DNA of 64,000 nt from a virus: positions 2,610-66,609 of the IMG/VR virus record IMGVR_UViG_3300042563_002923; one strand, written 5' to 3'. Positions 1-64,000 of the stretch are shown here, piece after piece; the stretch's first letter is position 1; every line of letters starts with the position of its first letter. The notes under the pieces were generated by a model. The model made no database searches. It saw nothing but the letters and a program-made list of their open reading frames with translations, and was not told the DNA's origin. Position numbers and translations under genes: made by a program.

Positions 1-1
1 A

Positions 2-139
2 CCCGCAGATCAGCTTAAAGATTTGATGGGTTCTACAAAAGTACAATTAAGAAAGTATATGGATAGTGTAAGTTCAAAAGCATCTCCTGCAAACGGTAGA
101 ATGAATGTTGACACACTAATCCTTAGAGTTATTAAGTAA
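2..139 (+). CDS. 3' end of conserved T4-like hypothetical protein (truncated by window)
   Basis: Open frame PADQLKDLMGSTKVQLRKY...NGRMNVDTLILRVIK* ending at TAA 137-139; C-terminal NGRxNxxTxIL resembles a conserved T4-like phage protein. Confidence 0.6.
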   Translation, partial: PADQLKDLMGSTKVQLRKYMDSVSSKASPANGRMNVDTLILRVIK

Positions 140-147
140 GGTTTCAG

Positions 148-1056
148 ATGGCGTTAAAATTATCATTTTGTCAATTAATTAAAATTGTTCTATCGCAGAT
201 TGGCGGTAGCCCGTTACAACAAGTTTACTCTCAGTTGTCTCAGGGATTGCAGCAAATTACTAAGGGCGGAATTATCCCTAGTGAATTTGCACAGTTAAAA
301 ACATTTATAGATCAAGTTACTACTGCGTTGAATGCTGTTCCTGGCGACATCAATGCGATGCAACAAATGACAAATCAATTTTTCTACAACCCAGTTAAAA
401 CAGTTATAGATGAATCGATTGCTTTAATTGATACTAGAAAATCTCAGATTTCAGAAGATGTTGGTTCGGGGATTGTACCTACATCTGGCAATGAGGCTGA
501 ATATGCTAAACTATTAGAAATACGAATAGATTTATTAGAGTTTCAAGGCCATACTAATATTTTATCAGGGGAAAGCCCTCCCTCTTTAACTGCTGGATTT
601 GGTGGATGTACTCTTGCTGATTTATTAGGAAGTGGGTGTTCACCAGCTGCAGATGTACCAGATATTGATCTTCAAGTATTAGTTGATGGATTTAATTCTG
701 GCGCAATATTAAATCAATTTAAAACAAATTTGTCAAGTTTAATTGCAAATCAAACAGGATTTACACAAGTATCAGCTGCAATTAATAATTTGCAATCAAG
801 TATTGTAAACTTTAATACTACCGTAACAAGTAAACTAAATAAGATAGTTATTCAAAAGGCAGTTGAAACCTATATTACTAATTTAGCGTTTAACCTATTA
901 TCGGGGTGTAGTAGTCCCGTAATAAACGCCACTATTAGACCAACTGCAAAATCAGCAATTGCCCCGTTTGTAGAATATTATCAAAAAATACAAAATGGTG
1001 TATTAAATGCAGATGGTTCAACCCCTGACGCAAACAATACAACATTAGCAACTTAA
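148..1056 (+). CDS. hypothetical protein (Q/N/S/T-rich, helical)
   Basis: 302 aa ORF with AAGG RBS; no recognisable motif. Confidence 0.75.
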   Translation: MALKLSFCQLIKIVLSQIGGSPLQQVYSQLSQGLQQITKGGIIPSEFAQLKTFIDQVTTALNAVPGDINAMQQMTNQFFYNPVKTVIDESIALIDTRKSQISEDVGSGIVPTSGNEAEYAKLLEIRIDLLEFQGHTNILSGESPPSLTAGFGGCTLADLLGSGCSPAADVPDIDLQVLVDGFNSGAILNQFKTNLSSLIANQTGFTQVSAAINNLQSSIVNFNTTVTSKLNKIVIQKAVETYITNLAFNLLSGCSSPVINATIRPTAKSAIAPFVEYYQKIQNGVLNADGSTPDANNTTLAT

Positions 1057-1071
1057 ACAGAAAGATATATT

Positions 1072-1959
1072 ATGATCGTTGTTGATTACAGCCAAACGGC
1101 AATTTCAAACTTGATGGCAGAAATTGGTGGTAGAAAAGATATTGAGATTCAGGTGCCTTTGTTGCGTCACATGATTTTAAATTCTATTCGCGGATATAAA
1201 CAAAAATTTGGTAAAGATTATGGGCAGCTTGTTATTGCTATCGACAATCGTAATTATTGGAGGAGACAAGAATTCCAATACTACAAAGCAGGTCGCAAAA
1301 AAGCACGTGAGGATTCTGGTCTAGATTGGAAAACAATCTTCGAAGCCCTTGATCTTATTCGTACTGAGATTGATAAATTTTTTCCTTATAAAGTAGTTAA
1401 CGTCGACGGCGCCGAAGCAGATGATGTAATTGCAGTATTGGCAGAGTGGTCTCAAACCAATGACTTTGCAGAAGGTGGAGTCTTTAACGATGATCCAAAA
1501 CCATTCTTAATTGTATCGGGTGATCATGATTTTATTCAATTACAAAAGTATAAGAATGTAAAACAATTTTCTCCTACACAAAAGAAATTTGTTAAACCGG
1601 AAATGTCACCTACTCAATATATTTTTGAGCATACAATTAAAGGTGATAAAGGCGACGGTATCCCTAATGTATTATCTGCGGATGATAGCATTGTAGCGGG
1701 AGAAAGACAAAAACCTATTACTGCTAAGAAATTAGAAGCATGGTATAAAGATAAAACATCTATGCCAAATGATGCAGATTTTATTCGCAATTTTGAGCGT
1801 AATCAAAAATTAGTTGACTTTAGTTTTATTCCTGCAGATGTTAAAAACGCTATTATAAATAACTACACAGGGCAACCTGATAAAAATAAGAGTATGCTTT
1901 TGAACTTTTTCATTGAGCATAAAATGAAAAACATGCTAGAATTGATTGAGGAATTTTAA
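1072..1959 (+). CDS. rnh: T4-type RNase H / 5'-3' flap exonuclease
   Basis: MIVVDYSQ start, YWRR..YYKAGRKK, EADDVIA, SGDHDFIQLQ, GDKGDGIPN motifs. Confidence 0.95.
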   Translation: MIVVDYSQTAISNLMAEIGGRKDIEIQVPLLRHMILNSIRGYKQKFGKDYGQLVIAIDNRNYWRRQEFQYYKAGRKKAREDSGLDWKTIFEALDLIRTEIDKFFPYKVVNVDGAEADDVIAVLAEWSQTNDFAEGGVFNDDPKPFLIVSGDHDFIQLQKYKNVKQFSPTQKKFVKPEMSPTQYIFEHTIKGDKGDGIPNVLSADDSIVAGERQKPITAKKLEAWYKDKTSMPNDADFIRNFERNQKLVDFSFIPADVKNAIINNYTGQPDKNKSMLLNFFIEHKMKNMLELIEEF

Positions 1960-2453
1960 TGAAAACATCTATCCCACAAATCCTTGAAGAGGTTGACAAG
2001 GCCCCCAATAAAGAAGCACGCGTAAAAGTCTTACGTGCATATAATCATCCAGTGCTTCGAGGTATCTTGCAGATTAATTTTAACCCCGATGTTAAATTGG
2101 CATTGCCCGAAGGTGTACCCCCTTATAAACGGGATGAAAAAATTCCTGCAGGGTATTCTGAAACAAATTTATTTTCAGAATTTCGTCGTATGTATATTTG
2201 GTTAGATCCTAATATTAATCTTAACAAGCTCAAAAAAGAGCAATTGTTTATACAAATGTTAGAAGGTATTCATTGGACAGAAGCGGATGTATTATGTTTA
2301 GCAAAAGATAAAAAGTTGCAAACAAAATATAAAAATCTAAAAGAGGATATTGTACGTGAAGCATTTCCAGATGCCCTTCCTCCACCTAAACCAGCGGAAG
2401 TAGTAACGAAAGACCCAAAAGCAAAAAAAGAGAAAGTCTCTTTGAAAGGTTGA
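1959..2453 (+). CDS. conserved T4-like hypothetical protein downstream of rnh (DUF6433-like); possible -1 frameshift extension to 2587
   Basis: LPEGVPPY, KKEQLFIQMLEGIH..EA.VL..AKDKKL motifs typical of this family; position after rnh. Confidence 0.75.
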   Translation: MKTSIPQILEEVDKAPNKEARVKVLRAYNHPVLRGILQINFNPDVKLALPEGVPPYKRDEKIPAGYSETNLFSEFRRMYIWLDPNINLNKLKKEQLFIQMLEGIHWTEADVLCLAKDKKLQTKYKNLKEDIVREAFPDALPPPKPAEVVTKDPKAKKEKVSLKG

Positions 2454-2490
2454 CTCGGTTCTTCAAACGAGACGTACCCGAACCGGTTAA
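2423..2490 (+). other. candidate -1 ribosomal frameshift element (A_AAA_AAA + 6 nt spacer + H-type pseudoknot)
   Basis: In-frame heptamer 2423-2429; stem 1 GTCTCTTTGAA 2436-2446 / TTCAAA(C)GAGAC 2462-2473; stem 2 CGGTTC 2456-2461 / GAACCG 2480-2485; -1 frame open to TAA 2585-2587. Confidence 0.6.
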
Positions 2491-2573
2491 AAGTGAATGG
2501 TCATATTATGGTGAAATACCAGATGACCCAAAACACGACCCTAGAATTATGAATATCCATCAATACAGAGCAT

Positions 2574-2602
2574 TTGACAAACGTTAAAAAAGATGTTATA
2601 AT
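2574..2602 (+). promoter_or_regulatory. sigma70-type early promoter
   Basis: TTGACA-17 nt-TATAAT, perfect consensus, with TG extension. Confidence 0.85.
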
Positions 2603-2621
2603 ATAGTATGGGAGATTTGAT

Positions 2622-3014
2622 ATGACAATGCACATCGTTGGACCTTGGTTATCTACAAATGGTAAGAAAAAGGGCAAGGTTAAATTCAAAAGCGCAGAAG
2701 AGGCACGCAATGCTAGAGCTCTTGCACAAGAGTGGTCTTCTATGAAGAAAAAATGGGGAGTAGAAATTGAAGAGTCTAAGCGTAACCGCGCTATGGCTGC
2801 TGAGGTTTATTCTCCCCCAGTAACATCCAATCCTCGCGGTGTTACAAATAATATCAAAAGTTTAAATTCAAAAACAACCGGTGCGGTTTCAAGTAAGCCG
2901 TCGCCCGTGTATACTGGTACAAAGGTTATAGGTATCGGCACAATGCACAAATCCAATGCCGTTCCTATCTTTAGTGATGACGAGGCAAAAGAAATTTCTA
3001 CAATGAGGCGTTAA
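2622..3014 (+). CDS. conserved phage hypothetical protein
   Basis: GGGAG RBS; C-terminal YTGTKVIGIGTMHKSNAVPIF motif seen in T4-like phages. Confidence 0.75.
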   Translation: MTMHIVGPWLSTNGKKKGKVKFKSAEEARNARALAQEWSSMKKKWGVEIEESKRNRAMAAEVYSPPVTSNPRGVTNNIKSLNSKTTGAVSSKPSPVYTGTKVIGIGTMHKSNAVPIFSDDEAKEISTMRR

Positions 3015-3022
3015 TAATAAAA

Positions 3023-3376
3023 ATGAGTGAAGCATATATTAAAACCCCGCGCGCGTGGGGATACTATCATGTTCTACATGAACACGGTAAAGATGTTAAA
3101 GTTAAAGAACTTACTGTTGATTCAGGCAAATGTTTAAGTATGCAACGACATAAAGATCGTGCAGAGCATTGGTTTGTCGCAGAAGGCACAGCTACAGTTT
3201 ATGCGTTAAATTGTAGTACAGATGTTGAGCTAAAGGGAGTCTATACTAAATTTGATAGTCTCCATATTAGCAAAACAGAGTGGCATCAGCTTTGCAATGA
3301 AACTGATGACCCATTGAAGATTATCGAAATCCAGTATGGCGATAATTGTATTGAAGATGATATTGAAAGGAAATAA
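3023..3376 (+). CDS. cupin, mannose-6-phosphate isomerase type II C-terminal-like
   Basis: RAWGYY...KVKELTV..GKCLSMQRHKDRAEHWFV..G...WHQL.N...IIEIQYG...EDDIER. Confidence 0.85.
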   Translation: MSEAYIKTPRAWGYYHVLHEHGKDVKVKELTVDSGKCLSMQRHKDRAEHWFVAEGTATVYALNCSTDVELKGVYTKFDSLHISKTEWHQLCNETDDPLKIIEIQYGDNCIEDDIERK

Positions 3377-3379
3377 ATT

Positions 3380-3661
3380 ATGGCAGGTATCCCATCCAAC
3401 CCGGCAGATCGTAAAGCAATTTTAGAATGCATGAAAGAAATCTCAAATAGTATGGCTCGCATGGACGGCGAGCGCGAATTCGTTCGTGAAGCTATTAAAG
3501 ATATTTGTGAAAAACAAGAACTTAGCAAAAAGACTTTCCGTCGTATGGCTAAGGTATATCACAAACAAAATTTCAGCAAAGAAATTGAAGAGCACGAAGA
3601 GTTTGAAACAATGTATGAGACAATTACAAACTCAACAACAATGAATAGTAAAACAGAATGA
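3380..3661 (+). CDS. dsbA: T4 DsbA-like double-stranded DNA-binding protein
   Basis: 93 aa, KEISNSM...KKTFRRMAKVYHKQNF..E..E.EEFETMYE pattern. Confidence 0.7.
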   Translation: MAGIPSNPADRKAILECMKEISNSMARMDGEREFVREAIKDICEKQELSKKTFRRMAKVYHKQNFSKEIEEHEEFETMYETITNSTTMNSKTE

Positions 3662-3846
3662 TTCGTTATATCCTTGAAGCAACTTGGCGAGATAAAATTG
3701 GTCGCAATAAAAAGCAATCAATAATTGGCGTCTACGCCAAATTAGAAGACATTGAAGATGCTAAGCAAAAAGTTTCAAGCGAACCGCATAAGTATAAGAG
3801 TGTTACATTTAACGTACAATCCGAGGAGCATCCATTTTTTGCTTAA
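3658..3846 (+). CDS. hypothetical protein
   Basis: 62 aa ORF, ATGA overlap with upstream gene. Confidence 0.6.
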   Translation: MIRYILEATWRDKIGRNKKQSIIGVYAKLEDIEDAKQKVSSEPHKYKSVTFNVQSEEHPFFA

Positions 3847-3870
3847 TTTTTAAGCATAATACCCATATGC

Positions 3871-3899
3871 TTGACAAGGATACTATTTTCTGTTATAAT
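3871..3899 (+). promoter_or_regulatory. sigma70-type early promoter
   Basis: TTGACA-17 nt-TATAAT upstream of DNA ligase. Confidence 0.85.
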
Positions 3900-3926
3900 T
3901 AAGACAAGAACTTAAGGAAACTGTTA

Positions 3927-5252
3927 ATGACTATATTATCTACTATTTTTGACTCTTTAGCCGCTGACAATTCCCGCCTGGCTAAAGAAGCAATCTTAAC
4001 TGCAAATAAAAATAATAAAGATTTACAACGAGCAATCAAACTTGCTCTGGATCCGCTTATCAGTTTTTACATTCGTAAAATTCCAGAATATAAAGCAACC
4101 GGCAATGCAAAATTGTCGGATGCAATGAGTACTCTTGAGAATGAATTTGCTACACGCAACTTCACTGGTAATGCCGCAATTGAACTTTTAACTAGTATTT
4201 TGGAATCTTTAAATGAAGCAGATGCCAGTGTTATTGAAAAAATTATCAAGAAAGACCTTCGATGCGGGGTTTCAGAAGCAACAGCTAATAAAATCTGGCC
4301 TGGTCTTGTCTCGACCTATCCGGTTATGTTGGCTTCTGGATTCGACCAAAAGCTTGTCGACAAAATTAAATTCCCGGCATACTGTCAGTTAAAATTAGAT
4401 GGAATGCGTTTTAACGCAATTGTAAAAAATGGAACTGTTGAATATCGTAGCCGCAACGGCAAAGAACTTACTATTCCAAGTAAGTTGTTTAGTGACGCAT
4501 TTCTCAAGCTTACTAGTTATTATGATACCGCTATTGTTTTTGATGGCGAATTACTAGTAGTAGATCATGCAGGTAAACCGCTTGATCGCAAAACAGGCAA
4601 TGGTATCCTTAGCAAAGCTGTTAAAGGTACAATGTCAGAAAAAGAAGCAGAATCAGTTCGTGTAACACTATGGGATGCGATTCCATATATTGACTTTAAA
4701 GCAGGTTGTTATGCTGTTCCTTATAATGATAGGTTTCAAGCAATTGTTAACAGAACTACACATCTAAAAACAACGAATCGCTCATTAGGTTCATTAATTG
4801 ATTGCGTATGGACTAAAGAAGTAAATACACAACTTGAAGCACAAAATATATTTGAGAAGTTCTTAGCTGATGGGCAAGAAGGAACTATTCTTAAATCTAA
4901 GACAAACATCTGGGAAGATAAGCGCTCCAAAGAACAAATTAAATTCAAAGGTGAATTGGAATGTGATCTTGTTGTCGTAGGTTGGGAAGAAGGCACAGGT
5001 AAAAACAAAGGTCGCTTAGGCGCACTTGTATGTGAATCGTCTGACGGATTAATTCAAGTTAATGTTGGATCGGGTTATACTGACGAGCAACGCGAAGAAT
5101 ATAATAAATCTGTTATTGGTAAAATTGTAACCGTTAAATACAATGCAAGAATTAAAGATCGTGGCGAAAATGTTGAACGATTATTCTTGCCAATCTTTAT
5201 TGAAATACGCGAGGACAAAGATGCAGCAGATCCAATCGGAAAAATCAAATAA
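3927..5252 (+). CDS. 30: ATP-dependent DNA ligase (gp30)
   Basis: KLDGMR motif I, FDGEL, EGTILK, WEDKRS, OB-fold GSGYTD, LFLPIF.EIREDK. Confidence 0.96.
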   Translation: MTILSTIFDSLAADNSRLAKEAILTANKNNKDLQRAIKLALDPLISFYIRKIPEYKATGNAKLSDAMSTLENEFATRNFTGNAAIELLTSILESLNEADASVIEKIIKKDLRCGVSEATANKIWPGLVSTYPVMLASGFDQKLVDKIKFPAYCQLKLDGMRFNAIVKNGTVEYRSRNGKELTIPSKLFSDAFLKLTSYYDTAIVFDGELLVVDHAGKPLDRKTGNGILSKAVKGTMSEKEAESVRVTLWDAIPYIDFKAGCYAVPYNDRFQAIVNRTTHLKTTNRSLGSLIDCVWTKEVNTQLEAQNIFEKFLADGQEGTILKSKTNIWEDKRSKEQIKFKGELECDLVVVGWEEGTGKNKGRLGALVCESSDGLIQVNVGSGYTDEQREEYNKSVIGKIVTVKYNARIKDRGENVERLFLPIFIEIREDKDAADPIGKIK

Positions 5253-5457
5253 TTTCATCATTACATTAATTGAAGATGGCGATGATTTAATATTGCCATT
5301 ACCTGAACGATTACTTGAAGAAGCAGGTTGGAACGAAGGTGATATTTTAGATTGGTCTGACAATGGAAATGGTTCATGGACTTTAACAAAGATTACACCA
5401 GTAACACCCGAAGAAGAAGAAGCTTGGAAAGAACTAGAACGTAAAAATAATATATAA
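5221..5457 (+). CDS. AbrB/MazE-like swapped-hairpin DNA-binding protein
   Basis: DGDDLILPLPERLLEEAGWNEGDILDW pattern; ATG 5221 after GAGG RBS preferred over 5143. Confidence 0.6.
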   Translation: MQQIQSEKSNNFIITLIEDGDDLILPLPERLLEEAGWNEGDILDWSDNGNGSWTLTKITPVTPEEEEAWKELERKNNI

Positions 5458-5473
5458 AGAGAAAGACCTCTTT

Positions 5474-5746
5474 ATGAACGCTAAAGTTTTTAGATTCCCC
5501 GATAGAAATAAAATAGTTGTTTATAAAATTCCGTTATATACGGATGAAGATATATTTCTTACTGTTTTAGCTGTTAATATCTTTAGTTCATTTCCGCATA
5601 AAATAACCGCAGCTAATTTAGAAGAATGTGATCCTGCTATTGTTATTGCCGCAATATCCCAAGCATGTACTACCGATATATTCTCAGATTCCGCAAAACA
5701 AACTTACCTCGATATTATTAAATCTGTTGAACGTCTTGAAAAATGA
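5474..5746 (+). CDS. hypothetical protein
   Basis: 90 aa ORF in operon context. Confidence 0.6.
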   Translation: MNAKVFRFPDRNKIVVYKIPLYTDEDIFLTVLAVNIFSSFPHKITAANLEECDPAIVIAAISQACTTDIFSDSAKQTYLDIIKSVERLEK

Positions 5747-6288
5747 ATATCTTTTATCTACATAATGATCCAAAAACGTGTGCTGAACTACACAACGATA
5801 AACACGTTGTAAAAATGATTCTCGAATATGCTCAATTACTTTCTACTGCTCACAGGTTTATTGACGGTGTCCCTAGTGTTGATAGGGGAACTAGGACTGG
5901 CAGACAACGAACCTCGTATATACTCTCTGATAGCCGCGATGCTGTGCTTTATCGGGCTACTCATATCAACCATCCTTCAGCAATTTGGGTAAGACATTCT
6001 TATGAAAATTATGAATGGTTGTATAAGTTATTCATTGCAGTATTAAACGAATATACCCATAGGTATGGTAGAATACATGCTACTGCTCGACTGATAGATG
6101 TATTATACACACCTCCAACTCATATTCCTAAAGGAGTGGGGTTTACAGAACCTACTCCTGCAATGCCCGACGAATATAAGATAACCGGGAATTCCGTCAG
6201 ATCATATATAAATTATTATGTTGGTGCAAAAAAGCATCTAGCATCCTGGAAAAAAAGACAAACACCTGAATGGTTTACATATGCCTAG
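5743..6288 (+). CDS. pyrimidine-dimer DNA glycosylase (DenV)-like family protein
   Basis: MNIFYL...HNDKHVVKMILEYAQLLSTAH, THINHPS.IW, EY..RYG.IH, PAMPDEYK. Confidence 0.7.
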   Translation: MNIFYLHNDPKTCAELHNDKHVVKMILEYAQLLSTAHRFIDGVPSVDRGTRTGRQRTSYILSDSRDAVLYRATHINHPSAIWVRHSYENYEWLYKLFIAVLNEYTHRYGRIHATARLIDVLYTPPTHIPKGVGFTEPTPAMPDEYKITGNSVRSYINYYVGAKKHLASWKKRQTPEWFTYA

Positions 6289-6538
6289 TTATACATTAAA
6301 ATGCAATGATTGTGATACAATGTTCGACGTACTCTGTCGATATGATGTAAGAGCCGAACAACAATGCCCATCCTGCAAATCAACAAATCACGAGAACCAC
6401 ATCACTAGTGCTCCGGTACTAGGAGACTCTGTACGTCTAGGAGTCACTAAACCCGATGGTGGTTTTAACGAAGTCTTGTCTAAGATACACTCTCAGAATT
6501 ATAAGAGTAACTTGGCAGACAAACTAAGTAGACGGTAA
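6281..6538 (+). CDS. FmdB-family zinc-ribbon protein
   Basis: MPSY..KCNDC...F...CPSC; precedes phoH as in other T4-like phages. Confidence 0.8.
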   Translation: MPSYTLKCNDCDTMFDVLCRYDVRAEQQCPSCKSTNHENHITSAPVLGDSVRLGVTKPDGGFNEVLSKIHSQNYKSNLADKLSRR

Positions 6539-6562
6539 TGCTTCCAATAACTTTAACTCCAC

Positions 6563-6606
6563 GGAGGAATGAATAGCCGAAAGTCTATTTGTCCTCCTTT
6601 TTTCTT
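6563..6606 (+). terminator. hairpin plus U-tract (terminator or attenuator) before phoH
   Basis: GGAGGA..GAATAG-ccgaaagt-CTATTT.TCCTCC followed by TTTTTTCTTT. Confidence 0.6.
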
Positions 6607-6619
6607 TAAGAGGGCATAC

Positions 6620-7366
6620 ATGGCAAAGTCTAAAAATAATACTCAGTTACAGCCAGATCAACCGCAAATAACTTTAGCAAATAATCGCTTAAGGTTACGA
6701 TTAGATGATATGAAAGTAATAGAGCCATTAACAGACAACCAGAAACTATTTTTTGACGCATACGAAGATTCCAGTATAATGCTACTTCATGGAGTAGCAG
6801 GAACAGGAAAAACTTTTATTGCCTTATATCATGCTTTAGAAGAAGTGCTTAATAAGACAAATCCTTATAAGCGGGTAATCATAGTTAGATCAGCAGTACC
6901 TAGCAGGGAAATTGGTCACTTACCAGGAGACGAAAAAGAAAAGACAGAAGTTTATACTGAACCCTATGTCGAAGTTTGTCAAGATCTTTTCGGAAGACAT
7001 GACGCATATCAAAGATTAGAAGAACAAGGAGCAATTAAGTTTTTAATAACGTCGTTTGTCAGAGGTATTACTTTAGAAGATTCTATTATCATTGTAGATG
7101 AATGCCAAAATATGACAGACATGGAATTAAATTCCGTTATTACAAGAGTAGGTAATCGAAGCAAAATTGTATTTTGTGGAGACTTTAGGCAAACAGATTT
7201 ATACAGAAAAACAGACATGTCTGGACTCAAAAAGTTCATGGCAATCGCCGATATGATGCCCTCATTTAAAACATTCGAATTCGGCGTGGATGATATCGTT
7301 AGATCTGCTATTGTAAAAGAGTATATTTTAGCAAGATTAGATTACGAAACAAGGTATTGTACTTAA
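6620..7366 (+). CDS. phoH: PhoH-like ATPase
   Basis: GVAGTGKT Walker A, IGHLPG, FVRGITL, IVDECQN, GDFRQTDL, DIVRS; start 6620 after AAGAGGG RBS. Confidence 0.95.
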   Translation: MAKSKNNTQLQPDQPQITLANNRLRLRLDDMKVIEPLTDNQKLFFDAYEDSSIMLLHGVAGTGKTFIALYHALEEVLNKTNPYKRVIIVRSAVPSREIGHLPGDEKEKTEVYTEPYVEVCQDLFGRHDAYQRLEEQGAIKFLITSFVRGITLEDSIIIVDECQNMTDMELNSVITRVGNRSKIVFCGDFRQTDLYRKTDMSGLKKFMAIADMMPSFKTFEFGVDDIVRSAIVKEYILARLDYETRYCT

Positions 7367-7374
7367 TATAAATA
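7367..7374 (+). promoter_or_regulatory. T4-type late promoter
   Basis: TATAAATA upstream of secreted protein and endolysin genes. Confidence 0.65.
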
Positions 7375-7375
7375 T

Positions 7376-7404
7376 AAGAGCCGGACTAATAATTCGGCTC
7401 TTTT
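7376..7404 (+). terminator. intrinsic terminator after phoH
   Basis: AAGAGCCGGA-ctaataa-TTCGGCTCTT stem ending in a T run. Confidence 0.65.
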
Positions 7405-7415
7405 CAAAGGTAAAT

Positions 7416-7715
7416 ATGAAAAAAATATTAATTTCTATTGTATTATCTCTATTCGGATTAACCGCATCTGCGCAACATTATTCGACTTATGGTGGAGTAT
7501 TTTATCAAGGACATAACAATCATAATAGAGGATGGATTGTTCCTGTTATTATTGGCGGTGTTATTGGATACGAGCTAAATAGATCTCGGGCAAACACTGT
7601 TATTGTTCAACAACCAAATGTAATTGTAACACAACAGATGGAATGTACTCCTTGGAAAGAAATACAACAATACGATGGCACAGTAACAAGAGAAAGAACG
7701 TGCTATCAAAAATAA
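7416..7715 (+). CDS. exported hypothetical protein
   Basis: Signal peptide MKKILISIVLSLFGLTASA, hydrophobic glycine-rich segment, C-terminal Cys pair. Confidence 0.7.
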   Translation: MKKILISIVLSLFGLTASAQHYSTYGGVFYQGHNNHNRGWIVPVIIGGVIGYELNRSRANTVIVQQPNVIVTQQMECTPWKEIQQYDGTVTRERTCYQK

Positions 7716-7724
7716 AGGATAAAA

Positions 7725-8363
7725 ATGGCTGACGGATTTGATTTCAATTTTACAGAAGAACAAGTGCATCATTTATTACCTCGAGTAAAAAATGTTGCTG
7801 AATGGTATGATGCAATGGTTGAAACATTGCCGCAATATGGTATTAACGATATTGCTCGGGTATCGGCATTTATTGCCCAATGTGCGCATGAGTCTGGCGG
7901 ATTTACTGTTATGCAGGAGAACCTGAACTATAGTGCAGATGGTCTGCAAAAAATCTTTGGTAAGTATTTTCCTAATCCTCAAATTGCCGCGCAATATGCA
8001 AGACAACCTGAAAAGATTGCTAACAGAGTGTACGCAAACAGGATGAGCAATGGAGACGAAGCAAGCGGTGATGGTTGGAAGTTTAGAGGCCGTGGTCTTA
8101 TTCAATTGACAGGTAAACACAATTATACAAAATGCTCCGAAGCATTTTTTGACGATCATACATTATTAGAACAACCTGACATTCTAGTTCAACCATATTA
8201 TGCTTTAAATTCAGCATGCTGGTTCTGGAATGCAAACAAATTAAATGAACTTGCAGATGCGCAAGACATTAAGATGATGACAAAGAAAATTAATGGTGGA
8301 TTCATTGGTCTTGAAGATCGAATTAAACACTATAATCACGCAGTAGATATTTTACAAGGATAA
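7725..8363 (+). CDS. glycoside hydrolase family 19 endolysin
   Basis: AFIAQCAHESGGF..ENLNYS, GDGWKFRGRGLIQLTGKHNY, SACWFW, TKKINGG..GLEDR. Confidence 0.92.
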   Translation: MADGFDFNFTEEQVHHLLPRVKNVAEWYDAMVETLPQYGINDIARVSAFIAQCAHESGGFTVMQENLNYSADGLQKIFGKYFPNPQIAAQYARQPEKIANRVYANRMSNGDEASGDGWKFRGRGLIQLTGKHNYTKCSEAFFDDHTLLEQPDILVQPYYALNSACWFWNANKLNELADAQDIKMMTKKINGGFIGLEDRIKHYNHAVDILQG

Positions 8364-8368
8364 AAAAA

Positions 8369-8668
8369 ATGGTAATGGTTGAAACTTTAACTGATGAGCA
8401 AATTCAAAGTTGTTTATCTGAAGGTATTAATTTAGAAATATTTAAAAGACAAGCTATTGCTTGTCAAAAATTAATGCCAGCTTTTTACGATGGAAAAGAC
8501 AAATATGTAATTTCCGATGTGCAAACTGCAATTAATTACTGTATGGAAATAAAAGATACATTTACCTCAGAAGAGCATACGCCAGAGAGGGATACAGAGT
8601 TTTACGCAAATTATAACCCTGTACTTCAAGCAGGTATAAAACTTAATGAATTGTTAATGGCAGACTAA
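8369..8668 (+). CDS. hypothetical protein
   Basis: 99 aa ORF in operon context. Confidence 0.6.
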   Translation: MVMVETLTDEQIQSCLSEGINLEIFKRQAIACQKLMPAFYDGKDKYVISDVQTAINYCMEIKDTFTSEEHTPERDTEFYANYNPVLQAGIKLNELLMAD

Positions 8669-8671
8669 ATT

Positions 8672-9349
8672 ATGATATTTAATCATGTGAATGTGAATAA
8701 ATTTGAGACTTTGGAACAAATTACAAGAGAAGACGGTGTAAGATTTTATAAGACTCCTAGTGGTAATAGGTATCCTTCTATTACTACTATTCTCGGTGCT
8801 CAAAGTAAACAAGCCATACAAGAATGGCGCAAAAAAATAGGTGAGGAAGCAGCTAATAAAATTTCTAAGGCTGCTACAACACGAGGAACTAAGTTACACT
8901 CGTATATTGAGAATTATTTAAATAATAATGATGTGCTAAATGAAATGTCCTTCTTTCAAAAGGAACTTTTTTCAGGAATTCTGCCAGAATTGCACAAAAT
9001 CAACAATATTCATGTACAAGAACAGAAATTATATTCAGATCACTTAAGATTAGCAGGCACAGTGGACTGTATAGGTGAATATGACGGCAAATTGGCAGTC
9101 ATTGACTTCAAAACTTCTGGTAAATTGAAGAAAAAAGAATGGATTCACAGCTACTTCATGCAATGCGCCGCTTATGCCATCATGTATGAAGAAAGAACTG
9201 GCATCCCAATCAGTAAATTGGTCATTCTTATCGCCGTAGAAGACGAAAATCCACAAGTTTTTGTCGAAAAACGTGATAATTGGGTAAAAGAACTGCTAAA
9301 ATGCCGAGATTCTTACGAAATGGACAACAACTTGTTGACTTTTTCCTAA
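8672..9349 (+). CDS. PD-(D/E)XK exonuclease (T4-like phage exonuclease A, Cas4-like fold)
   Basis: YPSITT, RGTKLH, AGTVDCI, IDFKTS, YFMQCAAY..MYEE. Confidence 0.88.
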   Translation: MIFNHVNVNKFETLEQITREDGVRFYKTPSGNRYPSITTILGAQSKQAIQEWRKKIGEEAANKISKAATTRGTKLHSYIENYLNNNDVLNEMSFFQKELFSGILPELHKINNIHVQEQKLYSDHLRLAGTVDCIGEYDGKLAVIDFKTSGKLKKKEWIHSYFMQCAAYAIMYEERTGIPISKLVILIAVEDENPQVFVEKRDNWVKELLKCRDSYEMDNNLLTFS

Positions 9350-9362
9350 AACCTGTTATAAT
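9335..9362 (+). promoter_or_regulatory. sigma70-type promoter for tmRNA
   Basis: TTGACT-16 nt-TATAAT with TG extension just upstream of the tmRNA acceptor piece. Confidence 0.65.
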
Positions 9363-9371
9363 ATATAAAAT

Positions 9372-9690
9372 ATTGCTGTATGAAGCAAAGAGAAAAGTAT
9401 TCTGGACGCGGGTGCGAATCCCGCCACCTCCACCAAAAGTATTCTAAACTGGACGCAGGATCTGAGAAGGTTGAAAGTGGATTGATCACCACAAGTATGC
9501 TGGAGATTAAGAATGCTTTTGATGGGGGTGCATAGTTTCGACAGGGTAAAGAGTAACAGAGTGGACAGCACATCAGCAACGATGTAAAAAGAAGAAATAA
9601 AGTAAACGCAAACGACTCACTGTTCGCATTGGCAGCCTAAACGCTGACTAGGGTTTCGGTTAGTTTCCTCGTAACAGAATAACTAACCAT
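9372..9690 (+). ncRNA. ssrA: circularly permuted two-piece tmRNA; tag ANDSLFALAA
   Basis: Acceptor piece first: T-arm GCGGG-TGCGAAT-CCCGC 9408-9424, CACCTCC-A-CCA ending 9435. Coding piece starts GGGGGTG 9524-9530 and forms a 7-bp acceptor stem with G3:U. Tag frame GCA AAC GAC TCA CTG TTC GCA TTG GCA GCC TAA at 9608-9640. Outer ends approximate. Confidence 0.92.
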
Positions 9691-9713
9691 TTTATTAACA
9701 AATCTACAAACAG

Positions 9714-10244
9714 ATGAAATCATATACACAATCATTTTTAGTAGCAGTATCCGCAATATTATTAATTTCAATTTTCACACAAGTAACGACATCAAAACTA
9801 CACAATTTAAAACAAACCAACTTTGACGACACTAAAGCAACCGTTGCAGTCAGAGAACAACAATTAGATTGTTTAGCAAAAAATATCTACCACGAAGCAA
9901 GAAGCGAACCCTTTGAGGGCAAAGTTGCTGTAGCTCAGGTCACAATGAATAGAGCAGCAAATGCTGGATTTCCAAATGATATTTGCAAAGTAGTTTATCA
10001 AAAGAACATAGTGTATGAAAAAGTGATTTGCCAATTCAGTTGGTATTGCGAGACATCTACAAAAACAAAACCAATCCACCAATCTGCATATAAAGAATCC
10101 TATGAGGTAGCTAAGAAAGTTTTACTTGAAGGATTCCGATTAGCAGGATTAACTGAAGCACTTTATTATCACGCAACTTACGTTTCACCTGGTTGGAAAC
10201 GTCAACAAATCGCAAAAATTGGCAACCACATTTTTTACAAATAA
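9714..10244 (+). CDS. SleB-like cell wall hydrolase (Hydrolase_2)
   Basis: CLAKNIYHEARSEP.EGKVAVAQVTMNR, CQFSW, ALYYHATYVSPGW, IGNHIFY; N-terminal hydrophobic anchor. Confidence 0.9.
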   Translation: MKSYTQSFLVAVSAILLISIFTQVTTSKLHNLKQTNFDDTKATVAVREQQLDCLAKNIYHEARSEPFEGKVAVAQVTMNRAANAGFPNDICKVVYQKNIVYEKVICQFSWYCETSTKTKPIHQSAYKESYEVAKKVLLEGFRLAGLTEALYYHATYVSPGWKRQQIAKIGNHIFYK

Positions 10245-10247
10245 ATT

Positions 10248-10553
10248 ATGAAATATCCAACACTACAAGATGTTATTAACTATTGCAAAACAACATTAAC
10301 GGTTGCAACTGCAGAAACAATTGCATGGATTGGCATTGTTCTTATTCATGCCGCAACTATACCCACAATGATTTCAATCATGTCTGGTCTATCAGATAAG
10401 ATGCCACCCGTTGATCTTATTTTGTTTATCTGGGCAGGACTTTCAATGTTATTTGTGCGAGCAGTAATTCTTAAAGACATTCTTCACATTGTAACTATTG
10501 GTGTAGGATTTATTATTCACTCCGTGCTTCTTGCTTTAATACTATTTAAATAA
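10248..10553 (+). CDS. small membrane protein (about 3 TM)
   Basis: Three hydrophobic stretches in 101 aa. Confidence 0.7.
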   Translation: MKYPTLQDVINYCKTTLTVATAETIAWIGIVLIHAATIPTMISIMSGLSDKMPPVDLILFIWAGLSMLFVRAVILKDILHIVTIGVGFIIHSVLLALILFK

Positions 10554-10555
10554 TC

Positions 10556-11083
10556 ATGGCTACATTAAAAGAACAAACACAAGAAAAACATAAAGAAGCG
10601 GAAACTCAACCGTTTATCAAAGAGATTTTTCAAAAGAAAGTTAGCAAACACAAATATGCTGAATATCTGTATCAGCTTTATTTGATCTATCATGCTATGG
10701 AAAATATTGCAGGTCCTAAATTAGGTGCATACGAGGGTATCTCAGGTCTTTACAGATCTAAGGCAATTTTTGAAGATTTTCAGGAATTGGCTGTACCAGA
10801 TAAAACATATACGATTAAAGAATCTACATTAAAATACATTCAATATATTATGGATATTACTGAGCATAATGATTTGGTTGCACATATGTATGTACGATAC
10901 TTAGGCGATTTAAACGGTGGTCAAATTTTTGCTAAACTTATTCCGGGCTCAGGTACAATGTTTCAGTTTGAAAACAAAGAAGAATTGACAAATAACTTCC
11001 GTGCTAAATTAAATGACAACATGGGGGCCGAAGCATGCGTTGCATTTGACTTTAATATTGCAATAGTTAAGGAATTTAACTAA
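10556..11083 (+). CDS. hemO: heme oxygenase
   Basis: LKEQT.EKHKEAE (proximal His), AHMYVRYLGDLNGGQ, EA..AFDFN. Confidence 0.92.
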   Translation: MATLKEQTQEKHKEAETQPFIKEIFQKKVSKHKYAEYLYQLYLIYHAMENIAGPKLGAYEGISGLYRSKAIFEDFQELAVPDKTYTIKESTLKYIQYIMDITEHNDLVAHMYVRYLGDLNGGQIFAKLIPGSGTMFQFENKEELTNNFRAKLNDNMGAEACVAFDFNIAIVKEFN

Positions 11084-11763
11084 TGTCTTCGGTATGGGAT
11101 ACATTAATTAAGATTGAACAATATCTTGAATATAAATTTTACGCAACTGGTAGCATTATACACGAACCGGCAATGGAGCGTTTTAATCAACCCGGATGGG
11201 TAAATAAAGTATGGACCAGTAGCCGATACCGCAGAGCACACATTGACGTAGTAGATGCTCGTGAAACCAAAGGGCTGTGGATGATGCATTGTTGCATCTT
11301 TCCTCATACACACAATCCTGCCCCCATCTTTGGGTTTGATGTTATAGCAGGAAAAAACAAGATCACCGGTTGTTTTATTGATTATAGTCCTGCGGGCGAT
11401 GTAAACCATCCCATGATTAAATATTTTGGTGAAGAAGTTGGAAAATACGAATGGAATAAAAAACGCAAACTACCCGAATGGGCCGAACGTATTTTCAGTG
11501 AGCACATGGTAGCTGCCGGTAACGTAAGTGATGACAATGAATTAAAACAACTCACAAGTCTAGCACATATATTAGTTAATCATTACTTGGACACAGTAGA
11601 CGAAACTAATAAAACTGCTAACAATACAACACGTGAACAGAACTACTATTGTGAAAATCAAAAACAAAATCCACATACTCCTAAAGTTATGGTTAGTCTA
11701 GGGCTTAGTGAAAATGATGTTCAGCATTTTATTCAAGAATGCTTGTTCCCAGAAATTAGCTAA
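11083..11763 (+). CDS. pcyX: ferredoxin-dependent bilin reductase, PcyX-like
   Basis: RRAHIDVV (Asp at the PcyA Glu76 position), WMMHCCIFP, PIFGFDV, LPEWA..IFS, QN.YC.NQKQNPHT; directly after heme oxygenase. Confidence 0.82.
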   Translation: MSSVWDTLIKIEQYLEYKFYATGSIIHEPAMERFNQPGWVNKVWTSSRYRRAHIDVVDARETKGLWMMHCCIFPHTHNPAPIFGFDVIAGKNKITGCFIDYSPAGDVNHPMIKYFGEEVGKYEWNKKRKLPEWAERIFSEHMVAAGNVSDDNELKQLTSLAHILVNHYLDTVDETNKTANNTTREQNYYCENQKQNPHTPKVMVSLGLSENDVQHFIQECLFPEIS

Positions 11764-11789
11764 TTAGGATAAATTGGTTAATATATCTA

Positions 11790-11818
11790 TTGAAAATTTA
11801 CACGGTTTACTATATAAT
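11790..11818 (+). promoter_or_regulatory. sigma70-type promoter
   Basis: TTGAAA-17 nt-TATAAT upstream of gp33. Confidence 0.6.
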
Positions 11819-11844
11819 ATAGTAAATAAGGAAAAAGAAATCGA

Positions 11845-12123
11845 ATGCTAGAAATGTTAGAACCAGAAACAAAAGAGACATTAACCGATGCTCTAATTAT
11901 TACTAAGAGATTTAGATCGCCTAATGAATTTTCTCTCTACATTGAAGAAAAAGTATTACAAGACTCAATTGGATATATGGATGCAGTAATTGCGTATTGT
12001 AACGATATCGATATTGATGTTGAAGCAGTTACAAAATTGATAAATCAATCTCTAAAAGATAAAATTCAAAATGAAGCCGAAGATCAAAACTATATGAGAC
12101 CAAGGGGCAAATTGCCGTTATGA
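11845..12123 (+). CDS. 33: late transcription coactivator gp33
   Basis: FS..IEE.V....YMDAV..YC....ID.E...KLI..SLKDKI..EA...NY; precedes gp59 and gp32. Confidence 0.88.
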   Translation: MLEMLEPETKETLTDALIITKRFRSPNEFSLYIEEKVLQDSIGYMDAVIAYCNDIDIDVEAVTKLINQSLKDKIQNEAEDQNYMRPRGKLPL

Positions 12124-12722
12124 TAATGGATGAATTCTCAGTTTATAAAATGTATATTGCGCTTAAATTACATTTTACAACAGATGCGTATGATGTTATT
12201 AAACAAAAGGGCAGAGTACGTGCAAGCCGACAAGCATTTGCCAAACGTACCGACTTATTTTCAATTAAAAAGATATCAAAAAATTATTCAGATGAAGAGG
12301 TCGCAAACTTCTTAGTTGCAAATTTTGTGTCAGGTGATCGTTGGGGCGGGATGTTTGATATAGAAGCCGGACAACGATATACATTATGGAAAAAGAAAAT
12401 CGAGAGTTTATCATATAATTTTTCACAAGATTTGGACAACTTGATCCAAGAATGTGAGGATTCTAATATAGATCTAAAGTCAATATTTACAGTATCTAAA
12501 GGGCAACATCCATATATAATAAAAGCATTTTTAAGAAAAACAATTGGAATTGAAACACTTGTTATCTTAGAACGGCTCACCGGGTTTATTAAAACTTTTG
12601 ATGCTGAAATTAATGACACAATAGTGTGGCCTGATATTTCTAGACTTATTAAAAAGTATAAACCATTTTTAGTAATAGATATGGAAAAATACGATGCAAT
12701 CTTTAGACGACGACTTGGCTGA
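12120..12722 (+). CDS. 59: helicase loader gp59
   Basis: YKMYIALKLHFT...YD, FLVANF, HP.IIK.FL...I.IETLVIL, KYKPFL. Confidence 0.9.
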   Translation: MIMDEFSVYKMYIALKLHFTTDAYDVIKQKGRVRASRQAFAKRTDLFSIKKISKNYSDEEVANFLVANFVSGDRWGGMFDIEAGQRYTLWKKKIESLSYNFSQDLDNLIQECEDSNIDLKSIFTVSKGQHPYIIKAFLRKTIGIETLVILERLTGFIKTFDAEINDTIVWPDISRLIKKYKPFLVIDMEKYDAIFRRRLG

Positions 12723-12936
12723 ATCTAAAAAAGAATTAGATATTTCTAGAAATAGAATTAAAAAATTAGAAGAGCATATTACAATGATGCAGGAATTATT
12801 ATCACACCAACAAGAATCAATTACCGAAACACAAAGGTATTTGATTAAAGTTGCACATGGGCAAAAAGAACTCAGTAAAAGAGTATTGTCTTGGCCGTTT
12901 ATTAAAGTCCAGACAAGAAAAACAAAAGATGTTTAA
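12694..12936 (+). CDS. hypothetical coiled-coil protein
   Basis: 80 aa heptad-rich ORF. Confidence 0.6.
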   Translation: MQSLDDDLAESKKELDISRNRIKKLEEHITMMQELLSHQQESITETQRYLIKVAHGQKELSKRVLSWPFIKVQTRKTKDV

Positions 12937-12950
12937 TAGTTTATTTTAAA

Positions 12951-13142
12951 ATGAATAAGTTAAAGAAAAATGAAGGTTACTACGACAAAGAGAAAAAGCT
13001 TCGTCGTGTTGAAAAGGGTACCTCAAAGATTGACAAACATCGAAAGATTATATATAATGTAGCATCATTGCAAAAAGACGATGATGTATTTGATGAATAT
13101 CTAGATTATGCATACGCAAATCAAAAAATTAAACGACGTTAA
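12951..13142 (+). CDS. hypothetical basic protein
   Basis: 63 aa ORF before gp32. Confidence 0.55.
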   Translation: MNKLKKNEGYYDKEKKLRRVEKGTSKIDKHRKIIYNVASLQKDDDVFDEYLDYAYANQKIKRR

Positions 13143-13181
13143 TACTACGCACATACTACGCCAATACGAAAGGAACTTATC

Positions 13182-14102
13182 ATGGCATATACTTCACTAG
13201 CAGATCTACGCAAATCTCGCGGAGGCTTCGATTCATTAATGAAAGAAGTTGAAAAGATCGCAAATCCCCAATCCGACTCTAAAAAATCAGACGATCGCTT
13301 CTGGCAACCAGAAGTTGATAAAGCAGGTAACGGCTATGCTGTTATTCGCTTCTTGGCTCCACCTCAAGGTGAAGACTTGCCGTTTGTTCGTGTTTGGAAT
13401 CACGGATTTCAGGGACCTACAGGTAAATGGTACATCGAAAATTCGTTGACCACTATCGGTAAACAAGACCCAGTTTCAGAACTCAATACTGAATTGTGGA
13501 ACTCAGGTTCAGAAGCAAATAAAGAAGTTGCTCGCAAACAAAAGCGCAAGCTTACATACTACGCTAACATTCTTGTTGTTAAAGACCCCGCTCGACCAGA
13601 CAATGAAGGCAAAGTTTTCTTGTTTAAATTCGGCAAGAAAATTTGGGATAAGGTTAAAGACATGGCTGATCCTCAGTTTGAAGATGAGAAACCAGTTAAT
13701 GTATTTGACTTTGACACAGGTGCAAACTTCAAGTTGAAGATTCGCAATGTTGAGGGGTATCGTAATTATGATAAATCTGAATTTGAATCACCTAGCCCAA
13801 TCTCAAATGAAGATTCGGTTATTGAGAAAATTTGGGGACAACAACATTCTTTAACAACATTCTTGGATGCTAAGAACTTTAAGTCATATGATGATTTAAA
13901 GAAGAAACTTACTATGGTTTTAGCTGCAGGTGCACCTCCAGTAAAGCCCGCAGAAAATGTTGATCTAGATGAAGACATTGGTTCAAAGCCAACACAAGCA
14001 TCCGCCCCTCGCGCATCAGTTCCAACTCCTAAACAGGATGTGAACTTTGATGATGATGCGGAATCACTATCATACTTTGCTAAATTAGCAAGCGACGATT
14101 AA
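13182..14102 (+). CDS. 32: single-stranded DNA-binding protein gp32
   Basis: DDRFWQPEVDKAGNGYAVIRFL, HGFQGP.GKWYIENSLTT, GANFKLKIR, acidic tail SYFAKLA. Confidence 0.97.
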   Translation: MAYTSLADLRKSRGGFDSLMKEVEKIANPQSDSKKSDDRFWQPEVDKAGNGYAVIRFLAPPQGEDLPFVRVWNHGFQGPTGKWYIENSLTTIGKQDPVSELNTELWNSGSEANKEVARKQKRKLTYYANILVVKDPARPDNEGKVFLFKFGKKIWDKVKDMADPQFEDEKPVNVFDFDTGANFKLKIRNVEGYRNYDKSEFESPSPISNEDSVIEKIWGQQHSLTTFLDAKNFKSYDDLKKKLTMVLAAGAPPVKPAENVDLDEDIGSKPTQASAPRASVPTPKQDVNFDDDAESLSYFAKLASDD

Positions 14103-14114
14103 TCGGAGACTATA

Positions 14115-14390
14115 ATGACTCTAAAAGAAACAGCAATTGCTTTTCTAGCTACATTTGCAATGGCCCATTCCGGGTTCGCTGCAGATGCAACGAGTACGCC
14201 CGAAAAAAAGAAGGAACCGGTGAAGACGCAGAAAGCGAAATCACCGGAGCCGACAGCAACACCGGGTGTTCGCAAGATAGAAAAGAAACCTAAAGAAGAT
14301 AAACCTGCAGAAGCAGGAGCTGAAAAACCAGCAACGCCGAAGGTTAAACGACCTGAAGAGTTAAAGGCTGAAAAAGAAGCTAAGAAGTAA
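14115..14390 (+). CDS. exported Lys/Glu/Pro-rich low-complexity protein
   Basis: Signal peptide ending in GFA/A; K/E/P/A-rich mature part; GGAG RBS. Confidence 0.65.
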   Translation: MTLKETAIAFLATFAMAHSGFAADATSTPEKKKEPVKTQKAKSPEPTATPGVRKIEKKPKEDKPAEAGAEKPATPKVKRPEELKAEKEAKK

Positions 14391-14420
14391 AAGAAAAGCC
14401 CGGGAGACCGGGCTTTTTTT
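14391..14420. terminator. bidirectional intrinsic terminator
   Basis: AAGAAAAGCCCGG-gaga-CCGGGCTTTTTTT between convergent genes. Confidence 0.9.
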
Positions 14421-15930
14421 ATGTGTATGCACTTCTATTTAATTGCCATTTAACAAACGTATTATCGTTTGAATGAGGTACTGGAGTTGCAGCCATCGTT
14501 GTTTGTTCTGTATTGTTTATCGTTTGTTTTGATATGATAGGTGCAATCATTTGTGTTTCCGGTTGTCCGGTATTAAACATTTTTAATTCTGTATTTTGAT
14601 CTGTTACTTTGTTTAATATGTCAACCCCGGTTGTTTCTTCTTTTTTAGGTGCAACGGTTGAATTAATTTTTGGGTTTATTTCTGGAATATAATCGTATTT
14701 TCGTAACGAAGATTGTTCAAATTTCTTAGGCGGTTCAACATCTATATCTTCTTCGGTTGGCGAATCAAAAGATGGTATGCCTGCTTTCTTTCTAAGTGCA
14801 GCCTCACCACCGAATGCTTCCAAATCTCTTTTTTTGCCGGGGGAATCCGGTTGATTCAATATATCTTGTGCTTGCTGTTGTGTCACATCTAAATTACTAA
14901 AGTCTGCATTTATATTTTTAAATGCCTTTTCCGCATCTTGCCCTTGGCCTTCTTTCATTCTATCGCCGTAATCAATATCGTCCAAATATTCGTTTGCTTC
15001 GTATGCACCTAGCCCTACTGTCGCGGCTGCTGCAATCGGACTGCTTACTATGGCTGCTGTACCCATTAATGCAGCCCTACCCATTAATGCGGCCTTGCCC
15101 ATCATCGGACCCATGCCCGGCATTGAGCCGCCTGGCACTCTCGGCGTCTTGGGCAATTTGCCACCCGGACCACCGGGTTTATTTTTTCCCGGTCTTTCAG
15201 GCAAATCGAAACCCATAGGCATACCCGAATTAGAACCAAACCCGCTTTCCTGTAATATTGCTCCCAATTTTATAGCTATCAGTTCAGATAATTTTTCCCG
15301 ATCTTCCTGTTTTGATTCTTCTATATTTGGTTCAATACCATTGGGTAATTGATTTGCTTTATTTTTTTCTATTATTAACTTTTTAATGGCACTCGCTTCT
15401 TCCAATAATTGTTTTTGAGACTTATCATCCCGCATGTCAATTAATACCGCGACCATATCGGATAAAACTTTATTTTGTTCTATATTTTCGTTTAAAGCAA
15501 TATTATCTTGTGCATTAGTTCTTGTTAGATCTGTTGGTGAAATAATTTCAGTATTAATATCTGCGGAATCTTGTGTGGGTTTACCAATTTCAGGTGGCAT
15601 TACCACTTTTCCAGATAGATAACTTATAGTATCTTTAGCGGATTTTACATATGATGATAGTTGCTCAGTAAACCCGGCTTTAAAATCTTTATAATCTTCT
15701 TTTAAATCAATTCCAATTGGTCTTCCGGGTTTTCCTGGGTCTTCTTTTTCCGATTTACTTATACCTGCTCTTTTTTCAAGCGCAATAGCAAGATTCAAAA
15801 TAGAAAGATTAAGATTTTTAATATCTTTAGATGTGCCCGTCATCTTTTCAGACAATTCTACAAAAGGGCTTTTCTCTCCCTCTATAATTGAGGACAGCCT
15901 ATCCATTGGATCTTGTATTGCGTTTGCCAT
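14419..15930 (-). CDS. putative tape measure / baseplate hub protein (gp29-like)
   Basis: 503 aa, helical N-terminus, central Gly/Ala-rich hydrophobic segment; lies downstream of gp26/gp51; assigned from position and composition only. Confidence 0.45.
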   Translation of the reverse strand: MANAIQDPMDRLSSIIEGEKSPFVELSEKMTGTSKDIKNLNLSILNLAIALEKRAGISKSEKEDPGKPGRPIGIDLKEDYKDFKAGFTEQLSSYVKSAKDTISYLSGKVVMPPEIGKPTQDSADINTEIISPTDLTRTNAQDNIALNENIEQNKVLSDMVAVLIDMRDDKSQKQLLEEASAIKKLIIEKNKANQLPNGIEPNIEESKQEDREKLSELIAIKLGAILQESGFGSNSGMPMGFDLPERPGKNKPGGPGGKLPKTPRVPGGSMPGMGPMMGKAALMGRAALMGTAAIVSSPIAAAATVGLGAYEANEYLDDIDYGDRMKEGQGQDAEKAFKNINADFSNLDVTQQQAQDILNQPDSPGKKRDLEAFGGEAALRKKAGIPSFDSPTEEDIDVEPPKKFEQSSLRKYDYIPEINPKINSTVAPKKEETTGVDILNKVTDQNTELKMFNTGQPETQMIAPIISKQTINNTEQTTMAATPVPHSNDNTFVKWQLNRSAYT

Positions 15931-16451
15931 TATACAGGTCTTCTAACGATTGGTTTAGTCGGCGTCGATCCGAATCCAATGTCTGCAGGCGCAGAGTCAA
16001 ATCCGCTGCCAAATGAGCTAGGCGCTGATGCAGTTGCTACCGGGGCTGAATTGAATCCACCCCCGCTCCCGAATGAGCTAGGTGATTGTACTGGAGGAGC
16101 ACTGCTTAATTCTGGAGTGGGAACTCCTGATGCTGTTGAAACATTTGCTGCACCTGCAACCTTTTCTTGTGTTCTACCATAAGCAGAAACGCCTAATACT
16201 GCACCCATTGCCACGTGAAATAATCCACCGCCCTGTAGTGTAATCGGTACCCATTGTCTAAATGCGTCGTTTGCAGCTTGAACTTCCCAGAACTGAACAA
16301 CCGTAAACATAATTGGAAATAACGCAAAATCGAATAGACAGCAAGTCATATACATCATTGCCATCATTGGACGCCATTTTTTCGTCATCCAATCCTCATC
16401 GGGTTTTTTCTTTTCTTCTACAACTTCTTCAGTTTTATTTTTACCAAACAT
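15930..16451 (-). CDS. holin-like membrane protein (3TM gene-transfer-release holin family)
   Basis: WM.KKWRPMMAMMYM..C.FDF..FPI, W.PITLQGGGLFH.AMGAVLGVSAYGRTQEK. Confidence 0.65.
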   Translation of the reverse strand: MFGKNKTEEVVEEKKKPDEDWMTKKWRPMMAMMYMTCCLFDFALFPIMFTVVQFWEVQAANDAFRQWVPITLQGGGLFHVAMGAVLGVSAYGRTQEKVAGAANVSTASGVPTPELSSAPPVQSPSSFGSGGGFNSAPVATASAPSSFGSGFDSAPADIGFGSTPTKPIVRRPV

Positions 16452-16452
16452 A

Positions 16453-16587
16453 TTAACTCCTTGCTTTTTTAGCTTTTATTTTTTCATTTTCTTCATTAAT
16501 ATAGTTTACTAACAATGATACGTAAATTTCTCTTTCCCACGGCAACATATTTTCTATTTCCGTTAATGAGTATTTATGATGCTGCAT
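16453..16587 (-). CDS. 51: gp51-like baseplate hub assembly protein (not in ORF track; frame open upstream to the gp26 slippery site)
   Basis: MQHHKYSLTEIENMLPWEREIYVSLLVNYINEENEKIKAKKARS*; in-frame upstream SHESLINYFQLNFSL has no ATG. Confidence 0.8.
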   Translation of the reverse strand: MQHHKYSLTEIENMLPWEREIYVSLLVNYINEENEKIKAKKARS

Positions 16588-16637
16588 CAACGAAAAATTT
16601 AATTGAAAATAGTTAATTAAACTTTCGTGAGAAAGAG

Positions 16638-17333
16638 TTAGACGAAAAAATTTTGTAGACCTTCTAAATCTACAATATTTGTTTTTTTACAACTAGGACA
16701 GTCTGTTTCTATATGTTGTACTATTTTTGGAATATTTCTAAAAAACTCTTCAAGTTTATCAAATTGCTTTTTTGTAAAAGAACTAACAAACGTGTTCAAC
16801 TCTTCTTCGGTGTATGATGTTTTATCAAAATAATCATCTTTGGTAAACACTGCATCTACACAATCTGTTATTAGTTCTACAATACGGGTACTATTTGAAT
16901 TATCTCTTATAGACAACATTTCGTCGAACTGCGGATATCTTAGTATCACTCCAATATCTTCAGTTAATAATACTTTATTTGTTGTAGATTCATCCTTAAC
17001 TACCGTTAATTTTGTTATATCTAATGTGTGATCTATTTTTGTTCCACATTCGCAATTAATTACGATGTCTGCAGTTTCACTAATTGATTTTGCTCGTATA
17101 TTTAAAAATAAGTATTCAACATCAAAGTGAGCTAATTTTGATATATTTAATTTATTGAATGTGCAATTATCAACTAATTCAGTTACAACTCTTGTTATTT
17201 CTGAAACATCTGCTTCTACAGTTGTTAAGAGTATTTTATATTCTTTTACTAAAAATGGTCTGTACTTAACTTTTTTATTTGTAGATGGTAGTATTAATTC
17301 ATACGTTGGGGTTTCTAATATAGGCAATGCCAT
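16638..17333 (-). CDS. 26: baseplate hub assembly chaperone gp26-like
   Basis: MALP..ETPTYEL.LPS..KKVKYRPFLVKE.KILL, FDVEYLFL.IRAKS, C.C and CPSC motifs, LEGLQNFF end. Confidence 0.9.
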   Translation of the reverse strand: MALPILETPTYELILPSTNKKVKYRPFLVKEYKILLTTVEADVSEITRVVTELVDNCTFNKLNISKLAHFDVEYLFLNIRAKSISETADIVINCECGTKIDHTLDITKLTVVKDESTTNKVLLTEDIGVILRYPQFDEMLSIRDNSNSTRIVELITDCVDAVFTKDDYFDKTSYTEEELNTFVSSFTKKQFDKLEEFFRNIPKIVQHIETDCPSCKKTNIVDLEGLQNFFV

Positions 17334-17374
17334 GATGTATCCTTATAAAATAACTTGCAAAATATCTAATGTTA

Positions 17375-18106
17375 TTATAGTCCACCGCGTGTGCCGCGAT
17401 CAAGGCCACCAATAACAGGAGATGCTCTATCGATAACTGGTGATGGGTTAATAAGATTATTAATAAACGGAGGTCTCAATTTTGGATCAAAATTTGTTTT
17501 TGCTCCGCGGCCTCTGAAACTAGGATGTTCAGCAAACCAACGTCTGTATGTAAATGTCATGTTTAATCTACCTGCTTGATTTACTGCACCAGAACTAAGA
17601 TCTACTAAACTCATTGCACGCGGAAAAGCGTCTTCTAAATAAATTGAATACGTTTCCTCATCTTTTATATCTACCTGATTGTCAAAAGTAAGCAGATTTA
17701 CCGATGAAACTTTTGGAGCCAATTGAGATATTTTAATTTGAGACACATATTCTTCGGAATAGTTGACATTAAATGAGTTTGGGTTTACTATTTTAAACAT
17801 CCATGCATCAAAAAATGCTTTTACTTTCATTTTTTCATCTAAATAAAACGTCATACTAATAGCTTCGCCATTAAATTCCGATGATACTGGGCGTTGATAT
17901 GCAGGACCATATAATTTTAGTCCCTTAGTTGTTACTGACATTCCCGGCAAATTTGTTATTTCGCAATATAAACTAACTAACCTACTTTCATCTGAAAAAT
18001 TCTGCAGGGCTTTGGGTGGTAATATTTGTACTTCAAATTTATTTGATTTAGCTATACCAGATCTTGATATCTCTGTTCTAAAAGTATCTATATTAAAATT
18101 AGACAT
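17375..18106 (-). CDS. tail tube-like baseplate protein (gp54/gp19 family)
   Basis: AKSNKFEV.I.PP, CE..NLPG, I.MTFY.D....K.FFDAW, AFP, L.MTFTYRRW. Confidence 0.75.
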   Translation of the reverse strand: MSNFNIDTFRTEISRSGIAKSNKFEVQILPPKALQNFSDESRLVSLYCEITNLPGMSVTTKGLKLYGPAYQRPVSSEFNGEAISMTFYLDEKMKVKAFFDAWMFKIVNPNSFNVNYSEEYVSQIKISQLAPKVSSVNLLTFDNQVDIKDEETYSIYLEDAFPRAMSLVDLSSGAVNQAGRLNMTFTYRRWFAEHPSFRGRGAKTNFDPKLRPPFINNLINPSPVIDRASPVIGGLDRGTRGGL

Positions 18107-18117
18107 TAGGTTCCTTA

Positions 18118-18684
18118 TTATTGACTTCTATTAGCATCTTGCCACACTGCAGTCTTTTGTGCACCTACAAATTTTTCAACCGGTAATTGTGAAGCTGTTA
18201 CCCAATCTTGATAATTAATTTTATAAAATCTTGATTGTACATGACTATTTAAATAATGCTTTACCGCAAATTTTGCGGGACTTAATTTTGATGTTGCATT
18301 TAGCAATTTCCATGATAATTGAATTCGTTTATCACTATTTGTAGTAACAGTATATTGTGTCAATATATCTAAAATTTTAAATCGCATTAGATATGGTAAG
18401 TAATGTAGGTTTATGCCGTAAAATCCACCAGGTACTTTTCTAAAAGGTAATACTAGCGGCATTCTATCATAATAAGGTAGTTCATTTTTAAATTTAGGAT
18501 CATACATGAACAGATACATTTCACCCGGCATAATAGTCGTAACCATCGGGGTTTCCCGCAATACCTGTCCGGTAGATCCCGCCATTTTTCCTAAATTAAG
18601 AACTTGTTGTCTATACCATTGGTAGGATTTCTCCTGACCCGCGGCATTTAGGCGTATTGTTTCAAAAGGACTTTTCGTTGCCAT
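18118..18684 (-). CDS. 2: DNA end protector protein gp2
   Basis: PGEMYLF.YDPK.K..LPYYDR.PLV, GINLHYLP...R, VKHYL..HV.SRF. Confidence 0.9.
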   Translation of the reverse strand: MATKSPFETIRLNAAGQEKSYQWYRQQVLNLGKMAGSTGQVLRETPMVTTIMPGEMYLFMYDPKFKNELPYYDRMPLVLPFRKVPGGFYGINLHYLPYLMRFKILDILTQYTVTTNSDKRIQLSWKLLNATSKLSPAKFAVKHYLNSHVQSRFYKINYQDWVTASQLPVEKFVGAQKTAVWQDANRSQ

Positions 18685-19135
18685 TTAATTTTTTAATTCC
18701 CAAATCTTTTTCTGTTAAAATAACAAATTTCATGTTACGATCTTTACAAAATTCAAATGCTGCTTTCCACTTAGCATCATTAACCCCATATTGAAATACC
18801 TCATCTATAAATCGTTTTGTCTTTTTCTTTGGTATTTCTGGAGGTTTAGTAAATTTTTCCGGTTTAATCTCTATTAAGTACTTTTCTGTGCTATTTGTCT
18901 TAGTAAGGACCTTTATATAGAAATCTACAAAATATCTATGTGCTTTATTGTCAATCGGCGAAATATATGGGATTATTACTGTTTCCGATCCCCATTCCAC
19001 CACGGAAATGCTGCTATCGCACCATTTCATAAATTTAAGCTCCCACAAAGAACGATATACAATATTTGTGATATCTCCCTTATATTTTGTAGCATTTACT
19101 ACTCTAAATCGGCCCTTGTAGGTTTTGGTGTACAT
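18662..19135 (-). CDS. 4: head completion nuclease gp4
   Basis: KYKGD...IVYRSLWE.KFM.WCD, HRYFVDF, IEIKP, N.AKWKAA..FC, ILTEKDL. Confidence 0.92.
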   Translation of the reverse strand: MYTKTYKGRFRVVNATKYKGDITNIVYRSLWELKFMKWCDSSISVVEWGSETVIIPYISPIDNKAHRYFVDFYIKVLTKTNSTEKYLIEIKPEKFTKPPEIPKKKTKRFIDEVFQYGVNDAKWKAAFEFCKDRNMKFVILTEKDLGIKKLNGNEKSF

Positions 19136-19141
19136 AACTCA

Positions 19142-19171
19142 TATAAATAATTAATAACTATAATATTTATA
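19142..19171. promoter_or_regulatory. pair of opposed late promoters serving the two divergent structural operons
   Basis: TATAAATA on + at 19142-19149 and on - at 19164-19171. Confidence 0.8.
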
Positions 19172-19179
19172 GGAAACAA

Positions 19180-20385
19180 ATGGCTGATAATATCAATCCA
19201 AACTACACAAATATCAGGGCTACCGAATATAATAATAAAAATCCATTTGACAGTATACGACAAAAAAATAATGGATACAACATAGGTACACTTAGTTATC
19301 CTGCAGGATTGGGCGTACAGCCGGATTTACAACATTATGTAACATTTTTTATAAATGTTCGAAGTAAATCTAAATTTGTCAAAGACAATTCTTATAAGGT
19401 TATTGCAGATAAAACAGGTGAAGCAGCCGGTGGGAGTGTAAGGAATACTTTAAACCCGCAGGATACCGCATCCAAGTTAATTTTTGGCGGGATGTTGGGA
19501 TTATCTGTATATGGAGCAGGCAAAGGCTTGGCAACAGCAGCCGGACAAATATTAGGGGTATCAAATAATACAAATCCTACAAATAAACCATCCAATCAAC
19601 CGGCCGCGGCAAGGGTTGCCGGAAAAGCATCGGCCGCTACGCTATTTGGGGGTATACTGGCCGCGGCTGGCGCCGTAGGTGCAGGCAGTTTAGTATTGGG
19701 CTCACAGATACTGCAAAAAGATTCTACTCAAAGACTCATAGACGTAATAACATTACAAATGCAGGAAAAACCTAGTGTAACTTACGGTATAAACTACCAA
19801 GATAAAGATTTAGGAATTTTAGGTGGTTTTTTGGGCGGAGATAACTCCGCAGCAGATTCTGTAAATTCTACAACCAGGGGCGAAGGCCTTGCAATTCAAG
19901 CAGCCCTAAAGGTTGCACAGATACCATCAATATTGCCGGGAATGGGCGGATTGGGTAATATATCAGACATTGTACAATTCGGAGCAAAAGTAAAAACAAA
20001 TCCTTTCAGAGAAGTATTTTTTGAAGGGGTTGATTATCGTAAATTTAATTTTAGATATAAATTTATGCCAAAAAATAAAGGCGAAGTTTTATCTGTTTAT
20101 AATATCATTAGTAAATTTAAGGAACACATGCATCCCGAATTAGCAGCCGGCGGAGCATTTTTTGTATATCCTTCTGAGTTTGAAATTGCCTATTATTATA
20201 ATAATAAAGAAAATGGTTATTTTAATAAAATTGCAACCTGCGCACTAACAGATTTGAGTGTTGATTATGGGGGCGAGCAATTCTCATCTTTTTCAGATGG
20301 TGCTCCCACTGAAATTAATTTAACATTGAGTTTTAGAGAACTAGAACTTATTACAAAAGAATCTATAAGAACTCGAGGATATTAA
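19180..20385 (+). CDS. 48: baseplate tail tube cap gp48-like
   Basis: NPFREVFFEGVDYRKFNF.YKFMPKN..E...I..FKEHMHP, YPSEFEI, C.LT...VDY, L.F.ELE..T. Confidence 0.85.
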   Translation: MADNINPNYTNIRATEYNNKNPFDSIRQKNNGYNIGTLSYPAGLGVQPDLQHYVTFFINVRSKSKFVKDNSYKVIADKTGEAAGGSVRNTLNPQDTASKLIFGGMLGLSVYGAGKGLATAAGQILGVSNNTNPTNKPSNQPAAARVAGKASAATLFGGILAAAGAVGAGSLVLGSQILQKDSTQRLIDVITLQMQEKPSVTYGINYQDKDLGILGGFLGGDNSAADSVNSTTRGEGLAIQAALKVAQIPSILPGMGGLGNISDIVQFGAKVKTNPFREVFFEGVDYRKFNFRYKFMPKNKGEVLSVYNIISKFKEHMHPELAAGGAFFVYPSEFEIAYYYNNKENGYFNKIATCALTDLSVDYGGEQFSSFSDGAPTEINLTLSFRELELITKESIRTRGY

Positions 20386-20982
20386 ATGTTTTTTGAAAAA
20401 TTTCCTTTATTGTTATATACGTTAGATAATAATCGTACAGTGCAAACTGTTCCAGATATTTTAAGACGTGCAGTATTGTCTAATGAATTAAAAAACAACA
20501 GTTCTGTTTTTGATCAGTATGATATTAAAGATGGAGAAACTCCTGAAATTGTTGCCGATTATTGGTACGGAGATTCTAACCTGCATTGGGTTATTCTAAT
20601 TGCCAACGATATTATAGATCCCAGATTTGATTGGCCAATGAGCTATTATAATTTAGTAGAATTTGTAAAGGGCAAGTACGGAGAAGAAGATGTGAATAGC
20701 CTACATCATTATGTTAACCCGCAAGAATATATTGTATCCGGTTATAGAGCAATGGTTGAAAATTCTTCATATACATTACCACAATCAATACAGTTTCAGG
20801 CAACAACCGGCGTACAACAAATTAATTTAGTTCTACAAAATTTTCCAACAGGGTCGTTATTTCCAGTTACAAATCTTATGTATGAAACTGCCGAGAATGA
20901 GAAAAAGAGAAGAATTAATATCCTAAAACCCGAAATTGTTTCTACCGTTGAAACAAACTTTAACACAATCATTCAACAATGA
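20386..20982 (+). CDS. 53: baseplate wedge subunit gp53
   Basis: FF..FP, YDIKDGETPE.VA..WYGD..LHWVIL..N.I.DP..DWP, NEKKRRI. Confidence 0.9.
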   Translation: MFFEKFPLLLYTLDNNRTVQTVPDILRRAVLSNELKNNSSVFDQYDIKDGETPEIVADYWYGDSNLHWVILIANDIIDPRFDWPMSYYNLVEFVKGKYGEEDVNSLHHYVNPQEYIVSGYRAMVENSSYTLPQSIQFQATTGVQQINLVLQNFPTGSLFPVTNLMYETAENEKKRRINILKPEIVSTVETNFNTIIQQ

Positions 20983-22340
20983 GTATTTCTACACAATCTT
21001 CTCTGCAAGCAGCGGGTGAAATAAATATTGAACAACTATTTCTAGTCTCGACTAAAGGAACGATATCTTTAACAGATTATCTTGTTGAATTGAATATTTA
21101 CGAAAGTATTTTTAATAACGTATTATCCGGAGATATTTTATTATCTGATAGTAGAAATTTACCAAAAGAATTAGATTTAGTTGGGGATGAGTATCTAGTT
21201 ATTAAAGTTACTACACCAGGACTTATTAATTCAATATATAAAACTTTTAAAATTATTTCAATTGCAGATCGTATACCGGTCAGAGATCAAAACACACAAT
21301 TATACAAATTTAAATTTATATCTCAAGAAGCATTAATAGATTCATTGAGTCCGTTATATAATGCATTTTCGGGACAAGTTGATACTATAATAGATAAAAT
21401 TTTTACAGATAATTTAGCAATTTCAAGAAATCTTGTATATAACGAAACAAATAATAAATTGTCTGAGAGCAAAGAAAAAACTGCGTTGGTTGTTTTTTCA
21501 GAGGCAGCAAATAAAGTTAAATTTGTAAGTCCTGCATGGACACCTTTTCAATGTATAAATTGGTTGGCAAAAAAATCATTACCTAAATCGGGTAAAGCGT
21601 GTAACTTTTTATTCTGGGAAACTAATCGAGCATTTTATTTAGGAAGTCTTGAAGACATATTTGACAAAGAAACATCTATAGGAAGATATGAGTATAAGGC
21701 AACAGGCGTACTAGGTCCGTCTGACGATACTGTAGAAAAAATGGCATTAATCCAATCGGTACAAATACTAAATGGATTGGATTATTTGGATAATCTAGAC
21801 AATGGATATTTTGCAAGTAAATTAGTATCTTTAGATATATTTAAAAAACAAAGAACAATTACGGACTACGATCACGTTAGTAACTTTTCTTCCTATAAAC
21901 ATCTTTCTGGTAAAAATTCTATACCATTATTTAAACCGGAAAATATTGTTAGAAACTTAAACAGTCACACTAAAGTATATCCGTCGGCATCTAGTATCCA
22001 TACGGGAATTGAAAATAATTTTAACGATAGAATGGGAGAATTGTATGGTAATCGTTTATCAAACTTACTTGAACTTAATTCGTTGAAGCTGAATATTTCA
22101 ATATACGGCAGGACAGATGTTGAAGCAGGCAGATTAATAGAAATTAAATTTCCAGATATGTCGCCCGTAGATGAATCAGATATAACGTCTGAGCATTTAG
22201 ATTCACGATATTCTGGGAATTATCTAATAACTTCTATTCATCATAAAATTAATTTTTTAAAACATATGATAACAATGGAAGTTGTCCGGGATTCATTGTC
22301 AGGATCCCCCACAGATTACCTAAGAAATTCTTCGAGATAA
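20979..22340 (+). CDS. baseplate hub protein (gp27-like)
   Basis: IYESIF, P.WTPF..INWL, FLFWET, SGNYLIT.I.H; located between gp53 and gp5. Confidence 0.7.
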   Translation: MSISTQSSLQAAGEINIEQLFLVSTKGTISLTDYLVELNIYESIFNNVLSGDILLSDSRNLPKELDLVGDEYLVIKVTTPGLINSIYKTFKIISIADRIPVRDQNTQLYKFKFISQEALIDSLSPLYNAFSGQVDTIIDKIFTDNLAISRNLVYNETNNKLSESKEKTALVVFSEAANKVKFVSPAWTPFQCINWLAKKSLPKSGKACNFLFWETNRAFYLGSLEDIFDKETSIGRYEYKATGVLGPSDDTVEKMALIQSVQILNGLDYLDNLDNGYFASKLVSLDIFKKQRTITDYDHVSNFSSYKHLSGKNSIPLFKPENIVRNLNSHTKVYPSASSIHTGIENNFNDRMGELYGNRLSNLLELNSLKLNISIYGRTDVEAGRLIEIKFPDMSPVDESDITSEHLDSRYSGNYLITSIHHKINFLKHMITMEVVRDSLSGSPTDYLRNSSR

Positions 22341-22344
22341 TGTT

Positions 22345-24408
22345 ATGAACAATTTATATTTAAATCAAAATTTTAACTTTTGGGTAGGGATTGTTGAAGA
22401 TAGAAAAGATCCTGAAAAAATAGGTAGATGCAAAGTTAGGATATTTGGATATCACACAGATGATATTAGTATATTACCTACAAACGATTTACCGTGGGCA
22501 ACTCCTATGATGCCAATTACGTCTGCAAGTACTTCAGGCGTCGGTGTCTCTCCGTTAGGACCAGTTGAAGGAACTTGGGTCGTAGGTTGGTTTTTAGATG
22601 GTGAAGAAAAACAACAACCTGTAATGATGGGAACCTTTGCTGGAAAACCGGATAAAACCCCCACCGTTGAAAAACTACTAATAAATGAAGAAGTTAAAGC
22701 AGGCAATGTTGTAACCACATCGTTTGGTGCTGTGGTTTATGATGGTAACGGGCAACCATTAAAATTAGATAATGCAAATACGGAACCTACATTACCAACT
22801 GATCTAGACATTCCTTCGGTGTTGCCGCACCCATCAAATCCCACTCAAAATCCCGCAGGCCCTTTGAACGATCCAGCATTTGCTTCACAAAGAGGGTTTA
22901 GCGATCCGAATAAAATTTATCCAAAAATTGATTATGCTGGGTTGCCGGATACAAATAAATTAGCGACAGAAGATACATCTCACAAATCTTTTAAAACAAA
23001 AGAATATTACCGTAAAAAAGATATACCCACCGCATCTGGCGGAAGTAATTGGTCCGAACCTACAACAGCTTATAATGCACGGTATCCTTATAATCAAGTA
23101 ATTGAAACTGAAGCGGGCCACGTTATTGAATTAGATTCAAGTCCAAATGCTGAAAGAATTCATATTTACCATAAAAAAGGTACTTATATTGAAATAGATA
23201 TAAATGGTACAATGGTTAAAAAAGTAATTGGCGACAGTTACGAGGTATGCGATAATAATGGATATGTATATGTTAAAGGTGCACTCAATTTAACAGTAGG
23301 AGGACCGACAAAAATCTTAGTACAAAATAATGCAGACATCGAAGTAAATGGTGCTTTGAATATAACAAGCAACGGATCAACTTTAGTACAATCTGCAAAA
23401 ACTGTTCAAGTTGTTGCTAAAGATATTAAAGTTTCTGGAAAATCTAGTTTAGAATTAACAAGTGACGGGCCCGTCAATATTCAGGGTAGCAGTATTACTA
23501 TGAATGCCAAATCGGGTGCATTTGCAGCTAAGGCAAGCAAAGATATTGCTTTACAGTCTGGGGCAGCATCAACTGCAAGTATTAAAGGTGGGTTAGAATT
23601 ATTATTAGATGCCGTAACTGTTAAAACAAAAATGGGCGCAGCTACTATATCTACTACAAAATTACCGGTATATGCTCCGCCCGAGGAAAAAACAGTTGCA
23701 ACAGTTTCTGGCAAATCCAACTTAACTAGACCAGATGCCCCGGCGGGCATATTCCTTGGAGATAGTTTGGAATCTGAAGCAGCGGATCTTGCTAAAAAGC
23801 GTTTGGAGTCAGGTGAGGTTAATTCTTCAATAAAATCTCTTTCCGGATCAGAAACAGATACAAATACTGCAACAACGGGCAAACCTATAACAGTTGATTC
23901 TTCTGAATTTGAGAATTACAATAATTTCCCAGATTCATTAAAATTATCAAAATATATTTACCTCGGAGATGTGTCAACCAAAGCATCCGCAACCTCATAT
24001 GCGGTACAAGCTCAAAATGGATTAACTGCTGCACAAATCGTTGGCAATTTAAAATATCTTTCAGTTAATGTGCTTGATAAAATTAAAGATCAATATCCAG
24101 ATATGGTAATAACAAGCGGGTTTAGATCAAGGCCATCTAATTCGGATCACAATTTAGGGCAAGCAGTAGATTTACAGTTTAAATCCCATTCATTCTCAGA
24201 TTACTATAGTATTGCAGAATGGATTAAAAATAATGTTCCATATAAACAGGTATTACTAGAATATGCATCAAGACCATCTGGAACGATTGCTTGGATTCAT
24301 GTCGCAGCTGCATCAAATGGAGCAAAATCTCCGATGCCAATTGGTACGCTTGCAAATCATAGTGCAGACGCCCCGGGTCGAAGAAATGCCTTCGTAAAAT
24401 TGGTATAA
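22345..24408 (+). CDS. 5: baseplate hub / tail spike gp5 with C-terminal peptidase M15-like domain
   Basis: OB-fold WVGIVEDRKDP..IGRCKVRIFGYH...LPWA; YPYNQV.ETEAGH; beta-helix repeats; C-terminal TSGFR...SDH..GQAVD...WIHV. Confidence 0.9.
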   Translation: MNNLYLNQNFNFWVGIVEDRKDPEKIGRCKVRIFGYHTDDISILPTNDLPWATPMMPITSASTSGVGVSPLGPVEGTWVVGWFLDGEEKQQPVMMGTFAGKPDKTPTVEKLLINEEVKAGNVVTTSFGAVVYDGNGQPLKLDNANTEPTLPTDLDIPSVLPHPSNPTQNPAGPLNDPAFASQRGFSDPNKIYPKIDYAGLPDTNKLATEDTSHKSFKTKEYYRKKDIPTASGGSNWSEPTTAYNARYPYNQVIETEAGHVIELDSSPNAERIHIYHKKGTYIEIDINGTMVKKVIGDSYEVCDNNGYVYVKGALNLTVGGPTKILVQNNADIEVNGALNITSNGSTLVQSAKTVQVVAKDIKVSGKSSLELTSDGPVNIQGSSITMNAKSGAFAAKASKDIALQSGAASTASIKGGLELLLDAVTVKTKMGAATISTTKLPVYAPPEEKTVATVSGKSNLTRPDAPAGIFLGDSLESEAADLAKKRLESGEVNSSIKSLSGSETDTNTATTGKPITVDSSEFENYNNFPDSLKLSKYIYLGDVSTKASATSYAVQAQNGLTAAQIVGNLKYLSVNVLDKIKDQYPDMVITSGFRSRPSNSDHNLGQAVDLQFKSHSFSDYYSIAEWIKNNVPYKQVLLEYASRPSGTIAWIHVAAASNGAKSPMPIGTLANHSADAPGRRNAFVKLV

Positions 24409-24411
24409 ATA
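24404..24411 (+). promoter_or_regulatory. T4-type late promoter
   Basis: TATAAATA upstream of gp25. Confidence 0.6.
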
Positions 24412-24469
24412 AAAGGATGTTATTTATTATTTCGATCATCTAGCAATAAAATTATAATAAATATTAAAA

Positions 24470-24871
24470 ATGGCTACTACAACTAGAAACGTACGAAGAT
24501 ACACAGATATAAATCTGATGTTCTCTCCCCATCCTTATTCTAAAGATATTCTTACTAGAAAAAACGCGGATGCGGTAAAGTCATCTATACAAAATCTAAT
24601 ATTAACAAAAAATTACGAAAGACCGTTTCATCCAGAGATAGGTAGTCAGGTAAGTGCGTTAATGTTTGAAAATCTTATGCCTTCTACAATTGTTGCAATT
24701 GAAAGATCTATAAGAAATACAATAGAAAAATTTGAACCAAGAGCATCAATATTGGATGTTCAAATTTTAGATAATTCCGATAACAATGCACTTGATATAG
24801 AAGTAACATTTGTCCTTAGTAATGTTGCATTGCCAATAACAGTAACAACAACAATTAGTAGAGTAAGATAA
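24470..24871 (+). CDS. 25: baseplate wedge subunit gp25
   Basis: AVK.SI.NLILT..YERPFHPEIGS, I.KFEPR. Confidence 0.93.
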   Translation: MATTTRNVRRYTDINLMFSPHPYSKDILTRKNADAVKSSIQNLILTKNYERPFHPEIGSQVSALMFENLMPSTIVAIERSIRNTIEKFEPRASILDVQILDNSDNNALDIEVTFVLSNVALPITVTTTISRVR

Positions 24872-26739
24872 TGGCAAATTTAAGAATAGCGGAATTAGAT
24901 TTCGATACTATAAAATCCAATTTAAAGGATTTCCTTAAAAATTATACCGATACTGATGGCGCGCCTTACTTTACAGATTTTGATTTTGAAGGATCTGGGT
25001 TATCTATATTATTAGATGTGTTGTCATATAATACTCATTACAATGCGTATTTAGCAAGTATGGTTATAAATGATATGTTTTTAGATTCTGCGGTCAAACG
25101 TGCATCTGCTGTTTCTATCGCAAAACATTTGGGATATACTCCGGTATCAGCAATTGGTGCAAGAGCTACAATATCATTTACAGTAACTGACGTAACAAAT
25201 TCTCCTAATTTTTTAACTCTAGATAAATTTACTCCATTTACAACTTTTGTAAATGAGTCTACACTAACATTCGTTAATTTGGATGCAAAAACAATACAAC
25301 CTGTAAATGGAATTTATTCATTTGAAGACATTGAGATTGTTGAAGGCATTCCTCTACAGTATGTTTATAGTGTTGAAACCCCTGGACCTTTAGAAAAATA
25401 TACTATTCCAAATGATAATGTTGACACAACAACAATTCAAGTTGTAGTTCAAAATTCTGTGTCGGATTCTACACAAACTGTATATACATTAACTGAAGAT
25501 ACTTTAAATATAGACGGCGAATCCACAGTATTTTTTATTGAAGAAAATCCTTCCGGATTATATCAAATTTACTTTGGTGACGGAGTTATTGGTAAAAAAT
25601 TGGCAAGAAATAATTTAATAACTATAAATTACCTCATAACCAATGGAACCATAGGCAATGTTGCAGGCACACTTTCACAACAATTTACTTGCGGAACAAG
25701 TATTGGCGGCGGAACAGTTTCTGGAACAATAATTGCGGCCACAAATTCAAGAGGTGGCCTTGAAAGAGAAGATATAAATAGTATTAAGTTTAGAGCACCT
25801 AAATTTTCTTCATCATCAAATAGAGCAGTTACAGGCGACGATTATAAAGCAATTATATCAAAAAATTATCCATTGGTTCAATCTGTATCTGTTTGGGGCG
25901 GGGAAGATAATGTTCCTCCAATGTATGGAAAAGTTATAATTTCATTAAATCCATATGAGGGGTATGCTATTACCGAAGGGGTAAAGGCGGACATTAAAAA
26001 TATTATTTTACAAAACAAACAAGTTTTATCTATAATGCCAGAATTTGTTGATCCTGATTATTTTTATATAAATTTATCAGTTAACGTAAAGTATGAAGCC
26101 GGAAAAACTTCCTTATCTTCGACAAATATTAAAAATTTAGTTGTTAACGAAATACAAAACTATTTTTCAACTGATCTTCAACAATTTGATAAAGATTTTG
26201 TATTTTCAAAGTTATCAAGAAATATTGATAATGTAAATGAATATATCATTGGTAATTTAATGACTGTAAAATTACAAAGAAGAATTTCACCCATTTTAAA
26301 TAGTAAATTAAACATTTATACTTTGGGCGATACAATTAATTTTAAAAATGGATTAGTCCCGGGAAGTTTGACAAGCACAAGTTTTGCAGTAAATTATAAA
26401 GGGAATTCTTTGGTTGCAAAAATTAAAGACGTTCCAAATGATTCTGTACCAAATAATACTGGTACAGGTACAGTACAACTTATTGATGCAATTAATGACA
26501 CTTTACTGAATACTGCGTATGGATCTATTAATTATGGTACCGGCGAATTGTCAATAGACAGTTTAGAATTGTTAGGATACCCAACAGAAACTTCAGATAT
26601 TAGAATTACGGCAACCGTGCAAGATGAATATCTAGATGTAAATGTTAGTAAAAATCAAATTATCTTATTAGATGATAGCTCCACCAATATTGATTCAAAT
26701 CGATTACCAGGACTTACAGTTAATGTAATCTCAATATGA
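24871..26739 (+). CDS. 6: baseplate wedge subunit gp6
   Basis: LDFDTIK.NLK, DFDFEGSGLS.LLDVL.YNTHYNA, FGDGVIG, RAVT..DY, VWGGED. Confidence 0.95.
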   Translation: MANLRIAELDFDTIKSNLKDFLKNYTDTDGAPYFTDFDFEGSGLSILLDVLSYNTHYNAYLASMVINDMFLDSAVKRASAVSIAKHLGYTPVSAIGARATISFTVTDVTNSPNFLTLDKFTPFTTFVNESTLTFVNLDAKTIQPVNGIYSFEDIEIVEGIPLQYVYSVETPGPLEKYTIPNDNVDTTTIQVVVQNSVSDSTQTVYTLTEDTLNIDGESTVFFIEENPSGLYQIYFGDGVIGKKLARNNLITINYLITNGTIGNVAGTLSQQFTCGTSIGGGTVSGTIIAATNSRGGLEREDINSIKFRAPKFSSSSNRAVTGDDYKAIISKNYPLVQSVSVWGGEDNVPPMYGKVIISLNPYEGYAITEGVKADIKNIILQNKQVLSIMPEFVDPDYFYINLSVNVKYEAGKTSLSSTNIKNLVVNEIQNYFSTDLQQFDKDFVFSKLSRNIDNVNEYIIGNLMTVKLQRRISPILNSKLNIYTLGDTINFKNGLVPGSLTSTSFAVNYKGNSLVAKIKDVPNDSVPNNTGTGTVQLIDAINDTLLNTAYGSINYGTGELSIDSLELLGYPTETSDIRITATVQDEYLDVNVSKNQIILLDDSSTNIDSNRLPGLTVNVISI

Positions 26740-28511
26740 GTAGAATAAGAGAAAAATTATCTAAAATATTTGCAGCACAAATACCCGAGTTTATTCGGGT
26801 AGGCGAATATGATGTTATAAACGTACAACCAATATCAACAACTGCGTCGTCAAAAATTGTTACGGTTGGAGATACTAATGATATTATTGCTGGTGATAGA
26901 TTGCAACACCCAGCAATTACAAATACAGTATTTGTAACTAAAGTATTATCAACTACGCAAGTTGAAGTGAGTAATGCGATAGTTGTTACGCTATCTAATC
27001 AAATTGCAAAATTTGTTAGAGCTGATTCAACATCTACATTTGTAAAATTTTTAGAGGCGTATTATAAATTTTTAGAACAAGATAAAGGTGCGCAAGAAGT
27101 ATTACAAAATGCAAGAAAATATGGAGATAGTGATTATACGTCCGATGATTTAATTGAACAGTTCTTTGTAAACTATGGCAATGATATTCCACGAAACATT
27201 GTTACAGACAAACGCACGTTTATTAAACATTTTAGAGACATTTATAAAACTAAAGGTACAGAAGAAGCATATAAATTGCTTTTTCGTGCAATGTTTAACT
27301 CTAAGGCGGAATTTTACTATCCTAGCGAATCGGTACTAAAACCTTCCGATGGAGTATGGAGAAAAGATAGAACCATAAAAGTAATCCCTGGCCAACTAGG
27401 ATCAGGCAATCCTTTTGATTTTAAAAATACTAAGATTACCGGCCAAACATCTAAAGCAACCGCGGTGGTGAATAATGTTTTACGGTTGTTTGAGGGCGTT
27501 GTAGAAATTTATGAATTACATCTTGAAAATATAAAAGGAACGTTTGTCAGAGAAGATATTGTAGGTACAAAATTAATAGATTTAAATTCTTCTCTGGTTA
27601 CTATCACCGCAAGAACTGTCCCGCAATTATCCAAAATTGAAATTATTGATGGTGTAGCTGGATATGAAGTAGGAACAGTTATAAATGTGGATGGCGGCGG
27701 CATTTGCAAAATAGAATCGGTTGATGCTTCGGGAAAAATTAAAAGTGTTAAGGTTATTGCTTCTAAAGTATATCCTGTTTTAAGCTCCGAAGCTTCGGCA
27801 CAAGGGTATAATCCTGCCCCTATAACATCTCCGACGCCTACATCTATTACATCTGGTAATGTACTTTTGTTAAACGGAGTTGGATCGTACACATCGATTT
27901 TTCCGCATGGGTTAACTAAAGGTAATTATGCAAATATCTATTTTGCGTCTTTACCAAATATTTTAGAAAAAGAGTTATCTGTTAAATATGTGTTAGACAG
28001 TAAACGATTTACGTTTGATTATTCCACGCCTGAGATAAATCCTTCAATTGAAATTGAATTAAAAGCTAACATACGATATACTCAACCGGCAAATTTATTC
28101 GCCAACATAAACATTCTAAAAGAATCTACCGGATATTGGTTAAATAATAAAGGTAAACTATCAGAATTAGTATATATTCACGGACCAGCTGTAAATAGCA
28201 CTGATCGTAGTAAATTATTTTATCAACCATATTCATATGTTGTAAAAAGCGATATTTCAATTGCGGAATGGGATAAAACAGCCTCACAACTAGTTCATCC
28301 AGCAGGAACAGAAGTTTTTGGCGAAATTGATATAAACAACGAAATATCTAGTAATTCTAAATCAACAGGGCAGTCTGAAGTTTGGGATTACTTTGGTATC
28401 ACATCAGATTCTAATGTAATACTTGCAAGTTTAACAACATATTCGAATAGCAGAGTAACTAATTTAAAAGTTACTACAGATATGCTTTATGTTATATTTA
28501 ATTATCTGTAA
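26736..28511 (+). CDS. 7: baseplate wedge initiator gp7-like
   Basis: QIPEFIR, FVKFLEAYYKFLE, YKTKGT...YKLLFR, FYQPYSYVVKS, LVHPAG. Confidence 0.8.
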   Translation: MSRIREKLSKIFAAQIPEFIRVGEYDVINVQPISTTASSKIVTVGDTNDIIAGDRLQHPAITNTVFVTKVLSTTQVEVSNAIVVTLSNQIAKFVRADSTSTFVKFLEAYYKFLEQDKGAQEVLQNARKYGDSDYTSDDLIEQFFVNYGNDIPRNIVTDKRTFIKHFRDIYKTKGTEEAYKLLFRAMFNSKAEFYYPSESVLKPSDGVWRKDRTIKVIPGQLGSGNPFDFKNTKITGQTSKATAVVNNVLRLFEGVVEIYELHLENIKGTFVREDIVGTKLIDLNSSLVTITARTVPQLSKIEIIDGVAGYEVGTVINVDGGGICKIESVDASGKIKSVKVIASKVYPVLSSEASAQGYNPAPITSPTPTSITSGNVLLLNGVGSYTSIFPHGLTKGNYANIYFASLPNILEKELSVKYVLDSKRFTFDYSTPEINPSIEIELKANIRYTQPANLFANINILKESTGYWLNNKGKLSELVYIHGPAVNSTDRSKLFYQPYSYVVKSDISIAEWDKTASQLVHPAGTEVFGEIDINNEISSNSKSTGQSEVWDYFGITSDSNVILASLTTYSNSRVTNLKVTTDMLYVIFNYL

Positions 28512-28539
28512 TAAATAATAAAAGACACAGGATATTTTA

Positions 28540-29838
28540 ATGGCACAGATTGTTACAAACAATTTTAGTATACAAAACGCAGTAAATTTTGCAAGTAGTT
28601 ATACTAGTAATTACTATTTAATTATTGGCCGTCCACAAGCATGGCCAACTGAACCCACACCTACCAATCCAGTAAATACGTTAAACCAAGAATATATTTA
28701 CTGGGCAGATTCTGTAGCAGCAAAAAGAATTGTGGGTTCGGATGTAAAATTAGTAATTAAAAGAAATGATTATACAATAGGTGTTGTATATACTCAGTAT
28801 GACAATACGCAAGAAACTTTATTGGATAGTAATTTTTACGTTTTAACAAATCCCGATTATAACGTATACAAATGTATTTCTAATAATTTTGGTGCAGTAT
28901 CAACCGTGCAACCTTCTGGGAGAACCAATTCTATATTTCAAACAGCAGATGGTTACAGATGGAAATATATGTATTCATTAACAGATTCGGATATATTAAA
29001 ATTTCTAACAGCTAATTACATGGCAATTAATGTAAATGCAGATGTTGTAGATACTGCAATTCCTGGAACTATTGATAATATTGTTGTGGCAAATCAAGGA
29101 ATTGGTTATTCCGGGTTTGCATCATTTGCAATAAAAGGAAAAGGAACCGGAGCGTCAATTTCATCATATACTTTAAATTCTTCCAACAGTATTACATCTA
29201 TTTCAATTAACACAAATGAAACAGGTACTAATTATAAGATTGCTAATGTTAGTATAACAGATTCAACCGGAACAAACGCTTCAGCATATGCTATAGTTAG
29301 CCCAATAAACGGCCACGGATCAGACCCATTATATGAATTGGGGGCTAAATATGTGATGATAAATAGTAGGTTGGATTATGCTGAAGGCGGCGGAGATTTT
29401 CCGGTTGTTAATGATTATAGAAGAATTACAGTTATATCAAATCCAATTTCTGTTGCTACAGGGAATGTTGCAACAGAAATTACTTTAGATGCAACATATA
29501 CATTAAATGTAACGGGTGCAACTGGAACATTTTCGTTAGATGAATTAATTACCGGGGATACTAGCAAAGCATCTGCGTTAATTGTAAGCGCAAATGTGGT
29601 TGGATCAAATGTAGCGATTCGATATATAACCCCTGAAAACTTATATTCGGGCGCTGTAGATTTTACTGTAGGTGAAATTTTGCGCGGAGGCACATCTCTT
29701 GCAACCGGAAATATTGCATCTATAGTGGCGCCCGAAATACAACACAATACCGGCAAAGCTTTGTATGTTGAAAATCGTAGTAAAATAACAAGACAATCTG
29801 ACCAGGCAGAAAATATTCACATAGTTATAGAATTTTAA
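28540..29838 (+). CDS. 8: baseplate wedge subunit gp8
   Basis: IGRPQAW, FYVL...YNVYKCISN, DGYRWKYMY, GHGSD...ELG, NDYR, ENRS.ITR..DQ.E.I.IVIEF. Confidence 0.92.
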   Translation: MAQIVTNNFSIQNAVNFASSYTSNYYLIIGRPQAWPTEPTPTNPVNTLNQEYIYWADSVAAKRIVGSDVKLVIKRNDYTIGVVYTQYDNTQETLLDSNFYVLTNPDYNVYKCISNNFGAVSTVQPSGRTNSIFQTADGYRWKYMYSLTDSDILKFLTANYMAINVNADVVDTAIPGTIDNIVVANQGIGYSGFASFAIKGKGTGASISSYTLNSSNSITSISINTNETGTNYKIANVSITDSTGTNASAYAIVSPINGHGSDPLYELGAKYVMINSRLDYAEGGGDFPVVNDYRRITVISNPISVATGNVATEITLDATYTLNVTGATGTFSLDELITGDTSKASALIVSANVVGSNVAIRYITPENLYSGAVDFTVGEILRGGTSLATGNIASIVAPEIQHNTGKALYVENRSKITRQSDQAENIHIVIEF

Positions 29839-29854
29839 TTCTAGGATATAAAAA

Positions 29855-32800
29855 ATGATTATAAATTTAACAACTTCTCCGTATTATGACGATTTTGATC
29901 CTCAAAAGAATTTTTATAGAATTCTTTTTAAGCCTGGCGTGCCTGTTCAAGCAAGAGAATTAACTCAGCTTCAAACTATCCTACAGAATCAAATTAAGTC
30001 GTTTGCCAGTCACATTTTTGTTGACGGCACACGGGCATCAAAAGAAAATCCAAGTGCTTTAGCAATAACAAATAATCAACACAAATCTCTTAAATTAACA
30101 GGTATGAGTGTTGCGAATATTAATACTTATTTGGGAACGTATGTAACCGGCGCAACATCTAATACTTTTGGAAAAGTTGAATTTGTATTTAATGCAGACA
30201 CCCCTACAATTGGTGATCCGCATACGGTAGTGTTTAGACCATCAAAAGGTAACGGTGAATTTATATCAGGAGAAACTGTATATTTTTATTCCGATATCGA
30301 TTCTGCGCAAATAAAATCCAACATATATGTTGGTACAGAAACATTAGTCGAAGATATTGATATTTCGATTACAGGTACAACAGAGCAATATTCTGAAAAA
30401 ATTACATCTATAACGGCATCTACCAATTTAAAGGTGGGAGATCAATTATATGCAGTTGATGGATTTGGTGTTTCTCCTTTGTATGTAATCGAGGTGTTAT
30501 CTGCAACATCTGTTAGACTAAATGATAACTTAGCAACAACCGGAACAGGTATATCCTTACAGTTTAAGCGAAAAGGGTCCAGTGCAACTGCTGTACTAAG
30601 TGCATCTTCTGGAATTTATTATAAAAAAGGATTTTTTATAAATGTAGAATCTCAAGCAATTGTTCCGCAAAAATACGCACCATACCCCGACAAAAAAGCT
30701 GTCATTTATAGGTATACGGAATCTACAGTAAATTATAATGATGATTCCAGTTTACTAGATCCCGCATTTGGTAGCTCTAATTATCTTGCACCCGGTGCAG
30801 ATAGATTAAAAGTTACATTAACCTTGGATACAGTAGATTTAGATGCAGATTTTAAAGCGGATGTTACAGATGATTATGTAGCAATTGCAAAATTTATTGA
30901 TGGAAAAAATATATTAAACTATTCTGCGGTTGATACTACATACTCCGCACTTTCAGATAAGCTTGCTGAAAGAACATATGACGAATCCGGAAACTATAGT
31001 ATAGAACCATTTAGATTATCATCTGCGGGTTCAACGAGTTCAGGTGAAGATAATAGATTTTTTATCAGTAAAGGAAAAGCTTACATAGGTGGTTATGAAA
31101 TTAAAACATCTGACAAAACAGAATTAATTGTTCCAAAAGCAAGAGATTTTGAAACAATAGTAGAAACAGATGTTAACACTTATTTTGGTAGATATGTATT
31201 AATAAATTCTCCAAAATATGGGCTATTTGACCCCGAAACCTTTACACTAAGAGATTATTGGGAAGCCCATAATACAACAAATACTGCTGCCATGAGTTCG
31301 AATACTCGGGTAGGATATATTTCACCTAAATTCTTAAAATATGAATCAGGCTCAAATACTACAGCTGTGTATAGATTTTATTGGTTTAACTTTGAACAAA
31401 CAAGTACTACTTCAAATGCTACTTCTATACGTTCAATCATAAGTGTCGGCAATGATTATTCTAATATTGAAGGAAACTACGGTACATACGCAAATCCGCT
31501 TTTCTTCGCAAACATTGCTGCGAATGCGGGCGGGTTAGAACCAATATCTAACAATCTTGTTATTTTTGAATCAACACAAAACAGCAGGTATGTATTTCCT
31601 ATTAATAATTCTTATGTTAAAGATGTTACCAATATAAACACCGTTTATACGAAATTATATTCCAATGTACAAATGACCAACGGAGTTGCGTCTATTACAA
31701 CATCTTCGCCTAATAAATTTGTGGGTAGTGCAGGTGATTCTCTAACAAAATATTATTCTCAACAATATTATACTATTATAGTTAAGAAAAAAGAAGATAC
31801 GACTACAGGTAATCCAAATTACTTCACGGGCGCGTATGTGGATTCTTCAACTGTGACATTAGATTTAGATTTGAATAAAACTAATATGACTATTACGCAT
31901 GCTAATAGTTTAGTTGCTGCCAAATTAGACATTATCGCAACTTTGCAAACTAATGAAGAAACAATAAGAACAAAAACGTTGGAACAAAATTGGCCGGTTG
32001 TTACTGATATTAATTCAAACGACTGGATTACTTTGTTTTATCCAGATATAACGGCATTAAAAAATGTTTATAAGATTGATTCTGGTACAAATTTTCACGG
32101 AAAATATCTTAATGCAAATACATATAGCGCGGGAAAATATGTTTCGTATGAAGACAGATTATATAAAGCGTTAGTAACTACAAACGAGGCAGTTAGTAAT
32201 ACAAATGCGTGGTCAAAAGTAAGTCCCCAATCATTGTTATTATATACTTTAGATGATGGGCAACGAGACTTTGTGTATGATTGGGGTAGAATAAAATTTC
32301 TAGGACAGAATGCTGCAAATGTTGGTAATGTGGTTGTTATTGTTGATTATTTTGAACACGGTGGAGGGACAGGACCATTTACAGTAAATTCATATGCAAA
32401 CACTCTATATGCTAAAATTCCAACCTATAGATCTCCTGAGGGTGCAGCAACATTTAATTTAAGAGATTGCTTGGACTTTAGACCAGCAAGAATTAAATAT
32501 CCTATAACCGGTTTTACATATAGAACAACTACCGTTTCTAGACCGGATCCACTGGCAGTTCCAGGGACACAGGTTGATTTACAATATTATTTGCCAAGAA
32601 TTGACAGAGTATATGTGCAAACAACAGATGTTAAAGCCGATACAGCTAAACAAACTGGCAACAAATTTAGATTAGATTTGGGAACATCTTCAGTAACACC
32701 AAAAGCTCCTTTAGACAAATCTAATAGAACACAACAATTGATTGCCACAATTGTGTCTCCTCCATATACTGCGTCATCAAGCAGCGCCAAAGTAATACAT

Positions 32801-33658
32801 ACAAATTATAATAGATATACTATGAAAAGTATTGGTATTATTTCTTCAAGGTTAACTTCTTTGGAAAAACGAGTACAACGTCAAAGCATTGAAATTGCAG
32901 CATTAAACAATAAAGTATTTGATAGAGGCGGCATACAAGGTAATGTATTATATACTACAGGCATTTTTGTTGAAGATTTTAGCAATCATAACGCAGCATT
33001 AATAACAAGTCCATACTTTACTGCAACAATTAATACTAATAAAAAAGAATGCAGACCTTCTTTTTCTGGCGCGCACCATAAATTATCTTTTATAACAGAT
33101 CCCGATGTTAGATATCGCGATGATTTAATTACCATGCTATATACTGAACAACAAATTACAGGACAAATTGTACCTACGGGGGTTCCTCAAAACATTCAGG
33201 GAAATACCACAATAGTACAATCTACTCAAATTAATTCTAGCGGAACACTACAGGGTGGCGGCAAGGCTGATTCATATCCTAACTCATTTTCGGGGTCTGG
33301 TGGGTTTGCAACGAATGCAGTTAGAAATCTTACTGTAAGAGAAACTACTGAGGAAGACAGTATTGATTATGCTGCTAGAGTTACCGAAATAGAAAACGAT
33401 GTTGCTGCAACTGCAGCGCAAGCTGCGGTGACGAACGACGATACGGTAGTAAGTGTCTCTGCTGACGTTCTCAATTCTCATCATGACCGCGGGGAAAATC
33501 AGGGCAACGCGCCCCAAAATGGGTTAGATCAATCAAGTTTTGGAGTGTCGGACGATGGCGGCAGAGCTACACCGTTTGGTGGCGCAACTGGCATTGGCTA
33601 CGGTGGCGGTGGCGGCAAACCAGGCGATGTGTTGTCTGATGCAATGATGGCTGTTTGA
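29855..33658 (+). CDS. large virion structural protein (DUF4815/VrlC-like, N-terminal part)
   Basis: PYYDDFD..KNFYRILFKPG..VQARELTQLQTILQNQI, APGADRLK, LAERTYDESGNY, LRDCLDFRP, YYLPRID, RYTMK.IG. Confidence 0.85.
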   Translation: MIINLTTSPYYDDFDPQKNFYRILFKPGVPVQARELTQLQTILQNQIKSFASHIFVDGTRASKENPSALAITNNQHKSLKLTGMSVANINTYLGTYVTGATSNTFGKVEFVFNADTPTIGDPHTVVFRPSKGNGEFISGETVYFYSDIDSAQIKSNIYVGTETLVEDIDISITGTTEQYSEKITSITASTNLKVGDQLYAVDGFGVSPLYVIEVLSATSVRLNDNLATTGTGISLQFKRKGSSATAVLSASSGIYYKKGFFINVESQAIVPQKYAPYPDKKAVIYRYTESTVNYNDDSSLLDPAFGSSNYLAPGADRLKVTLTLDTVDLDADFKADVTDDYVAIAKFIDGKNILNYSAVDTTYSALSDKLAERTYDESGNYSIEPFRLSSAGSTSSGEDNRFFISKGKAYIGGYEIKTSDKTELIVPKARDFETIVETDVNTYFGRYVLINSPKYGLFDPETFTLRDYWEAHNTTNTAAMSSNTRVGYISPKFLKYESGSNTTAVYRFYWFNFEQTSTTSNATSIRSIISVGNDYSNIEGNYGTYANPLFFANIAANAGGLEPISNNLVIFESTQNSRYVFPINNSYVKDVTNINTVYTKLYSNVQMTNGVASITTSSPNKFVGSAGDSLTKYYSQQYYTIIVKKKEDTTTGNPNYFTGAYVDSSTVTLDLDLNKTNMTITHANSLVAAKLDIIATLQTNEETIRTKTLEQNWPVVTDINSNDWITLFYPDITALKNVYKIDSGTNFHGKYLNANTYSAGKYVSYEDRLYKALVTTNEAVSNTNAWSKVSPQSLLLYTLDDGQRDFVYDWGRIKFLGQNAANVGNVVVIVDYFEHGGGTGPFTVNSYANTLYAKIPTYRSPEGAATFNLRDCLDFRPARIKYPITGFTYRTTTVSRPDPLAVPGTQVDLQYYLPRIDRVYVQTTDVKADTAKQTGNKFRLDLGTSSVTPKAPLDKSNRTQQLIATIVSPPYTASSSSAKVIHTNYNRYTMKSIGIISSRLTSLEKRVQRQSIEIAALNNKVFDRGGIQGNVLYTTGIFVEDFSNHNAALITSPYFTATINTNKKECRPSFSGAHHKLSFITDPDVRYRDDLITMLYTEQQITGQIVPTGVPQNIQGNTTIVQSTQINSSGTLQGGGKADSYPNSFSGSGGFATNAVRNLTVRETTEEDSIDYAARVTEIENDVAATAAQAAVTNDDTVVSVSADVLNSHHDRGENQGNAPQNGLDQSSFGVSDDGGRATPFGGATGIGYGGGGGKPGDVLSDAMMAV

Positions 33659-33698
33659 AATTTTGCAAAACTCGTAGAAATATTAAAGGAATTAACAA

Positions 33699-34298
33699 AT
33701 GATACAACTTGATAATTTAAACGTGCAAGGCATGTCCAATGGCGCAATATCATTTTTTGGTAATGTTGTTCGAGATCTGCAAGTAACATATGGTTCAAAT
33801 GCACAAGGTTGGTTAAACGTTGTTAACGATTTAGATGACATTATATATGCAGATCATATAAGATCAGTGGGACTGGATACAACAGAAACATTTTTATATC
33901 AATCATATTATATTGTAAATAACAGAAACGCATTTGTGGATAGATCAAATGTAGACTATCTAGAAGTGAGAGCAAACATAAATGTTTCTGACGGAGTAAT
34001 TGCACCTCATTATGGCGTATTAATTTATCCAAAAAGTTTTTCCGGAAATGTTACCGCAAACGCAATTGCTCTTCAAAATTTTATATCACAAACACTTGAT
34101 AATAACAATACATATATTGCAGCAAACGTAGTTTCATCAAAACAATATTCGATAGATAATGGATTTGTAAGTGATTACGCATCAATTGATAGTACTAGTT
34201 TTGATACTGCAGGTATTGTTCCTCAATTACAAGATGCAGGTGAAGCAAAATTGGCTTTACTTAAAACAGCGTTAGTAAATAGTAGATTTATAGAGTAA
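33699..34298 (+). CDS. hypothetical (probable virion) protein
   Basis: 199 aa, AAGGA RBS, within structural operon. Confidence 0.7.
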   Translation: MIQLDNLNVQGMSNGAISFFGNVVRDLQVTYGSNAQGWLNVVNDLDDIIYADHIRSVGLDTTETFLYQSYYIVNNRNAFVDRSNVDYLEVRANINVSDGVIAPHYGVLIYPKSFSGNVTANAIALQNFISQTLDNNNTYIAANVVSSKQYSIDNGFVSDYASIDSTSFDTAGIVPQLQDAGEAKLALLKTALVNSRFIE

Positions 34299-34309
34299 GG
34301 GTCAACAAA

Positions 34310-36127
34310 ATGAGTGCTTTAAGTAGTTATACACGAGGTGGCGTTAATGGTGTTTACAATTTTACAATTACGGGTGCACCACCATACACATCATTAAAAA
34401 CATTTATAAATGGATTAGATTATAGCAAGTTAGTTACTCCTGATCCTATTCCAGGGCAAGATAATGATGTCTTATATTTTTCAGGAGACCCTTTAATAAC
34501 TAACGCCGAAGGATATGTTTCGGGTAAAATAATTATCGCAAGAACATATTCATTAGTAATTGACGGCCAAGTAAATGTATCTTTTATTGATTCAGGCCAA
34601 AGTAGCGGTGGCGAGGACTCTGTTAGTACAATCGTTGCAAGATTTGCAATTACAGGGGTATCTTCACTCCCGGATACATCTGTAGATAGTACACGAAGTA
34701 GTACAGTAATTACTTCAACCACTTCATCCGTTGCTGAAACAAATGTTGCGGATGCTGCAAAATTAGGGGGAGCGGTATCAATATTAACTCCGTTTACACA
34801 AACATTTTTTGTTGATGCAACAAAATATCCAAAAGGATTATTTTTATCATCGGTTAATTTATGGTTTGCCACAAAAGATAGTAAGGCTCCGGTATCAATA
34901 GAATTAAGAAAAGTTATCGGCGGCGTTCCTTCATCAAACGAAATTATACCGGGATCGGTTTGTGTGGTGCCGGCGGCCGCAGTAAATGTCCCTGCAAATG
35001 CTTTAATAACTACATCATTAGCTGCTCAGTCTTCATATACATCATTCCCGGTGCTTTCAAAATTACCACCGGGTGAGTATGGAATTTCCATTTTAACAGA
35101 TTCAAAGGATTATTCTATATATACTGCAATATTTGGAGAACCTGGGCCAGGAACGATGGGGCCTGCACAAAAAGAACCCTATATAGGGAAATTATTTAAA
35201 TCGCAAAATACTAATACTTGGTTGGAAGAAATAAATAAATGTTTATGTTTTTCAGTAAATAAAGCTGTTTTTGCAAAAGGAACTGCATTTTTTGAATTAC
35301 AAAATGAAGCAATACCCGAAACAATTTACGATAGTGTTTTATTGGATGCTTTAACTACCGGCGAAGGTGAAGTAAGTGGTATTTCTTATTCAATTAATAC
35401 GGTAAATGAACTATCATCTCCCGGAAATTTATCCGGTGCGGTTGCTATAAATCAAAATTCTTCTACAGTTTTAGATAGACGGAAAAAAGCAATTGCAAAA
35501 GGGGATATAAAAATAGGAGTGACATTTACAAATGATTCTGCAGATGTATCTCCATTATTAGATAAATCTAGATTATCATTGTACACATTTGCTAACGAAC
35601 TTAATAGTCCTTTTGACCAAGATACTCGAGATTCTGAGTTATTGCCAACAGGGGGAGTAGCACTTAGTAGATATATTAGTAAAGTTATTACTCTTGCATC
35701 TGGATTTGATTCAACTGGTTTAGAAGTTAAATTGGATGTTAACAGGAAATATGGCACAGATATAGACGTTTTCTGCAGAGTAAAAAGCGCGTTGGATATT
35801 AATACCGATAATAATATAGATAATTTGCCATGGAGAAGAATGCCATTGTATAATCAAAATGCCACAGTTACTGCTCCGGACAGTCTAGAGGGCAAAAAGT
35901 CTTATGCAGGGTATTCGGAAGACTTTTTTACAGAAGTATATAAGATTTTGGAAACAGATTCTGAAACAACAACCGGCTTTGCAAATCTAGAATATGAAAC
36001 GTTGGTAGGTGAGACAATAACAACATTTAAAGATTTTAATAAGTTTCAGATTAAAGTTGTATTCTATTCTCATGATAAAACAGTTGTACCTAAAATTAGA
36101 AATTTAATAGCAACATCGGTGATATAA
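34310..36127 (+). CDS. virion structural protein (DUF4815-like C-terminal part)
   Basis: P.TQTFFV, G.FLSSVNLWFATKD, PYIGKLFKSQN..TW, VSP.LD, RYISK.ITL, F..FQIKVV...VPKI..L. Confidence 0.8.
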   Translation: MSALSSYTRGGVNGVYNFTITGAPPYTSLKTFINGLDYSKLVTPDPIPGQDNDVLYFSGDPLITNAEGYVSGKIIIARTYSLVIDGQVNVSFIDSGQSSGGEDSVSTIVARFAITGVSSLPDTSVDSTRSSTVITSTTSSVAETNVADAAKLGGAVSILTPFTQTFFVDATKYPKGLFLSSVNLWFATKDSKAPVSIELRKVIGGVPSSNEIIPGSVCVVPAAAVNVPANALITTSLAAQSSYTSFPVLSKLPPGEYGISILTDSKDYSIYTAIFGEPGPGTMGPAQKEPYIGKLFKSQNTNTWLEEINKCLCFSVNKAVFAKGTAFFELQNEAIPETIYDSVLLDALTTGEGEVSGISYSINTVNELSSPGNLSGAVAINQNSSTVLDRRKKAIAKGDIKIGVTFTNDSADVSPLLDKSRLSLYTFANELNSPFDQDTRDSELLPTGGVALSRYISKVITLASGFDSTGLEVKLDVNRKYGTDIDVFCRVKSALDINTDNNIDNLPWRRMPLYNQNATVTAPDSLEGKKSYAGYSEDFFTEVYKILETDSETTTGFANLEYETLVGETITTFKDFNKFQIKVVFYSHDKTVVPKIRNLIATSVI

Positions 36128-36128
36128 A

Positions 36129-36347
36129 ATGTATGTAAAAATAGAAGATGAAAATAGATTTGTAAAGAATGTTAGAAATAAAGCATTGGTTAACATTGAT
36201 GTGGTTGGATTAAAAGAGTATAAAAATAAAAAAGAGTTAACTCGTCAGGTAACTGATATCTCAGGTGAAATAAATAATATGAAATCCGAAATGTCTGAGA
36301 TAAAATCTCTTTTGCAACAATTAGTAAAACAGAATTTGGAAAAATAA
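36129..36347 (+). CDS. small conserved coiled-coil virion protein
   Basis: ALVNID...Y, INNMKSEMSEIKSLLQQL; usual position after the DUF4815-type gene. Confidence 0.7.
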   Translation: MYVKIEDENRFVKNVRNKALVNIDVVGLKEYKNKKELTRQVTDISGEINNMKSEMSEIKSLLQQLVKQNLEK

Positions 36348-39300
36348 ATGCCATCTTATTCAATCAGTAATGTTAACGTAGGTACTTACCCAAATGATGG
36401 GCAAGGGGATTCCTTACGTACAGCATTTGTAAAAGTAAATCAAAATTTTGACAATGTATATGCGTATGCTAATTTGGCATATTATAGTGGAGGAGGTGGC
36501 GGAAGTAGTAATTTTGAAGGTTGGCCTGATATTACTTCTACAAATTTAACTATATTGGCGAATAAACTTGCAAATGTCGCGCCTGTGAATCTCACGTTGT
36601 TAGCAAATGCCTTAGCAAACGTAACTACTGTTAATTTGGGGCAATTACAAAACGCATTGGTTAATGTAAATGTAACATCTTTAACAAATTTTACAAATGT
36701 ATTTAATTCAATAACTGCGAATGCAAATGTTCGCGCAATTTCTTTAGTTTCAAATCTTTCAGCTAACGGAACAGCAAATGGACAATCTGTTTATAATACT
36801 ACAGATGGCGGATTATATATTTGGAATGGAACTGCTTGGGTAAGCCCCGGTGCATCATTTACACCTACTTCTAATTCTATTAGCGGTGTTGAAATATTTA
36901 CAACTTTCTCATTGCCTACCGGCCCAGGAGATGGTAGAGATTTTAACGGCAGACAAGGATTTTATGAAAGTAATCTTTATCTTTTTACAGGTGGTGCGTG
37001 GTCATCTTACAATAGTTTTATTACAGGTTCCGGTACACCTGTTTTATCAGCTGGCATTATTACTGCAACTGAATTAGCTGCAGGCGCTGTTATTGCAGGT
37101 AAGATTGCAGCAGGTGCTATCAGAGCAACAGATATTGCTGCAGCAAATATCACCGCAAGTTTAATAGCATCAAACGCTATTATTGCTGGTAAAATTGATG
37201 CTGGCGTAATCAGTGCTCGAGAAGTTGCAACAGATGCAATAACAGCTTCAAAAATTGCAGCAAATGCAATTATTGCTGATAAAATTGAAGCGAATGCTGT
37301 AACAACAAATAAAATTGAAGCAAACGCAATTACAGCAGCAAAAATAGCAGTAGATGCGGTTTATGCTAACGCAATTCAATCAAATTCTATTGACACGAGA
37401 GTAATTAGAGCAAACGCAATTACAGCTGTACAATTAGCAGTAGATGCGGTTTATGCTAACGCAATTCAATCAAATTCTATTGATACTAGAATGTTGCGTG
37501 CAAATATTATTACTACTGTAGAACTTGCCACAAATGCAGTATTTGCAGAAAATATTTCAGCAAATGCAATTACATCAAATTCTATTGATGCTAACGCAAT
37601 TACTACAGTTCACCTCAGTGCAAACTCAGTAACTGCGGCCAAGATTGATTCTAGAGGATTGTCAATTAGAGATCTAAACGGCAATATATTATTCTCAGCT
37701 GGTACAGGAATAGGTTTCCTCAGTAATATTTCTATTGATGGTAATACTGTAATTACCGGCACGGGACAAACAATAACAGGATTAACCGGGGGGGCAATAC
37801 CAAAATGGTTAGATTTAAATTATGATGCGGCGGGATTTATTGTTGACAATTATACCGGAGCAGCTATAAATCAACCTAATATATTATTAACAGCCAATCT
37901 AAATGGTATGGCGGGAACGGTAACATTTACAACTGACCCCGCAACTATAACATTAACATCGTTAGGTGATCCAAATACAAAGAAATTACAACTTGCAAAT
38001 TGGTTGTCTGCAGAACCAAGTTATACAAACGTAAGAATAACCGCAAGTTTTGCATCGGCCGGGATAACTTATACTGATACTATCTTTTTATTTAAAGCAA
38101 ACATCAGCGCAACACCCACACCAATAATGGTGTTATCCGATGAGGTAAGAGCAATACCAACAGATTCAGCTGGACAGGTTTTGGCCGGTGTTTTGTCTGG
38201 CGGAGGTTCAGTCACAACTACAGCCTCCGTATTAGAGGGTCCAACCGATATATCTAGTTCTTATGACTATGCGGCAGCATCTTCTGGGTGTACAATCTCA
38301 TTTAGTTCTCGAACAGTAACTGTAACAGCTGTTAATTCGAATGTTGCAAATGTGGTAATTACCGCAACCGGTAAAGTGGCAACCAATAAATTCGGCACCC
38401 CTCCTTTAAGCAAAAAATTTAGTTTAGCTAAAGTACAACAAGGTACGAACGGTACAAACGGTACAAACGGTACAAATGGAACAGCCGGTGCTAGAGGTAG
38501 CGGCGTATTCTCAAGCGGTGTTGCTGGATTAAGTGCATGGAATGATACTACTGCAAACGGGGTAATTACCGGCGCAGGGTTAACAAAAGTTGTAAGAGAT
38601 CAAGTAACATTGTATGCAACCCCGGTTACCTCATCTAGTTTTACACAAACACGATTCTGGGACGGCGCTGCTTGGGTAGCAGTTTCTGCATTTATTAGCG
38701 GAGGATTGCTTGTCGATGGCACAATTTCCGCAAATAAGATAGTAACAGATTCTATTACATCTGCACAAATTGCTGCAGGCGCAATCACTGCTTCAGAAAT
38801 AGCTGCAGGCAATGTAACCTTAGATAAATTAAGAGCAGGCACTACTGCATTGCTAACAGGATATCAATTCTCATTGGGTGCAGTGGCAGGTATTAGAGTT
38901 GGTAATGTGGCGCTCAATCAGTCTGCAAATGCAGTTGTATTGGGATCAAGTAGTGTGGCGAACGTGTATGGCGGGTTGTTTGAATCAAAGGGCAATTACC
39001 CTGGTTTAGTATGCGGTACCCCCACTCTTTCAGGATTTACTAGAATTTCTGATTCAACATCGGCGTCTCTTAGAGACACTACTGCATTCCATGCATACAA
39101 AGGAGCAGATCCAACCTATACGTCTGCATTTACGCAGGCGTCATTAGCAAACCCAGTATTTGCAGGCAACTTTACCAGTCAGTCAAGAATTCTCTCACTT
39201 GCATCAGTCAATGGCGGATTCGTGCCCTCGGACAATTTGGTTCAATTAGGTATAGATCTAAGTACAGTATGGACTACTGCGAATCAAACGGTAGACTTAA

Positions 39301-40241
39301 CAACTGCTGGCATAGTTAGCGGATCATTTCAACGTTCAAGTGCAATGGTAGGGCGAAATTTTGGTTTGGAAAAATATCCAGGATTTAGAACGTTAACATA
39401 TTTTAATTATTCTAAAGGTACAGGAGATGCTGCATCCGGTGCGGCCGGAGGTGACACTTTCGCCGGACAATTTACATCTTATGCTCAAAGGTTACCCGCA
39501 ATTCGTTCAACTGATTCCAATACTAATGTTAATACATCTTTTGTTAGATTGGGTACAGATTTGTCGTATCAATTTAGTTCATATAGCCCAACTAATGAAA
39601 TGGGAAGAGCACTTTGGGTTACTAAGGGAGAGTCAAGATGGGAGGCGGGGTGCTCATCTTATTTCGACGGACCAGTTTATTTAAACGGCACGCTTCAAAC
39701 ATTTACCGGCGGCCACCCTGGATTATATTCTAAAGCGGAGACAATAGAACCAGGTGATATTGTAATAGACACCCCATATATTATACAAGGGGATATTAAC
39801 AATGTATTGACAGTTGTTACAAAATCAACTACCCCGCAACAAAAATCAGCAATTGGAGTTTTTGTTGAAATTTCTTCAGGAAAACTACCGTTCATGCTTT
39901 TAAATACAATAAGAGGCGAAGAAGAAGTGTTAGTGGATGGAAAAACTATAATACAACCAAAAGTAGAAATTGAAACACTAAAACCCGAATATGAAGACTT
40001 GATGAATGATAATAATGTTTGTAAAATTAACGCATTGGGTGAAGGTTTAATTAATGTATGCGGTGAAAACGGAAATATTGAGATTGGCGATTATATCACA
40101 ACATCTTCAATTCCAGGTAAAGGCATGAAACAAAGTGATGACTTAATGCGTAATTACACTGTAGCAAAATCAAGAGAAAATGTTACATTCTCATCACCAA
40201 CCGAAGTTAAGCTAATTGCTTGTACTTATCACTGCGGATAA
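36348..40241 (+). CDS. tail fiber / receptor-binding protein with gp9/gp10-like N-terminus and C-terminal autocleaved chaperone-like domain
   Basis: NVGT.PNDGQGDSLRTAFVKVNQNF; 10-aa repeats (IxAxKIxANA); GTN triplets; C-terminal FTGGH...NALGEG...GDYITTS..PGKGMKQ...IACTYHCG. Confidence 0.8.
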   Translation: MPSYSISNVNVGTYPNDGQGDSLRTAFVKVNQNFDNVYAYANLAYYSGGGGGSSNFEGWPDITSTNLTILANKLANVAPVNLTLLANALANVTTVNLGQLQNALVNVNVTSLTNFTNVFNSITANANVRAISLVSNLSANGTANGQSVYNTTDGGLYIWNGTAWVSPGASFTPTSNSISGVEIFTTFSLPTGPGDGRDFNGRQGFYESNLYLFTGGAWSSYNSFITGSGTPVLSAGIITATELAAGAVIAGKIAAGAIRATDIAAANITASLIASNAIIAGKIDAGVISAREVATDAITASKIAANAIIADKIEANAVTTNKIEANAITAAKIAVDAVYANAIQSNSIDTRVIRANAITAVQLAVDAVYANAIQSNSIDTRMLRANIITTVELATNAVFAENISANAITSNSIDANAITTVHLSANSVTAAKIDSRGLSIRDLNGNILFSAGTGIGFLSNISIDGNTVITGTGQTITGLTGGAIPKWLDLNYDAAGFIVDNYTGAAINQPNILLTANLNGMAGTVTFTTDPATITLTSLGDPNTKKLQLANWLSAEPSYTNVRITASFASAGITYTDTIFLFKANISATPTPIMVLSDEVRAIPTDSAGQVLAGVLSGGGSVTTTASVLEGPTDISSSYDYAAASSGCTISFSSRTVTVTAVNSNVANVVITATGKVATNKFGTPPLSKKFSLAKVQQGTNGTNGTNGTNGTAGARGSGVFSSGVAGLSAWNDTTANGVITGAGLTKVVRDQVTLYATPVTSSSFTQTRFWDGAAWVAVSAFISGGLLVDGTISANKIVTDSITSAQIAAGAITASEIAAGNVTLDKLRAGTTALLTGYQFSLGAVAGIRVGNVALNQSANAVVLGSSSVANVYGGLFESKGNYPGLVCGTPTLSGFTRISDSTSASLRDTTAFHAYKGADPTYTSAFTQASLANPVFAGNFTSQSRILSLASVNGGFVPSDNLVQLGIDLSTVWTTANQTVDLTTAGIVSGSFQRSSAMVGRNFGLEKYPGFRTLTYFNYSKGTGDAASGAAGGDTFAGQFTSYAQRLPAIRSTDSNTNVNTSFVRLGTDLSYQFSSYSPTNEMGRALWVTKGESRWEAGCSSYFDGPVYLNGTLQTFTGGHPGLYSKAETIEPGDIVIDTPYIIQGDINNVLTVVTKSTTPQQKSAIGVFVEISSGKLPFMLLNTIRGEEEVLVDGKTIIQPKVEIETLKPEYEDLMNDNNVCKINALGEGLINVCGENGNIEIGDYITTSSIPGKGMKQSDDLMRNYTVAKSRENVTFSSPTEVKLIACTYHCG
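37321..37500 (+). repeat. 90-bp tandem duplication within tail fiber gene
   Basis: Two near-identical units caaacgcaattacagc...tagcagtagatgcggtttatgctaacgcaattcaatcaaattctattga starting at 37321 and 37411. Confidence 0.85.
38442..38477 (+). repeat. 9-bp tandem repeat x4 encoding (GTN)4
   Basis: ggtacgaac ggtacaaac ggtacaaac ggtacaaat. Confidence 0.85.
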
Positions 40242-40244
40242 TAA

Positions 40245-40574
40245 ATGGCAACAACTAAAAATTTAGTAATAGACCAAGGCGCAACATTTAGCGCCAATAT
40301 CCAATTTTTGGATAATAGCAAAAATCCAATATCGTTGACGGGATATAGTGCCCGTAGTCAAATGCGTAGATCATATTCTAGCGCAAATGCCACGACATTT
40401 ACTGCAAATATTACTAATGCAACAACAGGTAACGTATCAATATCGTTAACCTCAAGTCAAACGGCCAACCTAATTGCAGGTAGATACATATATGATATAG
40501 AGGCAAATATAGCCGATACTATTGTAAGAATAGTAGAAGGTATTGTAACAGTTAACCCAGGAGTAACTCGATAA
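40245..40574 (+). CDS. conserved virion protein (Ig-like, BppU N-terminal-like)
   Basis: NLVIDQGATF, LTGY.ARSQMRRSY, GRYIYDIE, RIVEGIVTV.PGVTR. Confidence 0.7.
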   Translation: MATTKNLVIDQGATFSANIQFLDNSKNPISLTGYSARSQMRRSYSSANATTFTANITNATTGNVSISLTSSQTANLIAGRYIYDIEANIADTIVRIVEGIVTVNPGVTR

Positions 40575-41317
40575 TGGCTAGCGTAACATCTAGAGAACAA
40601 TTAAAAGATTATTGCCTAAGACAATTAGGTGCTCCTGTAATTGAGATAAACGTCGATGACGATCAAGTTGAAGATCGTATTGATGATGCGTTTCAATTCT
40701 ATCGTGAGTATCACTTCGATGCTGTAGAAAAATTATATTTAAAGCATGAGATAACAGCTAATAATATATCTAATCAGTATATTGAAATATCAAATGCTGT
40801 TGTAGGTGTTGAGAGAGTATTTCCGTTTATGAATAAGTCTACGGGAACTAACATCTTTGATATTAAATACCAAATTTTAATTAATGATTTGTATACTTTA
40901 ATGTCTACAGATTTGATATACTATACTGCAGTTAGACAAGAACTTGAATTAATTAATCAATTACTTGTGGGACAAAAACCAATTCGATTCAATAGACATA
41001 TGAATAGGTTACATATTGATATGGATTGGGCTGCAGATGTTGTTCCCGGCACATATATTATTGTAGAATGCTGGAGAATATTAGACCCAGATGTTTATAC
41101 CGATGTATATAACGATATGTTCTTAAAAAGATATGCTACCGCCCAAATTAAAAAACAATGGGGTAATAATTTGAAGAAGTTTGCAGGTGTACAACTTCCT
41201 GGAGGAGTAACATTAAACGGTGAGATTATCTATCAGGAAGCAACCGAAGAAATTAGGCAAATTGAAACTGAAATACAGTCTAGATTCGAATTGCCTGTAG
41301 ATATGTTTGTCGGTTAA
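40574..41317 (+). CDS. 13: neck protein gp13
   Basis: LKDYCLR.LGAPVIEINVDDDQVEDRID, KKQWG.NL.KF.GVQLPGGVTLNG. Confidence 0.95.
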   Translation: MASVTSREQLKDYCLRQLGAPVIEINVDDDQVEDRIDDAFQFYREYHFDAVEKLYLKHEITANNISNQYIEISNAVVGVERVFPFMNKSTGTNIFDIKYQILINDLYTLMSTDLIYYTAVRQELELINQLLVGQKPIRFNRHMNRLHIDMDWAADVVPGTYIIVECWRILDPDVYTDVYNDMFLKRYATAQIKKQWGNNLKKFAGVQLPGGVTLNGEIIYQEATEEIRQIETEIQSRFELPVDMFVG

Positions 41318-41349
41318 TTAATACTTCTTATCACTGAGCCTCATAGCAT

Positions 41350-41378
41350 ATACTAACATCGTGTCAATAGATTGTCAA
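41350..41378 (-). promoter_or_regulatory. candidate antisense sigma70 promoter between gp13 and gp14
   Basis: Minus strand TTGACA (41378-41373)-17 nt-TAGTAT (41355-41350) with TG extension; second TTGACA at 41367-41362. Confidence 0.45.
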
Positions 41379-41395
41379 TAGAAACATAATATAAA

Positions 41396-42148
41396 ATGGC
41401 AACCGTAAATCCATATTTTCAATCCGGCGTTCCTATGGGACGTTCTTCTGAACAAAATATCTATGAAGACTTAATCATAGAGTGTATGAAGATTTATGGT
41501 TTTGAATTATACTATTTACCTCGCAAAGCATACAATGAAGATCGTATTTTGGGAGAAGATCCTTTAAACAACTACGAACATGCTTATCCTATTGAGATGT
41601 ATTTGGAAAGCAATACAGGTTTTGAGGGCCAGGGTGAATTCTTATCTAGATTTGGTGTAGAAACCGTTGAGAGCGCTAATTTTGTCGTCTCGAGAAAACG
41701 TTGGTTAGAGGTTGCTGGTAATACCGGCAATACTGTTTTGGCAACTCGACCAGCTGAAGGCGACATTCTTTTCTTTCCATTAACAAAGTCATATTTTGAA
41801 ATACGCAAAGTAGAAGGGGATAAACCTTTCTATCAGGTTGGTAAACTTTATGTCTACAAATTAACTTGCGAATTAATGCAGTTCTCAAGCGAAGTTATTA
41901 ACACGGGCATTGCTGAAATTGACACATACCCTGACGTAATAAATGAAGATGTTCGCAATTTTGTGTTACTGCAGGAGAATGGGGATGAATTACTTATTGA
42001 AGCAAATAGTGAATCTCCAATCGTCAACGAAACATATTCCACATTACACGCCGATGATGCTGGCGCACGAAATGAAGATTTTGACACTAATATTGCAGAC
42101 ATTTTAGATTTTAGTGAAAGAAATCCATTCGGAGAGGTATTTAAATAA
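41396..42148 (+). CDS. 14: neck protein gp14
   Basis: NPYF, EQ...EDLIIE..KIYG...YYLPR, RPAEGD, PFYQ.GK, DFSERNPFGE. Confidence 0.94.
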   Translation: MATVNPYFQSGVPMGRSSEQNIYEDLIIECMKIYGFELYYLPRKAYNEDRILGEDPLNNYEHAYPIEMYLESNTGFEGQGEFLSRFGVETVESANFVVSRKRWLEVAGNTGNTVLATRPAEGDILFFPLTKSYFEIRKVEGDKPFYQVGKLYVYKLTCELMQFSSEVINTGIAEIDTYPDVINEDVRNFVLLQENGDELLIEANSESPIVNETYSTLHADDAGARNEDFDTNIADILDFSERNPFGEVFK

Positions 42149-42900
42149 TGTTAGACCAAAGATTTTATTGGGGAACAATCCGAAAGGCAATTGTTGCGTT
42201 TGGCAATATGTTCAACAATATTAATGTTGAAAGAAGAGACGCTGACGGCAATATAATTCAAATATTAAAGGTTCCTTTATCTTATTCAGGCAAATCTAAA
42301 GCACTGGCCCGAATTCAGCAACGCCCAAATGTCGATGATCGCCAAGTGCAAATTATTGTACCACGAATTGCATTTGAGATGACAACTTTAAATTATGATT
42401 ATAATCGTAAAATAAGTCCAGTGCAACAAAGTAGAGCAGTTAATTCAACTACAACCACTTTAGATTCACAGTATGCACCCACGCCGTACAATATTAATGT
42501 ACAATTATATGTGTACGTTAAGAATCAAGATGATGGTTTGCAAATTATAGAACAAATCCTACCATATTTTAATCCTGATTATAATTTAACGATGAAGTCA
42601 ATTCCTCAGTTAAATATTAAAAACGATTTGCCTATTATTTTAGATTCAGTTTCGTTTGAAGATAATTATGATGGTGATTTTGAAGATAGACGAACTATTA
42701 TTTGGACATTGTCATTCACAATGAAACTTAATTTTTATGGTCCTGTTAATAAACAAGGCATTATTAAGAAGGTTGTTGCAAGCACATTTAATAATGCTAA
42801 TTTATCTGAAAGAATAAATGTTATAACTACAACTCCTGATCCGTTGGATGCCAAACCGGGTGATAATATAGGATTTACAGATACGATTGAAGATTTTTAA
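42148..42900 (+). CDS. 15: tail sheath stabilizer / terminator gp15
   Basis: FY..TIRK.IVAFG.MFNNI, PRI.FEM, QIIEQILPYF.P, RRTIIWTL.F. Confidence 0.94.
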   Translation: MLDQRFYWGTIRKAIVAFGNMFNNINVERRDADGNIIQILKVPLSYSGKSKALARIQQRPNVDDRQVQIIVPRIAFEMTTLNYDYNRKISPVQQSRAVNSTTTTLDSQYAPTPYNINVQLYVYVKNQDDGLQIIEQILPYFNPDYNLTMKSIPQLNIKNDLPIILDSVSFEDNYDGDFEDRRTIIWTLSFTMKLNFYGPVNKQGIIKKVVASTFNNANLSERINVITTTPDPLDAKPGDNIGFTDTIEDF

Positions 42901-43334
42901 TGAAAAAAATTCCTGAACTAGATGCGTTATTTGATATAACTCCTGTAGATGAAACAGATTTGCCTACTACTTTACCTGCGGTTAGTGATTCTGAATCAAG
43001 AAAAATGGATCAGGAAGATGATTATCAATTAGCAAGAAATACTCTACGCAACCTTATAAATAAAAGTGAAGATACTTTAGATCAAATGATAGAGCTTGCT
43101 AAAAATTCAGAACATCCTAGAACATATGAAGTTGCCGGTCAACTAATTAAAACAGTTTCTGATGTAGCAAAAGACCTTATGGATTTGCAGAAAAAAGCTA
43201 AAGAGTTGAAAAAAGATGATCCCGATGGTCCGAGAAATATAACAACGAATAATAATGTTGTATTTGCTGGTTCTACTGCGGAACTAATGAAAATGCTAGG
43301 CAACAAAGACGACGGCAGAACAATTGAGCAATAA
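42900..43334 (+). CDS. 16: terminase small subunit gp16
   Basis: DDYQLAR..L, SEHPRTYEVAGQLIK, NNN.VF.GSTAELMK. Confidence 0.94.
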   Translation: MKKIPELDALFDITPVDETDLPTTLPAVSDSESRKMDQEDDYQLARNTLRNLINKSEDTLDQMIELAKNSEHPRTYEVAGQLIKTVSDVAKDLMDLQKKAKELKKDDPDGPRNITTNNNVVFAGSTAELMKMLGNKDDGRTIEQ

Positions 43335-44991
43335 ACAAATATCATATAACGGAAATCCCAATCTTAAACCAATTGGAACCGTACAACAATACACCTCAGA
43401 TCAAGTTAAAGAGTTAATGCGGTGTATGAGTGACCCTATCTATTTTATAGAAACATATTGTAAAATTGTTTCATTAGATAAAGGTCTTATTAGTTTTAAA
43501 CTTTACGAATGTCAAAAAGAAAAAGTAGGCGTTATACTTAATAATCGTAAAGTTATTCTGATGGAAGGTCGCCAACAAGGCAAAACCATTACATCTGCAG
43601 CATGTATTCTTTGGTACACACTATTTCAAGAAAATAAAACAGTTGCTATTCTGGCGAATAAATCGTCAGCTGCGCGAGAGGTACTTTCTCGATACGAACT
43701 AATGTATGAGATGCTTCCTATGTGGATGCAGCAAGGTGTTAAAACATTCAACAAGGGCGATATTGAACTTGAGAATGGATCTAAAGTATTTACTGCAGCA
43801 ACAAGCTCATCTGGTATTCGAGGTAAATCTGTAAATTGGTTGTATATTGATGAGGCCGCTATTATTCCAAATAATGTTGCAGAAGATTTCTTTACTTCTG
43901 TTTATCCTACAATTTCTGCAGGCCAGACAACAAAGATTCTTCTCACATCTACCCCGCTAGGATATAATCACTTCTGGAAGTTCTGGAACGAAGCGGAACA
44001 AGGATTAAATGGATTTGTTCCAATGTTTATCCCATATAACAGAATTCCCGGTAGAGATGATAAATGGGCAGCTGAACAAAAATCAATGCTGGGTGAACTC
44101 AAGTTTAACCAAGAAGTTTTATGTAGATTCCTTGGTTCATCTAACACACTTATTAATCCCGATACGATTGCTGCTATGTCCACAAAGCAGTTTGTTTATA
44201 CTAAAGACGGATTAGATATTCTAGAAGAACCGCAGGAAGAGCATGTATATATGCTAGTTGCTGATACTTCTCGAGGCGTCGGCGGAGATTACTCAGCATT
44301 TACTGTTATAGACATAACTGCGTATCCCTATACTGTAGTAGCTAAATATAGAAGTAACAGAATTAGTCCGTTGTTATTTCCCAACATTATTTACAAAGTA
44401 GCTAAAGATTACCACAAGGCATACTGTTTGGTAGAGATTAACGATAACGGACAACAAGTAGCGGATTCGCTGTATATGGACTTAGAGTACGAAAACGTAT
44501 TCTTTGTGGGCAGTAGCAGTAAATCTGGACAATATCTTTCTGGCGGATTTACGCCAGGAGCAACACTGGGCGTAAGAACTACTAAACAAGTTAAACGTCT
44601 AGGAACAACGACATTTAAGAGTCTTGTAGAAGGTACAAAGTTACTAATACATGACCCTGAAATTATTGAAGAAATTTCTACATTTATCGAAGTTCGGGGA
44701 ACGCATAAGGCAGATGAAGGTTACCATGATGATTTGGTAATGTGTCTTGTATTATTCTCATGGGCAACAAACGAACCGTTCTTTAAAGATTTAACAGATT
44801 CAAATCTTAGAAAAGTCTTATATGAAGAACAATTTAAGCAAATCGAGGAGAATCTAACTCCTTTTGGTATAGTAAATGATGGCCTTCCGCAAAAGGATGA
44901 GCCGGTGGTTATGGATGATGATGTGTGGTTTTCGGCGGATCCTGCAAAAGAAATGGAAAAACTTAAAACTAAATGGATGGAAAATGTCTAA
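43324..44991 (+). CDS. 17: terminase large subunit gp17 (TTG start)
   Basis: YNGNPNLK, RQQGKT, IDEAA, STPLG.NHF, DTSRGVGGDYS, HDDLVM. Confidence 0.97.
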   Translation: MSNKQISYNGNPNLKPIGTVQQYTSDQVKELMRCMSDPIYFIETYCKIVSLDKGLISFKLYECQKEKVGVILNNRKVILMEGRQQGKTITSAACILWYTLFQENKTVAILANKSSAAREVLSRYELMYEMLPMWMQQGVKTFNKGDIELENGSKVFTAATSSSGIRGKSVNWLYIDEAAIIPNNVAEDFFTSVYPTISAGQTTKILLTSTPLGYNHFWKFWNEAEQGLNGFVPMFIPYNRIPGRDDKWAAEQKSMLGELKFNQEVLCRFLGSSNTLINPDTIAAMSTKQFVYTKDGLDILEEPQEEHVYMLVADTSRGVGGDYSAFTVIDITAYPYTVVAKYRSNRISPLLFPNIIYKVAKDYHKAYCLVEINDNGQQVADSLYMDLEYENVFFVGSSSKSGQYLSGGFTPGATLGVRTTKQVKRLGTTTFKSLVEGTKLLIHDPEIIEEISTFIEVRGTHKADEGYHDDLVMCLVLFSWATNEPFFKDLTDSNLRKVLYEEQFKQIEENLTPFGIVNDGLPQKDEPVVMDDDVWFSADPAKEMEKLKTKWMENV

Positions 44992-45002
44992 AAACTTATA
45001 CT

Positions 45003-45010
45003 TATAAATA
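45003..45010 (+). promoter_or_regulatory. T4-type late promoter
   Basis: TATAAATA upstream of gp18. Confidence 0.8.
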
Positions 45011-45060
45011 AATAGTAATCAAATAGTTATATAACTATGTAAATCTTTAAGGAGAATAAG

Positions 45061-46785
45061 ATGGCATTTCAGCTCTCACCAGGCGTACTAGTACAAGAAA
45101 AGGATTTAACTGCAATAGTCCCTTCTGTTGCTACTTCTGCCGGCGCATTTGCTGGCGCCTTCCAATGGGGACCTGTTGGGCAAGTTACCACCGTTGATTC
45201 GGAAAATAATTTAGTAAAATATTTTGGCGGACCGAATGATGAAAATTTTACATCATTTTTTACTGCAGCAAATTTTTTAACGTATGGTAACAATTTAAAA
45301 CTAGTTCGTGTTGTGAATGAAGCGACCTCAAAAAACGCAATTGCTAACGCAAATGCAACAGCAATTGTAATTAAAAATTATGACGATTTTCTTGCTAGTA
45401 GATCAAGTGGTGGATATGGGTTAGGCGAATTCGCTGCCAAATATCCTGGTGCTTTGGGAAATTCATTAAAAGTTTCAATGGTTGACGGTAATACGTGGGC
45501 AGCGTATAATGGATTTTCTGGTAATGCATGGCCTTATCAAGCTGAATTTAACAGTGCTCCTGGCACATCTGTTTATGCTAGCACTTTAGCTGGTTCTAAT
45601 GACGAATTGCACGTTATTGTTATAGATGAAGATGGAGCTTGGTCGGGTGTTAGAGATACTGTTTTAGAAAAATATTCGTATGTTTCAAAGGCATCAGATT
45701 CCAAGAACACAGATGGATCTTCAAACTATTATAAAGATATAATTAATACACAATCTGAATATGTTTGGTCTATAGATCATCCAACAACCGGCACAAATTG
45801 GGGAACAACAGTTTCAGGAAAAACATTTGCTAATTTGAGCACAAATGTTTCTGTTTCATTATCAAAAGGTGTGTCCGACGAAGCAAATGTTACTGCGGGT
45901 AATGTAATTGCTGGATTTAATTTATTCGCAAATGACGAATTGTATGATGTTAGTTTGATACCGTTGGGTCCTTGGAGCAATACAGCAGCAGTTGTTAGTG
46001 CGGCTCTTACAATTGCAGAAGATAGAAAAGATTGTGTAATATTCTTATCTCCTAGTTACGAATCAGTTGTTAATATTTCTCCGTCATTACAGGCAACAAA
46101 TGTTGTAAATTGGAGAAATGCATCTACAACAACTGGCGGCGTAAATTCTAGTTATGCTATTATGGATTCTGGTTGGAAATATCAGTATGATCGTTACAAC
46201 GACAAATATCGTTGGGTTACTCTAAATGGCGATATTGCAGGTATTTGTGCAAGAACCGACGACTTAGCAGAATCTTGGTTCAGCCCTGGTGGATTTAATC
46301 GCGGTCAAATTAGAAATGTTGTTAAATTGGCATTTAATCCGTCTAAAACAGATAGAGATACTCTATACAAAGCAGGTATTAATCCTGTTGTAGCATTCCC
46401 TGGACAAGGGACAGTTCTATTCGGCGATAAAACAATGTTGGCTAAACCTAGCGCATTTGATAGAATCAATGTTCGTAGATTGTTTATTGTTTTGGAAAAA
46501 GCTATTGCAACAGCATCAAAATTCCAATTATTCGAATTTAACGATCCATTTACAAGAGCACAATTTAAAAATCTAGTAGAACCATTCTTAAGAGATGTTC
46601 AAGGTCGTCGTGGTATTTCAGACTTTAGAGTTATTTGCGACGAAACAAACAACACTGGTGATGTAATTGATAGAAATGAATTCAGAGCTGATATTTATAT
46701 CAAACCTGCTCGTTCTATTAACTTTATATCTCTAACATTTGTTGCTGCTAGATCAGGAATTTCTTTTGAAGAAATTGGCGCCTAA
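45061..46785 (+). CDS. 18: tail sheath protein gp18
   Basis: FQLSPGV...EKDLT, F.WGP, WFSPGG.NRG, FDRINVRRLF, IKPARSINFI.L.FVA. Confidence 0.97.
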   Translation: MAFQLSPGVLVQEKDLTAIVPSVATSAGAFAGAFQWGPVGQVTTVDSENNLVKYFGGPNDENFTSFFTAANFLTYGNNLKLVRVVNEATSKNAIANANATAIVIKNYDDFLASRSSGGYGLGEFAAKYPGALGNSLKVSMVDGNTWAAYNGFSGNAWPYQAEFNSAPGTSVYASTLAGSNDELHVIVIDEDGAWSGVRDTVLEKYSYVSKASDSKNTDGSSNYYKDIINTQSEYVWSIDHPTTGTNWGTTVSGKTFANLSTNVSVSLSKGVSDEANVTAGNVIAGFNLFANDELYDVSLIPLGPWSNTAAVVSAALTIAEDRKDCVIFLSPSYESVVNISPSLQATNVVNWRNASTTTGGVNSSYAIMDSGWKYQYDRYNDKYRWVTLNGDIAGICARTDDLAESWFSPGGFNRGQIRNVVKLAFNPSKTDRDTLYKAGINPVVAFPGQGTVLFGDKTMLAKPSAFDRINVRRLFIVLEKAIATASKFQLFEFNDPFTRAQFKNLVEPFLRDVQGRRGISDFRVICDETNNTGDVIDRNEFRADIYIKPARSINFISLTFVAARSGISFEEIGA

Positions 46786-46799
46786 TAAGGAGAACATAA

Positions 46800-47354
46800 A
46801 TGGCAACGACATTCGATATTAATCAATTTAGAACTAGACTAAAGAATGGTGGCGCACGCCCCAATCAGTTTGAAGTTCAGTTTACATTTCCTCCTGCAAT
46901 CGCCGCATTAAACGCAGCATATGCAAGATCAAGTAGTTTTTTAGTTACTGTAGCAGAATTACCAGGCCAATCAATTGGAATTACTCCTGTATATTACAGA
47001 GGTCGTGAAATTAAATTGGCAGGCGATAAAGTATTTGCACCATTTACCTGCACTATTCTTAATGATACAGATTTTACATTAAGAGATGGTTTAGAGCAAT
47101 GGATGAATGCAATAGAAAGTAATTCTCTTAAAACCGGTGTTACCGATCCTTCACAGTATCAGGCAACACTAATTGTTAATCAGTTAGACAGATCAGGCAA
47201 TAATCTAAGAAGATATCGTATGGTTGGGGCATTCCCAACGGATATCTCTCCTATAGGATTAGACTTCTCTGCAAACGATCAACTATCGACATTTGGCGCA
47301 ACATTCCAATATCAACATTTTGATGTGCTAAGTGGTCAGTCTGCAATATTATAA
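46800..47354 (+). CDS. 19: tail tube protein gp19
   Basis: GGARPNQFEV, LPG, RGR.IKLAGD, NDTDF..R..LEQW, QLDR, FPT. Confidence 0.95.
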   Translation: MATTFDINQFRTRLKNGGARPNQFEVQFTFPPAIAALNAAYARSSSFLVTVAELPGQSIGITPVYYRGREIKLAGDKVFAPFTCTILNDTDFTLRDGLEQWMNAIESNSLKTGVTDPSQYQATLIVNQLDRSGNNLRRYRMVGAFPTDISPIGLDFSANDQLSTFGATFQYQHFDVLSGQSAIL

Positions 47355-47373
47355 TATTTTTGGAATTTAAATA

Positions 47374-48921
47374 ATGGCAATTAATTTATTTGGGTATACC
47401 ATTACCCGTGGTGAAGATGTGAGCAAGCTGGCACGAACACAATCGTTCGTGCCGCCTACTACTGATGATGGTACAGCAACAGTTCAAGGTGGCGGCTATT
47501 TTGGCACATATCTTGAAATGGATGCTACTGCTAAGTCGGAAGCAGAACTAATTACTCGATATCGTGAAGCATCTATGTATGCAGATTGTTCTACAGCAAT
47601 TGATGAAATTGTTACAGAAGCAATTGCGGCAGTTGACGATGAAGCACCAGTCCAACTTAATTTAACAGGTGTTGATTTACCTGATAATATTAAAAAGGCA
47701 ATGCAAGATCAATTTAACACAATTATTAGATTACTTGGATTTAACATTAAGGGATTTGATATATTCCGTAGATGGTATGTCGATGGCAGAATTTATTATC
47801 AAAAGATTATTGATGAAAAGAACCCTAAAAGGGGTATTATAGAATTAAGACAAATTGATCCTCGTAAAATTCGCAAAGTTCGCGAAATTAAAAAGGACAA
47901 GGATCAGAAAACAGGTGTAGATTTAATTAAATCAATTGAAGAATTTTTCATCTATAATGAAAAAGGAATTAATTATCAACCTAATTATTCTACATCTACT
48001 CCTGGTGCAAATCAAGGTTTAAAGATTTCTTTAGATTCAATTAGTTATATTCCTTCTGGCTTGAATGATTCTGAAAAGAATGTAGTACTGAGTTATTTGC
48101 ATAAGGCAATTAAACCAGTTAATCAATTAAAAATGATGGAAGATGCTTTGGTAATTTATAGATTATCTAGAGCGCCGGAAAGAAGAATATTTTATATTGA
48201 CGTTGGCAATTTGCCAAAGTTAAAAGCAGAGCAATATTTAAAAGATATTATGGCTCGCTACCGTAACAAGATTGTTTATGATTCTGCAACAGGCGAAATC
48301 AGAGATGATCGTAAATTTATGTCAATGCTTGAAGACTTTTGGTTGCCTCGTAGAGAAGGCGGTCGTGGTACTGAAATTACCACATTACCCGGTGGTGAAA
48401 ATCTAGGTCAGATTGATGATATTAATTATTTTCAGAATAAACTATATCAGGCATTGAACGTTCCTTTATCAAGAATGCAACCTCAACAAGGTATTTCATT
48501 TGGTAGAGCAACAGAGATTACTCGTGACGAATTAAAATTTGCTAAGTTTGTTGGTAGACTCCGCAAAAAATTTAGTCAGTTGTTTAATGACATATTAAAA
48601 ACACAATTAATCTTAACAGGTGTTATTACCGAACAAGATTGGGTTGAATTAAAAGAAAATATTCAGTATAAATTTGCTCAAGATCAGTATTTTGAGGAAA
48701 TGAAGGAAGCTGAAAATTTACGTAATCGTATTGATTTGGTAAATCAGATGCAACCTTTTATAGGGACATATTTTAGTAAAGAATATATTATGAAAAGTAT
48801 ATTGCGATTTACTGATGAAGAAATTGAAACAATGGAAGGTCAGATGGGGGCAGAGCCTCCGCCTACAATTGGCGTCGGCGGCCAACCAGTTCAGCCGCCT
48901 ATAAATAATCAATCGGAGTAA
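47374..48921 (+). CDS. 20: portal protein gp20
   Basis: FRRWYVDGR, YLHKAIKPVNQLKMMEDALVIYRLSRAPERRIFYIDVGNLP, EDFWLPRREGGRGTEITTLPGG. Confidence 0.98.
   Translation: MAINLFGYTITRGEDVSKLARTQSFVPPTTDDGTATVQGGGYFGTYLEMDATAKSEAELITRYREASMYADCSTAIDEIVTEAIAAVDDEAPVQLNLTGVDLPDNIKKAMQDQFNTIIRLLGFNIKGFDIFRRWYVDGRIYYQKIIDEKNPKRGIIELRQIDPRKIRKVREIKKDKDQKTGVDLIKSIEEFFIYNEKGINYQPNYSTSTPGANQGLKISLDSISYIPSGLNDSEKNVVLSYLHKAIKPVNQLKMMEDALVIYRLSRAPERRIFYIDVGNLPKLKAEQYLKDIMARYRNKIVYDSATGEIRDDRKFMSMLEDFWLPRREGGRGTEITTLPGGENLGQIDDINYFQNKLYQALNVPLSRMQPQQGISFGRATEITRDELKFAKFVGRLRKKFSQLFNDILKTQLILTGVITEQDWVELKENIQYKFAQDQYFEEMKEAENLRNRIDLVNQMQPFIGTYFSKEYIMKSILRFTDEEIETMEGQMGAEPPPTIGVGGQPVQPPINNQSE
48900..48907 (+). 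promoter_or_regulatory. T4-type late promoter
   Basis: TATAAATA at the 3' end of gp20. Confidence 0.6.
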
Positions 48922-48925
48922 AATT

Positions 48926-49096
48926 ATGGATACATCAGAAGTTATTAGACACATGGTAGACGACATTCTTGCAGATCGCTCGAATGACGCTGTTAACAGA
49001 TTTAACGATGCCTTGGGATTTAAATTATCTACAGCGTTAGATGATAAAAAACAAGAAATCGCATCCAGTATAGGCAAGGAAAATGAAGAAGTTTAA
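48926..49096 (+). CDS. small prohead core protein (gp67-like position; not in ORF track)
   Basis: 56 aa MDTSEVIRHMVDDILADRSNDAVNRFNDALGFKLSTALDDKKQEIASSIGKENEEV; GGAG RBS; follows portal. Confidence 0.7.
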   Translation: MDTSEVIRHMVDDILADRSNDAVNRFNDALGFKLSTALDDKKQEIASSIGKENEEV

Positions 49097-50321
49097 TCAA
49101 TTAAGAATAGATTTAACAGAAAAAACTCTTACTCCCGCTGAAAAGAAAAAGCGAGAGGAAATTGCCATGGCTATGGAGCGTGAGAATCCAGGTATGCCAA
49201 TGGCTAAAAAGATGGCTATTGCTACGGCAACTGCTAAAAGAGTTGCTGAAGAAAATCTTGACGAATTAAAATCATCTACATTGGACTCTTATATTACTAA
49301 AGTCGCAACAGGTCCTTCTAGAGGCAATACTCAAACAGGTATTCCTAAAAGCATAAAAGCAATTGGCGGCGTAACAACGGCCATTCGCAAAAAAGCTGAA
49401 AATAATAATCCCCCATTTGAACCAAATGTTCCCACAGGTGAAAGAAAAGATCAATTTGGGAATCCTATTAAAAATGTAGCAAAACACTTGGCTAAACAAG
49501 GTATGAAAAGTGTTACTGAAGAAATTAAAACAACGCATGAAGATCCGCTAGTTGTTGTAAAGGATGCTGAAGGTAATATTCTTACACATGCTAATCGTTC
49601 TGTTGCTGGTGATATTCATGGGATAAATGTTTCACATCACACTATTCATACAGGTATGCCAGTAGAAGTAGTTGACCGTGATGGTAAAAAGTTGACAGTT
49701 CAGAAATCTATGCATCATGATTCAGCAGTTAAAGAAGCTAAAGAAAAAACAGAATATGATTACGAAGGCGACATGGCTCGCAGTCAACTACAAAGTATTG
49801 TTATGAATGCCCAAAAAGTACATGATATGTTAAAAGACAATGATAATCTTCCTGAGTGGGTTCAATCAAAAATTACTCTTGCCGAAGATTATATTTTAAC
49901 CGTTTCAAATTATATGGCAACTGAAATTGATGAACAGACGAATAAAGAATATACACACAAGGTTGTTAACAGAAGAGGCGATATTGTTGGTAAATATACC
50001 TCTTTGAAAACTGCAACTCGAGCAGCGGATAAAAAAGATAACGCATACGGCGGATATGCACACCAAGTTCGTCGAATTGATGAAAAAACTATTGAGGAAG
50101 CATCCTACACATTTGAGCCTGCTACACACACGCCTACTGTTAAGAATTCTAAAGGACATAGTTTTGAAGGCAATACATATAATGCTAAGGGCCTAAAAGG
50201 TGCAAGCATTTACAAAAATAAAGATACTGGTAAGTATTATGCTAATAAAATAGATTCGAATACCACATTTCACAGTAGTGCTGAAGACGCTGCTGAAAAG
50301 TATCATAATAAAGCAAAATAA
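49083..50321 (+). CDS. probable prohead core / internal head protein
   Basis: MKKF.Q.R..LTE start; modules separated by L/I/V-x-E sites; EYDYEGDMA..QL...LPEWVQSKITLAEDY domain. Confidence 0.65.
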   Translation: MKKFNQLRIDLTEKTLTPAEKKKREEIAMAMERENPGMPMAKKMAIATATAKRVAEENLDELKSSTLDSYITKVATGPSRGNTQTGIPKSIKAIGGVTTAIRKKAENNNPPFEPNVPTGERKDQFGNPIKNVAKHLAKQGMKSVTEEIKTTHEDPLVVVKDAEGNILTHANRSVAGDIHGINVSHHTIHTGMPVEVVDRDGKKLTVQKSMHHDSAVKEAKEKTEYDYEGDMARSQLQSIVMNAQKVHDMLKDNDNLPEWVQSKITLAEDYILTVSNYMATEIDEQTNKEYTHKVVNRRGDIVGKYTSLKTATRAADKKDNAYGGYAHQVRRIDEKTIEEASYTFEPATHTPTVKNSKGHSFEGNTYNAKGLKGASIYKNKDTGKYYANKIDSNTTFHSSAEDAAEKYHNKAK

Positions 50322-50333
50322 TAAGAGGATAAA

Positions 50334-50747
50334 ATGCCGGTAACAAGATCAATTCTTAAGAATGTTAGACAACAGGCAGTTGTTAAATTTATTGGTGGCG
50401 GAACAGCTAACATAGATTTACGTGCGGATTTGACACAGCCTGAAGAAACATTTCAGGGGTTTGGTAATACCAATGTAACAATTAAAACTGTTATGTATAG
50501 TACAACCGATTCTGCATCTTCTCCTATTTTAATTCAACGCGGCGTTAATGCTACGGTTGCAACAAACGTAATGATATTATATGGTACGGCGGATTGGGAA
50601 TTGGATCAAGGTGCAGGATTTGTAGACGATACTGGCGCAAATTCGAATGTAACTGTAATTTTACCTGCGTCGGGTGCAACGTTATATTTGGTATTAGGCA
50701 AAACATCAGGATATATTGGCCCTGATCTACAGACCGCACCTAATTAA
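50334..50747 (+). CDS. conserved hypothetical protein upstream of prohead protease
   Basis: 137 aa beta-rich ORF, GAGGA RBS. Confidence 0.7.
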   Translation: MPVTRSILKNVRQQAVVKFIGGGTANIDLRADLTQPEETFQGFGNTNVTIKTVMYSTTDSASSPILIQRGVNATVATNVMILYGTADWELDQGAGFVDDTGANSNVTVILPASGATLYLVLGKTSGYIGPDLQTAPN

Positions 50748-50761
50748 TACGGAGAATTAAA

Positions 50762-51412
50762 ATGAGATTAATCACAGAAGTCGCACAAGACCTCAATTAT
50801 CTAATAGAAGATAAAAAGTCTGGTGGCAAGAATGTCTTCATTGAAGGCATCTTTATGCAAGTAGAAAAACCAAACCGTAATGGGCGTTTGTATAAGCGCG
50901 ACATTATGGAAAAAGAATTAACTCGTTATCAGAAATTGATTGACGAGAAAAGATCCTTGGGTGAATTGGGTCACCCAGCAAATCCAACATTAAATTTGGA
51001 TAAAGTCTCTCACCTTATTGAAAGCCTTCGTTTCGACGGCAACAATGTAATTGGCAGAGCAAAGATTTTAGAAACTCCGATGGGTAACATTGCTCGCAAT
51101 TTGATTGAGAACGATGTGAGACTTGGTGTTTCTTCTAGAGGTTTGGGTTCACTAAAAATGAACAAAGAGGGTGTTAATGAGGTTCAGGGTGATTTTCATC
51201 TTGCAACTGTAGACATCGTAGCAGATCCTTCCGCACATGATGCTTTTGTTCAAGGCATTTATGAGTCTGCAGATTGGATATGTGAAAATGGTCTGTGGAA
51301 AGCTGTTGATATCGAAAGAGCACAACAAACATTAAAGGGCGCATCTAAGGGACAGTTAGAATCTGTTAAACTAAAGATGTTTGAAGAGTTTATGTCTAGA
51401 ATGTCTAGATAA
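50762..51412 (+). CDS. 21: prohead core protease gp21
   Basis: MRLITE, IEGIFMQ...NRNGR.Y, LGELGHP, GVSSRGLGSL, DIVADPSA.DAFV. Confidence 0.97.
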   Translation: MRLITEVAQDLNYLIEDKKSGGKNVFIEGIFMQVEKPNRNGRLYKRDIMEKELTRYQKLIDEKRSLGELGHPANPTLNLDKVSHLIESLRFDGNNVIGRAKILETPMGNIARNLIENDVRLGVSSRGLGSLKMNKEGVNEVQGDFHLATVDIVADPSAHDAFVQGIYESADWICENGLWKAVDIERAQQTLKGASKGQLESVKLKMFEEFMSRMSR

Positions 51413-51419
51413 TCAAACT

Positions 51420-51427
51420 TATAAATA
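51420..51427 (+). promoter_or_regulatory. T4-type late promoter
   Basis: TATAAATA upstream of gp22. Confidence 0.8.
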
Positions 51428-51456
51428 ATTTGAAACAATCCATTTAGGAGACACTA

Positions 51457-52596
51457 ATGTCAGTAGAAAGCAAAATTAAACAATTGCTAGAGCGTGTAGA
51501 TGCGAAATCTAGCCTAGAAGAAGCAGACGCTATGGGTGCAGCTAAAGGTAAAGATACCTCTATCAAAGCAGCTAATGGCGGTGATGCCTCCCCACCAAAA
51601 CAAGGTAGTTCTGAAGACGCAAGTTATGAAGAGCGCGACGAAGAAGAACAAAACCAAGGTGCCATTGCAGCTAAAGGTGTTAATAAAACTACCATTAAGA
51701 TGAAGGCCCCGGTTGGAGATGCTCCTAACTTCCAAACAGTAGGAGATCCAACTTCAGCAGTAAATCAACCTAACTCTTCAGGAAATGTTCCTGTTGGAGA
51801 AGAAGAAGAATTTGATGGTGAAGTAATTGAGGAAGATGAAGAAATTCAAACTCCTGCAGCAATTGACTTATCCCCAATTTTTGGCGATGATCTCTCAGAA
51901 GATTTCAAAGCTAAAGCAACATCTATTTTTGAAGCAGCAGTTATTGCTCGCGTAAATTCAGAAATGGATAAAGTCGCAGCATCTCTAGAAGAGAAGTATG
52001 CCGCAGACGTTGCAGAATACAAAGACAGTATCGTCGAAAAAATTGATTCATATCTCAACTATGTTGTTGAGAATTGGATGAAAGAAAATGAATTGGCCTT
52101 GGAAAACGGTCTTCGCACTGAGATTGCTGAAGACTTTATGTCTGGCCTAAAAGTACTATTCAAAGAGCACTACATTGAAGTGCCTGAAGAGAAATACGAT
52201 GTAATCGGTGAACTACAAGCCAAAGCTGCAGAACTCGAAGCAAAACTCGACGAAGCAATTGGCAGCAACGTAGACCTTAACAAAGAAGTCACTTCTTTAA
52301 AGCGTCAAGCAGTTGTAGAAGAATTGTCCAAAGATTTAGCTGACACAGAAGCTGCAAAATTGGGCAAACTATTAGAGGGTGTTGACTTTGAAAATGAAGA
52401 TCTTTACAGAGAGAAAGTTTCTGTAATTAAAGATAATTATTTTCCAAAGAATGCAGTAACAGAAAGCGTATCGCAATCCGTTCAAGCACAACAGACTTTA
52501 ACAGAAGAAACAGATGTTCCAACTGGATTTACAGATGGTTCGTCAGTAGTTTCTACATATGCTAAAGCACTTTCAAGATCAATTAAAAGAGCGTAA
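51457..52596 (+). CDS. 22: prohead scaffold protein gp22
   Basis: LSEDFK.KA.SIFEAAV, VEKIDSYLNYVVE.WM.EN..A.E.GLR.EI.EDF, HYIEVPEEK.D. Confidence 0.95.
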   Translation: MSVESKIKQLLERVDAKSSLEEADAMGAAKGKDTSIKAANGGDASPPKQGSSEDASYEERDEEEQNQGAIAAKGVNKTTIKMKAPVGDAPNFQTVGDPTSAVNQPNSSGNVPVGEEEEFDGEVIEEDEEIQTPAAIDLSPIFGDDLSEDFKAKATSIFEAAVIARVNSEMDKVAASLEEKYAADVAEYKDSIVEKIDSYLNYVVENWMKENELALENGLRTEIAEDFMSGLKVLFKEHYIEVPEEKYDVIGELQAKAAELEAKLDEAIGSNVDLNKEVTSLKRQAVVEELSKDLADTEAAKLGKLLEGVDFENEDLYREKVSVIKDNYFPKNAVTESVSQSVQAQQTLTEETDVPTGFTDGSSVVSTYAKALSRSIKRA

Positions 52597-52625
52597 TTTT
52601 ACGACATTCCATCAAGGAGAAATAA

Positions 52626-53921
52626 ATGTTTTTATCTGAAAATTTACAACAAAAATGGCAAGCCATTTTAGAGCACCCAGATCTTCCAGAGATCAAGGAC
52701 AGCTATAAAAAGGCAGTCACATCCGTATTGCTAGAGAACCAAGAGCGTTCATTGCGTGAAGAGCGTAGTGCATTGTTCGAGGCAGCTCCAGCAAATAACA
52801 TTTCCGCAACAAGCGGTATTGACAAGTATGATCCAATCATGATTGGCCTAGTACGTCGTGCAATGCCTAACCTAATGGCATATGACATCTGCGGCGTTCA
52901 GCCAATGACTGGCCCAACCGGTTTGATCTTCGCTATGCGTTCTCAATACAACGCAGAGCGTGCTAATACAACAACTCGCGTTGAGGCATTGTACAACGAA
53001 GCTAATACAGGATTCGCCGGTGCAGGCGGCGGTGTTGGTAATAATCCAGTTGACGGCACTTATACTACGGGCACTGGGCAAACTACAGCAGCAGCTGAAG
53101 CATTAGGCAGCAGCGGCTCTCCAGCATTTAACGAAATGTCTTTCTCTATTGACAAGACAACAGTTACTGCAAAATCACGTGCGTTGAAGGCTGAGTACAC
53201 AGTTGAATTGGCACAAGACTTGAAAGCTATTCACGGTCTTGACGCTGAAGCAGAATTATCAAACATCTTGTCACAAGAATTCATGTTTGAAATTAACCGT
53301 GAAGTTGTTCGTACAATTTACAAAGTTGCTAAGCCAGGTTCTCCAGCTACAGCAACTGCAGGTACATTTGACTTAGACGTTGACTCTAATGGACGTTGGT
53401 CTGTTGAGCGTTTCAAAGGTCTATTGTTCAACATTGAACGTGATGCTAATCACATTGCACAAGACACACGTCGTGGTAAAGGTAACTTCATCGTTTGCTC
53501 TGCAGACGTTGCAAGTGCATTAGCTATGTCAGGTGTTCTAGACTACGCTCCAGCTTTAAGCACAAACTTAAATGTTGATGACACCGGCAACACTTTCGCA
53601 GGTGTTCTAAACGGACGCTACCGTGTATACATTGATCCGTATTCCAGCAATCTAGGTGACGCAAGTCAGTTCTACATGGTTGGTTATAAGGGTTCTTCTC
53701 CTTATGACGCAGGTATGTTCTACTGCCCATATGTTCCTTTACAAATGGTTCGCGCAGTTGATCCTAACAGCTTCCAGCCAAAGATTGGCTTCAAGACACG
53801 TTACGGTTTAATTGCTAACCCATACGTTACAACTTCAGCTACCGGTGCAGCTGACGCAGATACATTTACGGCTAACCGTAATCAGTACTATCGTCGCACT
53901 AAAGTGTTGAACTTAATGTAA
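52626..53921 (+). CDS. 23: major capsid protein gp23
   Basis: LVRRAMPNLMAYDICGVQPMTGPTGLIFAMRS, KSRALKAEY..ELAQDLKAIHGLDAEAEL, FQPKIGFKTRYG. Confidence 0.99.
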   Translation: MFLSENLQQKWQAILEHPDLPEIKDSYKKAVTSVLLENQERSLREERSALFEAAPANNISATSGIDKYDPIMIGLVRRAMPNLMAYDICGVQPMTGPTGLIFAMRSQYNAERANTTTRVEALYNEANTGFAGAGGGVGNNPVDGTYTTGTGQTTAAAEALGSSGSPAFNEMSFSIDKTTVTAKSRALKAEYTVELAQDLKAIHGLDAEAELSNILSQEFMFEINREVVRTIYKVAKPGSPATATAGTFDLDVDSNGRWSVERFKGLLFNIERDANHIAQDTRRGKGNFIVCSADVASALAMSGVLDYAPALSTNLNVDDTGNTFAGVLNGRYRVYIDPYSSNLGDASQFYMVGYKGSSPYDAGMFYCPYVPLQMVRAVDPNSFQPKIGFKTRYGLIANPYVTTSATGAADADTFTANRNQYYRRTKVLNLM

Positions 53922-53972
53922 TTTTTGCATTAATTAAGTCGGCATTAAGATCGGCACAGTCATAGACTGATT

Positions 53973-54001
53973 AAAAGGGGGAAGAAATTCCCCCTTTTTT
54001 T
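53973..54001 (+). terminator. intrinsic terminator after gp23
   Basis: AAAAGGGGGAA-gaaa-TTCCCCCTTTTTTT. Confidence 0.9.
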
Positions 54002-54005
54002 GCCT

Positions 54006-54013
54006 TATAAATA
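54006..54013 (+). promoter_or_regulatory. T4-type late promoter
   Basis: TATAAATA upstream of gp3. Confidence 0.75.
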
Positions 54014-54036
54014 TTAATGTTAGCAAAGGATGTTAA

Positions 54037-54621
54037 ATGTATACTTCAAATATAGATGTTTTAAAACAGAACTATGACAGTTCTCTTCCAAAGACATATG
54101 ATTTCCTAAGACCGAACGCGTTTAAATTTTCAATAAAAGATATACCTGGTATTTCTTTTACCTGCCAATCGGCAAATTTACCGCAATTGGCATTAGGGTA
54201 TGCATCTCAACCTACTCCCTTTGTTGATATTCCTCGTATTGGCGATAAATTGAATTTTGGAGAATTTACTATTAGATTCATTATATCTGAAGATATGTCA
54301 AATTATTTAGAACTTTATAAATGGTTGGTTGCAATAGGTTTTCCTGACAATTATTCTCAATTTGGACAATTTGTTAAGAACAGACCAAGCGCATTTCCAA
54401 TAATTATTAATTCTAAGGGAGAACAAGAAGTTTTGGCATACTCGGATGGTACTTTAACGATTTTAGACTCGACAAATACCCCTAAAGTAAATATAATATA
54501 TAAAGACATATTCCCGGTGTCTTTAGAAGCTTTAGATTTTGATATAGCTTCTGCAAGCGTTGAATATTTTACAGCAATCGCTTCATTTAAATATACCCTG
54601 TTTGAGGTGGAGCAACTTTAA
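54037..54621 (+). CDS. 3: tail completion / sheath stabilizer gp3
   Basis: FL.PN.FKF, F.CQSANLP, GDKL.F, F.ISEDM.NYLE.YKW, SD.TL.IL, FPVSL. Confidence 0.88.
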   Translation: MYTSNIDVLKQNYDSSLPKTYDFLRPNAFKFSIKDIPGISFTCQSANLPQLALGYASQPTPFVDIPRIGDKLNFGEFTIRFIISEDMSNYLELYKWLVAIGFPDNYSQFGQFVKNRPSAFPIIINSKGEQEVLAYSDGTLTILDSTNTPKVNIIYKDIFPVSLEALDFDIASASVEYFTAIASFKYTLFEVEQL

Positions 54622-54638
54622 TTAACTATGGAGATTTT

Positions 54639-55538
54639 ATGGCAACTAATAAACCTGGATTGAAAAACATTCCAAAAATTCCGGTACCCAAATTTAACAA
54701 GGCAAATGCGCCTGCAATTCCGCAACAACAAGCTCAACCTGGGCAATTACAAATCAATATTGAAGATTTGCGAAAAGAAAAAATCTTTGTTGCAACACCG
54801 TGTTACGGTGGTATGCTAACAGAGGCATATTTTAGATCAATGGTTCGCACATTGACATTCTTTAATCAACACCAAATTCCAATTGCGTTTGGTACTATTG
54901 CAAATGAGTCTTTAGTTACTCGTGCTCGCAATGTGTTAGTTGCTTATTTTCTACAAAGTAATTACTCGCGTTTGCTCTTTATTGATGCAGACATTGAATT
55001 CCAAGTTGAAGACGTTTTGAAGTTAATTGCCCACAATAAAGAAGTTTGTGTTGGTGCATATCCTAAAAAGGGTGTTAATTGGCAACGTATCAGAGATAGC
55101 ATTTTGCGCAAACCTACAGAAGAAATTTCTGATCGCGACATTGCTGCCGCAGGTTCTGATTACGCTATTAACTTTAAATTCGTTAATCGCGATTTAAAAC
55201 AAATTGCTATTGAAAATGGTGTTATTAAATTGCACGATGGTGCTACAGGCTTTATGATGATTAAGCGCGAAGCAGTTGATAAAATGATTGCAGCATACCC
55301 CGAGTTGAAGTATAACAATGATTTAAATACTCCTCCGGATTTGCAGGATTTCTTCTATGCATTCTTCGACACAATGATCGATCCTAAGGACAAGCGTTAT
55401 TTGTCAGAGGACTACACATTCAGCAGACGCTGGCAAGATATTGGCGGAGATATTTGGCTTGATCCAACAATCTCATTGAACCACTATGGTTCCTTTAACT
55501 TCCAGGGCAATCCTGCACAAATTATTCAAATTGGATAA
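54639..55538 (+). CDS. GT-A fold glycosyltransferase-like protein
   Basis: IFVATPCYGG, NESLVTRARN, LLFIDADI (DxD), TGFMMIKR, YLSEDYTF..RW, H.G. Confidence 0.7.
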   Translation: MATNKPGLKNIPKIPVPKFNKANAPAIPQQQAQPGQLQINIEDLRKEKIFVATPCYGGMLTEAYFRSMVRTLTFFNQHQIPIAFGTIANESLVTRARNVLVAYFLQSNYSRLLFIDADIEFQVEDVLKLIAHNKEVCVGAYPKKGVNWQRIRDSILRKPTEEISDRDIAAAGSDYAINFKFVNRDLKQIAIENGVIKLHDGATGFMMIKREAVDKMIAAYPELKYNNDLNTPPDLQDFFYAFFDTMIDPKDKRYLSEDYTFSRRWQDIGGDIWLDPTISLNHYGSFNFQGNPAQIIQIG

Positions 55539-55544
55539 TTAAAA

Positions 55545-55985
55545 ATGAAGCTCACGGATTTACAAAATCTGTGGGCAGAGGATTGCAAGATTGACGAAAC
55601 TAATCTAGGTCATGAATCTGCTCGCACACCTACACTACATTCTAAGTATTTAAATTTTTTATCATCTACTCGACTTAATTTACGTAAAGCCGAGTCTGAC
55701 TACTTAAACCTTCGCCGCAAAAAGTACAAATATTTCAGAGGAGAAATGACTCAACTGGAATTAGCCGATGAAGGATGGGATCAATGGCAAGGCAATAAAC
55801 CTTTGAAGAATGAAATGGATGAATTTCTTCAAGTGGATGCCGACCTAATTATCCAGCAAGATAAAATTGAATATCTCAAAACAGTCATGTATCAACTTGA
55901 ACAAATTATTAGATCATTGAATAGTAGAACATGGGATATAAAAAATAGTATTGAATGGACAAAATTCACAAACGGATTAATGTAA
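55545..55985 (+). CDS. uvsY: recombination mediator UvsY
   Basis: W..D.KID...L..ES...P.LHSKYL, R.WDIKN.IEW.KF; precedes uvsW. Confidence 0.9.
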   Translation: MKLTDLQNLWAEDCKIDETNLGHESARTPTLHSKYLNFLSSTRLNLRKAESDYLNLRRKKYKYFRGEMTQLELADEGWDQWQGNKPLKNEMDEFLQVDADLIIQQDKIEYLKTVMYQLEQIIRSLNSRTWDIKNSIEWTKFTNGLM

Positions 55986-57469
55986 TGTCTGACATAAGAA
56001 TAAGAAAAAAGAACGAAGTATATTTAAATGTTGATGCTGAACCTTCAATTGCTCAAGAATTGAACGATCACTTCTCATTTGAAGTGCCTGGCGCAAAATT
56101 TCACCCTCTTTATAGATCAAAGATGTGGGATGGTCGTGTCCGACTTTTTTCGATGTTTACCAAAGAACTTTATGTTGGTCTAAAAGAATACGTTGAACAT
56201 TTTGCTAAAGAACGTGATTATACTGTAGATTATTCTGAGTATGTCCATACAGCTGACCCCTGCACCCTTGAAGAAATAAAAGAGTTTGTAAAAGAACTTA
56301 ACATTGGTTCAAAGGGCGAACCTCTCGAAATGAGAGATTATCAGATTGATGCTGTTTATAAAGCAATTAGTGATGGCAGACGTTTATTATTATCACCTAC
56401 TGGTTCGGGTAAATCTTATATCATTTATTGCGTAATGCGCTGGCATGAGAAACATGGTAGACGTCAATTAATTTTGGTTCCTACTACGTCTCTTGTTGAG
56501 CAAATGTATTCCGATTTTCAAGATTACTCTTGTCTAAATGGTTGGAAAACATCTAACCATTGTCATCGTATTTACGGTGGTCATGAGAAGTCTAATGAAT
56601 ATGATGTTGTTATTAGTACTTGGCAATCGTTATATAAATTACCTAAAAAATTCTTTGATGATTTTCAGGTAATTTATGGTGATGAGGCGCATTTGTTTAA
56701 AGCAAAATCTCTAACAGGAATTTTAAATAAATGTCCGGGTGCTCCTTATCGTATAGGAACTACTGGAACATTAGATGGAACTCAGACGCATAAGTTAGTT
56801 CTTGAGGGATTATTTGGGCCCGTTTATAAAGTTACTACAACTAAGAAACTTATTGCGAGTAAAACTTTAGCCGATTTACAAATTTATAATCTAATATTGG
56901 ATTATTCGGATGAGATTAAAAAGGCACTTAAAGGAAAAACATATCAAGAAGAAATGGATTTTCTGGTACAGCATGAACCGAGAAATAAGTTTATTCGTAA
57001 TTTAACTCTTAAGCAAGAAGGTAATAGTCTTGTATTGTTTCAGTATGTTGAAAAACACGGTAAAAATCTATATCAAATGATTAAAGATAAAGCCGAAAAT
57101 CGAAAGGTGTTTTTTGTGTACGGAGGTACCGATACTGAACAGAGAGAACAAATTCGAGCATTGACAGAAACCGAAAAGGATGCTATAATAGTAGCATCAT
57201 ATGGGACTTTCTCTACAGGAATAAATATTAAAAACCTACATAATATTATTTTTGCATCCCCTTCTAAATCTCGTATTAGAAACTTGCAATCTATTGGTAG
57301 AGGGTTAAGAACAAGTGAAACTAAAAGTAGTTGCAACTTATATGATATAGGCGATGATTTGACCTGGAAGTCTAAAAAGAATTATACTTTATTACACATG
57401 ATAGAAAGAATCAAAATCTATAACGATGAACATTTTGAATATAAACTAATAAAAGTAAAACTACAATGA
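55985..57469 (+). CDS. uvsW: RNA-DNA / DNA helicase UvsW
   Basis: WDG..RLF, SPTGSGKS, GDEAH, GTTGT, ASYGTFSTGINI, QSIGRGLR; start 55985 by TAATG overlap. Confidence 0.96.
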   Translation: MSDIRIRKKNEVYLNVDAEPSIAQELNDHFSFEVPGAKFHPLYRSKMWDGRVRLFSMFTKELYVGLKEYVEHFAKERDYTVDYSEYVHTADPCTLEEIKEFVKELNIGSKGEPLEMRDYQIDAVYKAISDGRRLLLSPTGSGKSYIIYCVMRWHEKHGRRQLILVPTTSLVEQMYSDFQDYSCLNGWKTSNHCHRIYGGHEKSNEYDVVISTWQSLYKLPKKFFDDFQVIYGDEAHLFKAKSLTGILNKCPGAPYRIGTTGTLDGTQTHKLVLEGLFGPVYKVTTTKKLIASKTLADLQIYNLILDYSDEIKKALKGKTYQEEMDFLVQHEPRNKFIRNLTLKQEGNSLVLFQYVEKHGKNLYQMIKDKAENRKVFFVYGGTDTEQREQIRALTETEKDAIIVASYGTFSTGINIKNLHNIIFASPSKSRIRNLQSIGRGLRTSETKSSCNLYDIGDDLTWKSKKNYTLLHMIERIKIYNDEHFEYKLIKVKLQ

Positions 57470-57894
57470 ACCAAGCATATAAACTATTAAAACTTAATAA
57501 TGGTGAGGATATAGTTTGTAAAACTGAAGAAAACTTATCTCTGAAAGATAAACAAAGCATCTTTATACAAGATCCAATGGTATTGAATCAAGTAAGAACC
57601 CCATTTGGTATAGGTGTTATGGAATCATACACATTATCCCCTTGGGTAGCTTTAGCTCAAGATGAATTTTATGAAATACCTGTGCAGTATATTATATTAG
57701 CTGCTAATGTTAAAGAGACATTGAAAGATAATTATATAAAATATGTTCAAGATCGTAAAGAGGCAGAATTACATGAAAGTATGACAGCTGACGACCTTGA
57801 AGTTGAAGAATCCGAAAACCAAATTGAAAAAGAAGATAACCATGAAAACCTCAGAAACACCATTAGCAGAAGACGTGGAAAACTTGTCCACTAA
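57466..57894 (+). CDS. conserved hypothetical protein (Sm-like fold) between uvsW and gp55
   Basis: LKL.NGEDIVC...PW pattern; conserved position. Confidence 0.65.
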   Translation: MNQAYKLLKLNNGEDIVCKTEENLSLKDKQSIFIQDPMVLNQVRTPFGIGVMESYTLSPWVALAQDEFYEIPVQYIILAANVKETLKDNYIKYVQDRKEAELHESMTADDLEVEESENQIEKEDNHENLRNTISRRRGKLVH

Positions 57895-58441
57895 TAAGAT
57901 ACAAAAGTCTTCACATTATGTAGACAACAAAAAATTCTTACAAGCTCTTATAGAATATCGTCAAAGTGTAGATGAAGCATCTGCAAAAGGTGAAGAACCT
58001 CCTATTGTATCTAAATACATCGGAGAATGTTTTATTAAGATTGCAACGCATCTTTCGTATAAATCTAATTTTATTAATTATACCTTTAAAGATGATATGA
58101 TATCTGATGGTATTGAAAATTGTTTGACTGCTGTTGCTAAATTTGATCCTGCAAAATCTTCAAACCCATTTGCATATTACACACAAGTAATTTATTTTGC
58201 CTTTATTAGACGTATCCAAAAAGAAAAGAAACAACAAGCAACCAAATATAAGTTGATGGAGAATATGGATATTGATGCGCTAATCTCACAAGAACAAGAT
58301 GGTGAATTTGGTACACAATTTTTAGATTATTTGAGACGACAAATGGATACCGTTGATATTGAAAAACGGGTAATGAATATTCCGAAAAAGGCTAAAAAAG
58401 TTCGAGATGATATCGAAAATCCGCTTGACCTTGATGACTAA
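57842..58441 (+). CDS. 55: late sigma factor gp55
   Basis: HYVDNKKF, YIGECF.KIA.HLS...NF.NYTF.DDMISDGIENC, NPFAYYTQ...AF.RRI.KEKKQ; start uncertain. Confidence 0.95.
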   Translation: MKTSETPLAEDVENLSTNKIQKSSHYVDNKKFLQALIEYRQSVDEASAKGEEPPIVSKYIGECFIKIATHLSYKSNFINYTFKDDMISDGIENCLTAVAKFDPAKSSNPFAYYTQVIYFAFIRRIQKEKKQQATKYKLMENMDIDALISQEQDGEFGTQFLDYLRRQMDTVDIEKRVMNIPKKAKKVRDDIENPLDLDD

Positions 58442-58453
58442 ACACTATATAAT
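58425..58453 (+). promoter_or_regulatory. sigma70-type promoter for queE
   Basis: TTGACC-17 nt-TATAAT. Confidence 0.7.
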
Positions 58454-58476
58454 ATGTAGTATAAATTCTCGGAGAT

Positions 58477-59349
58477 ATGATGGCAAAATTGAAAATATCA
58501 GAACTATTTTATAGTATTCAGGGCGAAGGTAGATACATGGGAGTTCCTTCCGTGTTCTTAAGAACATTTGGTTGCAACTTTACTTGCGACGGATTTGGAA
58601 TGGCAAAGGGTGAAAAGAGTAATGAAAGAAATGTTATTGCAATTAAAGCTGATAGCTTTACTACCTATAAAGATCTTCCTCTTGTTCATACAGGTTGCGA
58701 CTCTTATGCTTCTTGGGATCCTCGGTTTAAGCATCTTAGCCCTGTACTCTCTACTGATAGCATTACCGATACAATTATGGATATATTACCGCACAAGAGG
58801 TGGGAAGACGAACATCTTGTAATTACAGGCGGTGAACCTTTATTGGGTTGGCAAAAACAATATCCTGAATTATTAGATAATGAAAAGATGTCAGGGCTAA
58901 AAGAAATAACATTTGAGACAAATGGTACTCAAGCATTAACATCTGAATTTAAACAATATCTTTTAAATTGGACATTGAGTAATAAAAATAGATCAACTAA
59001 AAGAGGTGAAGATGCTTTAACATTTTCAGTCTCTCCTAAATTGTCTGTATCCGGTGAAAAGTGGGAAGACGCTATTTGCCCTGAAATTGTTGCAAGTTAT
59101 GAATGGTGCGGATATACTTATCTTAAATTTGTAATTAGTAATCAACAAGATGCTGAAGAAGCAGAGGAAGCAGTAAATGCATATCGTAAAGCTGGTTTTG
59201 CGGGTCCTGTGTATCTTATGCCTCTTGGTGGTACTGAGCAGTTGTACTCTATTAATAATAGGAATGTTGCAGAACTCGCAATGCGAAAAGGTTGGAGATA
59301 CTCAGATAGACTCCAAATCCCATTGTTTAAAAACGCATGGGGAACATAA
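58477..59349 (+). CDS. queE: 7-carboxy-7-deazaguanine synthase (radical SAM)
   Basis: ELFYSIQGEG...G.PSVFLRTFGCNFTC...GCDS, ITGGEPLL, FETNGT, SVSPKL, LKFV, RLQ. Confidence 0.9.
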   Translation: MMAKLKISELFYSIQGEGRYMGVPSVFLRTFGCNFTCDGFGMAKGEKSNERNVIAIKADSFTTYKDLPLVHTGCDSYASWDPRFKHLSPVLSTDSITDTIMDILPHKRWEDEHLVITGGEPLLGWQKQYPELLDNEKMSGLKEITFETNGTQALTSEFKQYLLNWTLSNKNRSTKRGEDALTFSVSPKLSVSGEKWEDAICPEIVASYEWCGYTYLKFVISNQQDAEEAEEAVNAYRKAGFAGPVYLMPLGGTEQLYSINNRNVAELAMRKGWRYSDRLQIPLFKNAWGT

Positions 59350-59546
59350 TGGTAAATAGTATAGTAGATCAAATTACGCAATATGGATTCAATGCTACCG
59401 ATAAGTATATGGATGGCTTTTATCAATTTGGAAATAAGCAAAAACTGTATGAAATAATGTGGGAAGCGCAACGACAATTAAATCGGTGTGACACATTTGC
59501 AGGCGAAGAAGAATGGGTTACTGAAAATCTCCCAAAATATAAATAA
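59349..59546 (+). CDS. hypothetical protein
   Basis: 65 aa ORF, TAATG overlap with queE; MDGFYQF..KQKLY motif. Confidence 0.6.
   Translation: MVNSIVDQITQYGFNATDKYMDGFYQFGNKQKLYEIMWEAQRQLNRCDTFAGEEEWVTENLPKYK
59538..59545 (+). promoter_or_regulatory. T4-type late promoter upstream of folE
   Basis: TATAAATA about 60 nt before folE ATG. Confidence 0.55.
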
Positions 59547-59606
59547 TAATGTTACACAAAGGTAACAACTTTCAATTATCATATCCGTGTTAGGAAGGAT
59601 TCAAAA

Positions 59607-60293
59607 ATGTCATATAACAAAACAAAATGCGACCCCGAGTTGGGTTTAAGAGTTCACGATTACTTAGTTAAATGTGGAGTAGAAACGCCTATTAAAGAAA
59701 CAGGCCAAGTCATTGATCGTAAAGGTAAGATTGACGTAATCGAATCTTTATTTACAGATATTATGAAAACACTTGGACTTGATCTTACAGATGATAGTCT
59801 TATTGACACACCTAAGCGTGTTGCTAAGATGTATGTAAATGAAATCTTTTGGGGACTCGACTATGAGGCATTCCCTAAATGTACAACCGTTGACAATAAG
59901 ATGCACTATAACGAAATGGTTGTAGAACGCAATGTTAATGTACAATCTAATTGTGAGCATCACTTCGTTGTAATTGATGGACTAGCAACTGTTGCTTATG
60001 TTCCTAAACAACGAGTACTTGGTCTGAGTAAAATTAATCGTATTGTTGAATATTTCAGCAAACGCCCACAGATTCAAGAACGTTTAACCGAACAAATTTT
60101 CCATACGCTACAATTTATTCTTGATACTGAAGACGTTGCTGTATTGATTGATGCACAACACTATTGTGTTAAATCTAGGGGCGTTGAGGATACAGGAAGT
60201 TCAACTGTTACAAGTAAGCTGGGTGGTGGATTCAAAACTGATCCAGCGGCAAGAGCAGAATTTTACCAGATTGCAAGACAAGGATGTAAATGA
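59607..60293 (+). CDS. folE: GTP cyclohydrolase I
   Basis: DTPKRVAKMY, SNCEHHF, GLSKINRIV, RPQIQERLT, HYCVKSRGV. Confidence 0.97.
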   Translation: MSYNKTKCDPELGLRVHDYLVKCGVETPIKETGQVIDRKGKIDVIESLFTDIMKTLGLDLTDDSLIDTPKRVAKMYVNEIFWGLDYEAFPKCTTVDNKMHYNEMVVERNVNVQSNCEHHFVVIDGLATVAYVPKQRVLGLSKINRIVEYFSKRPQIQERLTEQIFHTLQFILDTEDVAVLIDAQHYCVKSRGVEDTGSSTVTSKLGGGFKTDPAARAEFYQIARQGCK

Positions 60294-60799
60294 CAGTTAA
60301 TGTAATGGTTGACTTAGAGACAATGTCAACAAGATCACACGCGGCAATTTGTTCTATTGGTGCCGTAAAATTTGAAGGTAGTAAAATTGTAGATAAGTTT
60401 TATTGCACTATTGATCTTGCTAGCTGCAAAGAAGCCGGTATGCATATCTCTAAGGAGACTGTTGAATGGTGGTCTAAACAAAATAAAGAAGCATTACGCG
60501 AATTAACTAAAAATAATATTTCATTACAAGAAGCATTGGATAAGTTTGAATTCTGGTTCGGCCCTAAGAGTTTACCAATTTGGGGAAATGGTGCAGTATT
60601 TGATAACACGATTCTCGGCAATGCTTATTTTATTACCGGTAGAGAACCACCTTGGAAATGTTGGGATGATCGTTGTTATAGAACAGCTAAGGCAATGTTT
60701 AATTGGATCCCTGCGGATGCCCGTGAAGGAACATACCACAATGCGTTGGATGATGCTATTCATCAAACAAAACACCTAATTAAAATTCTTGGGGATTAA
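60290..60799 (+). CDS. DEDDh 3'-5' exonuclease (DexA/Rv2179c-like)
   Basis: VMVDLETM, SIGAV, T.EWW..Q, WGNG..FD..IL, HNALDDA..Q. Confidence 0.85.
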   Translation: MTVNVMVDLETMSTRSHAAICSIGAVKFEGSKIVDKFYCTIDLASCKEAGMHISKETVEWWSKQNKEALRELTKNNISLQEALDKFEFWFGPKSLPIWGNGAVFDNTILGNAYFITGREPPWKCWDDRCYRTAKAMFNWIPADAREGTYHNALDDAIHQTKHLIKILGD

Positions 60800-60982
60800 A
60801 TGATGAATGTTCAGCAACGAATGGAAGAATTGATTAAGCCAATCGATCAACAAATTTATATGTGTGATGATAGGCGAGATTTATTAATGTTTAATTGTGC
60901 GATGCTACAACGAGTTAGAGAAGTATTTGATATGCTTGTGGGTGAAGAAGGTCGCAAGAATATGTTTAAAGATTTGGTATGA
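60800..60982 (+). CDS. hypothetical protein
   Basis: 60 aa ORF, tightly packed with neighbours. Confidence 0.6.
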   Translation: MMNVQQRMEELIKPIDQQIYMCDDRRDLLMFNCAMLQRVREVFDMLVGEEGRKNMFKDLV

Positions 60983-62340
60983 GAATTTATAAAAAGAGAA
61001 TTGCTTTTTGTATCAGTGATCAACATTTAGTACCACACGGCGGAATCGGCCAATTTGCAAAAGGATTTGTCGAGATGGCAAATACTATTGATTGGAAAGT
61101 TGATATTATAACCGACAAACCGACGACAAACGATTTTGCTAAATTAGTCGAATCTTTAGGGGCAAATTTAATTGCACCTAAAAATGCCATGTCGTATAAG
61201 AATCACACCGGTACATTTGCATTTACCGACTCAATTAATTTTGAAAAGATGATTAACTTCAGAGATGCGGTTATGAATGCTTTTCATACTAATATCTATG
61301 ATATGGTTGTTTGCAATTCGCTCGAGGCTATGCCTGCAGTATTAAGTTTTGATCTTAACAATTATATTCCTGTCGTGTTGTATACGCATGAAGAAAGTAT
61401 GGTATTCCGAGACACACGAAAATTTAAGGGTGTATTCTTAGAAAGCTGTAATGAGTTCTTCAACAACTTAATGAATCTTGAGAACTGTTATATCGGTACA
61501 CAATCTCCGCGCAATGTTGCTGAAATTAAAAACAATGGCGGAGTTAATGTTGAACATTTGAGTATGCCCATGTCTGAAAGAGAATTACTCACAAGTGATT
61601 ACGCAGAACGAAAAGGTGTCTTGTATATTGGTCGTTGGGAAGATCGTAAAAATCCAGAAGCATTTTTAAAAGTGATTAAAGAAACAGGATTGCCTGCAAA
61701 GATTATGACTAATGCTAACGGCAAAAAGAAATTTGAAGCTAGACTTGCAGAACTCGACATCACTGATTATGAGATTAAAGCTAGCATTGTTGGCAAAGAA
61801 AAAGTTGACTTTATTAAATCTGCAAAGGTTCACTTTAATCCATCATTAAGAGAAAATTACCCGTTCACATTTTTTGAATGTTTAGGTCATATGCCTTGTA
61901 TTGTTATTGACAAATCTGAATGGGTAACTAATTTTGATAGTAAATATTATATTCGTTTACCGTTAAATGAAGTAGGTGCGACATTAAAAACAGAATACAA
62001 TGTCGATCGAAAAGATCGTAACCACGATGCCTTGCAATATATTAAACATTTGGATTTTCAAACATCTGATAGATGGAAACAATTTTTGAATGGTTATAAA
62101 CAAACATCTTTAGCAAGATCGGATTCGGCAAAAATCAATGATTATTCCGAAATTAAGTATGCAGAATTTATTCGTATCCTAAATAGAACACAATTAGCTA
62201 TAGATGATGTCAAAAGTGTCTTGACAAATAAGTCTAAATATAATATAATCTATACAGACAACGACACATACTTAACTAAAGATCCAAATTTTATACCAAA
62301 AGAAGAATCAACTTCTTCATTAGAAAGCTTGTTTGAATGA
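60979..62340 (+). CDS. GT-B fold (GT4-like) glycosyltransferase
   Basis: N-terminal PHGGIGQF, VLYIGRWEDRKNPE, FNPSLRENYPFTFFE (ExxxxxxxE signature). Confidence 0.8.
   Translation: MRIYKKRIAFCISDQHLVPHGGIGQFAKGFVEMANTIDWKVDIITDKPTTNDFAKLVESLGANLIAPKNAMSYKNHTGTFAFTDSINFEKMINFRDAVMNAFHTNIYDMVVCNSLEAMPAVLSFDLNNYIPVVLYTHEESMVFRDTRKFKGVFLESCNEFFNNLMNLENCYIGTQSPRNVAEIKNNGGVNVEHLSMPMSERELLTSDYAERKGVLYIGRWEDRKNPEAFLKVIKETGLPAKIMTNANGKKKFEARLAELDITDYEIKASIVGKEKVDFIKSAKVHFNPSLRENYPFTFFECLGHMPCIVIDKSEWVTNFDSKYYIRLPLNEVGATLKTEYNVDRKDRNHDALQYIKHLDFQTSDRWKQFLNGYKQTSLARSDSAKINDYSEIKYAEFIRILNRTQLAIDDVKSVLTNKSKYNIIYTDNDTYLTKDPNFIPKEESTSSLESLFE
62221..62249 (+). promoter_or_regulatory. sigma70-type promoter inside glycosyltransferase gene, upstream of dpdA
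   Basis: TTGACA-17 nt-TATAAT, perfect consensus. Confidence 0.7.
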
Positions 62341-63623
62341 GAACATATGAATATGTAATTTCTGGCCCGGCATATTTACGTCTGGGCGCAGAACAATGTA
62401 ATGACCCTGTAGTATTAGAAATGATGCTCGACATGATTGGCCGAGTATGCCACAACCAAAATAATCACAATTTTTCATTACTATATAATGGTTTTACGGA
62501 AAAGAACTTTGGACCCAAGTTACAAAAGTTTCGCCCTTCTATTAAAAATATTCATGCTGACTCTGGTGGATTGCAGATCATTACTCGGGGATTAAAAAAT
62601 ACTCCAGAAGTAAGAGAAAAAGTATATTTGAATCAAGGTACATATGCTGACATTGGTATGGCATTTGACGAGATTCCTGTTAAGACAACTTCTACAAGTG
62701 GCGTATCATCTAAGATTGATACTAAGCGTAGATATGCAGATATGGACAATTTTGACGAATATGCAAGACAGACGGGTCGAAATGTAAAATCACAAATTGA
62801 AACCTTTGATAGAATGGGCAGTAACTGTAGACCATTTGTTATTATGCAAGGATCATCTCAAGAATCATATTCGCGTTGGGCAGAATTAGTTCTAGAAGAA
62901 ATTACTCCGGCATTGCATCATCGTATTGGTGGCCTTGCTATGGGATCGGCCGCGTTGGGTATGGGACAATTAGAAGATGTTAAACGAGCATTCTATGTTA
63001 CACAGATGCCTTATACAAGACCATTTCATTTACACGTATTGGGTGTAGGTGCACTACGTCGTATTCTTCCCTATATTTGTTTTAGTCAATCTGGTCTATA
63101 TGAAGGCATTGATATTTCATATGACTCAACAACACATTCTATGTCATTGGATAATGGATTGTTTTACTTCTCATTCTCTAAAAAGGTTGCGGGTTCACCT
63201 TATGGTGGAACATCCGTGAAAATGGGTAGAGAATATTCTAACATTTATAGAACAGTCACTGAAGAAATTAATACAGTATGTGGAACAAATTATACACCTG
63301 AAGAATATCACATCTTAATGAATAGAGGCGTAGGCGTTCACTTAGAAGCAGGTGGTCAATTTGTAGACATTATGCGAGCACGTCTTGCGTTTATTCTAAC
63401 AAACGTACATAACTTTACTAAAGACGTAAACGCACTAACAGAATCAAAAGAATTGTTCTTAAAATTCTGCAGAGAAAAAGATTGCGAGAATGAATATGCT
63501 ACATTATTTGATGTTAAAACTCTTACAGATTTTGAGCATTGGGAAAAGAATGTAGGCAAGTATATGGAGTCTGAACCAGTTAACACACAACCGCCAGTTT
63601 CACTTGAGGATTTATTTGCATGA
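62337..63623 (+). CDS. dpdA: TGT-family DNA-guanine transglycosylase (DpdA-like)
   Basis: HADSGGLQ, FDEIP, IMQG, HLHVLGVG, SYDSTTH motifs of the TGT/DpdA fold; in cluster with queE and folE. Confidence 0.75.
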   Translation: MRTYEYVISGPAYLRLGAEQCNDPVVLEMMLDMIGRVCHNQNNHNFSLLYNGFTEKNFGPKLQKFRPSIKNIHADSGGLQIITRGLKNTPEVREKVYLNQGTYADIGMAFDEIPVKTTSTSGVSSKIDTKRRYADMDNFDEYARQTGRNVKSQIETFDRMGSNCRPFVIMQGSSQESYSRWAELVLEEITPALHHRIGGLAMGSAALGMGQLEDVKRAFYVTQMPYTRPFHLHVLGVGALRRILPYICFSQSGLYEGIDISYDSTTHSMSLDNGLFYFSFSKKVAGSPYGGTSVKMGREYSNIYRTVTEEINTVCGTNYTPEEYHILMNRGVGVHLEAGGQFVDIMRARLAFILTNVHNFTKDVNALTESKELFLKFCREKDCENEYATLFDVKTLTDFEHWEKNVGKYMESEPVNTQPPVSLEDLFA

Positions 63624-64000
63624 GCAACAATATGATGGACAATACAATGAACAATTCAATACATTCAAACGACCCTGTATTTTTTACAGACACAATTATA
63701 CATAGTAAACTAATTAAAAAGAAAAGTTCTATTTGGGTAACCTTTCGTAAAGAGGGTATTCATAAATATCCTCAAGCTGCAACTGATCCTAAATTGGCAA
63801 CAGGCGATTGGTTAGATGTTTCATTCTTAGGAACGCCTCATAGACATATTTTTCATTTCCGTGTAGAGATGGAAGTATTTCATGATGATCGAGATGTAGA
63901 ATTTATTCAGGCAAAACGTATTATGGAAAAATGGTACGCAGATGGAACACTACAATTAGATTATAAATCTTGCGAAATGATGGCATGTGATCTGTATGAT
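63620..64000 (+). CDS. QueD-like / 6-pyruvoyltetrahydropterin synthase-like protein (runs off window; not in ORF track)
   Basis: ATGA overlap with dpdA; IWVTFRKEGIHKYP...HRHIFHFRV...HDDRDVEFIQ...KSCEMMA. Confidence 0.65.
   Translation, partial: MSNNMMDNTMNNSIHSNDPVFFTDTIIHSKLIKKKSSIWVTFRKEGIHKYPQAATDPKLATGDWLDVSFLGTPHRHIFHFRVEMEVFHDDRDVEFIQAKRIMEKWYADGTLQLDYKSCEMMACDLYD

Follow-up and report, generated by a model that had tools for sequence, protein, structure and literature searches.

Probable -1 ribosomal frameshifting near the end of the DUF6433 gene in uncultured lake-water T4-like phages

In Escherichia coli dnaX, a slippery A_AAA_AAG/A heptamer lies on tandem Lys codons, with a hairpin a short way downstream and an internal Shine-Dalgarno (SD)-like element about 10-14 nucleotides (nt) upstream; the products, tau and gamma, are two isoforms of a replication-associated protein which differ in their C-terminal module. 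The orfA-orfB pairs of IS3/IS911 elements also use A_AAA_AAG/A, together with mixed stimulators (an upstream SD, a downstream structure) and a downstream frame without a start of its own. In tailed phages, the G/GT tail assembly chaperone is a conserved instance of -1 programmed ribosomal frameshifting (-1 PRF): a shift close to the gene end yields, beside the short protein, one with an extended C terminus, as outlined in the PRFect paper (PMC10885494). That paper also mentions, with reference to Vladimirov et al. 2022 on T4-like phages, that some lineages swap the G/GT shift for another gene arrangement. Phage recoding as presented in PMC10885494 and PMC5009743 concerns mostly tail-chaperone and capsid genes, with the gene 60 bypass for T4.

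Here we analyse the DUF6433 gene of an uncultured freshwater T4-like phage, contained in a 64,000-nt stretch of DNA that we refer to as the window. Sequence comparison makes it highly probable that this gene directs -1 PRF at an A_AAA_AAA heptamer, aided by a hairpin, and yields forms of 164 and 209 amino acids (aa). A clade of uncultured lake-water T4-like phages shares both the putative signal and the predicted peptide in conserved form. With dnaX, the locus shares the heptamer type, the tandem Lys codons and the nearby downstream hairpin, while an upstream SD-like element is shared by relatives only. The dnaX shift, however, leads to a shorter product because a stop comes quickly, whereas the shift in the DUF6433 gene would add 52 residues; the protein families also differ, and the present case is built from sequence. 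The G/GT chaperone resembles it in the -1 shift near the gene end, the extended form and the lineage-wise replacement, but belongs to a virion assembly module instead of an early replication/repair neighbourhood, and the proteins are unrelated. IS3/IS911 elements have the heptamer, the mixed stimulators and the start-less downstream frame in common with it, but encode transposases of mobile elements with a long downstream ORF, where here there is a 52-aa tail. The mechanism is canonical, and the DUF6433 family is a new place for -1 PRF. Literature searches yielded no description of a DUF6433 frameshift, and no papers were found under ‘DUF6433’.

The DUF6433 gene and the putative frameshift site

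The DUF6433 gene adjoins the RNase H gene, its start overlapping the rnh stop (ATGA-type overlap, 1959), and the gene order rnh - DUF6433 - ... - dsbA - ligase constitutes an early replication/repair neighbourhood. The 164-aa zero-frame protein is assigned to PF20025 (DUF6433) in Pfam (E 1.2e-30, 106.3 bits, residues 8-121), above the curated gathering threshold of 38.9 bits, and to phrog_461 in PHROGs. The DUF6433 family is conserved in cyanophages, pelagiphages and rhizobiophages; at the DNA level, none of 50,697 phage records matched the region. The protein consists of a helical domain (residues ~1-140) followed by a disordered Lys/Pro-rich tail, and its AF2 model (pLDDT 82) falls below 50 at residues 147-164.

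An earlier note on this DNA had described the ORF, the heptamer, a 6-nt spacer, an 11-bp stem with one bulge and a complementarity of the loop to downstream sequence, and we found each of them where it had placed them (Table 1). The 52-codon open -1 frame that it reported, without an ATG before the last 12 codons, was confirmed by translation, the sole ATG of the extension being codon 41.

Table 1 Features of the DUF6433 frameshift region, in window coordinates
Feature	Position	Strand	Description	Basis
DUF6433 zero-frame gene	1959-2453	+	164 aa, ending in ...AKKEKVSLKG (stop)	ORF list
Slippery heptamer A_AAA_AAA	2423-2429	+	X_XXY_YYZ register; zero frame reads gc(A AAA AAA)	
-1 frame extension, 52 codons and TAA (2585-2587)	2429-2587	+	RESLFERLTRFFKRD; Pro-rich linker; W..G.IPDDP.HD.R...YRAFDKR	translation
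Zero-frame stop TGA	2451-2453	+	overlaps -1 frame Leu codon TTG 2450-2452	
Hairpin S1	arms 2436-2446 and 2462-2473	+	11 bp; arms GTCTCTTTGAA (2436-2446) and TTCAAACGAGAC (2462-2473); C2468 the single bulge; 15-nt loop holding stop 2451-2453; begins 6 nt after heptamer (spacer 2430-2435)	
Putative stem 2	2450-2461 with 2480-2490	+	core CGGTTC (2456-2461) / GAACCG (2480-2485)	

In the proposed event, some of the ribosomes that reach the heptamer would slip one base back, aided by the hairpin that begins shortly downstream; the tRNAs of Lys156 and Lys157 would re-pair on AAA AAA and decoding would resume at AGA 2429-2431. Slipped ribosomes would then read the 52 further codons of the -1 frame, giving a predicted trans-frame product of 157 + 52 = 209 aa, and unslipped ribosomes would terminate at 2453 to release the 164-aa protein. 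Both forms would carry a helical domain resembling the DNA-binding domain (DBD) of DNA ligases and a flexible Lys/Pro-rich linker. The long form alone would carry the tail, i.e. an amphipathic helix LFERLTRFF, a Pro-rich spacer and a W...IP.DP..D.R...YRAFDK end. We infer that the slip is ribosomal, that the hairpin is stimulatory and that the ratio of the two forms is important. Two hallmarks of -1 PRF are found at the locus, namely an in-register heptamer within the overlap and a conserved downstream peptide without an initiation signal of its own.

Conservation of the heptamer and of the -1 frame

Among 76 related viral loci, 62 were found to encode a homologue of the 52-aa peptide, and in all 62 it lies -1 relative to the DUF6433 frame. 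An in-frame slippery heptamer lies within the overlap in 59 of these 62 loci (A_AAA_AAA in 45, A_AAA_AAG in 8 and C_CCT_TTG in 6), and its distance to the zero-frame stop is 28 nt in most loci with the extension. The codon before the heptamer differs (GCA, CCA, TCA, GTA), its final base being always A; base X of the heptamer is thereby retained while the encoded residue changes. Several loci have a -1 frame stop 3 nt ahead of the heptamer. Conservation of the peptide begins at the first post-slip codon and reaches down to ~37% identity.

With no recoding at all, an open -1 frame might also arise by chance, be left over from decay or reflect a sequencing error in a homopolymer. In the window, this frame does stay open for at least 40 codons beyond the stop in 41% of the ORFs of at least 100 aa, 2 of 63 such ORFs combine this with an XXXYYYZ in frame within the final 90 nt, and a Lys-rich tail favours A runs. 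The window alone cannot settle the matter, and it is the 76 related loci that take the layout beyond chance. There, the degree of peptide conservation argues against the absence of recoding, as do the coding-type substitutions: over 98 close pairs, -1 frame differences fall 26/16/58% at codon positions 1/2/3. Alignment A2 of the tail contains invariant W, D, D, R, Y, F, D and K residues, and the tail is under purifying selection in the -1 frame. The frame layout is, moreover, identical in contigs of many independent assemblies. Contigs from three sequencing runs, two of DNA and one of an RNA library, cross A7 without an indel; the RNA-library contig (X17, covering 2402-2658) has 15 substitutions and no gap, and is a relative, no proof of transcription. 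The A7 layout is not an assembly error. Altogether, we regard the absence of recoding as extremely improbable.

The extension could alternatively be a second gene that is reached by termination-reinitiation, with TTG 2450 as its start in the TTGA overlap formed with the zero-frame stop; this would produce a 45-aa protein without any frameshift. TTG is found at this position in 32/62 loci, and some initiation there could coexist with frameshifting; public gene callers report ORFs of 37-46 aa at the site, and in three relatives the codon is a true ATG, the peptide then beginning MRWFF/MEWFF. On the other hand, the window contains no ATG, GTG or TTG from the opening of the -1 frame (2390) up to 2450, and in 27/62 loci a start codon is lacking altogether, with none of these three codons in the -1 frame as far as 12 nt beyond the zero-frame stop. 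Across 43 distinct relatives, nine codons occupy the site (TTG 20, ATC 10, CTA 5, TTC 2, ATG 2, and GTC, CTC, ATA and TTA 1 each), ATG occurring there in the two split forms. The peptide is also conserved upstream of the TTG, where the window encodes RESLFER: the Arg of ..FER.., which precedes the zero-frame stop, occurs in 39/41 distinct sequences, encoded by any of four synonymous codons (AGG 10, AGA 12, CGT 7, CGC 10), while the zero-frame residues opposite ..FER.. (KG, SV, DA, others) are not conserved. Finally, the heptamer is missing exactly in the loci with an ATG: the three heptamer-less loci (L052-54) are the only three with their own ATG (TAATG overlap). Own-ATG forms do exist (L052-54; P0121, P0125), and therefore the C-terminal module can act as a separate small protein. 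As the sole route to the tail, TTG 2450, which the earlier note had raised as a caveat, does not survive the upstream conservation and the variability of its own codon, and we consider the two-gene explanation very unlikely.

Finally, the -1 frame could be reached through transcriptional slippage, the polymerase adding one A within A7 so that A8 transcripts encode the 209-aa fusion. The Atkins et al. 2016 review (PMC5009743) describes A/T homopolymers as known sites of slippage, and the seven-A run of the window and of 45/62 loci could permit some slippage. However, the run is down to six A in 8/62 loci (A_AAA_AAG after C or T), and the 6/62 loci with C_CCT_TTG have no homopolymer run at all. 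The run keeps a conserved register to the zero frame, a constraint that slippage would not require, and the site is accompanied by stimulators typical of ribosomal shifting. No A8 form was seen among the contigs, though contigs drop rare variants. With 14 of 59 heptamers being A6G or CCCTTTG, and with the register fixed, we rejected the site as one of programmed transcriptional slippage; that slippage accounts for the fusion is, in our view, highly improbable.

Ribosomal -1 frameshifting is thus the reading that we retain, and the earlier proposal of a hidden C-terminal extension made by it, giving two forms of the protein, is strongly supported by the comparison: heptamer, open frame, peptide and absence of start codons are all conserved. 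Five cultured relatives, the Pelagibacter phages Mosig and HTVC008M, the Synechococcus phages S-CREM1 and S-RSM4 and the Sinorhizobium phage phiN3, have neither heptamer nor tail.

Downstream hairpin, second stem and upstream SD-like elements

A hairpin follows the heptamer at 4-6 nt in the A-heptamer lineages, and it was seen at this distance in all 33 distinct sequences in which an anchored scan could place it. Bulged and bulge-free lineages are not in one register, and S1 covariation was therefore counted on the nine bulge-free sequences alone (8 distinct). In the bulge-free lineages, S1 cells are paired at 95.5% compared to 30-64% in slid registers, and covariation is modest, one pair varying UA/AU/GU. 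Set against synonymous shuffles, the S1 duplex showed above-average stability in 7/7 lineages (fraction 0.018-0.38). For the window, the fold of RNA 2430-2495 is no more stable than dinucleotide shuffles (-14.1 versus -13.9 +/- 2.8 kcal/mol, z -0.06; 84/200 at least as stable), while the comparison with synonymous shuffles gave a modest excess of stability (z -1.8). The S1 hairpin is likely to be the downstream stimulator. A -1 PRF site is expected to have a structure at 5-9 nt downstream, an SD-like element at 10-14 nt upstream, or both; the window has the former, in this hairpin.

The earlier note had gone further and described the shift as pseudoknot-stimulated, with S1 as the first stem and the loop complementarity as the second. 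In the window, the nested minimum-energy fold lengthens the stem 2 pairing as far as 2450/2490, where it includes one bulge and a single G-U pair. Stem 2 was tested as a duplex against synonymous shuffles: the window duplex, at -12.6 kcal/mol, compares with a shuffle mean of -10.7 (fraction 0.19), and upon synonymous recoding of the 3’ strand, the fraction at least as stable was 0.04-0.29 within the window's group, and 0.5-0.98 for the remaining groups. Moreover, the complementarity persists in L053 and L054, which do not frameshift. Stem 2 being no better than the encoded peptide predicts, we rejected an H-type pseudoknot as an evolutionarily kept element; stem 2 in the window itself is possible. 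Of the pseudoknot, it is thus stem 1 that stands, as a conserved hairpin with some covariation. The alignment of homologous loci that the note had called for shows the heptamer and the -1 frame to be conserved, with modest covariation in stem 1, but leaves stem 2 unsupported.

No upstream SD-like element was found in the window (anti-SD duplex -0.9 kcal/mol). By contrast, six of the seven distinct C_CCT_TTG sequences have a strong GGAGG-type SD-like element ending ~11-13 nt upstream of the heptamer; their anti-SD duplexes are at about -12 kcal/mol, and none of 6029 background windows was equally strong. The seventh (L072) has no such element (-0.1). Elsewhere, L046 has an SD-like element comparable to those of the C_CCT_TTG group, and L063-67 have weaker ones.

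The ligase-DBD-like domain and the possible role of the tail

The model of the DUF6433 protein superposes on the DBD of ATP-dependent DNA ligases (T4 ligase, PDB 5wfy/6dt1) with a Z of 14.2 and an rmsd of 3.5 over 129/132 aligned residues. All of the best 12 rows of the structure comparison are ligase DBDs, the row after dropping to Z 4.4, and Foldseek also returned a ligase DBD (probability 1.00, E 1.9e-3). As judged from the model, the DUF6433 protein folds like the DBD of these ligases, and this match is the first structural lead for DUF6433. The likeness to T4 ligase is confined to this zero-frame domain: the nucleotidyl-transferase domain, which would carry the adenylation lysine, and the OB domain are both missing from the DUF6433 protein, which is therefore not a ligase, and we rejected that assignment. 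A separate 441-aa ligase with both domains is encoded at 3927-5252, and no significant sequence similarity was found between it and the 164-aa protein.

The tail has no family in Pfam or PHROGs. It gave nothing at E ≤1 by tblastn against 50,697 phage records and no match, at near or longer lengths, in a word-based search of a 5.8-billion-protein set; in the ESM Atlas its best score was 0.82, under the useful range. A profile search against 1.84 billion representatives returned 9 matches at E ≤0.001, of which seven are ORF calls of 37-93 aa holding the extension and two are unrelated longer proteins. No in-frame fusion of DUF6433 and tail was seen among these 9 matches or by the word-based search of longer proteins. 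P0126 (93 aa) is no such fusion, being a -1 frame ORF call that reaches back into the DUF6433 gene; P0128 and P0129 appear unrelated. The 52-aa tail escapes automatic annotation and gene finders.

Modelled alone by AF2, the tail formed two short helices and no compact fold (pLDDT 67, pTM 0.17), and a complex prediction of DUF6433 residues 1-146 with the tail (alignments A3 and A2) scored 0.02, which counts neither for nor against binding. Our guess, and the most likely role, is that the tail is a short protein-binding module that would tie a nick- or duplex-binding protein to a replication or repair factor. The gp45-binding motif offers a possible parallel: it is described in PMC6212786 as a short amphipathic hydrophobic stretch on a flexible linker that fits a pocket of the clamp, exemplified there by EPEGLDFLFD in T4 ligase and EKASLDFLFG in gp43. 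The tail similarly opens with a predicted helix, LFERLTRFF, behind a disordered linker, and the polymerase of a related genome (G001) ends ..ATLEGLFS; the likeness of LFERLTRFF to the clamp-binding motif is a resemblance only. The clamp gene was not found in the source record, which is 41% complete; clamps and polymerases were located in three complete relatives.

A more specific scheme, which we put forward tentatively and think on balance unlikely, is that frameshifting governs how much is made of either form of a stand-alone protein that resembles the ligase DBD and binds nicks or duplexes, the tail of the long form docking on the replisome or Okazaki-fragment maturation machinery. The tethering module would then comprise an amphipathic helix of the gp45-clamp-binding type and the invariant YRAFDK end, its docking site would lie beside RNase H and ligase, and the signal would have been rebuilt in at least three ways (A-heptamer with hairpin, C_CCT_TTG with internal Shine-Dalgarno, split gene with its own ATG). 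If true, this would be a phage counterpart of the tau/gamma logic of dnaX.

The probable -1 frameshift in the DUF6433 gene adds a well-supported recoding event to the early replication/repair block of T4-like phages. The clade, with A_AAA_AAA or A_AAA_AAG and a hairpin, C_CCT_TTG and a strong internal SD, and the split ATG form, would provide naturally occurring signal variants in which the exchange of frameshift stimulators could be studied.

Slippery heptamer and open -1 frame downstream of rnh

The record containing the window is a 66.6-kb, 41%-complete T4-like phage sequence, in which rnh is followed by a DUF6433 gene and an apparent gap. An earlier note had proposed that a pseudoknot-stimulated -1 frameshift near the end of this gene yields two protein forms. 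The elements on which that proposal was built are present: an A7 heptamer, a 6-nt spacer, a hairpin, loop bases CGGTTC complementary to a downstream GAACCG (stem 2), and a -1 frame that remains open for precisely the quoted 52 codons, with codon 41 as its sole ATG and a TTG at 2450.

Features of the locus, and of a second ORF, in window coordinates
Feature	Position	Description
rnh	1072-1959	Pfam 5'-3' exonuclease and T4 RNase H C-terminal domain
DUF6433 ORF	1959-2453	164 aa; PF20025, E 1.2e-30; phrog_461
C_CCA_AAA	2414-2420	in frame, 9 nt 5' of A7, inside the open -1 frame
A_AAA_AAA (A7)	2423-2429	register gc(A AAA AAA)
Hairpin	2436-2446 with 2462-2473	11 bp, C2468 bulged
GAACCG	2480-2485	matches CGGTTC
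Promoter	2574-2602	sigma-70 type; TTGACA, 17 nt, TATAAT; 12/12, with TG
-1 frame stop	2585-2587	TAA
23-nt stretch	2588-2610	promoter -10 region and leader of next gene
Apparent gap		between DUF6433 ORF and 130-aa ORF
130-aa ORF	2622-3014	after the gap; then cupin gene
dsbA	3380-3661	after cupin gene
ATP-dependent DNA ligase	3927-5252	after dsbA
Heptamers of second ORF	~16644-16653	minus strand; in-frame T_TTT_TTC / A_AAT_TTT near ORF end

The window alone does not show an excess over chance: the -1 frame is open for at least 40 codons past the stop in 41% of ORFs of at least 100 aa, and the RNA at 2430-2495 has no folding advantage over its dinucleotide shuffles (z -0.06). Of the 63 window ORFs of this size, 2 have both such an open frame and an in-frame heptamer close to the end, one being the DUF6433 ORF and the other the minus-strand ORF in the table, whose -1 frame runs 61 codons beyond its stop. 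The second slippery heptamer of the DUF6433 gene, C_CCA_AAA, is confined to the window and L001, a locus identical to the window across the matched gene and possibly the same phage, and is missing in other relatives. A homopolymer error in A7 is excluded by many independent assemblies and by contigs crossing the run without a gap, from two DNA runs and one RNA-library run.

Conservation of the heptamer and of the -1 frame peptide

The DUF6433 protein has 301 relatives in a word-indexed protein set; the 120 matches listed are 155-179 aa long, with no fused-length form among them, and its matches to 484 isolate-phage records, at below 60% identity, cover residues 1-138 only. The 52-aa peptide, and afterwards 19 diverse variants of it, served as tblastn queries for homologues of the 52-codon extension, or tail, in 76 loci from a scan of viral contigs. 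Homologues were found in 62 loci, in every case in the -1 frame relative to the DUF6433 gene, with an in-frame A_AAA_AAA in 45, A_AAA_AAG in eight, C_CCT_TTG in six and no heptamer in three. The C_CCT_TTG site lies ~9-12 nt 3' of the A7 position in the window's group, on codons that read CTC TTT G in the window; thus the site has moved and the trans-frame peptide has been kept. No ATG, GTG or TTG occurs between the opening of the -1 frame and a point 12 nt beyond the zero-frame stop in 27 of the 62 loci, and 32 have a TTG at a TTGA overlap. ATG, in a TAATG overlap, is exclusive to the three heptamer-less loci (L052-54; two independent sequences, as L052 equals L053 in this region), where the peptide begins MRWFF or MEWFF. 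In several lineages a -1 frame stop sits 3 nt 5' of the heptamer, which is therefore the sole entry point there. With A6G or CCCTTTG at 14 of the 59 sites, transcriptional slippage is ruled out as the general mechanism.

In L052-L054 (about 1989-2126) and in database proteins P0121 and P0125, the C-terminal module stands alone as a protein of 43-46 aa, whose own ATG overlaps the DUF6433 stop; in L053 the start region is covered by a hairpin.

The tail homologue was undetected in 14 loci. Seven of these (L062-67 and L072) retain an in-frame heptamer, and the -1 ORF after it, 43-49 codons long, is of divergent type (..PFGRFF..W..YYDIPKYEDYYTFKIHKE); the other seven, at 28-44% identity, have neither heptamer nor tail, and both are also absent from the five cultured relatives checked. 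In the former seven, a sister group (locus coordinates about 1968-2111), A_AAA_AAA is kept in frame, L072 also has C_CCT_TTG, and the ORF end, ..W.SYYDIPKYEDYYTFKIHKE, differs from that of the window's tail.

Peptide conservation in the 43 distinct sequences begins with the first codons 3' of the heptamer and follows the pattern [LIFV]-F-[EG]-R-[LIF]..FFK, a Pro-rich linker and then W...IP.DP..D.R......YRAFDK. The Arg of the FER motif, encoded 5' of the zero-frame stop, is kept in 39 of 41 sequences through AGG (10), AGA (12), CGT (7) and CGC (10) codons, while the opposite zero-frame residues vary freely. At the column of TTG 2450, TTG occurs in 20 of the 43, the others having ATC, CTA, TTC, GTC, CTC, ATA or TTA, and ATG in two split forms; the codon acts as a hydrophobic motif residue rather than as a conserved start. 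Among 98 close pairs, codon positions 1/2/3 of the -1 frame account for 26/16/58% of the differences, and the base preceding the two Lys codons is always A despite codon change (GCA, CCA, TCA, GTA). As far as sequence comparison can show, the -1 frame is translated from the slip site. The conserved heptamer, frame and peptide strongly support the proposal of two protein forms: the best explanation, and very probably the correct one, is a conserved -1 ribosomal frameshift that yields a 209-aa form in addition to the 164-aa form.

The last codons of the -1 ORF run into the perfect promoter, whose -35 hexamer lies within the invariant Phe-Asp-Lys codons (TTTGACAAA). TTTGACAA[AG] is kept in 38 of the 43 distinct relatives; the other five read TTTGATAAG, with a separate TTGACA ~23 nt downstream and FDK kept all the same. 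The 23-nt stretch directly 3' of the extension has a 96% identical copy elsewhere in the record, upstream of the window (G000:C1:1205-1227). In two runs the contig depth increases steeply across 2584-2633, as it would over a repeated element; the 20-mer 2595-2614 occurs once within the window.

Elements flanking the heptamer

A hairpin built on TTTG/CAAA starts 4-6 nt 3' of the heptamer in all 33 distinct A-heptamer sequences in which the scan was able to locate it. Its pairing is partly set by the peptide, because Phe/Leu codons pair with Lys/Glu codons. Among the nine bulge-free sequences, of which 8 are distinct, pairing holds in 95.5% of cells versus 30-64% in slid registers; 7 of the 11 pairs are invariant, one is UA, AU or GU, and the covariation score was reached by 4 of 500 shuffles. 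Synonymous recodings of the 3' arm are on average less stable than the actual duplex in 7 of 7 lineages, with a modest excess for the duplex in each (fraction 0.018-0.38), and different helices occupy this position in L046 and L062. The hairpin is a likely stimulator of the frameshift.

The pseudoknot is not supported. Stem 2 complementarity in the window (-12.6 kcal/mol) compares with a mean of -10.7 for synonymous shuffles, a fraction 0.19 of which are at least as stable; other groups show no gain over shuffles (0.5-0.98). The ATG-type loci, which need no shift, show the same complementarity of W/R-F against E/K-P codons, and a 6-nt loop would have to span an 11-bp stem, a caveat of the earlier note that is still valid. 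We therefore keep its hairpin and drop its pseudoknot.

There is no Shine-Dalgarno (SD)-like element 5' of the heptamer in the window. GGAGG-type elements end ~11-13 nt before the heptamer in 6 of the 7 distinct C_CCT_TTG sequences, with an anti-SD duplex of about -12 kcal/mol that none of 6029 background windows equals; L072, the seventh, lacks such an element (-0.1). A comparable one is present in L046, and L063-67 carry weaker ones (AAGGAG upstream). The downstream structure of L062 is very stable (-23.7 kcal/mol, z -3.9), and L063-67 are without such a structure.

Predicted fold of the DUF6433 protein and its tail

Modelled with AF2 (29-row alignment, pLDDT 82, pTM 0.74), the 164-aa product shows an eight-helix domain with an end disordered from about residue 147. 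When the model was compared with 48,161 PDB representatives, DNA-binding domains of ATP-dependent DNA ligases filled the first 12 places, led by that of T4 ligase (5wfy; Z 14.2, rmsd 3.5, 129/132 residues), with P. marinus ligase at Z 13.7 and Rhizobium phage ligase at 11.2; the next row has Z 4.4. Foldseek agrees (probability 1.00, E 1.9e-3). Thus DUF6433, whose place beside rnh is conserved in cyanophages, pelagiphages and rhizobiophages, is predicted to have the ligase DNA-binding-domain fold. The product contains no catalytic domains, and its sequence is not significantly similar to that of the phage's own ligase. The S-CREM1 record (GenBank OP535465.1, 19710-20162) labels a 150-aa DUF6433 homologue 'DNA ligase'.

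The tail matches no known family, including Pfam and PHROGs, and modelled alone gives helices at 4-12 and 38-50 with low confidence. Its layout of flexible linker, amphipathic helix and invariant C-terminal motif suggests a short binding module. The helix resembles, in general type only, the clamp-binding motifs of T4 ligase and gp43, the latter ending EKASLDFLFG, as described in PMC6212786. In a complete related genome (G001, L087 475-2967) the DNA polymerase ends ..ATLEGLFS, similar to this gp43 end.

No description of a frameshift in the DUF6433 gene family was found in the literature searched, and in the available part of a 2016 recoding review (PMC5009743) gene 60 bypass is the only recoding mentioned for T4. 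The tail is absent from every isolate phage in the collection searched, and therefore could not have been seen experimentally. The mechanism would be the canonical -1 frameshift of bacteria and phages, as in dnaX, IS3 and the tail-chaperone type, so that the locus would add a new member to a known type of recoding signal, in a gene context new to it.
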